The translations under genes and the position numbers were made by a program. 32,000 bases of DNA. Source: Candidatus Saccharimonadota bacterium. GTDB taxonomy: Bacteria; Patescibacteriota; Saccharimonadia; Saccharimonadales; Saccharimonadaceae. The notes under the pieces were generated by a model. That model did not search any database. It was given only the letters and a program-made list of their open reading frames with translations, and was not told the DNA's origin. Shown here one piece after another: positions 1 to 32,000 of this stretch (positions are counted from its first letter, which is position 1; each line of letters starts with the position of its first letter). The stretch covers positions 390,001 to 422,000 of the forward strand of contig MKSO01000001.1 in NCBI GenBank assembly GCA_001897305.1, given 5' to 3'.

Positions 1-67
1 AGTATTTTTATTCACAAAACACTCTTGCCTATTGAGCAATCTGCGCGAAAGGCAATGACTAAGCATC

Positions 68-106
68 GAAAAGAAAAAAGTTTTCTCGCATCGTATGTAA
101 GCGAGG
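68..106 (-). terminator. Possible weak rho-independent terminator after the 116..1618 gene
   Basis: On the minus strand, CTCGC (105..101), an 11-nt loop and GCGAG (89..85) are followed by AAAAC-TTTTTT-C-TTTT. The stem is only 5 bp and A residues precede the T-run, so this is tentative. Confidence 0.3.
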
Positions 107-115
107 CTTAAAGAG

Positions 116-1618
116 CTAATAGCCTGCAAAATAATCGGTCGTAACGCGCTGAATACCACGTGTCCGTAGCTGATAGGCGGCGCTTTGTACGAATGGCGTC
201 GGCCCGGAAATATAGGCATCGCGCTGGCTATGGTCCGGGATGAGCTGTAAGAGTTGATCAAAGTCAATGCGACTACCTTTGAGGAATTGCCACGAGTTAG
301 GAGCGCGCACTGGACGGTCCAGGCTAATCACTACCCCTCGGCAACTTGCAAGAATTTCCTGGTATGCAAATTCCTGCCCACTACTTACTGCGTACACGAT
401 CACAATATCACGATCTTTATGTGACGCTTGCAAAGAACGGAGCTGAGAAATGAACGGCGTAATGCCGATGCCCCCTGCAATAAAAAGGAGTGGCCGTTTG
501 GTGTCTTTGGGAAGAATGAAATCCCCAGAACAGTGCGTTACCTGAAGCGAGACTTCTTTATTCAGGTTTGCGAGAGCTTTCTTAAAGGTGCTTGAAGGTT
601 GGTAAAAACGTATTCCGAGAGAAATTTCTTGGCTACCAGGAGCGGAAGTAATACTAAAACTCCTACGCTCGCCACGCAAATCGGCACGAGCATGTGGTAG
701 GCTGAGTTCAATGTACTGACCTGCTTCATAGGTCATAGCCCGTGACGGCTTAAAGAAATATTCAAAGCTCGTTGGTGTTAATTGTTCTTTGCGCAAGAAC
801 GTCAGTTGGGTAGCCGCGCGCCTTGCTAGGATTGCGGCTACAAGGTTGCCAACCAGCAGGGCGATGGCCGGCGTGGTTTGGATTGGGCCAATAGTAATAG
901 GCACTGCAACCAATACGGCAACCACTACAGTAACGACATAAATCTGCCATTTACGGGGCGGCAGCGTGAGTGGTTCTACCAGCATGACGCCAACAATAAA
1001 GAGTAGCGGCCACGATAAAAGCAATCCAAGGCTCTGCGCGAAACTTGCCCCGTAGCTAATGAGTTGAATAAGGACGAGCGGAATGGTTATAGCCAGGAAA
1101 ATACCCGCCACTGCGAACCGTTTAGTTTGATAAAGCGCCATTGCTCCAACGAGCGCAACGATGGGCGCGAGTACTGGGGTGGCTACCCACCAACTCGCTC
1201 CCCCAAGTCCGGCAATGCTAATAACAACGACTGCCAGTGCTGCGGGGTTAAAAATATGCCGCCCCTTCCATACAACAACATACTTTGATGCCCCGGCAAT
1301 AAGCCCGGCGAAGAAAAGAATTGCTAGGCCCGAGAGGTTTGTCGTAGGCGTAATAATGAGCGTAAGAATTACGCTAGTAATAAGCGACGAGTCTATTTGG
1401 CTATGTACACCAAATAGAAGACTCGTTAGCCAGCTTCCTAGCCATGTGGCACTACAAGCAACCAGTAGGCTTATACATAGTTCAAGAGGGGTGACGCTTA
1501 ATAATCCAAAGCAGGCAAGCACAACGGCGGCTAACCAAATACCAAATAGGCCAAACAAGATACCCTTATACATCGAGATTGGTCGTAGTATGGCGTTGAT
1601 ACGTTCCAAAATGTTCAT
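116..1618 (-). CDS. Polytopic membrane flavoprotein: RnfD/NqrB-like membrane domain fused to a ferredoxin-NADP reductase-type FAD/NAD(P)H-binding domain
   Basis: 500-aa ORF. About 270 aa of hydrophobic helices include HIFNPAA (NqrB/RnfD-like). These are followed by RSFSITS (RxYS-type FAD motif), GGIGITPF (GGxGxxP NAD(P)H motif) and an aromatic C-terminus (DYFAGY). The start ATG shares one base with the ApbE stop (TAATG at 1616..1620). Confidence 0.75.
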   Translation of the reverse strand: MNILERINAILRPISMYKGILFGLFGIWLAAVVLACFGLLSVTPLELCISLLVACSATWLGSWLTSLLFGVHSQIDSSLITSVILTLIITPTTNLSGLAILFFAGLIAGASKYVVVWKGRHIFNPAALAVVVISIAGLGGASWWVATPVLAPIVALVGAMALYQTKRFAVAGIFLAITIPLVLIQLISYGASFAQSLGLLLSWPLLFIVGVMLVEPLTLPPRKWQIYVVTVVVAVLVAVPITIGPIQTTPAIALLVGNLVAAILARRAATQLTFLRKEQLTPTSFEYFFKPSRAMTYEAGQYIELSLPHARADLRGERRSFSITSAPGSQEISLGIRFYQPSSTFKKALANLNKEVSLQVTHCSGDFILPKDTKRPLLFIAGGIGITPFISQLRSLQASHKDRDIVIVYAVSSGQEFAYQEILASCRGVVISLDRPVRAPNSWQFLKGSRIDFDQLLQLIPDHSQRDAYISGPTPFVQSAAYQLRTRGIQRVTTDYFAGY

Positions 1619-2523
1619 TATGAAAACACTCCTTCTCTAAAATAGTCAGAACAGTCGTAACTACCATCTTTAAATATACGTAGATATTCATAAGTATAGC
1701 GTGTTGGTATTGTTTCTGGTGGTACAAAAAACAGAGCCGTTGCTATCCCGTCGGCAATCATGGTACTGTCCGCTACAACCCAGGTGGCAATAATATCTTG
1801 GGCTGGTTTCGCAGTCCGCGCGTTAATAACGTGGTGCCATCCACCCCATGCTCTGCCTGTTGTTGCGGAGGCACAAAGCGCTTTATTGCGTAACTCAATG
1901 ACCCCAATTACTTTTGTTTTGTCGGTCGGATCTTGCAGGCCGATTGTTTCAAACGTCGTTGGGTCTGAGCTGGCCTGACGCACGTCACCGCTACCATCAA
2001 CTGCAAAATCGGTGAAGCCCTCGTCATGTAATAGCTCGCAAATAGCGTCTACTAAAAAACCTTTGCCAGCTGCGCCATAATCAAGCATAACCGGCTGTAG
2101 GGCAGTCAGAGTGGTACCCTTTCTTTGTATGGTCGCTGTATACGGGAGTGCAGGCTTCGGCGTTGCTTTAGGTTGCAAAGAATAGGTTGCGTCGTACCCC
2201 GCATCGGCAATGACGGTGCCAATTGTGGGTGTCACTATGCCTTGTGTGATCGCATCTAACTTTTCATACCATTCGAGCAATGGCAGTAGGTCGGGGTTAA
2301 GTTGTATTTTCGTTGCGTTGACGGCAAGCTGCGAAACCAGCGAATCGGGACGAAAGCGCGAAAGCTGATGGTCGAATGTATGTATGTACGAAGAGATGAT
2401 GTGTCTTGTTGCTTCAGGTATAGGCGTAGAAGTATTGATGAGCCATTGCGTACCGATTGCTTCGAACTGCCAACTATACTTTAGCGCTGTTTCTAATTTG
2501 TTCGAGGGCATCGTTAAATCCAC
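1618..2523 (-). CDS. apbE: FAD:protein FMN transferase (ApbE family)
   Basis: 301-aa ORF with ApbE-like blocks: FEAIGTQW near the N-terminus, GAAGKGFLVD, and SATTGRAWGGWHHVINARTAKP. It overlaps the upstream FMN-binding gene. An alternative start lies at 2511 (MPSNK). Confidence 0.8.
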   Translation of the reverse strand: MDLTMPSNKLETALKYSWQFEAIGTQWLINTSTPIPEATRHIISSYIHTFDHQLSRFRPDSLVSQLAVNATKIQLNPDLLPLLEWYEKLDAITQGIVTPTIGTVIADAGYDATYSLQPKATPKPALPYTATIQRKGTTLTALQPVMLDYGAAGKGFLVDAICELLHDEGFTDFAVDGSGDVRQASSDPTTFETIGLQDPTDKTKVIGVIELRNKALCASATTGRAWGGWHHVINARTAKPAQDIIATWVVADSTMIADGIATALFFVPPETIPTRYTYEYLRIFKDGSYDCSDYFREGVFS

Positions 2524-2956
2524 TTGAAGTTAGTGATGAGCCTGCGACACGAGAAAGAGAAATCTCCCCTACCGGCTTACCTACGACTTTTGATTTGTAG
2601 CTATTTGTGAATAGTGATTGGTATTCACGTGAGTCTCTGTTATTTGCAACGTTTTGAACTGAACTATCCGTAACGATGCCGTCCTTCAATGTAACTGTAA
2701 CAGTAATAGATTCTTGACCACCAGGAGTGATGTAGCTTCCCTCTTTTGTGTAGGTGCCGTCCTTATATTGAGCATTTGCGTCAGCGGCGGAGGTAGACGG
2801 CGTACTTGTACTGGACGTACTGCTCGTTTGGTTTGATATGGCGGTACTTTGTTGCGAGTCCTTATTTTTGTCCGCAAGTACGACAGCCCCAGCTGCAATA
2901 CCTAGGAGCACGACAATAACAAGTGCGGCCAGGGCCGGGTGTCTTTTTAATGGCAT
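2474..2956 (-). CDS. Membrane-anchored extracytoplasmic FMN-binding domain protein (likely ApbE substrate)
   Basis: 160-aa ORF with an AAGGA SD 5 nt upstream of the ATG. It has an N-terminal hydrophobic anchor, an S/T-rich linker and then an FMN_bind-like domain (YKDGTYT...ITVTVTL...). The C-terminal VAGSSLTSS aligns with the canonical flavinylation motif SGATxTS. Confidence 0.7.
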   Translation of the reverse strand: MPLKRHPALAALVIVVLLGIAAGAVVLADKNKDSQQSTAISNQTSSTSSTSTPSTSAADANAQYKDGTYTKEGSYITPGGQESITVTVTLKDGIVTDSSVQNVANNRDSREYQSLFTNSYKSKVVGKPVGEISLSRVAGSSLTSSGFNDALEQIRNSAKV

Positions 2957-3039
2957 ATATATCCTTTTTTTCTTATAGTACCTATGAGTATACGAATGAA
3001 AGCTGAAACATATCTGAGAATACCATTTTTTGTAGAGGG

Positions 3040-3053
3040 GTGATAATTATCAC
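3040..3053. promoter_or_regulatory. Perfect 14-bp palindrome GTGATAATTATCAC, a CRP/FNR-family-type operator candidate upstream of cyoA
   Basis: Exact inverted repeat. It reads GGTGA-N6-TCACA (9/10 to the CRP core TGTGA-N6-TCACA) and TGAT-N4-ATCA (FNR core). It is centred about 42 nt upstream of the cyoA ATG, with a TATTAT hexamer at 3075..3080. Confidence 0.45.
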
Positions 3054-3088
3054 AGTACTGCTAGCAATATGTAGTATTATAGAAGCAT

Positions 3089-4048
3089 ATGCGCAATAGC
3101 AAAAAACGGGTCTCTTGGAGGGTAGCTCAGGTTGTTATTTCAAGCCTTGTTGGGCTGGCTATTGTTGGCGCGTTTGTGTGGGCAACTCAAGGCCGTGATA
3201 TGCCAGTACTCAACCCTAAGGGTATAATTGCCGATCAGCAGCAAGTGCTTATTCTCATAACCGTTGGGTTGGGCGTTTTTGTGGTCGTTCCGGTATTTAT
3301 TTTGCTATTTGCTATCGCCTTTCGCTATCGCGTGGGGAACACCAAGGCAAAGTATGACCCCGAACTCGAAGGCAGTAAGGTGCTAGAAGCAGTATGGTGG
3401 GGTATTCCTTTAATAATTATTCTTATTTTGGCAATTATTACGGCCATATCCACCCATGCGCTCGACCCTTATAAAAAGATTGAATCGTCGACTGCGCCGG
3501 TGAAAGTGCAGGTAGTGGCTTTGCAATGGAAGTGGCTATTCATTTACCCCGATCAAGATATTGCGACGGTGAATTATCTGACCATCCCTGATAACACCCC
3601 TATCGAACTCTCTATTACTGCCGACGCGCCCATGAACTCCTTTTGGGTTCCGGCACTGGCTGGGCAAGTCTATGCCATGACAGGAATGTCAACGAAACTA
3701 AGCTTTATGGCGGATGCACCTGGTGAGTATCGAGGCGCCTCGGCGAATATTAGCGGCGAAGGTTCGGCAGATATGAGCTTTATGGTTCGTTCGGTCAGTA
3801 AGACGGATTTTTCTCACTGGCTCTACAAGTCTTCGTATAGCCCTAATATGTTGTCTTGGGATACTTACGAGAAGCTTGCTCAACCAAGTCGAGGTGATGG
3901 CGAGAAAACCTATGTCGTTACAGGTAAAGACCTATATAATCAGATTGTCATGAAATATATGGATTCCGGAAGCTCTTCACAGCCACATACTAATACACAG
4001 ACAGATCATACAATGAATGGTATGGATATGTCGGGGATGGGCATGTAA
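3089..4048 (+). CDS. cyoA: Cytochrome o/bo3-type quinol oxidase subunit II
   Basis: 319-aa ORF with two N-terminal TM helices. The block MNSFWVPALAGQVYAMTGMSTKL...ANISGEGSADMSF parallels E. coli CyoA ([23 protein letters not shown]...ASYSGPGFSGMKF). It lacks the CuA Cys/His ligands, so it is the quinol-oxidase type. The stop overlaps the cyoB start (TAATG). Confidence 0.88.
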   Translation: MRNSKKRVSWRVAQVVISSLVGLAIVGAFVWATQGRDMPVLNPKGIIADQQQVLILITVGLGVFVVVPVFILLFAIAFRYRVGNTKAKYDPELEGSKVLEAVWWGIPLIIILILAIITAISTHALDPYKKIESSTAPVKVQVVALQWKWLFIYPDQDIATVNYLTIPDNTPIELSITADAPMNSFWVPALAGQVYAMTGMSTKLSFMADAPGEYRGASANISGEGSADMSFMVRSVSKTDFSHWLYKSSYSPNMLSWDTYEKLAQPSRGDGEKTYVVTGKDLYNQIVMKYMDSGSSSQPHTNTQTDHTMNGMDMSGMGM

Positions 4049-6030
4049 TGATAGATCAAATTATGCAAACACTCTTTGGCCGCTTGACTCCTCAAGATTT
4101 TGTTCATGACCCAATCATGGCGGGCGCTGGCATTGCGATGGTTGGAGCGCTTATTCTGGCTATCGCTGCTGTTACCTTCTTTAAGAAATGGAAATGGTTA
4201 TGGCAGAATTGGATCACTTCGCTCGACCCTAAGAAGATCGGTATTATGTATATCATCGTTTCTATTATTATGTTGCTGCGTGGTTTTGGTGATGCGTTGC
4301 TTCTTCGAGCGCAACAAGTGGTGAACGATGCTAATGGGGTGGAAATACTCTCATCGGATCATTTCCAGCAAATCTTTTCAGCGCATGGTTCAATTATGAT
4401 TTTCTTCGTGGCAATGGGGCTGGTGTTTGGAGTATTTAATTTAATATTGCCACAACAATTAGGCTCGCGTGACGTCGCCTTTCCATTCCTAAACTCGGTC
4501 AGTTTCTGGTTGTTCTTTGCGGGTATGATTATTATCAATATGCCCCTTGTAGTTGGTGAATTCTCGAACGCCGGCTGGTTGGCGTATCCTCCACTATCGG
4601 GCTTACAGTATAACCCGGGTACGGGCGTCGACTACTGGATATGGAGCTTGCAGATTGCGGGTATCGGAAGTTTGCTATCGGGTATCAACTTTTTCGTGAC
4701 TATTTTAAAGATGCGCGCACCAGGTATGGGACTTATGAAAATGCCTATTTTCGCTTGGAGTGCTTTAGGTAGTACCGCGCTTATTATGTTCGCCTTCCCT
4801 ATTCTGACAGTAACATTAGCACTACTATCACTCGATCGTTTGATTGATACGAACTTCTTTACTACAACATTGGGCGGCAGTGCTATGTTGTACATTAACT
4901 TGATTTGGGCCTGGGGACACCCAGAAGTCTATATCCTTGTTCTTCCTGCTTTTGGAATATTTTCTGAAGTCGTGGCGACGTTCTCTGGTAAGAAATTGTT
5001 TGGCTACACATCAATGGTGCTGGCTATTATCGCCATCACTATTTTGTCCTTTACGGTATGGCTACACCACTTCTTTACCATGGGCGCAGGGGCGGACGTT
5101 AATACATTCTTTGGTATTATGACGATGATTATTGCTATACCTACGGGTGTTAAAGTGTTTAACTGGATTTTCACCATGTACCGAGGGCGCGTACGCTTCA
5201 CGACGCCAATGTTATGGTTTATGGGCTTTATTGTGACATTTACGATAGGTGGCTTAACAGGAGTTATGATGTCGGTTCCAGCGGCTGACTTTCAATTCCA
5301 TAACAGTCTCTTTTTAGTGGCTCACTTCCACAATATGATTGTCGGCGGTGTGTTATTCGGGGTATTTGCCGCCTTTACCTACTGGTTCCCTAAGTTTACC
5401 GGTTTCATGCTGAACGAGCGCCTTGGAAAAATGGCATTTTGGTCATGGCTGGTTGGGTTTATTCTGGCTTTCGGTCCGCTTTATATCCTTGGCTTTATGG
5501 GTGCGATCCGTCGCATGGACCACTACGACCCATCGCTTGGATGGCAGGGCCTGTTTATTGTGGCAGGTGTAGGTATTTTATTTATGGGCTTAGGCGTGCT
5601 GTTCCAGCTTGCACAAGTTGCTTATAGTATTTGGAAGCGCAAAGAACATGCTGTTGGCCCTGACCCATGGAATGCTCGAACATTAGAGTGGGCTACAGCT
5701 ACGCCGCCAGCCGAGTATGTCTTTGCGACTATTCCTACCGTTACGACTCGTGACGCCTTTTGGCAGATGAAGAAAGACCACAAGACAAACGATCGTCCAG
5801 AGCACTACGAGGACATTTGGCTGCCGAAGAATCGCTCGGAAGGTTTTATTGTTGGTATGGCCGCCTTGGTATTTGGCGCGGCTGTCGTCTGGCATATTTG
5901 GTGGCTGCTTATCGTGTCGTTGTTGATCGTTATTGTCGTACTTGTGGTCGCTTTAACTCGTGATGATACCGAAAAACGTATTCCGGCTGAAGAAATTGCC
6001 CGCGAAGAATTAAGGAGGGCAACCGTATGA
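4048..6030 (+). CDS. cyoB: Cytochrome o/bo3-type quinol oxidase subunit I (heme-copper oxidase catalytic subunit)
   Basis: 660-aa polytopic ORF with hallmark heme-copper oxidase blocks (WAWGHPEVYILVLPAFG, HHFFTMG, FLVAHFHNM). It is coupled to cyoA and cyoC by overlaps. Confidence 0.95.
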   Translation: MIDQIMQTLFGRLTPQDFVHDPIMAGAGIAMVGALILAIAAVTFFKKWKWLWQNWITSLDPKKIGIMYIIVSIIMLLRGFGDALLLRAQQVVNDANGVEILSSDHFQQIFSAHGSIMIFFVAMGLVFGVFNLILPQQLGSRDVAFPFLNSVSFWLFFAGMIIINMPLVVGEFSNAGWLAYPPLSGLQYNPGTGVDYWIWSLQIAGIGSLLSGINFFVTILKMRAPGMGLMKMPIFAWSALGSTALIMFAFPILTVTLALLSLDRLIDTNFFTTTLGGSAMLYINLIWAWGHPEVYILVLPAFGIFSEVVATFSGKKLFGYTSMVLAIIAITILSFTVWLHHFFTMGAGADVNTFFGIMTMIIAIPTGVKVFNWIFTMYRGRVRFTTPMLWFMGFIVTFTIGGLTGVMMSVPAADFQFHNSLFLVAHFHNMIVGGVLFGVFAAFTYWFPKFTGFMLNERLGKMAFWSWLVGFILAFGPLYILGFMGAIRRMDHYDPSLGWQGLFIVAGVGILFMGLGVLFQLAQVAYSIWKRKEHAVGPDPWNARTLEWATATPPAEYVFATIPTVTTRDAFWQMKKDHKTNDRPEHYEDIWLPKNRSEGFIVGMAALVFGAAVVWHIWWLLIVSLLIVIVVLVVALTRDDTEKRIPAEEIAREELRRATV

Positions 6031-6638
6031 GCCATCATAGCCCGATAGTGGACATTTCTCGCCAAAAAGCCGAACAAGAAACCTTACAGCGTAAATCAAT
6101 TGGCTTTTGGATCTACCTAATGACCGACTGTGTGTTGTTCGCCACGCTGTTTGCTGTTTTTGCCGTTTTGCGCCCCGGAACAGCTGGTGGACCGTCCGGC
6201 GCAGATATTTTTGACTTACCGTTTGTACTGGTTGAAACAATGGTGCTGCTCGTAAGTAGCTTTACGGTCGGGCTTGGTTTATTGGCGGCCCGCTATGGCT
6301 ACAAACGCCAAGCGATTGCCTGGTTGGTAGTGACTTTCTTGCTTGGTATCACTTTTCTTGTTATGGAGATATCTGAGTTTCGACACCTTATAGCCGAGGG
6401 CGATGGCTGGCAAAGAAGTGCGTTCTTATCGTCTTACTTTACTCTTGTAGCAACACACGGGTTGCACATTGCCGTGGGACTACTCTGGATGCTGGTTGTT
6501 ATTATTCGACTTATTCGGTTTAACTTTAAGCACACCGACCTTGGGCGATTGTCCTTGTTAAGTCTATTCTGGCACTTCCTTGATGTTATTTGGATCTTTA
6601 TCTTTTCGATCGTCTATCTTATGGGGAGTTTGTCATGA
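6027..6638 (+). CDS. cyoC: Quinol oxidase subunit III
   Basis: 203-aa, 5-TM ORF of the COX3/CyoC type (FWHFLDVIWIFIF near the C-terminus). It has ATGA overlaps with cyoB (6027..6030) and cyoD (6635..6638). Confidence 0.9.
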   Translation: MSHHSPIVDISRQKAEQETLQRKSIGFWIYLMTDCVLFATLFAVFAVLRPGTAGGPSGADIFDLPFVLVETMVLLVSSFTVGLGLLAARYGYKRQAIAWLVVTFLLGITFLVMEISEFRHLIAEGDGWQRSAFLSSYFTLVATHGLHIAVGLLWMLVVIIRLIRFNFKHTDLGRLSLLSLFWHFLDVIWIFIFSIVYLMGSLS

Positions 6639-7003
6639 AAAAACCTCAGCTAGAAACAAGGCACCATCATCCAGCGTACAAGTCGTATGTTGTGGGCTTT
6701 ATACTTTCTGTGATCACAACAGTAACTGCGTATTTCTTTGTCGTAAACAGACTATTACCTACTGAAGCGCTTATATATATAATCCTGATCCTAGCTATTA
6801 TTCAGCTCGTTGTGCAGATGGTTTTCTTCTTGCATATCGGCCGTGGGAGTCGCTGGAAAACACTTACCTTCGTCTTCACTTTGTTGGTGGTGCTTATTAT
6901 TGTCATTGGTACCTTATGGATTATGCATAATTTAGATTACAACATGATGCATATGTCGCCAGACGAAGTACACACCTACATGGAGCAGCACGAAGGCATT
7001 TAA
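6635..7003 (+). CDS. cyoD: Quinol oxidase subunit IV
   Basis: The ORF track starts at 6590, but the ATG at 6635 forms an ATGA overlap with the cyoC stop. That gives a 122-aa, 3-TM protein of CyoD size and topology (YVVGFILSVILT-like block). Confidence 0.8.
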   Translation: MKKPQLETRHHHPAYKSYVVGFILSVITTVTAYFFVVNRLLPTEALIYIILILAIIQLVVQMVFFLHIGRGSRWKTLTFVFTLLVVLIIVIGTLWIMHNLDYNMMHMSPDEVHTYMEQHEGI

Positions 7004-7869
7004 TGGAGAAACATACTCGCTCTTATGTGCAGCTTCTTAAGCCCGGTATTACCTTTAGCAATACTATTAGCGGCATCGCCGGGTTCTTTTTGGCGGCAAG
7101 TGTTGTTCCGTTTCAGTGGGCGGCGCTATTAGGCGTTGTAGTCGGTATTGCAGGGGTTATTGCTTCGGCCTGTGTCGTCAATAATGTGCTTGATCGCACT
7201 ATTGATAAGCGCATGAAACGTACGGCTAAACGTGACGTTGCGAGTGGAGCTATTAGGGTTCGCTATGCGCTTGTGTACGCAGCCCTGTTAGGTGTGGTTG
7301 GGTTTACAGCCTTAGCTGCCTTAACGAACGCGTTAACAGTATGGCTCGGTGTCCTAGCGTACGTGTGGTACATCGTTGTGTATGGCATTGCAAAGCGTAC
7401 AACGGCTTACAGCACGGTTATTGGTGGGGTTGCTGGTGCATTGCCACCAGTAGCTGGCTATACTGCCCTTACAAATCAGGTTGATCTGGCGGGCGTTGTG
7501 CTCTTTCTTATTCTCTTCTTTTGGCAACTCCCCCATTTTTATGCCATCGCTATGTTTAGGAGGGATGATTACGCTAAGGCAAAGTTGCCTGTATGGTCGG
7601 TTCGGTTCGGTATGCAAAATACCAAAGTGCAGATTTTCGTGTCGGTGCTTTTCTATGCATTTGCCGCTTCACTTCTGAGCTTCTTTGGGTATACGGGCAT
7701 TATATATCTCGTACTAAGCAGCGCGCTTTCGGTGTATTGGATATATACCGGTATTCGCCTTTATAGAAAGGTAGATGATGTCAAATGGGCTCGTTCTATG
7801 TTTGGTGTGTCACTCGTGGTGCTGCTCGCTATGTGCGTGCTGATCTCTATTGGCGGCTATTTAGCATAA
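7003..7869 (+). CDS. cyoE: Protoheme IX farnesyltransferase (heme O synthase)
   Basis: 288-aa UbiA-family prenyltransferase (NNVLDRTIDKRMKRT, FFWQLPHFYAIA). TAATG overlap with the cyoD stop. Confidence 0.92.
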   Translation: MEKHTRSYVQLLKPGITFSNTISGIAGFFLAASVVPFQWAALLGVVVGIAGVIASACVVNNVLDRTIDKRMKRTAKRDVASGAIRVRYALVYAALLGVVGFTALAALTNALTVWLGVLAYVWYIVVYGIAKRTTAYSTVIGGVAGALPPVAGYTALTNQVDLAGVVLFLILFFWQLPHFYAIAMFRRDDYAKAKLPVWSVRFGMQNTKVQIFVSVLFYAFAASLLSFFGYTGIIYLVLSSALSVYWIYTGIRLYRKVDDVKWARSMFGVSLVVLLAMCVLISIGGYLA

Positions 7870-7870
7870 G

Positions 7871-8149
7871 GTGTATACTAGCAGTATGATTATTCTTATA
7901 CATGTACTTATTGCTATTGCTAGCGTTGCTATAGCGACGGCAACTTTCGCAAAACCATCAATCAAAAAGTTGGGAGTAAGTTACGCATTTATCGTTGCAA
8001 CAGTTGGCAGCGGTACGTACCTGCTGCTTACAAGTTCAGGTAATATTCTTAAAAGCTGCCTTGTAGGGCTTGCCTACGTGACAGCTGTAAGTATCGTCAC
8101 AATTGCGACGCATACCCGAGTTCGCCGCCAGGCTAACCAAGAGCTTTAA
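7871..8149 (+). CDS. Small 3-TM membrane protein of unknown function, last gene of the oxidase cluster
   Basis: 92-codon ORF starting at a GTG 1 nt after the cyoE stop (alternative ATG at 7886). It is strongly hydrophobic with a basic C-terminus. I recognise no family. Confidence 0.5.
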   Translation: MYTSSMIILIHVLIAIASVAIATATFAKPSIKKLGVSYAFIVATVGSGTYLLLTSSGNILKSCLVGLAYVTAVSIVTIATHTRVRRQANQEL

Positions 8150-8165
8150 AGGCTCTTGGCTTTTT
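8137..8165. terminator. Terminator hairpin spanning the overlapping 3' ends of two convergent genes
   Basis: CCAAGAGC (8137..8144), loop TTTAAAG, then GCTCTTGG (8152..8159), a perfect 8-bp stem. It is followed by C-TTTTT on the plus strand. Both stop codons (TAA at 8147..8149 on plus, TAA at 8148..8146 on minus) lie in the loop. Confidence 0.6.
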
Positions 8166-9348
8166 CGCTGTCTTTGTCGGTATTGTATTCTGCTAGCCAA
8201 GTATCTTCTTGGCTCTCGGTTTGCGTACGCCAGGCTATGTACGCTTTATTGAATGGCAGGATGTCTTTGTAGCCTACAAAATCGGCTGCTTCACGAATAA
8301 GGCTTCCGAGTACACCAGATATACGGAGCCACTTATACTCGAACAGGGCCCAATGCTTGCCAACTGGAATAACAACCGGTACCACCTTAGCATTTAGCTT
8401 TTTGGTAGATTGACGGAGGATTTGTTTAGCAACATACTGGCCGTCGCGAACGGCAGTTTGAGCCAAGCCTCCAAAGGCGGTAATGGCGTTATCACCAATG
8501 ACGTATACATGGGGGTCGACGCGCAAATGGCCATCAACAACCACTCGCCCATTTGGCGCTAAAGTAAATTGGCTCTCGTTAGCCTTAAAGAACGGGCTAT
8601 TCGCTACACCCGACGTCCATACGACAGTGTGACTTTGGATTGCCCGGCCATTCACAATAAGGCTATCGGCAGTGGCCTCTTCAACTTTCTTATTTGTTTC
8701 AACGTGTACCCCAAGCTTTTTAAGCCGCTTTTCGATAGTAGCGCTTGCCTTCTCGGACATGCGAGGCATCACACGAGGCGCAGCTTCGATAATGCTGATA
8801 GTTGGGTGAGGTTGCGGGTGGCCATATTTCTTTTTTAAGTATTGCAAGTAAGAGCCCAGTGCCGAGGCGAGCTCAACGCCCGTTGGGCCGGCGCCAATAA
8901 TAAGAAAATGACTGTCGGCACCATGCGCTTTTGAGAAACTCCGCAAAAGGTGTTGCTTTAAGTGGGTAATTTCTTCAAGCGATTTTACGCCATAGGTGTA
9001 TTGGTCGAGGCCAGGAATGCCAAAATACGTCGTAACTGAGCCAAGGGCCAGAATGAGTGTCTGATATTGGTGTGTGACACCTGTACTCGTGCCGATTGTT
9101 TTCGCCTGGCGATCTATGGTTGTGACGGTATCAATAATGATTTCAACGTTTTCATAGTCGGCAAAAATTTCCCCTAAAGGTATCCATGACTGCCTATAAC
9201 TCCCGCCCGTAGCGGTGCTATAGAGGGCCGGATAGTATTGAAAATCAAGTTTATCACTAATAAGGGTAACGCGTGCCCTTTTATGTTTTGCAATTTCGAG
9301 CGCAGCCTTAACGCCACCAAATCCACCACCTACAACCGTTACGTGCAT
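8146..9348 (-). CDS. ndh: Type II NADH dehydrogenase (NDH-2, FAD-dependent pyridine nucleotide-disulfide oxidoreductase)
   Basis: Two Rossmann motifs (VTVVGGGFGGV and FLIIGAGPTGVELA) plus VYVIGDNA. I chose the start at ATG 9348 (MHVTVVGGG...) because AGGA lies 7 nt upstream. The ORF track extends to 9417. Confidence 0.88.
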   Translation of the reverse strand: MHVTVVGGGFGGVKAALEIAKHKRARVTLISDKLDFQYYPALYSTATGGSYRQSWIPLGEIFADYENVEIIIDTVTTIDRQAKTIGTSTGVTHQYQTLILALGSVTTYFGIPGLDQYTYGVKSLEEITHLKQHLLRSFSKAHGADSHFLIIGAGPTGVELASALGSYLQYLKKKYGHPQPHPTISIIEAAPRVMPRMSEKASATIEKRLKKLGVHVETNKKVEEATADSLIVNGRAIQSHTVVWTSGVANSPFFKANESQFTLAPNGRVVVDGHLRVDPHVYVIGDNAITAFGGLAQTAVRDGQYVAKQILRQSTKKLNAKVVPVVIPVGKHWALFEYKWLRISGVLGSLIREAADFVGYKDILPFNKAYIAWRTQTESQEDTWLAEYNTDKDSEKAKSL

Positions 9349-9382
9349 AGTCGTATCCTGTTTATGTTTCAAATATATCTGT

Positions 9383-9411
9383 ATGATAGACTGGAATCTT
9401 CTGATATGCAA
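9383..9411 (-). promoter_or_regulatory. Sigma-70-like promoter for ndh
   Basis: The minus strand reads TTGCAT (9411..9406), a 17-nt spacer, then TATCAT (9388..9383), about 35 nt upstream of the ndh ATG. Confidence 0.5.
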
Positions 9412-9533
9412 TACCACTTATCTATACTCTTATATAAAAGTACACATGAGTGACGCCGAAGCGCCTTGCAGGAGCGCTCTCTAGCTGGGTGCTAGATACT
9501 CACTGCAAGACGCCTCGGCTAGGCACATCTTAT

Positions 9534-10991
9534 TCAGTTGTTGGAGGAGGCGCGGCGCCGTGTGTAGCGGACGGCCAGGATGATCAAGCCAGCCATGACC
9601 AGGCCGGCGCCGACGATCCAGATCATCGTCACCAGGCCACCATCCATACCTGTGTTCGGCAGGGACCCACCACCCTTCGGCGGAATGGGCCCGGACGTTG
9701 CACTGCTGGTCGGTGAACCGGTCGGGCTCGGCGTAGCCGTGGGAGATGCCGTGGGAGATGCCGTCGGTGATGGCGTTCCCGTGGGGCTCGCGGTCGGCGA
9801 CGGGGTTGTCGTCGGCGTAGCCGTGGGGGTGGGCGTCGCGGTCGGGCTCGGCGTAGCGGTGGGAGATGTCGTCGGTGACGGCGTGTTCGAACCCGTTGGT
9901 GACGGGCTGGGCGACGTGGTGGTTGTGCCACATGTCAGGGTGCCCAAGAACGGGTAGTGGTGCTGTTCACCGATGTTGGTGATGTTCAGCGACCCGGCGA
10001 TGATCTGCCCCTCGATGTTGTTGGTGATGTTCACCTTCAACGAGCCGTTGGGCGCGAAGAACGTTCCCTGCATCAGACTGTTGGTCTGTAGGGTGACGTT
10101 CGTGCCCAGGTTCCAGAGCAAGCCAGCCAGACCGGCTCGCTTGTCACCGTTGACCAGGACGTTGTTCGGTTGAAGCGTTCCGTTGCCGGTGACGTTGATC
10201 ACCAGCGGGTGCGAGGCGCTCGGGTTGACGCCGTTGTAGAAGCTGATCTCGGCGATCGAGTTCAGCTCGGCAACCGACACTGTCCAGATGTTCTGTGAAA
10301 CCGACGGGTCGAGTTCGACGCGGATCTTCTTGCCTGCTAGGCTGCCGCCCACAGGGATGACCTTGTCGCTGTTGTCGATGTCGTGCAGCTTCAGTCCGTC
10401 CGTGGTCGGCTGGGTCGCCAGGCAGCTGTTCAGCTGCTTGAAGCGCGTCAGCGCATCACCGAAGACGTCGTTGAAGACGCCGGGGGCTTGCAGGCTGTTG
10501 ATGGCCTGGTCGCCGCCGTTGACGAAGATGCGTGGTGTGCTGTTGATGTCGGCTCCGGCGACGGTGATCGCCCGGTTGGTGCCGTTGGCCTGCATCTGCA
10601 GACCGGCCGCATTACCCAGGTAGACATGACCGCCGTTGTTGATCATCATGGTGCCCGACGAATCGCCGAGCACCACTGTTCCACCAGCGAGCAGACCCAC
10701 CCGCGAATCCCCCGGGATCGACCCGAGGTCTTGGGCTTGGCCGACTCCCCAGCGGAAGCTGTTGAAGCGGACGTCGCCACCGACGGCAGCCGCGCCTTCG
10801 CTCTCGTTGCCCGAGAAGTAGGCGTTGCCTTCGACGATGGTGTCGAAGCCGTGGCTGTCCTGTGCGAAGTTCACCGAGTTCGGTGTCGCAGTGGGCGCTG
10901 CCAGGGCGGCGTTGGTGGATGCGATTCCCAGACCGGCCAGAAGACCGGCGGTGATCACGATCGTGATCCCGTTAGCGGAGAGCTTTTTCAA
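9534..10991 (-). CDS. Secreted LPXTG cell-wall-anchored surface protein. The N-terminal domain resembles the choice-of-anchor A family and is followed by a Pro/Thr/Ser stalk.
   Basis: TTG start 9 nt downstream of AAGGAGG (11001..11007). Sec signal peptide (MKKLSANGITIVITAGLLAGLGIASTNAALA|AP). About 320 aa are rich in G/N/V, with NESEGAAAVGGDVRF. The sorting signal is LPNTG (9648..9662), a hydrophobic helix and RYTRRRASSNN. Third codon positions are strongly G/C-biased. Confidence 0.85.
   Translation of the reverse strand: MKKLSANGITIVITAGLLAGLGIASTNAALAAPTATPNSVNFAQDSHGFDTIVEGNAYFSGNESEGAAAVGGDVRFNSFRWGVGQAQDLGSIPGDSRVGLLAGGTVVLGDSSGTMMINNGGHVYLGNAAGLQMQANGTNRAITVAGADINSTPRIFVNGGDQAINSLQAPGVFNDVFGDALTRFKQLNSCLATQPTTDGLKLHDIDNSDKVIPVGGSLAGKKIRVELDPSVSQNIWTVSVAELNSIAEISFYNGVNPSASHPLVINVTGNGTLQPNNVLVNGDKRAGLAGLLWNLGTNVTLQTNSLMQGTFFAPNGSLKVNITNNIEGQIIAGSLNITNIGEQHHYPFLGTLTCGTTTTSPSPSPTGSNTPSPTTSPTATPSPTATPTPTATPTTTPSPTASPTGTPSPTASPTASPTATPSPTGSPTSSATSGPIPPKGGGSLPNTGMDGGLVTMIWIVGAGLVMAGLIILAVRYTRRRASSNN
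9708..9926 (-). repeat. Coding low-complexity/tandem-repeat tract (Pro-Thr-Ser stalk)
   Basis: Encodes about 73 aa of (S/T)PT(A/G)(S/T)P-type repeats. At the DNA level, GTCGGGCTCGGCGTAGCCGTGGGAGATG (9721..9748) recurs at 9841..9868 with 1 mismatch. A 12-nt unit (CCGTGGGAGATG) is tandemly duplicated at 9737..9760. Confidence 0.85.
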
Positions 10992-11161
10992 GGCTCACCA
11001 CCTCCTTAACTGTAGATGTGAATGTGCGAGGCTTTCCGTTTAGGGCATGGCGGGTACGTACGCCGTCATGTCAAGAAAGCCAATGTGTACAAAGAGGCCT
11101 TGTGGGCAATAACACACAATGAATAGTTATATCATAAAAATAACAAAAAGTCACGCTTTAC

Positions 11162-11190
11162 TGGACACGGTAACATGTTTGTGCTATAAT
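11162..11190 (+). promoter_or_regulatory. Strong sigma-70-like promoter (extended -10) for the DEAD-box helicase gene
   Basis: TGGACA (11162..11167), a 17-nt spacer, then TG-C-TATAAT (TATAAT at 11185..11190). This implies a 5' UTR of about 145 nt before ATG 11342. Confidence 0.6.
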
Positions 11191-11341
11191 GAAGATATTG
11201 CATCCGAATGGATACCGCTATGGTCTTCAGGGGTTTGGTTCTGTCCTCTCCCGTATTGAAACTGAAGTATTTAAGGTACTCGCTGTTCGTCTGCAGCGAA
11301 AACATATTCTAAAGTAACCCCAGAAAGGGGCATTTGCCATT

Positions 11342-12583
11342 ATGGCCTATCAAAATTCTACTTCAAATCGTAACCGTTCAGCACGCCCTAGCGGCAATCG
11401 TCCAGGCGTTCGCTCGTTCCGCCCTGGTAAGGGTCCTCGTACTGGTGGCTCAAAACAGCGTCGTGGCGCGTATATTCACCCAAGCAAGTTTATTAATAAA
11501 GCGACTATCTTGCCGGGTGAAGAAGCTCCATACGAGCCAACTCACCTCTTTACAGACTTTAATTTCGTTCCCGCTTTGCAAAAGAACATCGACCACAAGG
11601 GCTACGTTAAGCCAAGTGCTATACAAGACCAGTCTATCGCTTTAACTATGCAAGGCCACGATGTTATTGGCTTGGCAAATACTGGTACGGGTAAAACCGC
11701 CGCTTTCTTGTTGCCTATTATTGACGCGCTGTATGCTAATCGTGATCTAAATTCGGTGCTTATTGTGGCCCCAACCCGCGAACTTGCTCAGCAAATTGAT
11801 GAACAATTCCGTGATTTCTCATACAACATGAAACTCTACTCGACGCTCATTGTTGGTGGGACGAACATGGATCGTCAAATCCGCCAGCTACAGCGAGGAC
11901 CCCATGTTATTATCGGTACTCCGGGTCGTCTTATGGACCTCGTTAAACGCGGAAACCTTAAACTTGATGCCGTTAAAACACTTGTACTCGATGAAGCTGA
12001 CCGCATGCTTGATATGGGCTTTATTAATGACATTCGTACGCTTGTTTCTAAAACACCAAGCGACCGTCAAACCCTTTTCTTCAGTGCTACGATTACCCCT
12101 TCTATTGCCGAACTTACCAAAGAGTTTTTGAATAACCCGCAAACTGTCTCGGTGCGTACCGCTGATACTAGCGATCGCGTAGACCAAGATATTGTTGAGG
12201 CTTCTGGTAAAGAAGAGAAACTCGAAACACTATTAAACCTTCTTTCAAATGAAGAGTTTGAAAAAGTATTAGTTTTCGGTGAAACCAAGTTTGGTGTTCA
12301 GCGCTTGTCTGACCACCTTGATAAAAGCGGTGTTGCTTCGGTGGCTATTCATGGTAATAAGTCACAATCACAGCGTCAGCGTGCTCTAAATGCCTTTAAG
12401 GACAATAAAGTACGCGTAATGGTGGCAACTGATGTTGCGGCCCGTGGCCTCGATATACCTAATGTTAGCCACGTTATTAACTTCGACCAACCTGCTACCT
12501 ACGAAGACTACGTTCACCGTATTGGTCGTACTGGCCGCGGTGGTGCGACCGGTAAAGCACTTACCTTCGTCGACAAGCGCTAA
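11342..12583 (+). CDS. DEAD-box ATP-dependent RNA helicase with an Arg/Gly-rich N-terminal extension
   Basis: 413 aa. Motifs: Q (PSAIQ), I (ANTGTGKT), II (DEAD), III (SAT) and VI (HRIGRTGRGG). Confidence 0.93.
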   Translation: MAYQNSTSNRNRSARPSGNRPGVRSFRPGKGPRTGGSKQRRGAYIHPSKFINKATILPGEEAPYEPTHLFTDFNFVPALQKNIDHKGYVKPSAIQDQSIALTMQGHDVIGLANTGTGKTAAFLLPIIDALYANRDLNSVLIVAPTRELAQQIDEQFRDFSYNMKLYSTLIVGGTNMDRQIRQLQRGPHVIIGTPGRLMDLVKRGNLKLDAVKTLVLDEADRMLDMGFINDIRTLVSKTPSDRQTLFFSATITPSIAELTKEFLNNPQTVSVRTADTSDRVDQDIVEASGKEEKLETLLNLLSNEEFEKVLVFGETKFGVQRLSDHLDKSGVASVAIHGNKSQSQRQRALNAFKDNKVRVMVATDVAARGLDIPNVSHVINFDQPATYEDYVHRIGRTGRGGATGKALTFVDKR

Positions 12584-12586
12584 TTC

Positions 12587-14044
12587 TTATTGCAGCGCCG
12601 ATGTGAGGCGTGCCACACTATCAAGGAATGCCTGCCAGACGCTACGCTGTTTCCAAGTTTCAAGGTGAATGGTATGCGCATGCTGTAATAAGGCGTCGTG
12701 ATGCTTAGTGAGATAGCGAGCTGTTTTTGCATCGTATGCTACTACCACGCACTCAAGATTCAATTCAAAAGAACGAATATCAAGGTTGCTTGAGCCGATA
12801 ATAGCTACTTCGTTATCTACGGAAATAAACTTTTCGTGGACAAGCTGCGGTTTCTTGTAAAGAGAGATGACTGCTCCAGCTTTTATAAGCTCTTCGTAAT
12901 ATGAACGCTGGGCGTGACCAACCATCCATTGATCCATAGCTTCGGAGTTAAGAATAGAGACGCGCACCCCGCGCTGTGCCGCTGAAACAAGCGCGCCTAA
13001 TAGCGACTCATCCGGTACGAGGTAAGGGTTAGTGATAATAACACTTTTTCGGGCTGACTGAATCAGCGAATTAAGCAGTCGTAAATTGTTTTGATACGGA
13101 TAGTTCGAACCGCTCGGCACAATTTGTACAATGCTATCTCCTTTTGTAGCTGGGGCTGGGTTTTTCATGAAATGATGCAAAAATTCACCGGTTTCGAGGT
13201 ACCAGTCGCTGGCGAATACTGCCGCAGAGTCATTCACGCTCGGACCCTGTAGGTGTGCGACCAGTTCAATATAACTAATACTATCCTTGCGATGGTAAGT
13301 TTTATCAATCATATTAAACGACCCCATATAAGCATCGGTATTATCAATAACAACGATTTTACGGTGGTTGCGTAGGTCAATACGGTTATATTTGCGAGGG
13401 TTAAAGCTTACGGGTAAAATCTTACGCCACGCAATGCCCGATGCTGTTAAACGGCGCATCATGGCATGAAAATACGGAAACTTACGTGACCCCCAGGCGT
13501 CGAACAGTACACGCACAATCACACCGCGTTGCACGGCAGCCTCAAGTGCCTGAAAGAAAGGTTCGGTCGCGTCGTCCATGGCAAGTATATAGAATTCAAC
13601 ATATACGTATTCGCGAGCCTGATTAACTTTTTCTACCAGTTCTTCAATAAGGTTATCGTACCCACTCATAATACTGATACGATTGCGGTCGGTTGGCGCT
13701 AGTGAAGTAAATGCTTCGCCTAGGCGGGCTTGAATATCGTGAGGTTTACCGACTTTTGCTACCAGACCCTTTCGTTTTAATTCGGTAGTATAGCGTTTGA
13801 GCATTTGGTTGATTTGGGTCTGCTGGCGCCGGCGTCGACGAGATAGCTTGGTACTTCCGAGAATAAAGAAAAGGATCGTACCAAACAGCGGAATAATAAA
13901 TATAAGTAACAGCCATGACATAGCGGCGGTCGGTTTACGGTTCTTAGGAATGTATATAAGCAAACAAACACGAATAATAAAGTCGGCTATGTAGAGAACG
14001 GCTGCAATAGCCCAGGCAATCATTTGATAATCATGCTCACTCAT
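12587..14044 (-). CDS. cls: Cardiolipin synthase (phospholipase D superfamily)
   Basis: 485 aa with two N-terminal TM helices and two HKD motifs (HRKIVVID...GSFN and HEKFISVD...GSSN). Confidence 0.9.
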   Translation of the reverse strand: MSEHDYQMIAWAIAAVLYIADFIIRVCLLIYIPKNRKPTAAMSWLLLIFIIPLFGTILFFILGSTKLSRRRRRQQTQINQMLKRYTTELKRKGLVAKVGKPHDIQARLGEAFTSLAPTDRNRISIMSGYDNLIEELVEKVNQAREYVYVEFYILAMDDATEPFFQALEAAVQRGVIVRVLFDAWGSRKFPYFHAMMRRLTASGIAWRKILPVSFNPRKYNRIDLRNHRKIVVIDNTDAYMGSFNMIDKTYHRKDSISYIELVAHLQGPSVNDSAAVFASDWYLETGEFLHHFMKNPAPATKGDSIVQIVPSGSNYPYQNNLRLLNSLIQSARKSVIITNPYLVPDESLLGALVSAAQRGVRVSILNSEAMDQWMVGHAQRSYYEELIKAGAVISLYKKPQLVHEKFISVDNEVAIIGSSNLDIRSFELNLECVVVAYDAKTARYLTKHHDALLQHAHTIHLETWKQRSVWQAFLDSVARLTSALQ

Positions 14045-14062
14045 GTGAGCTTAGTGTAGCAA

Positions 14063-14797
14063 TTAGTAGCGGGTTTGGCTATGAAACAACAGCACCCATT
14101 GATCAAGGGTTAGCCTCGATGGTGATAAGCCTGGAGTTGCTCCGATGATATGAAGCGGCATGCGGGCCAGTTTTTTGGGGTCAGAAAAGCATTCTTCGGT
14201 GAAGCGAATATATGCAGGAATACGTTCCGGTTTTACTAGTGGGGTTGGTCGTTTGGTAATACCAATAAATACCGTATCAACGGCCGGGTGAGGCCAGAAA
14301 TCCGTTTTACGGAGGCTTTTGAGTATTTTTACAGAGTATTCGATGCCTATGATCATACCTAGTTGGCTGGTGAATCGGCCCGGCTCATTGGCAACTAACT
14401 TTTGGCCAAACTGTTTTTGAACGATTAAATAAGCGGCTTCGAGGCCCGTTGGGGTATTACTAAAAGCTCGAACAATTGGTGAGCTAAGGTGAAAAGGAAT
14501 ATTGGCAACGATGGTGTACGGTGTTTTGGGGAACTTGACCGTAAGAATATCGGCTGCTTTGATTTCGACGTTTGGAAGCGAGGCGACGTTCCTTTTTAAA
14601 AGTTCAATAGTAGCTGGCTCTTGCTCTACGGCAATGACTTTCTTTACTTTTTTGGCAACTACGGAAGTAATAACGCCGCTTCCCGCCCCTAGGTCGTATA
14701 CTGTCGCTTCGTTGGTGAGGGGTACTTTTTTTAAGAGTTGCTCAACAAGCGCTGGCGAGCGGAGGAAATTCTGTGAGTATTCGTGACGGCGTTTCAT
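14063..14797 (-). CDS. erm: Erm-type 23S rRNA (adenine-N6)-methyltransferase (RrnaAD family)
   Basis: From ATG 14797 the product is 244 aa, matching ErmB/ErmC size. SQNFL starts about 7 aa from the N-terminus. Other matches: TVYDLGAGSGVIT (cf. ErmB TVYEIGTGKGHLT), DILTVKFPKTPYTIVANIPFHLSSPIV (cf. [28 protein letters not shown]), and FWPHPAVDTVFIGITKR (cf. FHPKPKVNSVLIKLTRH). The ORF stays open in frame up to ATG 14890, so the start is uncertain. Confidence 0.7.
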   Translation of the reverse strand: MKRRHEYSQNFLRSPALVEQLLKKVPLTNEATVYDLGAGSGVITSVVAKKVKKVIAVEQEPATIELLKRNVASLPNVEIKAADILTVKFPKTPYTIVANIPFHLSSPIVRAFSNTPTGLEAAYLIVQKQFGQKLVANEPGRFTSQLGMIIGIEYSVKILKSLRKTDFWPHPAVDTVFIGITKRPTPLVKPERIPAYIRFTEECFSDPKKLARMPLHIIGATPGLSPSRLTLDQWVLLFHSQTRY

Positions 14798-14901
14798 TCT
14801 AGTATGTATTATGTCATGTTTTTCATCGCTTTCCGCTGTTAAAATGCTTGACACCCCAACTAATGCCGGGAGTACAATAAGAGTAGTCATGTGAGTACTT
14901 C

Positions 14902-15123
14902 TTAGCCGTAAGGCGATAGATTTCCACCCACAGGCTTAATCGAACGGTGAAGTTCCTCGATCTTTTCAAGGAAATAGCCATCAGAAGCCACCAACGACGT
15001 TACGCACACTGGCCTGCGAGCCCCCAGCGGGGAAAGCCAAGCGCCCCTGACGGTCGTACACAATTCTACGTGATATTTGGTAAAAAGGGCGTCCGGTCGA
15101 ACGGTCCAAACTCCCCTCTCCAA
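14902..15123 (-). CDS. Hypothetical 73-codon ORF in a GC-rich, structure-prone region (it may instead be a leader or ncRNA)
   Basis: TTG start (15123..15121) 5 nt downstream of GGAGGA (15134..15129). I recognise no family. There is a local G+C spike (41/60 at 15001-15060). The ORF ends 12 nt before ATG 14890. Confidence 0.3.
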   Translation of the reverse strand: MERGVWTVRPDALFTKYHVELCTTVRGAWLSPLGARRPVCVTSLVASDGYFLEKIEELHRSIKPVGGNLSPYG

Positions 15124-15187
15124 ATCACTCCTCCTAAACCCGTTTGCTGATCAAGAAGTTTTGTTCAGCCTTTTTGCGTTACAACCA

Positions 15188-15212
15188 TTATCCCTAGAAC
15201 GTTCACGGATAA
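15188..15212. promoter_or_regulatory. Inverted repeat TTATCC-N13-GGATAA upstream of the 83-aa ORF (operator candidate)
   Basis: TTATCC (15188..15193) and GGATAA (15207..15212) lie about 50 nt upstream of ATG 15261. Confidence 0.3.
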
Positions 15213-15260
15213 TACGGCGCACACAAAGTATAGACTTTATGAAACCTTAGGAGAACCAAT

Positions 15261-15512
15261 ATGAATCGTGTACATATTAACGAACAAGTCGCTATTACCC
15301 AAATGGGCTTCAAGAAGAACCTATCGGCTTACCCACGCCGTATGGAGTTCCGCGGGACTATCTACGAATTTCTTGACGCTGGCCTACGCTGCTTGGTAAA
15401 AGCTGGTAACCAGATTACCGAAATCGTCACCATGACGGACGGCCAGAAGCAATTCCAGCTTCGCAGCGACAACCACGGCGGCAACTGGACCTTGGTGAGT
15501 ATTTTGTCATGA
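15261..15512 (+). CDS. Hypothetical small protein (83 aa)
   Basis: AGGAG (15249..15253) lies 7 nt upstream of the ATG. The predicted protein is soluble. I recognise no family. Confidence 0.6.
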   Translation: MNRVHINEQVAITQMGFKKNLSAYPRRMEFRGTIYEFLDAGLRCLVKAGNQITEIVTMTDGQKQFQLRSDNHGGNWTLVSILS

Positions 15513-15622
15513 GTAAGTACCTGCTCGATGACATACGCCTGAGCTATGAGCCGATTAAGACAAAAAGGCTAACAATGTGGCAACGGGTGGCTTTATGGCT
15601 GCCTAGGTCACAGGCGAAGTAG
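15509..15622 (+). CDS. Possible translationally coupled micro-ORF (37 aa)
   Basis: Not in the ORF track, which reports only longer ORFs. ATG 15509 forms an ATGA overlap with the stop of the 83-aa ORF. It translates to MSKYLLDDIRLSYEPIKTKRLTMWQRVALWLPRSQAK with a TAG stop at 15620..15622. It ends just before the terminator. Confidence 0.3.
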   Translation: MSKYLLDDIRLSYEPIKTKRLTMWQRVALWLPRSQAK

Positions 15623-15633
15623 CCGGTACAACT

Positions 15634-15663
15634 AAAAACACCGCAATATCTAGCGGTGTTTTT
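15634..15663. terminator. Bidirectional rho-independent terminator between convergent genes
   Basis: AAAAACACCGC (15634..15644), loop AATATCTA, then GCGGTGTTTTT (15653..15663). The stem is flanked by an A-run and a T-run, so it can function on both strands. Confidence 0.8.
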
Positions 15664-15677
15664 GATTTATTAGGCGG

Positions 15678-16289
15678 TTACTTCAGTATGTTTGCAGCGA
15701 CTAAGGCGTTGTAATGTTCGGGTCGCTCTTCTTTCAATAGAGCAGCGATTTTCCCTAAAATAACGCCATCAGCCCGTAGGTTATATTGTCTAGCAAATTC
15801 CATAATACGGCTATCGGCTTCTTCGGCTTCTGTTTCGTCCACAAGCAGTTCAATTTCAACGAGGGCGTAGGTGAACTCGGAGTCATCGTAAGTTGCAGAG
15901 TCGACATCAATATGAAAGCCATCTTTTTCGTAACTAGAGCGGTTGGTATAGCATGTCATAAAGGGCGCAATGTCTGCTTTATTAAAGGCGGTATCAATCG
16001 TGTCATTGGGGTCGAGACCTAATTCTTGCAGAATAAGTCGTGGGTCGGTAATTTCATGATACCGGTTAGTACCGCTATACGAGCCGCTCCCGGCTTTTGG
16101 GGGCGCTTTCAATTCGTAAACACCGTCACGTTCACGAAGCCAAAGATCATGAGTGCTTAATTCGTAGGTTGGCGTGTCCAAGTATGTATCAGTAACAGCC
16201 TTGCTTTCAATGATTTTGGCATCTTTCAAGAGTGCTTCTTGCTGCTCTGGGGTGGGTAAGAATTTCTTTTCAATTTCAATGGTAGCCAT
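15678..16289 (-). CDS. CYTH-domain protein (triphosphate tunnel metalloenzyme, ThTPase/CyaB-like)
   Basis: 203 aa. N-terminal ExExK signature (IEIEKKF) and LWLRERDGVYELKAP, typical of the CYTH fold. Confidence 0.8.
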   Translation of the reverse strand: MATIEIEKKFLPTPEQQEALLKDAKIIESKAVTDTYLDTPTYELSTHDLWLRERDGVYELKAPPKAGSGSYSGTNRYHEITDPRLILQELGLDPNDTIDTAFNKADIAPFMTCYTNRSSYEKDGFHIDVDSATYDDSEFTYALVEIELLVDETEAEEADSRIMEFARQYNLRADGVILGKIAALLKEERPEHYNALVAANILK

Positions 16290-16347
16290 GGCCTCATCAT
16301 AGCATGCGACTATGCTTTAGGATGGCGTGAAAATAACGACACCAGCA

Positions 16348-18885
16348 CTAGCGGGTTGTGTGCCCAGTTCGAAGCAGACGACGTCCAAACCACTTGTGGA
16401 TCTCAACAGGTATAATTGCTACGGCGAAGGCTATAAGGGTCGCAACAAATATGTCGCCAATTGCAACGGGGTTGACATGCAGGGCGCCTTGTAAAGGCCC
16501 AAACAGTGCCAAGGCTTGCATCGTAATGGCAATGGTAATACCGGCCCAGAATGGCCCGTGCCACACCTTCAAACGCGTAAAGAGTGAGTCGTAAGTGCTA
16601 CGGGCATTAAAGGCGTTCGCCCACTGCACGGCTACGAGGGTGACGAACACGATAGTTTGCCCATAGGCGGCTCCGTATTTGTCGCTGTAGATACTGTATA
16701 TAATGAGCGATAGTGTCGCCATTGATAAGGCCATTAAGATGATACGGCTGATCATGTATTTACCAAGAATGGGAGCTTTTGGATTAATAGGTTTGCGCTT
16801 CATGACCGACTTTTCACCCGGCTCTAACCCCAATGGGATAACCATAGTGGTGTCAGTCACGAGGTTGATCCATAAAATTTGAATAGGTTGCAATGGCATC
16901 GGCATTCCCAAAATTAAAGCGCCCAGCGTCACCATTACCTCACCAATATTAGTAGCCAGTAGGTATGTTAACATGCGGCGGATATTCGAGAAGATAATAC
17001 GACCCTCACGCATGGCGCGCACTATACTTGCAAAATTATCGTTAAGGAGAATAATATCACCGGCATCTTTGGCGATCTGTGAACCACTTCCCATAGCAAC
17101 CCCTACGTCAGCGTTCGCAAGTGCAGGAACATCGTTAACGCCGTCACCGGTCATAGCGGTAATTTCCTTCATGCGTAGCACTTTAAGGATGCGGAACTTA
17201 TTCTCAGGGGTAACTCGAGAGAATACTAAGGCTCGGTGGGCTTCGATAGCTAATTCATCGTCTGTCAAATCATCCATTTTGCGGCTGTCAAATACTTGAT
17301 CTCGTGATTTCACCAGGCCAAGCTTTAGACCAATAGCATAGGCCGTCTCGAGGTGGTCACCCGTAATCATGCGTACTGATACACCGGCTCTGTGGGCGGT
17401 AGCAATGGCGGTGCGCGCAGCCGGTCGTAGTGTGTCGGCAACAGCAATCAACCCGGCAAACGTTAACTGAAGCTTAGGGTGCATTTCAGTGAAAGCAAAC
17501 AGTGGCTTCTCGATACTGCTGGTTGCAACAGCAATCACGCGATAGCCCTGAGAAGTCAGTTGCTGCAGTGCAGTTTCGGCTTCTGATTTTTGGGCGTCAG
17601 TTAAGTTACTGCGCTCGATAATTTTCTCTGGCGCACCCTTGACCACCAGTTCATGCTTACCGCGGTGATGCCAGACGTTACCACTCATGGCAAATGATTG
17701 GTCAAAAGGAAGTTTTGCGATGTGGTCACCCTTTAGTTCAACGGTATTTTCGGCATTTGTGAAGTCAATCAAGGCAATATCAAGCGGGTCATGGGCGCGT
17801 TCTTCGTGTTGATTGATCGTTTTATGAATAACAGTCGGGAGATGGTGCTTTACCCAGGTCGGTTGCCAGGTCTCTTGAACGGAGAGTTTGTTTTCCGTAA
17901 GGGTACCCGTTTTATCGGTGGCAATAGTAGTAATGACACCGATGGTTTCAATAGCATTCATACTACGAACGAGCGCCTTTTTCGCCGCCATGCGCCGCAT
18001 ACCGAGCACTAGAATAACAGAGATGGCTATAGGGAGGCTTTCAGGAACGGCGGACACCGACAAAGCAATAACAAGTCGCAGTGCCTCGCCTACTTCAATA
18101 CCGCGGACGATGGCTAATATAAATGCGCCAACTGCTACTGCGGCGATAATTGCGATAATATAGGCAATAAGCTTATCGATCTTCTTCTGAACGGGGCTGG
18201 TGATATCGTCGGGGGCTTTGCCTGTTAGGGCTGCAATCCGCCCAAACTCCGTGTCGTTACCGGTGTAGATAACAACACCAGTCGCCACACCCGATGTAAT
18301 AAAGGAACCCTGGAATAGAATATTCTTTTGGTCGTAAACTTCTTTTTTACCTTTTAAAGGAGTAATTATCTTTTCAACCGGGACGGATTCGCCCGTTAGT
18401 ACCGCTTCATCGGCATGAACGGTTTCAACCTCTATAAGACGAATATCGGCCGGCACCTTGTCGCCTTCAGCAAGCTTTACGATATCACCTGGTACTAGTT
18501 GCGACGAATCAACCATGACGATCTCGCCGTTTCGAATAACTTCTATTTCTTGACCGTTTTTGCGTTGGAGCGAGCGAAGAATACGTTCAGTCGAAAAACG
18601 CTGCACATAGTAAATAGAAGCACTTGTAAGCATAATGACTAAAATAATTATGGCGTCTAGAACAGCGTGGTGCCAAAAGCTAATAAGTACGGCTACAAAT
18701 AGCACCGCCATAAAGACGTTTGCAAACGGTTCGATTATTTTCTTCCAGAAAGGCTCGCCCTTAATGGCGATTTCGTTAGGCCCGTACTTGTTGAGTCGCT
18801 CGGTGACCTGGTGGCGTGTCAGTCCGTCGCGTGTTGTTGATAGTTCTTTGAGTGTTTCGTCTGTTGTTTTTTGATAAAAAAGCAT
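16348..18885 (-). CDS. Cation-translocating P-type ATPase (type II, Ca2+/Mg2+-like)
   Basis: 845 aa. Motifs: TGES (LTGESVPV), PESLP, DKTGTLT phosphorylation site and TGDGVNDVPAL hinge. About 10 TM segments. Confidence 0.92.
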   Translation of the reverse strand: MLFYQKTTDETLKELSTTRDGLTRHQVTERLNKYGPNEIAIKGEPFWKKIIEPFANVFMAVLFVAVLISFWHHAVLDAIIILVIMLTSASIYYVQRFSTERILRSLQRKNGQEIEVIRNGEIVMVDSSQLVPGDIVKLAEGDKVPADIRLIEVETVHADEAVLTGESVPVEKIITPLKGKKEVYDQKNILFQGSFITSGVATGVVIYTGNDTEFGRIAALTGKAPDDITSPVQKKIDKLIAYIIAIIAAVAVGAFILAIVRGIEVGEALRLVIALSVSAVPESLPIAISVILVLGMRRMAAKKALVRSMNAIETIGVITTIATDKTGTLTENKLSVQETWQPTWVKHHLPTVIHKTINQHEERAHDPLDIALIDFTNAENTVELKGDHIAKLPFDQSFAMSGNVWHHRGKHELVVKGAPEKIIERSNLTDAQKSEAETALQQLTSQGYRVIAVATSSIEKPLFAFTEMHPKLQLTFAGLIAVADTLRPAARTAIATAHRAGVSVRMITGDHLETAYAIGLKLGLVKSRDQVFDSRKMDDLTDDELAIEAHRALVFSRVTPENKFRILKVLRMKEITAMTGDGVNDVPALANADVGVAMGSGSQIAKDAGDIILLNDNFASIVRAMREGRIIFSNIRRMLTYLLATNIGEVMVTLGALILGMPMPLQPIQILWINLVTDTTMVIPLGLEPGEKSVMKRKPINPKAPILGKYMISRIILMALSMATLSLIIYSIYSDKYGAAYGQTIVFVTLVAVQWANAFNARSTYDSLFTRLKVWHGPFWAGITIAITMQALALFGPLQGALHVNPVAIGDIFVATLIAFAVAIIPVEIHKWFGRRLLRTGHTTR

Positions 18886-18892
18886 TAGTAGT

Positions 18893-18920
18893 ATTGTACC
18901 ATTTTAGCTCTGTTAGACAA
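18893..18920 (-). promoter_or_regulatory. Promoter placing the transcription start at or next to the ATPase ATG (candidate leaderless mRNA)
   Basis: The minus strand reads TTGTCT (18920..18915), a 16-nt spacer, TG-G-TACAAT (TACAAT at 18898..18893), then only 7 nt (ACTACTA, no SD) before ATG 18885. Confidence 0.5.
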
Positions 18921-18938
18921 AGCCGAAGCTACGACTTT

Positions 18939-18967
18939 AAAAAGAAAAGACCGCGATATACGCGGCC
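18939..18967 (-). terminator. Rho-independent terminator after the greA-like gene
   Basis: The minus strand reads GGCCGCG, loop TATAT, CGCGGTC (7 bp with one G-U pair), then TTTTCTTTTT. Confidence 0.7.
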
Positions 18968-19006
18968 TTTTTATATGGTGTGGGTGCGATGCTGATACTC
19001 TATCGA

Positions 19007-19498
19007 TTAGCTAATGCTCACAAGGCGGAATGTGGTGCGGTGTGCCCCATTCCCCCACTCGACAATATCCTTCACCGTCTTGCCAAGTAGCGTGCTTCCT
19101 AATGGACTAAGAGCTGAAATGCGACCGTCGCTAGGGTTGGCTTCGATACTTTCTACAAGGGTGTAGCGAAATAGCTTGCCTTGTTGGTCGATAAGGTCAA
19201 CTACTGAACCAATAGCAACCTGCAAGCGGGCGCGTCGTGATGGAATTATTTTTGCCCGACTTAATACCTGTTGCTTTTCGACTAACTCGGCCTCAATTGT
19301 TTCGAGTCGTAGCAGTTTTTCGTTGCGTTCGAACCGATCGTCGTGGCCGGTGGTTTTATCAATCTCACGAAGGCTTCGGCGTACAGCGATGCGGTCGTGT
19401 TCGAGTTGTGCAATCGACTTACGCAATTCCTTCATGCCTTTTTTGCTAAGCAAAATAGCTTTTTGTTCATCTTGTTGCTTGGTGGTGGTTGTGTTCAT
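19007..19498 (-). CDS. greA: GreA/GreB-family transcript cleavage factor (divergent coiled-coil tip)
   Basis: The C-terminal domain has ISALSPLGSTLLGKTVKDIVEW, matching the GreA S-P-L/I-G-x-A-L-L-G-K block. There is an N-terminal coiled coil. I chose the start at ATG 19498 (MNTTTT...) because GGAAGGGAG lies 8 nt upstream. The ORF track extends to 19528. Confidence 0.8.
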   Translation of the reverse strand: MNTTTTKQQDEQKAILLSKKGMKELRKSIAQLEHDRIAVRRSLREIDKTTGHDDRFERNEKLLRLETIEAELVEKQQVLSRAKIIPSRRARLQVAIGSVVDLIDQQGKLFRYTLVESIEANPSDGRISALSPLGSTLLGKTVKDIVEWGNGAHRTTFRLVSIS

Positions 19499-19598
19499 GA
19501 TGTTCACTCCCTTCCTTTTAGGTGGCATAGTGTGCCGCTTTTTATGTAGCTTGTGCTACTAGCCTCAGTATCGCACGCAATCCTGAGAGCATTCTTAA

Positions 19599-20282
19599 CT
19601 ATGAGCGGGTTTTTGTTGTAATTTTGCCGTCGACAAGCGTAAAGGTTTTGTCGGTTTTACCGGCAATATCAAGATCGTGAGTGACGACAACAATAGTTGT
19701 ATTTTGTTTGCGCGATAAATCGTGCAGCAATGAAAATATTTTCTTGCCGGTTACACTGTCTAGGTTGCCAGTCGGTTCGTCGGCTAATATGTATGCCGGT
19801 TCATTAGCAAGGGCCCTGGCAATACTCACCCGCTGTTGCTGCCCACCACTTAAACGTGAAGGTCGACGTGTTAGTTGGTCATCTTCTATGCCAACTGCCG
19901 CTAGCAGTGCTGTGGCTCTATCCACTCGGCTTGCTGCCGGGTAGCCGCCAAATTCAAGAGCCAGTACAACGTTTTCTAAGGCAGTTAAATTTGGTACCAA
20001 GTTATATTGCTGAAACACAAACCCAATCTTTTTTGCTCGATATTTTGTTTGTTCATGCCCTTTGAGTTTCTCGATATTGGCATCATCGACAACTATACTT
20101 CCACTTGTTGGGCTGTCTAGGGCCCCTAGAATGCTTAGTAATGTACTTTTGCCACTTCCCGACTTCCCTATAATGCTGACGAATTCTCCGTTGCTTATCG
20201 TGAAACTAACATCTTTGAGAACGGTAACATCACCGCTGCTGGTAGTAAATGTTTTGGTTATATTCTTAACTTCTAATGACAT
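19599..20282 (-). CDS. ABC transporter ATP-binding protein (MacB/LolD-type)
   Basis: 227 aa. Walker A GKSGSGKST, signature LSGGQQQR, Walker B ILADEPTGNLD. Confidence 0.93.
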   Translation of the reverse strand: MSLEVKNITKTFTTSSGDVTVLKDVSFTISNGEFVSIIGKSGSGKSTLLSILGALDSPTSGSIVVDDANIEKLKGHEQTKYRAKKIGFVFQQYNLVPNLTALENVVLALEFGGYPAASRVDRATALLAAVGIEDDQLTRRPSRLSGGQQQRVSIARALANEPAYILADEPTGNLDSVTGKKIFSLLHDLSRKQNTTIVVVTHDLDIAGKTDKTFTLVDGKITTKTRS

Positions 20283-20293
20283 ACAAAGCTCCT

Positions 20294-21670
20294 TTATTCA
20301 GTCCTTAGTACTTCTGCTGGGCGAACTCTGGCGGTGAGCCAAGCTGGAATCGCGGTGCCTATAAGTGCTATAAAAATAGTCACCCCTGCCGCAATGAGCA
20401 AAATGTTTGGTGTTAAGCTCGCAGTAACCTGAGAGGCGTTGTCGCGAATCTGGTTAAAGCCTCCCCGTATAAAGTTTGCGCCTGGTGCTTCACTAGAATT
20501 AGTGGATGTTCTTACTCCTGATAGTTGCTGACTTGTTCTGTTCGTAGAAGATGTGTTTTGGCTCGATACAAGTGAGGTAGTCATAGGCCCGCTGACGAGT
20601 ATTCCTAGCACCATACCAATCACTGCTCCGAATACAGTTAAGGTTAGCCCTTCAATAATAAACTGCCCTACTACCTTGCCGTCGGTGCCACCAATTGCTT
20701 TCATGACGCCAATTTCCTTGCGACGTTCACGCACGACCATGATCATAGCGAGAAGTACGATTGCTGCACCAGCAACAGCCGCGGCAATGACACCGGTCAT
20801 CGCTAACGATGCAATACCTTGAAGCGACGATACGCTCGATTCTGCTCGTTCAATTTCGCTTGTAATATCAGCCGCCGAACCAAGCGATGATTTAAGGCTC
20901 GCAACAGTTGCTGCTACGTTATCACTACTGTCTACCTTGGCAACAACTGAGCTTACTACGCCAGCCTGATCGGTAATGGTTTGCAGGGTTTTTAGGGGCA
21001 TAATTATGCCACTGTCAGTAAACCTGTTGCCAGTATTATAAATACCGCTGACTGTAAATGTTTTAGAGTACGCTGTAAAAGTACTTCCAACGGATAGGTT
21101 GTTCTTGGTCGCTAGGTCGGTGCCAACGAGGGCTACAGTATCGCTCCCGCTTGCATCGATTGTTTTGCCACTACTTATCGATAGAGAGCTTCCATCGGTT
21201 GAGGCTGAGTTTACGTCTGTTGTGCCTGTAATTGTAATACCGGGAGTTCGCGGAGTTTCTGTACTCTTGTTTTCTGATGTACTGGATTCAGATGATGAGT
21301 TAGTAGTCTCGCGTTGAGCGCGTCCAAACCCGCCAAATTCAAGCGACGATGTTAGATTCGTATTGTCGCTCGAAAGCTGATCGGTAAGGGTCATGATTGT
21401 CGAGCTGATGTGAGAGGTTGAAGTTATGGTGTTTAACTGAGCTGCGGTTAACGGGTCACCTCCGCCCATACCGCCCATGGTGCCGGCAGGCCTAATAGTT
21501 ATGTTAGTTCCAGCGGTCGACTTTACCTCGTTAATTTTTGCAAGGACGCTACTTCGAGCAACTAACATACTGACAATTAAGGCGATGCTAATTGCGAACA
21601 TTAATATTATTGCACCTGATCGTACGGGGCTGCGTAGGGTATTTTTTACCCCTCGCGTCAAAGCATTCAT
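20294..21670 (-). CDS. ABC transporter permease, FtsX/MacB-type, with a large Ser/Thr-rich extracytoplasmic domain
   Basis: 458 aa. One N-terminal TM, an exported domain of about 270 aa (with low-complexity TTNSSSESSTSENKSTE), then 3 C-terminal TMs with the FtsX-like RERRKEIGVMKAIGG block. Confidence 0.85.
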   Translation of the reverse strand: MNALTRGVKNTLRSPVRSGAIILMFAISIALIVSMLVARSSVLAKINEVKSTAGTNITIRPAGTMGGMGGGDPLTAAQLNTITSTSHISSTIMTLTDQLSSDNTNLTSSLEFGGFGRAQRETTNSSSESSTSENKSTETPRTPGITITGTTDVNSASTDGSSLSISSGKTIDASGSDTVALVGTDLATKNNLSVGSTFTAYSKTFTVSGIYNTGNRFTDSGIIMPLKTLQTITDQAGVVSSVVAKVDSSDNVAATVASLKSSLGSAADITSEIERAESSVSSLQGIASLAMTGVIAAAVAGAAIVLLAMIMVVRERRKEIGVMKAIGGTDGKVVGQFIIEGLTLTVFGAVIGMVLGILVSGPMTTSLVSSQNTSSTNRTSQQLSGVRTSTNSSEAPGANFIRGGFNQIRDNASQVTASLTPNILLIAAGVTIFIALIGTAIPAWLTARVRPAEVLRTE

Positions 21671-21680
21671 AGAATGGTTT

Positions 21681-21707
21681 CTCCTGATTATTGGTTATTA
21701 CCAGGAG
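21681..21707 (-). promoter_or_regulatory. Intercistronic hairpin that includes the permease Shine-Dalgarno sequence
   Basis: The minus strand reads CTCCTG (21707..21702), 15 nt, then CAGGAG (21686..21681). The 3' arm is the SD (CAGGAGA) 10 nt upstream of ATG 21670. Confidence 0.3.
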
Positions 21708-21715
21708 TATACAAA

Positions 21716-22759
21716 CTAATTTTGAGCTTTGCTTGATATTTTCTTGATAATTGGCAGATAGAACGTAAATACAGTAGCTTCATCGCTACTAGAAACGGTA
21801 AGCTCACCGTGGTGGACTTCAATAATCTTTTGAGCGATGGATAGCCCAAGCCCGTAACCGTTTTGTGAACTGTGGGTACGAGAAGCATCGGCGCGATAAA
21901 ATCGTTCAAACAATTTACTTAATTTTTCTTCTGGGATTCTTTCGCCTTGATTGCTAATTTCGAAGCCAACCCGACCGCGTTGCTCAAAAATACGTATTTT
22001 AATAGGAGTAGCCAAAGGGCTATACTTTAAGGCGTTCTCAATGAGGATATTCATAAGTTCACTCACCGATGCTTCATTGGCTTGGGTAGTTGCCTTTTTA
22101 CGGGCTGTAATATCGAATCGCTTTTTGTCTTTAGGGTACCTCTTAATAGTCTCGGTAAGAAGCACTGGAAGGTCGACAGTATCGAATTCGAGTTTATCGT
22201 GGTCAAGTCGCGATAAGTGAAGGAGCATTTCAGAAAGCTTTATTAACTTATTTACTTCTTCAAGGTTACTTTCTAAAAGTTCACGCGATTCTTCGATTGA
22301 AAGTTTAGGGTCGCGTAGATTAACCTCTAGTTCAGTCTTCATAGCAGAGAGCGGAGTCCGCAATTCGTGGCTGGCGTCACTTGTAAAGCGACTTTGGGAT
22401 TCGTGGGCTTCAGCGATAGGCCGTAGCGTGCGACGAGCCAAGAAAAAGGCGCCGAGCCCACCGGCAATGAATACTACTATATTAATGTATACCAGCGACA
22501 GGATCATCTGTGTGGATGCTTTGCGTGATTCGCTATTGACGCGACTATCGTCCCTATCGTTAAAACTGTTCAAATAAATGAAAGGCACTGGGCCGTTTAA
22601 ATCATCTATCAGGCTGTGCTGGAGGTTTTCCAACCTATTACTCACTTCTCTATAATTGAGCTGATAAATGACAATACTAAACGTAATACTTATTGCCATA
22701 AGTATAGCTAAGTACCAAGCGGTTAGTTTTAGAGTGGCAGATTGGAACATGCGTTGCAT
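21716..22759 (-). CDS. Sensor histidine kinase (HisKA + HATPase_c), two TM helices, no obvious HAMP/PAS domain
   Basis: 347 aa. H-box SDASHELRTPLS, N-box ENALKYS, G-box GYGLGLSIAQ. Confidence 0.9.
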   Translation of the reverse strand: MQRMFQSATLKLTAWYLAILMAISITFSIVIYQLNYREVSNRLENLQHSLIDDLNGPVPFIYLNSFNDRDDSRVNSESRKASTQMILSLVYINIVVFIAGGLGAFFLARRTLRPIAEAHESQSRFTSDASHELRTPLSAMKTELEVNLRDPKLSIEESRELLESNLEEVNKLIKLSEMLLHLSRLDHDKLEFDTVDLPVLLTETIKRYPKDKKRFDITARKKATTQANEASVSELMNILIENALKYSPLATPIKIRIFEQRGRVGFEISNQGERIPEEKLSKLFERFYRADASRTHSSQNGYGLGLSIAQKIIEVHHGELTVSSSDEATVFTFYLPIIKKISSKAQN

Positions 22760-22776
22760 TGCCGAAAGCCTTTTTG

Positions 22777-23448
22777 TTATGCCTCGAGCTTATAGCCAAA
22801 GCCCCGAACCGTATGGATGAGTGGCTTAGGAAATGGCGTATCAATTTTATTACGGAGATACTTTACGTACACCTCGACGGTATTTGGCAGAATATCTGCG
22901 TCATAGTCCCAGACGTGGCTTATAATAACTTCTTTGCTAATGGGACGGCCTTGATTTCGAAGCAGGTACTCAAGGAGGGCGAACTCTTTACTTGTCAGTT
23001 GAATATCTTTGCCTCCTCTTTTCACGCTGTACGTGACAGTGTCGAGCGACAGATCACCTGCGGTTAAGGTGTCGGACTGTTGTTCGGATGGTCGTCGTAA
23101 GAGGGCACGAACGCGGGCAAGTAACTCTTCGAGAGCAAATGGTTTTACAAGGTAGTCGTCTGCACCAGCGTCAAGCCCTGTTGTGCGTTCGGCGATGCTG
23201 TCGAGGGCACTTAAAAAGAGTACTGGTGTATGGATTTTTGCCTCGCGCATTGCTTTGACAATAGCAACACCATCGTATGCCCCGGGAAGCATACGGTCGA
23301 TGATAGCAACATCGTATGGTTCGGTGGTGGCCATAGCATAGCCTTCATCACCGTCGTAGGCGACATCCACGGCATAGGTTTCTTGTTCTAGCGCCTTCGC
23401 AAGAGCTCGGGCGATTTTGTGTTCATCTTCTACAACTAAAACTCTCAT
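22777..23448 (-). CDS. OmpR-family response regulator
   Basis: 223 aa. Receiver domain (VLVVEDE...DVAIIDRMLPG...KPF) plus a winged-helix C-terminus (LTSKEFALLEYL...VRGFGYKL). Confidence 0.93.
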   Translation of the reverse strand: MRVLVVEDEHKIARALAKALEQETYAVDVAYDGDEGYAMATTEPYDVAIIDRMLPGAYDGVAIVKAMREAKIHTPVLFLSALDSIAERTTGLDAGADDYLVKPFALEELLARVRALLRRPSEQQSDTLTAGDLSLDTVTYSVKRGGKDIQLTSKEFALLEYLLRNQGRPISKEVIISHVWDYDADILPNTVEVYVKYLRNKIDTPFPKPLIHTVRGFGYKLEA

Positions 23449-23488
23449 ACTACTAGTATACAGTTAGAAAGCTTAAAACGTGCTTAGT

Positions 23489-23806
23489 CTATACGTGAGC
23501 TGGGGCGTAGCGTTCGCTCCATACTTCCATGTCATGAAGAATGGGGGCGAGCGCTTTACCCTTCTCGGTGAGCTTATACTCACATCGAGCCCTATCGTTC
23601 GGGAATACCTTCGAAATAATACCTTCTTTTTCTAGAGCATCAAGCCGGGCCGAGAGTGTGCGTGGGTTAATACCTTCAACGAGGTCTTGGATTTGGCAAA
23701 AACGAACTGACTCCTCGTTAATGAAAAACCGAAGCAATTGTGGCGTCCACTTATCGCCGAGAATTTTGGTTGCCGCCTTGACGCAGCCGATAGTATCGTA
23801 TGTCAT
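23489..23806 (-). CDS. HxlR-family winged-helix transcriptional regulator
   Basis: 105 aa. Matches the typical HxlR pattern: GDKWTPQLL...RF..I......I.PRTLSARL..LEKEGII.....P......YKLTEKG..L. Confidence 0.85.
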   Translation of the reverse strand: MTYDTIGCVKAATKILGDKWTPQLLRFFINEESVRFCQIQDLVEGINPRTLSARLDALEKEGIISKVFPNDRARCEYKLTEKGKALAPILHDMEVWSERYAPAHV

Positions 23807-23872
23807 AACTATATTTACTATACAATATCTAGTGGTATTTTAGCAACTATAGAGGGGTATATCGAGGCAGTT

Positions 23873-25030
23873 ATGTGTATAATGATGCATATGAGAACTA
23901 AGATAGATATCGATACCCGTACATTTGTTCGTTTTTGGCTGGTCGTGTTTGGCATCGGCCTGGCTGCTTTTCTATTATATAAAGCTCAAACCGCACTTAT
24001 CATTATAGGTGTGTCACTGTTTTTGGCTCTTGCCTTAAATGGCCCTGTTTCAACATTGGCAAAAAAATTACCTGGACGCAGTCGTGCCGGGGCTACAGCT
24101 ATTGCCTATTTAGTTGTTATTATTTTGCTTGGCGGCGTTATCTTTTTGGTTATTCCTCCAATGATTCAACAATCAGCCAAGTTGGCGCAAAGTATTCCCG
24201 AAGTGGTCGAAACGGCCACGACCCAGTGGCAAGGTCTGCGTCATTTTGTTGAGCAATATAACCTTCAAAGCCAGCTCGATACTGCCCTGACTTCAATTCA
24301 AAGTAGTGCTTCTAACTGGGCTGGCGATGTTGGTAAGAATGTTGTCAGCGGTATTGGCTCGGTGTTTTCTGGCATTGCCGCACTTATTTTGGTATTGGTA
24401 CTCACCTTCTTGATGCTTATTGAGGGGCCAGCCTGGATGGATCGTCTATGGCGCCTATACAAAGACCAGACCAAGATGAAAAAGCATCGTCACGTGCTGG
24501 GGCGTATGTATCACGTAGTTAATGGCTATGTGACTGGTCAGCTTACGGTTTCTGCAATAGGCGCAACGGCTGCAGGTTTGTTCGTGTTTATTCTCAGCTT
24601 TATTTTCCCGCCAGTCTCGGCAAGCTTGGCTATGCCAACAGCGGCCATCACTTTTGTTCTGTCGCTCATTCCTATGTTCGGTGCAACAATTGGTGGCGTA
24701 CTCATTTCAATCTTGTTAGCCTTTAACAGTTTGCCGGCAACGGTTGTGTATGCTATTTTCTTCGTGGTATACCAGCAAATCGAGAACAATTTTATCTCTC
24801 CGCATATCCAGTCAAAGCGTATCGATTTATCGGCGTTGATGGTATTAGCTGCCGTTACAATTGGTTTGTATATGTTTGGTATTGTCGGAGGTATTATTGC
24901 TATCCCTATTGCTGGCAGCCTTCGTATCTTGATTGAAGAATTTTTAGAGCACCGTCAAGCTCAGCCAGCAATCGAGCCGCCAAAAGCACGACTGGTGACG
25001 GCTAAATCAAAAGCCTCGAAAGAAGCCTAG
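23873..25030 (+). CDS. AI-2E family transporter (PerM/UPF0118)
   Basis: Polytopic, with a conserved YQQIENNFISPHIQSKRI block. The track start at 23738 would overlap hxlR. ATG 23873 has GAGG 5 nt upstream. ATG 23891 is a leaderless alternative, 7 nt after TATAAT at 23878..23883. Confidence 0.85.
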   Translation: MCIMMHMRTKIDIDTRTFVRFWLVVFGIGLAAFLLYKAQTALIIIGVSLFLALALNGPVSTLAKKLPGRSRAGATAIAYLVVIILLGGVIFLVIPPMIQQSAKLAQSIPEVVETATTQWQGLRHFVEQYNLQSQLDTALTSIQSSASNWAGDVGKNVVSGIGSVFSGIAALILVLVLTFLMLIEGPAWMDRLWRLYKDQTKMKKHRHVLGRMYHVVNGYVTGQLTVSAIGATAAGLFVFILSFIFPPVSASLAMPTAAITFVLSLIPMFGATIGGVLISILLAFNSLPATVVYAIFFVVYQQIENNFISPHIQSKRIDLSALMVLAAVTIGLYMFGIVGGIIAIPIAGSLRILIEEFLEHRQAQPAIEPPKARLVTAKSKASKEA

Positions 25031-26604
25031 GCTATATATTCCCAGACTGGGCCAGAAGCGGTATCGCGAACAGTGATGCCGCTTTTTTCTAGCTGAACGC
25101 GGATTTCATCAGACTTTTGATAATCTTTGGCTTCACGGGCTCGGGAACGCTCGATGATAAGACGCTTTTGATCATCAGCGATGTCTTTTGTTGTTTCAAT
25201 AAGTTTAAGCCCGAATAGCTGGTCGATAGTTTCTAAGAACTGGACAAAAGCGTGTTGGTGGACGTCGTCAAGACGACTGCGAAGTACTTCCCCAAAGGCT
25301 TCTTCAATGATAGCAAAGGCTTCGGCCGTGTTTAGGTCGTGAGACAAAGCTTCCAGCATTGCCTTGCTAGCGGCATAGAGTGAAACCGTTTTACTATCCG
25401 TTTCAACACTGTCGTCGGTTGTGAGTGTATCATGAATTTGATGGCGCAAGGCAGCGACATTTCGCCAGTTTAGGCGCCGGTTTTTAGCTGCCGTTAGGTT
25501 CTCAAAGGTAAAGTTACCTTCGGTACGGTAATGGCTTTGCAGAATAAACAGGCGGAGATCGAGCGGATCATAGCCTTTCTCGGCTAGATCATCGAGGGTA
25601 TATCCATTGCCAAGCGATTTGCTAATTTTCGTGCCGTTCACTTTTAAATGGTTATTGTGGAGCCAATAATTAGCAAACTGCACACCACTAGCGGCCTCTG
25701 ACTGTGCAATTTCGTTGGTGTGATGCACGGGAATATGATCAATGCCACCGGTGTGAATATCGATTGTTTCACCTAATAATGTCATGGCCATGGCGGAGCA
25801 TTCAAGATGCCAGCCGGGAAAGCCCATAACCTTGCTTGTATCCGACGCCGAGTCACCGAAATCTTCTGAAACGGCTTCGCGCCGCGAATCTATCGGGGAG
25901 TTAGCGCCCTCAGATTCTCGGGCTGCAGATGTTTCTGAAGATTTGGTGACTCGTGTCATATCAAGCAAGTCGTGCGGGGTTTCCCATTCCATATCTCGTT
26001 TCTCGCCAGTTGGTGTGAACTTCCATAATGCAAAATCACTGGCATTGCGTTTCTGAGGGTTATATTCAACGCGGGCGCCTGCTTTTTGCTCGTCTAGGTC
26101 AAGTTGAGCGAAGTTGCCGTAGGTTGGGAATTTGGCAGTATCATAATAAATACCATCGTCGATTTGATACGTATAGCCTTTATCTTTCAGTGTGCGAACA
26201 AGTGCGAGCTGTTGTTCGATATATTCGGTTGCTTTTGGCATGTGCGTCGGTGCTATTAAGTTAAGCACCGTCATGCCGTTTAAAAAGTCTTCTGTATAGT
26301 GTTTGGCAACTTCCCAGGCAGTGGTTCCATCACGCTTAGCACCCTTTTCAAGCTTATCCTCGCCATCGTCTGCATCACTCACCAAGTGTCCGACATCAGT
26401 AATGTTCATAACGCGGGTAACATCGTAGTTGTGTGCTTCAAGTAGCCGAACAAGGGTGTCCCAGTATACGTATGCCGTCCAGTTGCCAACCGTAAGATAG
26501 TTGTATACAGTTGGCCCACAAGTATAAAGGCTTACCTTTCCTTTGTGGATCGGCTCGAATGCTTCGACTTGTTTGCTGAGTTGGTTATGAAAGCGTAGAC
26601 TCAT
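25027..26604 (-). CDS. cysS: Cysteine--tRNA ligase, atypical (HIGH replaced by TVGN, with a low-complexity insertion of about 49 aa)
   Basis: Blocks: CGPTVYNY, GFPGWHLECSAM, HHTNEIAQ and KISKSLGN (KMSKS). I chose the start at ATG 26604 (MSLRFHNQLSK...) because it matches usual CysRS N-termini. The track start is 26631. Confidence 0.88.
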   Translation of the reverse strand: MSLRFHNQLSKQVEAFEPIHKGKVSLYTCGPTVYNYLTVGNWTAYVYWDTLVRLLEAHNYDVTRVMNITDVGHLVSDADDGEDKLEKGAKRDGTTAWEVAKHYTEDFLNGMTVLNLIAPTHMPKATEYIEQQLALVRTLKDKGYTYQIDDGIYYDTAKFPTYGNFAQLDLDEQKAGARVEYNPQKRNASDFALWKFTPTGEKRDMEWETPHDLLDMTRVTKSSETSAARESEGANSPIDSRREAVSEDFGDSASDTSKVMGFPGWHLECSAMAMTLLGETIDIHTGGIDHIPVHHTNEIAQSEAASGVQFANYWLHNNHLKVNGTKISKSLGNGYTLDDLAEKGYDPLDLRLFILQSHYRTEGNFTFENLTAAKNRRLNWRNVAALRHQIHDTLTTDDSVETDSKTVSLYAASKAMLEALSHDLNTAEAFAIIEEAFGEVLRSRLDDVHQHAFVQFLETIDQLFGLKLIETTKDIADDQKRLIIERSRAREAKDYQKSDEIRVQLEKSGITVRDTASGPVWEYIA

Positions 26605-27580
26605 ACTCTGATACTGCCTTGTCGGTTGCATTTATTAGTTCGTTTATTATTGTGTCATAGCTTTCAAACACTTTAAAGCCCGCTGCGTAGGCATGACCGC
26701 CACCGCCAAAATAGCCAGCAATAACATCGGCAATAGGCATGTTGACGCGAATTTTTCCAGTCAGCTTGCCGTCTGGGTAGGTTTTTATAGCCACGGCGAC
26801 TTCGACACCCTCTACCATCCGCATTTCTTCTAGTACGAGCACGCTTGGGTTATAGCGGTCGCTGTACTCGGCGATGTCTTCCCAGGGGATGTGTACGATA
26901 GCTAGTTTACCGTCGGCAAAATACTCGATGCGTTCAATCAACTCGCCTTTGTACTTAAGAATGTCGGCCGGCTTCTTCATATACTCGCGGCGGCGATTCT
27001 CTACTTCGGCTGGGTTAGCGCCCAACATGACAAGGTCGGCGGCTACTTGGTAGCTGTCGGCGGTGGTTGATGGTGTGGTCAGGCCTAAACTATCGGCTTG
27101 AATGGAGATAAACATACTTTCAGCGGCGTCTGGGGTGATGTTCCAGCCAGCAGCTTTAGCTAAACGGTAGAGCAGCTCGCTCGTTGCGACTGCTTTGGGG
27201 TCAACTACTGTGACGGTCTCAAAGGGCAGGTCCCCCGCTGTTTCATGGTGGTCAAGTATGATGACTGGGTGTGATTCAAGAAAGTGGCGCACACCGGGCT
27301 GGGCCAGTGCTTGCTGAATGAGTGCTTCGGCCTGAGTATCAACGATAATAGCGACTTCACGGTCAGTGGGCCAGTCTTTTTCTACCCTGTCCCAGCCTTT
27401 TATATAGTGCATGTATTTAGGGATATCAATGGCGCAGTACAGTTTTACGTCCTTGCCTGCTTCAGAGAGTAGTTCTTCGAGCGCTAAAGAACTACCAAGG
27501 CTGTCGCCGTCTGGGTTTTCAGCTTGGATGATGACGATTTTTTGAGCATCGTTTAGTGTGGCTATAAGTGTATCAAACAT
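26585..27580 (-). CDS. nrnA: DHH/DHHA1 phosphoesterase (NrnA-like oligoribonuclease/pAp phosphatase)
   Basis: 331 aa. Motifs: DGDSLGS, ILDHHE and GGGGHAYAAGF. Confidence 0.85.
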   Translation of the reverse strand: MFDTLIATLNDAQKIVIIQAENPDGDSLGSSLALEELLSEAGKDVKLYCAIDIPKYMHYIKGWDRVEKDWPTDREVAIIVDTQAEALIQQALAQPGVRHFLESHPVIILDHHETAGDLPFETVTVVDPKAVATSELLYRLAKAAGWNITPDAAESMFISIQADSLGLTTPSTTADSYQVAADLVMLGANPAEVENRRREYMKKPADILKYKGELIERIEYFADGKLAIVHIPWEDIAEYSDRYNPSVLVLEEMRMVEGVEVAVAIKTYPDGKLTGKIRVNMPIADVIAGYFGGGGHAYAAGFKVFESYDTIINELINATDKAVSEYESTLS

Positions 27581-27600
27581 TGTTTTTATTGTAGCATGGC

Positions 27601-28215
27601 TTATAACAAGCGGCGGCCCTCAAGGGCGTGGCTAAGAGTAATCTGGTCGGCATACTCCAAGTCAACTCCCACGGGAATGCCTCGTGCTAGGCGGCTTATT
27701 TTAATGTCAATGCCAGCATCTTTAATGTGCTTTTGTAAAAATAAAGCGGTAGATTCGCCTTCAACGCTGGCATTAGTGGCAATAATAACCTCTTCAACGC
27801 CATCAGAGGTGAGGCGGCTAATAAGTTCCGGAATATGAAGCTGTTCCGGGCCAATACCGTCAATAGGGCTCATCGCCCCGCCCAGTACGTGATAGGTGCC
27901 TTTAAACTGCCCTGTGCGCTCGAGGGCAACGATATCGAGCGGCTCCTCCACGACAGCGACAAGCTTTTTGTCACGAGAACTATCACTATATAAACTGGAG
28001 ACTTCTTCGTCGGCGCTAATTAGAGCGAACGTAATAGGACAGGTTTTTACCTGCGCATGGACGTCATGAATTGCAGTAGCGAGGCTGTCGTTGATTCGTT
28101 GGTCGGTGCGCAAAAGATAATACGCGTAGCGCTCGGCGGTTCGCTGGCCAACACCAGGCAAACGGCCGAGTTCATCAATTAACTTTTCTAATGCAACAGG
28201 CAATAATCGTGCCAT
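27601..28215 (-). CDS. recR: Recombination protein RecR (zinc-finger cysteines mostly absent)
   Basis: 204 aa. HhH motif LPGVGQRTAERYAYYL and Toprim block VVEEPLDIVALERTGQFKGTYHVLGG...SP.DGIGP. Only one Cys is present where the C4 finger normally sits. Confidence 0.9.
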   Translation of the reverse strand: MARLLPVALEKLIDELGRLPGVGQRTAERYAYYLLRTDQRINDSLATAIHDVHAQVKTCPITFALISADEEVSSLYSDSSRDKKLVAVVEEPLDIVALERTGQFKGTYHVLGGAMSPIDGIGPEQLHIPELISRLTSDGVEEVIIATNASVEGESTALFLQKHIKDAGIDIKISRLARGIPVGVDLEYADQITLSHALEGRRLL

Positions 28216-28251
28216 TACTCGCTACTACTCATTTCTATGTATTAATACGGC

Positions 28252-28542
28252 TTACAGCCCAAGGCTACCAAGGCCACCCATGAGGGGCTTCATCTTTTCG
28301 GCGGCAACTTCTTGTGCTTTTGCAAGTCCATCGCGTACCGCAATTTCGATCCAGTGTTCTAGCTCGGCAATGTCGTCAAGGTCAACCCGAGCTGGGTCGA
28401 TATTGATTTTCTTTATCTTTAGCTCACCGGTGATCTGTACAACAACTGCACCATCGCCTGCTTCAACTTCAATAATTTCCTTTTTCAGGTCGCTCTGCGC
28501 TTTACGTAGCTTATTCAGCATTTTCATTTGGTCAAAAGCCAT
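28252..28542 (-). CDS. ybaB: YbaB/EbfC family nucleoid-associated protein
   Basis: 96 aa with the typical layout: N-terminal helix (LNKLRKAQSDLKKE), then EAGDGAVVVQITGELKIKKINIDP, then an acidic helix and a C-terminal MGGLG tail. Confidence 0.88.
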   Translation of the reverse strand: MAFDQMKMLNKLRKAQSDLKKEIIEVEAGDGAVVVQITGELKIKKINIDPARVDLDDIAELEHWIEIAVRDGLAKAQEVAAEKMKPLMGGLGSLGL

Positions 28543-28594
28543 CTATTCCTCCGTTTTTTCTCTGGATTATTATACCATACCTGACAGTGCCGCC

Positions 28595-30016
28595 CTACTG
28601 ACGCGTGATCATATACCAACGGTCCGCCAGGTCGGCGCGTGAATTGGTAATAATGCGTGTAATCGTATACCCGTCGGTATTCTTCCAGGCATCGTGAGAT
28701 ACGACCGCAGTAGGTTTGGTGAGGGTTGTGGTAACTTGAAGGTTTTTTTCGTACTTTGCCACGGCCTTGTAAAATGGATACTCTTCGTTACTTACGACTA
28801 TGGTTGTATTCTCGGGAAGGAGTGCTAAGTCGGTTGAAAACAATGGCGCAACGTTAGGACTGTAATGATAGCCGTAGCCATACCGTACAAGCCCAGTGGT
28901 CAATAAGATGCCTACAAGAAGTACAATTGGTACCAGTCCGGCAATACGAGCGTAAGGATTAAGTGGGAAGAGGCGGTACCAGTATCCAATAAGTGAAGTG
29001 AGTCCAGCAGCAAGCATTAGCACGGATGGTACAAATGTTACTGAGGTAAATGACGGGTTGAGTAGTAGAACTGGGATAAGACAAATAAACCAGAATATAA
29101 TCAGATAACTGCGTGTTGTCTCTCGGGTTCTAATAAGTCGGTAGATACCAAGAACGATCAAAAGGGCCGAGCCAAGCCCAAAGACTGGTGTCATAAGTTC
29201 GGTTGCGCTTGGCTCCCAGAACAAGAAGTACTGCTTGAGAACAATTATAGCGTTTGCGCCCAAGTCTGGAGGCCAGCTCGTTGGAACACCAAGTAATGCG
29301 AGCCCAAGCTGAGGTGAGCTAATGCATAGTAAGACAAGTGGTGTGATTATAGCTAGAAATATAACGGTAACGATGCTAAGCCGTACTTTTGATAGGCGTC
29401 GTACGATGCTGCGTAAGTGCGGATGAAGAACCATAGCTAAAACAATTGCAATTAATGGGTAGACGCTGAGCGGAGTATAAAGACTTAGCCCAGCTACGAT
29501 TGCAAATAGTATTTTCCATAAGAAACGCCATTTTTTGCCGCGTGTAATTTGCGTACCAAGCAGTAATAGAAGAATTGGCCAAAAAATGTAGAGCACACTT
29601 GGTGTGCCTGATTGTGCAATAAAAAGGAACTGACCCGTCGAGATGGCAATAAGCGATGCGAGCACGGCAATATTCGGTTTAAACCATCGTCGGAGTAATA
29701 GCACGAGCCCAATAGCAGAAAGAAGCGCCAAAATAAGCGATGGCAATTTTATGGTAAAAATACTGACACCGAACACGGCAAAAATACCAGCCTGAAATGC
29801 ATAATACGGCAAGTTCGTAATTGCTAGACTTGAAGTATCGCTCAGCGAGAGGCTGGCGGCACGAACCACTGATCTTGTTTCAGCCGCAGATAGTGCCCCC
29901 GGTAAATAAAAGCCAGCAAAGATGAGTAACGCGGTTAAGAGTAAGCCAATAAGGCCGTATCCAATAACGTAGCGGTGGCGATATAAAAAGTATTTTGAAA
30001 AATCACGTGTAGCCAT
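28595..30016 (-). CDS. Polytopic membrane protein, possibly a GT-C fold glycosyltransferase (GT39/ArnT-like)
   Basis: 473 aa with about 11-12 hydrophobic helices and a C-terminal soluble domain of about 90 aa. The architecture resembles GT-C enzymes, but I could not identify a diagnostic catalytic motif. The coding call is strong and the function is tentative. Confidence 0.5.
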   Translation of the reverse strand: MATRDFSKYFLYRHRYVIGYGLIGLLLTALLIFAGFYLPGALSAAETRSVVRAASLSLSDTSSLAITNLPYYAFQAGIFAVFGVSIFTIKLPSLILALLSAIGLVLLLRRWFKPNIAVLASLIAISTGQFLFIAQSGTPSVLYIFWPILLLLLGTQITRGKKWRFLWKILFAIVAGLSLYTPLSVYPLIAIVLAMVLHPHLRSIVRRLSKVRLSIVTVIFLAIITPLVLLCISSPQLGLALLGVPTSWPPDLGANAIIVLKQYFLFWEPSATELMTPVFGLGSALLIVLGIYRLIRTRETTRSYLIIFWFICLIPVLLLNPSFTSVTFVPSVLMLAAGLTSLIGYWYRLFPLNPYARIAGLVPIVLLVGILLTTGLVRYGYGYHYSPNVAPLFSTDLALLPENTTIVVSNEEYPFYKAVAKYEKNLQVTTTLTKPTAVVSHDAWKNTDGYTITRIITNSRADLADRWYMITRQ

Positions 30017-30057
30017 GACAATACCCTTAGTATAGCACGAGCAAGAAGCAAAAAGTG

Positions 30058-31404
30058 CTACTCGTGCTTGCGATCGAGTGACATGAAGCGGAGGCGTTCT
30101 GGGTGGAAATAGAGCTCAACTTTACCAACAGGCCCGTTACGGTGTTTGGCGATGATGAGGTCAGTGATGTTTTCTCTTTCTGTTTCGGGGTTGTAGTAGG
30201 CCTCACGATAAATAAACATTACAATGTCGGCGTCTTGCTCGATCGAACCAGATTCACGCAAGTCGGCCAGCTGTGGTATCTGAGGTGAGCGGCTTTCAAC
30301 CGAACGAGACAACTGACTCAGGGCAATAACGGGTACATTGAGTTCACGGGCAATAAGTTTAAGCCCACGCGAGATTTCACTCACCTCCTGTACACGGTTA
30401 CCATTATCTCGACCACTCCCCTGCATCAGCTGGAGGTAGTCGATGATAATAAGGCCTAGTGGCTGGTCGTGGGCGGCGCGACGTGCTTTGGTGCGCATTT
30501 CTAGTACGCTCAGACCAGGAGTGTCATCAATATAAATAGGCGCTTCAGCCATTTCTCCCATGGCATCAGACAGCTTACTGAAGTCGTCGTCGGAAAGATT
30601 TCCCGTGCGAATATTCCAGCTATCAACACCCGAGGCGTCAGCCAGCATACGGTCGACTAGCTGCTCTTTACTCATCTCGAGGCTAAAGAACAGTACTGGT
30701 TGTTTAGCGATGGTTGCGACGTTGTAGGCAAGGTTTGTCACTAAAGTAGTTTTACCCATGGCTGGACGGGCCGCTAGGATAATGAGGTCGCTACGTTGCA
30801 AACCGGCAGTCATATTATCAAGATCACGATAGCCGGTTCGGACACCACGTAGGCTTCCTTTGTTGCGGTGAAGCTCCTCGAGACGGTCGAAGCTATCGGT
30901 AAGGATACTTTCCAGACTAATAAGGTCTTGCTTGAGCGATTGATCACTGACTGAAAACAGCTCTGCTTCGGCTTGTTGTAGTAGCTCCTGGGTAGTGGTA
31001 TTTTCATCGTAGCCCAGCTCGGAAATTTCACCACTAGCCTTAATAAGGCGACGTCGGACGGCTTTTTGGGCGACGATTTCGGCGTAGCTTTCAGCGTGGG
31101 CGGCGGTTGGTACATAGTTGGTTAATTCGGTTAAATAGGCAGAACCACCAATCTCGTCAATTTCATTTTTGCGCTTTAATTCGTCGGTTAAGGTAAGGAG
31201 GTCGACCGGTTTATTCTTTTCGTAGAGGCGCATAATTGCATCGAAAATAATAGCGTGTCGCTTGTCGTAAAAGTCTTTTGGCTTTACATGTTCAGTGATA
31301 TCGGCAAGCGTTTCTTCGTCAATAAGAATAGCCCCAAGAAGACTCATCTCGGCATCTAGGTTTTGTGGTGGTACTTTCCCGGCTGGGACTGATTTATCGG
31401 CCAT
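30058..31404 (-). CDS. dnaB: Replicative DNA helicase DnaB
   Basis: 448 aa. N-terminal PPQNLDAEMSLLGAIL, Walker A ARPAMGKTT, IIDYLQLM, and RNGPVG near the C-terminus. No intein. Confidence 0.95.
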   Translation of the reverse strand: MADKSVPAGKVPPQNLDAEMSLLGAILIDEETLADITEHVKPKDFYDKRHAIIFDAIMRLYEKNKPVDLLTLTDELKRKNEIDEIGGSAYLTELTNYVPTAAHAESYAEIVAQKAVRRRLIKASGEISELGYDENTTTQELLQQAEAELFSVSDQSLKQDLISLESILTDSFDRLEELHRNKGSLRGVRTGYRDLDNMTAGLQRSDLIILAARPAMGKTTLVTNLAYNVATIAKQPVLFFSLEMSKEQLVDRMLADASGVDSWNIRTGNLSDDDFSKLSDAMGEMAEAPIYIDDTPGLSVLEMRTKARRAAHDQPLGLIIIDYLQLMQGSGRDNGNRVQEVSEISRGLKLIARELNVPVIALSQLSRSVESRSPQIPQLADLRESGSIEQDADIVMFIYREAYYNPETERENITDLIIAKHRNGPVGKVELYFHPERLRFMSLDRKHE

Positions 31405-31448
31405 AGCTCCCCTTTATGTCTATGAAGCAGAGCATGCTGTGGATGCTT

Positions 31449-32000
31449 TTATGCGGCTTCCAACGACACCTCTATTCCTCCGCCCATAATATCAGCAATT
31501 GCGGCAGCTTGCGAGTTCTTCATAGGGGCCCTTGTGGGTACGGTGTGGATGACAGGTTGAAAACCAGCAACAGTAGAAATTGATTCGTAGAGGTGCGTTA
31601 GGTATTTTTGATCATCGAGTTTCTTCTTATAAAATGCGTTTACCGCAAAGATGGTGAGGTCTTCGCCTTCGAGTGTGTAGTCGCATTTAGATAACACACT
31701 ATAGAGAGCAACGTAGTGTTCGCGAGTGTGTTCGATGAGCTTGGCCCAATCAAATGGACCATCGTCGACTTGGGTTGTCTTTGGAGCTGCCTTTTTAGCA
31801 GGCACTTGCACTTCCTTCTCTATCTGTACTGGACTAGGTGTGGGGTTGACGGCCTTTTCCTCGGGGAGTGGCTCAACGGCTTGTTTTGTAAGCTCCTCAA
31901 TAGTTGCTGAAACTTCTAGCACTGGTGTGGCCAAAGCTACATGCTTGGGCTTGGATTGCAAGGAGGCGTTACCTAGCACGCTTAAAAGTTTAATGGCCGG
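31449..32000 (-). CDS. dnaX: 3' portion of the DNA polymerase III gamma/tau subunit gene (partial, continues past the window end)
   Basis: The reading frame stays open to position 32000, so the track start at 31979 is only an internal GTG. There is a Pro/Lys/Glu-rich linker, then a C-terminal domain ending in AAAIADIMGGGIEVSLE. This resembles Gram-positive-type DnaX tails. The nearby ybaB and recR genes support the call. Confidence 0.55.
   Translation of the reverse strand, partial: PAIKLLSVLGNASLQSKPKHVALATPVLEVSATIEELTKQAVEPLPEEKAVNPTPSPVQIEKEVQVPAKKAAPKTTQVDDGPFDWAKLIEHTREHYVALYSVLSKCDYTLEGEDLTIFAVNAFYKKKLDDQKYLTHLYESISTVAGFQPVIHTVPTRAPMKNSQAAAIADIMGGGIEVSLEAA

Follow-up and report, generated by a model that had tools for sequence, protein, structure and literature searches.

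The locus analysed here lies in a genome of the Saccharibacteria, order Saccharimonadales, which is close to Ca. Microsaccharimonas; this is the affiliation that the original prediction, made before the origin of the DNA was known to it, had considered. The window, i.e., the whole stretch of 32,000 nucleotides that was analysed, contains an inserted cassette coding for a single predicted surface protein, in the following referred to as the adhesin, located between the native genes for a type II NADH dehydrogenase (ndh) and a DEAD-box RNA helicase. The features of the locus are as follows, with positions given for the window and the basis of each entry in brackets:

8146..9348, minus strand: left flank, native type II NADH dehydrogenase gene, ndh (Pyr_redox_2; GC3 0.465)
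9398..11178, minus strand: whole inserted cassette of approximately 1.78 kb in the ndh-helicase intergenic slot (breaks of homology to sister genomes)
9455..9519, minus strand: extended 3' hairpin directly after the stop codon (folding compared to shuffles)
9534..10991, minus strand: adhesin gene, 485 aa, TTG start (exact protein on 11 contigs of independent assemblies)
9537..9662, minus strand: sortase sorting signal composed of LPNTG, a hydrophobic segment and an RYTRRR tail (sequence read directly)
9663..9935, minus strand: Pro/Thr/Ser-rich stalk, aa 353-443 (translation and repeat families D1, D2 and D4)
9942..10856, minus strand: choice-of-anchor A / pAdhesive_15 passenger domain, aa 46-350 (PF20597, TIGR04215 and fold model)
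10899..10991, minus strand: putative Sec-type signal peptide, aa 1-31, ending NAALA/AP (inspection of the translation)
10992..11126, minus strand: conserved 5' leader (blocks common to cassette types A and B)
10997-11007, minus strand: ribosome binding site AAGGAGGTGGT (conserved in types A and B)
about 11049-11066, minus strand: leader palindrome GGCGTACGTACCCGCC (conserved in types A and B)
11097-11109, minus strand: leader block TTGCCCACAAGGC (conserved in types A and B)
within 10992..11126, minus strand: leader block CACATCTA (conserved in types A and B)
11127..11137, minus strand: putative cassette promoter with an AT-rich extended -10 element, TATGATATAAC on the gene strand (conservation; position inside insert-specific DNA)
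11342..12583, plus strand: right flank, native DEAD-box RNA helicase gene (promoter 11162-11190, conserved leader 11179-11341)

Composition, limits and control elements of the cassette

The sharp step in base composition that was claimed for this locus is real: in windows of 200 nt the GC content rises from 0.44 (9300-9499) to 0.63-0.715 (9500-10899) and drops to 0.41 (11000-11199). It amounts to 0.629 for the island at 9447-11070 compared to 0.466 for the remaining window, and to 0.636 for the adhesin gene. Also the G/C-heavy third codon positions, described as unlike those of all neighbours, are borne out by a GC3 of 0.813 for the adhesin and of 0.386-0.518 for the 24 other genes of the window. 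Codons ending in G and codons ending in C are both enriched (AAG 8/9, CAG 11/15, CTG 19/32, ATC 24/24), the codon preferences are inverted relative to the host genome and the codon usage resembles that of a high-GC genome. The island harbours exactly one real gene, as proposed (9534-10991, minus strand, 485 aa), with the expected TTG start codon at 10989-10991 and AAGGAGG at 11001-11007; open reading frames on the other strand arise from the GC richness of the sequence and do not represent genes. Several annotation pipelines do not call the adhesin gene because its foreign-looking composition differs from that of the genome on which the gene finder was trained. An apparent polymorphism of the adhesin between assemblies turned out to be an artefact of gene calling, the DNA being identical where the gene is uncalled.

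The limits of the island initially set at 9447-11070 describe the GC step correctly, the inserted segment itself being wider (approximately 9398-11178) as judged from sister genomes. Homology to the sisters L104, L102 and L106 ends at 9388-9397 of the window and restarts at 11164-11180. The ndh-helicase site is empty in L104 and L105, which have 57 nt where the window has 1.78 kb, and the same slot holds other, unrelated occupants in L102 and L106. As this site is empty in a close sister, the insert represents a gain. On the left side, ndh adjoins a cytochrome bo oxidase operon and the synteny with cox-ubiA is kept in L102, L104 and L106. With the DEAD-box helicase used as phylogenetic marker in a single-gene neighbour-joining tree, the adhesin occurs only in the clade formed by the window and L098, a sister lineage from different samples with a 97% identical helicase. 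L098 carries an orthologue of the adhesin at the same site, its contig ending inside the stalk and leaving the left junction outside of it. Species-representative genomes had helicases of at most 71% identity, and in approximately 80 loci neither the adhesin nor ndh was found beside the helicase. As these genomes are too distant for a comparison of the site, closer sisters identified by a protein search were used. The strain-level variants L107 and L108 show few differences, clustered at contig ends.

The cassettes fall into three types, i.e., type A (window, L098), type B (L008, L109) and type C (L009), and for the putative promoter element ATGATATAA is invariant across all three (alignment A2). 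The leader blocks are kept between types A and B, although their proteins are only 41% identical, and the leader motifs co-occur solely at adhesin cassettes within approximately 0.9 Mb of fetched DNA. A palindrome, GTACGTAC, is present in the cassette leader. No Rfam family matched the cassette or its flanks. The 3' hairpin is composed of a 17-bp outer stem, a 4-bp middle stem, a 6-bp inner stem and a 5-nt loop, with a dG of -49.4 kcal/mol (z = -6.2), and 0 of 200 shuffles fold equally well. The same architecture, with another sequence, is present in type B (L008, z = -7.5) and in type C (L009, z = -7.2), where it is followed by a T-run and is terminator-like. In a partial ViennaRNA scan, which covered DNA other than the window and L098-L109, it was found only at adhesin cassettes. 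The hairpin might act as a terminator or as a stabiliser of the mRNA. From the two neighbouring promoters that had been proposed, the helicase promoter at 11162-11190 is present with 11/12 matches, whereas the ndh promoter at 9383-9411 lies below the threshold of the scan.

Domain architecture and fold of the adhesin

The passenger domain had been guessed to be of the choice-of-anchor A (CAA) family, and this was right: TIGR04215 matches with 100 bits (cutoff 29) over profile positions 2-255 of 255, and PF20597 with E = 2.8e-31 and 109.8 bits (cutoff 23.8) over positions 5-254 of 254. The N-terminal architecture is kept in the L098 orthologue and in the relatives P0002/P0003. The AlphaFold model of the adhesin (pLDDT 80, pTM 0.85; low confidence in region 113-138) shows a beta-solenoid flanked by a long alpha-helix, as found in DUF3494 proteins of the IBP-1 fold such as FfIBP (4NU2), a Shewanella protein (6BG8) and TisAFP (5B5H). 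All of the top 30 Foldseek matches in the PDB are DUF3494 ice-binding proteins, with probabilities of 0.97-1.00 and target-normalised TM values of 0.43-0.60. According to this model, the passenger domain is an ice-binding-protein-like beta-solenoid. The modelled likeness is confined to the level of the fold: sequence identities to DUF3494 proteins are 7-13%, the rmsd is 8-12 A over the alignments, and PF11999 gave no match in a Pfam scan at E <= 1. The adhesin differs from these proteins furthermore in its predicted cell-wall anchor, and nothing points to ice binding in this bioreactor organism.

The Pro/Thr/Ser-rich stalk behind the passenger domain is present as predicted and is encoded by imperfect 12-36-nt repeats, its length being approximately 90 aa rather than the 75 aa estimated before. 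It leads into the sortase signal that had been claimed, with LPNTG at 9648-9662 (aa 444-448) followed by approximately 26 mostly hydrophobic residues and then RYTRRR. The generic LPXTG model TIGR01167 stays below its cutoff on the adhesin (13.5 bits vs 15.9, E = 0.09); as this model is very short, the motif-level assignment of the anchor outweighs the near miss. Relatives of the adhesin carry LANTG, and LAxTG/LPxTG signals are found in 66 of 159 relatives. A sortase is encoded neither in the 32-kb window nor in its flanks. The sister locus L012 contains a sortase gene (PF04203, 33.6 bits vs a cutoff of 26.6), which does not come near the cutoffs for classes E and F and has no sequence match in the PDB. 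For TM7 genomes, sortases and sorted proteins were reported (PMC3812714). Wall anchoring is predicted, and a function of the protein in adhesion or mimicry is plausible.

CAA proteins of Actinomycetota (Streptomyces, Salinispora, Arthrobacter) have in common with the adhesin the domain match above curated cutoffs and the GC-rich codon usage. They also agree with it in size (430-520 aa) and architecture, with a signal peptide in front of the CAA domain and, behind it, a P/T/S stalk, L[AP]xTG, a transmembrane segment and a basic tail. However, the adhesin is only 25-35% identical to the Actinomycetota proteins and, unlike them, it resides in a CPR genome of 47% GC and is preceded by an AT-rich promoter and a conserved leader.

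Relatives and divergence between lineages

The search for homologues was redone with the passenger domain only, the full-length query having been swamped by the P/T stalk, and covered about 15 billion proteins including those of island-bearing bioreactor assemblies and of co-occurring Microbacterium. Passenger domains of 41-55% identity were detected solely in other CPR/Saccharimonadales-like contigs, and this exhaustive search found no protein above approximately 35% identity outside CPR-like contexts. Closest homologues within the same lineage at similar GC had been named as a finding that would speak against a foreign gene; this applies by half, given that the nearest passenger relatives are all in CPR/Saccharimonadales-like DNA. 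Relatives at or below approximately 35% identity are spread over several phyla, comprising Bacteroidota (T9SS proteins, approximately 30%) as well as Actinomycetota. Among 1.84 billion representatives only P0002 scores better than 1e-30, a metagenome scan with the subfamily profile yielded only 3 loci, and no plasmid or phage record carrying a relative of the adhesin was found. Types B and C sit in CPR-like contexts (pilins, helicase), two of the key loci being short contigs (L009, 2.8 kb; L109, 2.6 kb). The cassette can be assigned to a small subfamily that occurs, so far, only in Saccharimonadales-like contexts and has native-style control regions.

The adhesin and its L098 orthologue are 86% identical in nucleotides, i.e., diverged by 14%, with a dS of about 0.41. 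In two independent lineage pairs, the synonymous divergence of the adhesin is two- to five-fold below that of the flanks: at fourfold sites it amounts to 0.33 compared to 0.45-0.70 in five native genes for the type A pair, and to 0.21 compared to 0.58 for the type B pair. Along the locus, divergence is graded, with the cassette at the centre of the gradient. The synonymous changes are mostly ordinary GC<->AT transitions and not confined to G<->C, types B and C being saturated as outgroups for polarising the type A substitutions. The lower synonymous divergence makes the cassette younger than its flanks, which suggests that it has been exchanged between lineages; the competence genes ComEC and DprA are reported in TM7. 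Selection or biased gene conversion may act on the adhesin as well, and either could lower dS without exchange. GC3 is 0.74-0.84 in all three cassette types despite amino-acid identities of 41-55% and whatever the GC content of the host genome. Since it stays in this range across such deeply diverged types, simple transfer followed by amelioration fails to explain it.

Probable origin of the cassette and its possible role in Saccharimonadales

In our opinion, the locus probably represents, with considerable reservation left, an accessory, horizontally mobile adhesin cassette that is ultimately of a high-GC monoderm type and now circulates within the Saccharimonadales. It would constitute a single-gene unit that brings along a promoter, a conserved leader (approximately 120-150 nt), a strong ribosome binding site in front of the TTG codon and a 3' hairpin. 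The adhesin would be secreted via Sec, a sortase would cut it at LPNTG and join it to the cell wall, and the stalk of approximately 90 aa would hold out the CAA beta-solenoid, which most likely would mediate adhesion to a surface or to the envelope of a host cell. The insertion between the divergent ndh and helicase promoters would have taken place without an integrase or a target duplication, in or near the common ancestor of the two sampled lineages, DNA uptake followed by recombination being the probable route. An ultimately actinobacterial-type origin is plausible because of the high-GC monoderm codon usage and the Streptomyces-type CAA architecture, i.e., composition and architecture are what points in this direction.

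It is conceivable, although we consider it rather unlikely, that the adhesin is instead a long-resident surface-protein family of the Saccharimonadales, inherited mainly vertically with repeated loss, its GC content being upheld by codon or mRNA selection or by GC-biased gene conversion. On this view, no recent transfer is needed to account for the lasting GC3 level and the low divergence at synonymous sites. The view is consistent with the constancy of GC3 in three deeply diverged types irrespective of genome GC, with the low dS in two independent pairs, with the conservation of promoter, leader and 3' hairpin in a native style and with the same helicase-proximal position of types A and B. 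Moreover, other sortase-substrate genes near the helicase are GC-elevated and accompanied by a sortase (L011, L012). However, the distribution is patchy, the nearest outgroups having an empty site or unrelated occupants, and the GC3 excess of +0.35 far exceeds the usual effects of codon selection or GC-biased gene conversion. TTG and probably CTG start codons speak against very high expression, the synonymous changes go mostly between GC and AT and not just between G and C, and divergence is graded along the locus and not uniformly reduced.

An even bolder proposal, which we regard as improbable, is that a dedicated adhesin cassette with regulated leader, GC-rich coding sequence and 3' structure is kept and swapped by natural transformation and recombination in Saccharimonadales, its host-like, actinobacterial codon composition being actively preserved or repeatedly refreshed, and acts as a shared, mobile determinant of host attachment or host range. 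If true, the adhesin cassette might be one case of a wider class of GC-rich islands with sortase substrates and sortases (cf. L011, L012).

The original prediction favoured a very recent, unameliorated transfer straight from an actinobacterial host, making the protein a host-derived adhesin or mimicry factor; we now judge this quite improbable. It would fit with the high-GC codon usage, with the LPXTG anchor and PT stalk resembling those of the Streptomyces, Arthrobacter and Salinispora homologues, and with the lack of the cassette in close sisters. Moreover, Microbacterium, with approximately 71% GC, was predicted from co-occurrence as the host of a Saccharibacterium in thiocyanate reactors (PMC8061750, PMC8406219, PMC10409787). 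The assumption of a very recent event is not supported in view of the same-site orthologue in the sister lineage, with its 14% nucleotide difference and dS of about 0.41. That of a host-derived gene is not supported either, as no donor-like sequence was found among about 15 billion proteins, which include the island-bearing assemblies. A GC3 of 0.81 is lower than expected of a genome with 71% GC, which counts against Microbacterium as the source. Furthermore, the AT-rich extended -10 element and the leader are common to Saccharimonadales cassettes with 41% identical proteins, making a high-GC donor an unlikely source of them. The cassette is thus most probably not a very recent direct transfer from host to epibiont.

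We attach very little probability to site-specific recombination of cassettes by an integron-like or similar system, with the 3' hairpin as the recombination site. The single-gene unit, the conserved imperfect palindrome of approximately 65 nt at the 3' end of all three types and the slot with different single genes in different lineages would be in line with it. On the other hand, the flanks of the related loci as well as the 32-kb window are devoid of an integrase, the hairpin ends lack GTTRRRY / RYYYAAC core sites on inspection, other occupants of the slot have no such hairpin, and the type C hairpin with its T-run resembles a terminator. An integron gene cassette in the strict sense was rejected, there being no attC core sequences, no integrase in the window and a promoter belonging to the cassette itself. 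Scans of the window agreed with the absence of integrase, tRNA and target duplication noted earlier: neither an integrase or transposase nor other recombinase domains, a tRNA target, a target-site duplication or flanking direct repeats were detected. Targeting by a diversity-generating retroelement (DGR) and phase variation were likewise discarded, the window containing neither a reverse transcriptase nor a template repeat.

Finally, an assembly chimera or actinobacterial contamination of the bin, which had been named as a possible refutation and for which only the sharp composition step would speak, is virtually excluded. On 11 contigs of ENA, JGI and Logan assemblies (one of 1.3 Mb) the identical protein is found with unchanged flanks, 11.2 kb of DNA recur without any difference in other assemblies (0.2-0.9 Mb), the orthologue occupies the same site in another lineage that stems from other samples, and no gap separates the gene from the AT-rich promoter and leader.

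Further known systems resemble the present one in part. [quoted passage not shown] They resemble the adhesin in combining a CAA domain with P/T/S-rich regions, act in an adhesive setting and provide a precedent for horizontal spread; unlike the adhesin, they are eukaryotic and secreted without a membrane or wall anchor. The same study states that it is not yet known what exactly the CAA domain does. Saccharibacteria attach to their hosts via type IV pili, and additional close-range adhesins on the cell surface have been proposed (PMC11623550). Lineage-specific gene gains in Saccharibacteria are documented, with the arginine deiminase system as an example (PMC8764695). These known routes have in common with the present case that epibionts rely on surface structures to bind actinobacterial hosts; unlike for type IV pili, the role of the adhesin is deduced from its sequence. 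In the searchable literature no description of a CAA-type sortase substrate as an adhesin of Saccharibacteria was found.

The high-GC codon signature persists in genomes of 47-56% GC despite deep divergence and is accompanied by slower synonymous evolution than in neighbouring genes, a puzzle that bears on amelioration, recombination and selection in reduced genomes. As several pipelines fail to call the adhesin gene, surveys of CPR surface proteins may systematically overlook genes of deviant composition. Apart from type IV pili, little is understood of the means by which ultrasmall epibiotic CPR bacteria recognise their hosts and stay attached to them. A rare accessory beta-solenoid adhesin with a predicted wall anchor, which closely related Saccharimonadales gain, lose and apparently exchange, offers itself as a concrete candidate for a factor of close-range attachment or of host range.

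The GC-rich island and the protein it encodes

The GC content of the window, calculated in 200-nt steps, rises from 0.44 to 0.63–0.715 between ~9500 and ~10900 and falls again to 0.41; for the island as a whole (9447–11070) it amounts to 0.629 compared to 0.466 in the remaining window. The island holds a single real gene, and the long opposite-strand ORFs are by-products of the GC-rich sequence. This gene has a GC3 of 0.813 compared to 0.386–0.518 across the 24 other genes of the window and its codon usage is high-GC for G-ending and C-ending codons alike. The predicted high-GC single-gene island was thereby confirmed in GC step, gene content and GC3 contrast, and the proposed TTG start and ribosome-binding sequence were recovered. 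As also predicted, neither integrase nor tRNA is encoded in the 32-kb window, which likewise contains no sortase gene, and direct repeats flanking the island were not found. Elsewhere the window carries genes of the core genome, encoding DnaB, RecR, CysRS, a two-component system and a cytochrome bo oxidase with adjoining NDH-2, the latter in the same arrangement as in the TM7 genome RAAC3 (Kantor et al., PMC3812714).

Features of the window
3089–9417: cytochrome bo-type oxidase operon (COX2, COX1, COX3, COX4, UbiA) and type II NADH dehydrogenase (NDH-2), native composition
9534–10991, minus strand: adhesin gene, 485 aa, TTG start, AAGGAGG at 11001–11007
28595–30016: PMT_2-family glycosyltransferase (PF13231, E = 1.3e-9)

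The protein matches TIGR04215 (choice-of-anchor A, CAA) with 100 bits at a cutoff of 29 and PF20597 (pAdhesive_15, "ice-binding-like adhesive domain") over residues 46–345 with E = 2.8e-31, showing that the family had been guessed correctly. Modelled with AlphaFold (pLDDT 80, pTM 0.85), the passenger domain forms a beta-solenoid with a single long helix, and all of its top 30 PDB fold matches are DUF3494 ice-binding proteins. C-terminal to the CAA domain follow a P/T/S stalk encoded by imperfect repeats, an LPNTG motif, a hydrophobic segment and an RYTRRR tail; stalk and motif were thus as predicted, the stalk being ~90 aa long instead of ~75 aa. The generic LPXTG model scores 13.5 bits, narrowly under its cutoff of 15.9. 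CAA domains are known from bacterial proteins anchored at the cell surface and from proteins of diatom adhesive trails (bioRxiv 10.1101/2023.03.06.531300). The protein is inferred to function as a wall-anchored adhesin. PMT_2-type enzymes O-mannosylate Pro/Thr-rich linkers in Actinobacteria, and, as pure speculation, the stalk could be a substrate of the PMT_2-family glycosyltransferase of the window.

Assemblies, gene calling and the organism

Eleven contigs, one of 1.3 Mb, from independent ENA, JGI and Logan assemblies encode an identical adhesin, flanked as here by helicase and ndh, while for ndh and helicase identical proteins are recorded in over 100 assembly blocks. The difference is due to several pipelines skipping the adhesin: contigs without an adhesin call have identical DNA over 11.2 kb, and the absence is one of gene calling only. 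With the same protein and flanks on these 11 contigs and the identical DNA, an artefactual origin of the island was rejected. At four loci (L090, L093, L094, L097) public pipelines call opposite-strand ORFs of 208, 90 and 42 aa instead of the 485-aa adhesin, and call sets skipping the adhesin also shorten COX4 (97 vs. 122 aa) and COX3 (196 vs. 203 aa).

In ENA assembly ERZ27263107 (contig k141_96361; L001/L092) the locus lies on 1,304,966 bp, whereas other assemblies of the organism give scaffolds of 915–916 kb; this contig may be concatenated or chimeric, or else the scaffolds may be incomplete. Two variant contigs from another JGI sample match the window at 99.4% identity: L107 has an 8-nt insertion within the signal-peptide region (window 10941), and L108 has a 6-nt insertion with clustered substitutions in the passenger domain close to a contig end (window 10212–10261). 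Either true microdiversity or assembly error could account for them.

Helicase identity places the window in the Saccharimonadales, in agreement with the predicted Saccharibacteria membership. The best species-representative genomes are 67–71% identical; among closer metagenomic relatives, with up to 97%, one (89%) bears the name Ca. Microsaccharimonas. The oxidase operon with NDH-2 beside the helicase is kept in the close sisters L102, L104 and L106 and is absent in ~80 more distant CPR loci.

Cassette types, insertion slot and control elements

HMMER was run exhaustively against 1.84 billion representatives of ~15 billion proteins, the assemblies containing the island included; a single representative scored better than 1e-30 (P0002), and otherwise no relative exceeded ~35% identity. 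The named relatives at or below this level include T9SS proteins of Bacteroidota (Roseivirga, Siphonobacter) and proteins of Arthrobacter, Streptomyces and Salinispora; among 159 relatives, 43 carry LAxTG-type and 23 LPxTG-type C-terminal signals. Scans of JGI metagenomes added only three further loci, so the family is rare, and no relative occurs in plasmid or phage records.

Adhesin cassette types
Type A: window and L098
Type B: P0003 on L008 and a variant on L109, 41–42% identical to type A
Type C: P0002 on L009, 55% identical to type A

In type B (L008, L109) the adhesin and the same DEAD-box helicase are arranged divergently, the adhesin upstream, in a contig with pilins and a VirB4-like ATPase; the helicase of L008 shares 75% identity with that of the window and falls inside the Saccharimonadales radiation. 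In type C a type-IV-pilin-like gene comes next after the adhesin, as it does in L008. The type-B start is probably a CTG 8 nt past the conserved AAGGAGGTGG (L008 ~9956–10003; L109 ~1137–1193), upstream of the called GTG or ATG starts; the longer N-terminus gains a basic n-region (NHATKQLTTRRKA), as expected for a signal peptide. Non-ATG starts thus seem typical of the cassette, type A using TTG.

The order cox-ubiA-ndh/X/helicase is conserved in closer relatives, and X varies.

Occupancy of the ndh–helicase slot (helicase identity to the window in brackets)
L098–L100 (97%): adhesin orthologue
L102 (89%): 6217–6813, unrelated 198-aa multi-pass membrane protein, native GC
L104/L105 (86%): empty, 235-nt intergenic region
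L106 (84%): 6325–6771, 148-aa ORF, GC-elevated (GC3 0.73)

In all three adhesin-lacking sisters (L102, L104, L106) homology to the window stops at 9388–9397 and restarts at 11164–11180, which defines an insert of ~1.78 kb (9398–11178) extending right up to the helicase promoter. In a neighbour-joining tree of the helicase, the adhesin is limited to the terminal clade of window and L098. This confinement and the patchy occupancy show that the cassette was gained, in an intergenic slot of variable content that behaves as an insertion hot spot. In L008 a small GC-rich 67-aa membrane ORF (9445–9648) lies between helicase and type-B adhesin.

Within the insert-specific DNA, several blocks 5′ of the coding sequence are common to types A and B and in part to C: an AT-rich extended -10 element (TGATATAAT), TTGCCCACAAGGC, the palindrome GGCG-GTACGTAC-CGCC, CACATCTA and AAGGAGGTGGT. 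In ~0.9 Mb of fetched DNA they co-occur only in adhesin cassettes, and they match no Rfam family. Moreover, an extended hairpin of ~65 nt 3′ of the stop codon has the same fold but differing sequences in types A, B and C (dG -48 to -49 kcal/mol, z -6.2 to -7.5). The common promoter region has ~21% GC, although the proteins are only 41% identical. Fresh imports, made separately from a 65–71% GC donor, would hardly give this pattern; it implies that the cassette was resident as a unit in Saccharimonadales-type genomes before the types diverged.

The helicase 5′ leader is also strongly conserved (window 11179–11341; L104 6872–7000; L109 519–557). A 39-nt block (TTGTGCTATAAT..GCATCCGAATGGATACCG) is 92–97% identical across lineages with coding DNA ~73–86% identical, and the final 81 nt upstream of the start codon, in which small hairpins occur (CGCTG..CAGCG, CCCC..GGGG), share 95% identity with L098. 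The leader has no Rfam match and may be a regulatory 5′ UTR.

Age, probable exchange and origin of the cassette

A very recent transfer, as proposed originally, is not supported in view of the L098 orthologue, which shares TTG start and upstream region with the window; its passenger domain is 89% identical (86% at nucleotide level; dS 0.41, dN 0.085). Housekeeping proteins of the two differ as well (PLD 90.5%, RrnaAD 77% amino-acid identity). The adhesin therefore predates, or moved between, two substantially differing lineages. Fourfold-site differences to L098 are 0.33 for the adhesin (95% bootstrap interval 0.25–0.39), compared to 0.45 for the helicase, 0.55 for CYTH, 0.60 for the ATPase, 0.64 for PLD and 0.70 for RrnaAD; in an independent type-B pair the values are 0.21 (adhesin) and 0.58 (helicase). 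Along the locus, synonymous differences increase from 0.11 at adhesin residues 281–350 to 0.28 at the adhesin 5′ end, and reach 0.35–0.46 over the helicase and 0.38–0.64 in PLD. Most simply, related lineages would have swapped the cassette by recombination after their split. ComEC and DprA competence genes are reported in TM7 genomes, and the cassette would spread by DNA uptake and recombination.

Types A, B and C all have elevated GC relative to their own flanks (gene GC 0.63–0.64 and GC3 0.74–0.81; neighbours 0.46–0.65). Selection or GC-biased conversion may keep the adhesin codons GC-rich, and maintenance of this kind seems needed for all three types to have stayed so; the synonymous changes are mostly ordinary GC<->AT transitions (46/60), not G<->C alone.

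For a direct origin from the host of an epibiont no donor-like protein was found: the ~15 billion proteins searched yielded no nameable donor, and the nearest relatives lie in the same order, Saccharimonadales. In thiocyanate bioreactors Microbacterium (bins ~71% GC) is the predicted host of a co-occurring Saccharibacterium (PMC8061750, PMC8406219, PMC10409787). To judge by sample names, the window may derive from this Saccharibacterium. GC-rich single-gene islands recur close to this helicase in other Saccharimonadales. In L011 and L012 they lie a few kb upstream of it (GC 0.61–0.63 vs. 0.47–0.49), and L098 has a second one without counterpart in the window.

Further GC-rich genes
L011 212–2863: 884-aa protein, GC3 0.72, ending in LAFTG, TM segment and RRR
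L012 112–2430: 773-aa homologue of the L011 protein
L012 2390–3148: divergent GC-elevated sortase gene after the 773-aa gene (PF04203, 33.6 bits, cutoff 26.6)
L098 5025–5753: 243-aa protein, GC3 0.80, between RrnaAD methyltransferase and an 83-aa ORF

The large Cys-containing surface protein of L011/L012 has no Pfam match, and the 243-aa protein matches neither Pfam nor NCBIfam. Since every sortase substrate recognised in these data is compositionally atypical, the idea of a foreign, monoderm high-GC origin of the sortase-substrate machinery is kept alive.

As a summary, the gene is a real, horizontally gained and compositionally foreign CAA adhesin gene with a sortase signal in a Saccharibacterium, as originally interpreted; rather than to a very recent transfer from host to epibiont, however, the evidence points to an accessory cassette of older date, which has native control elements and circulates within the Saccharimonadales.
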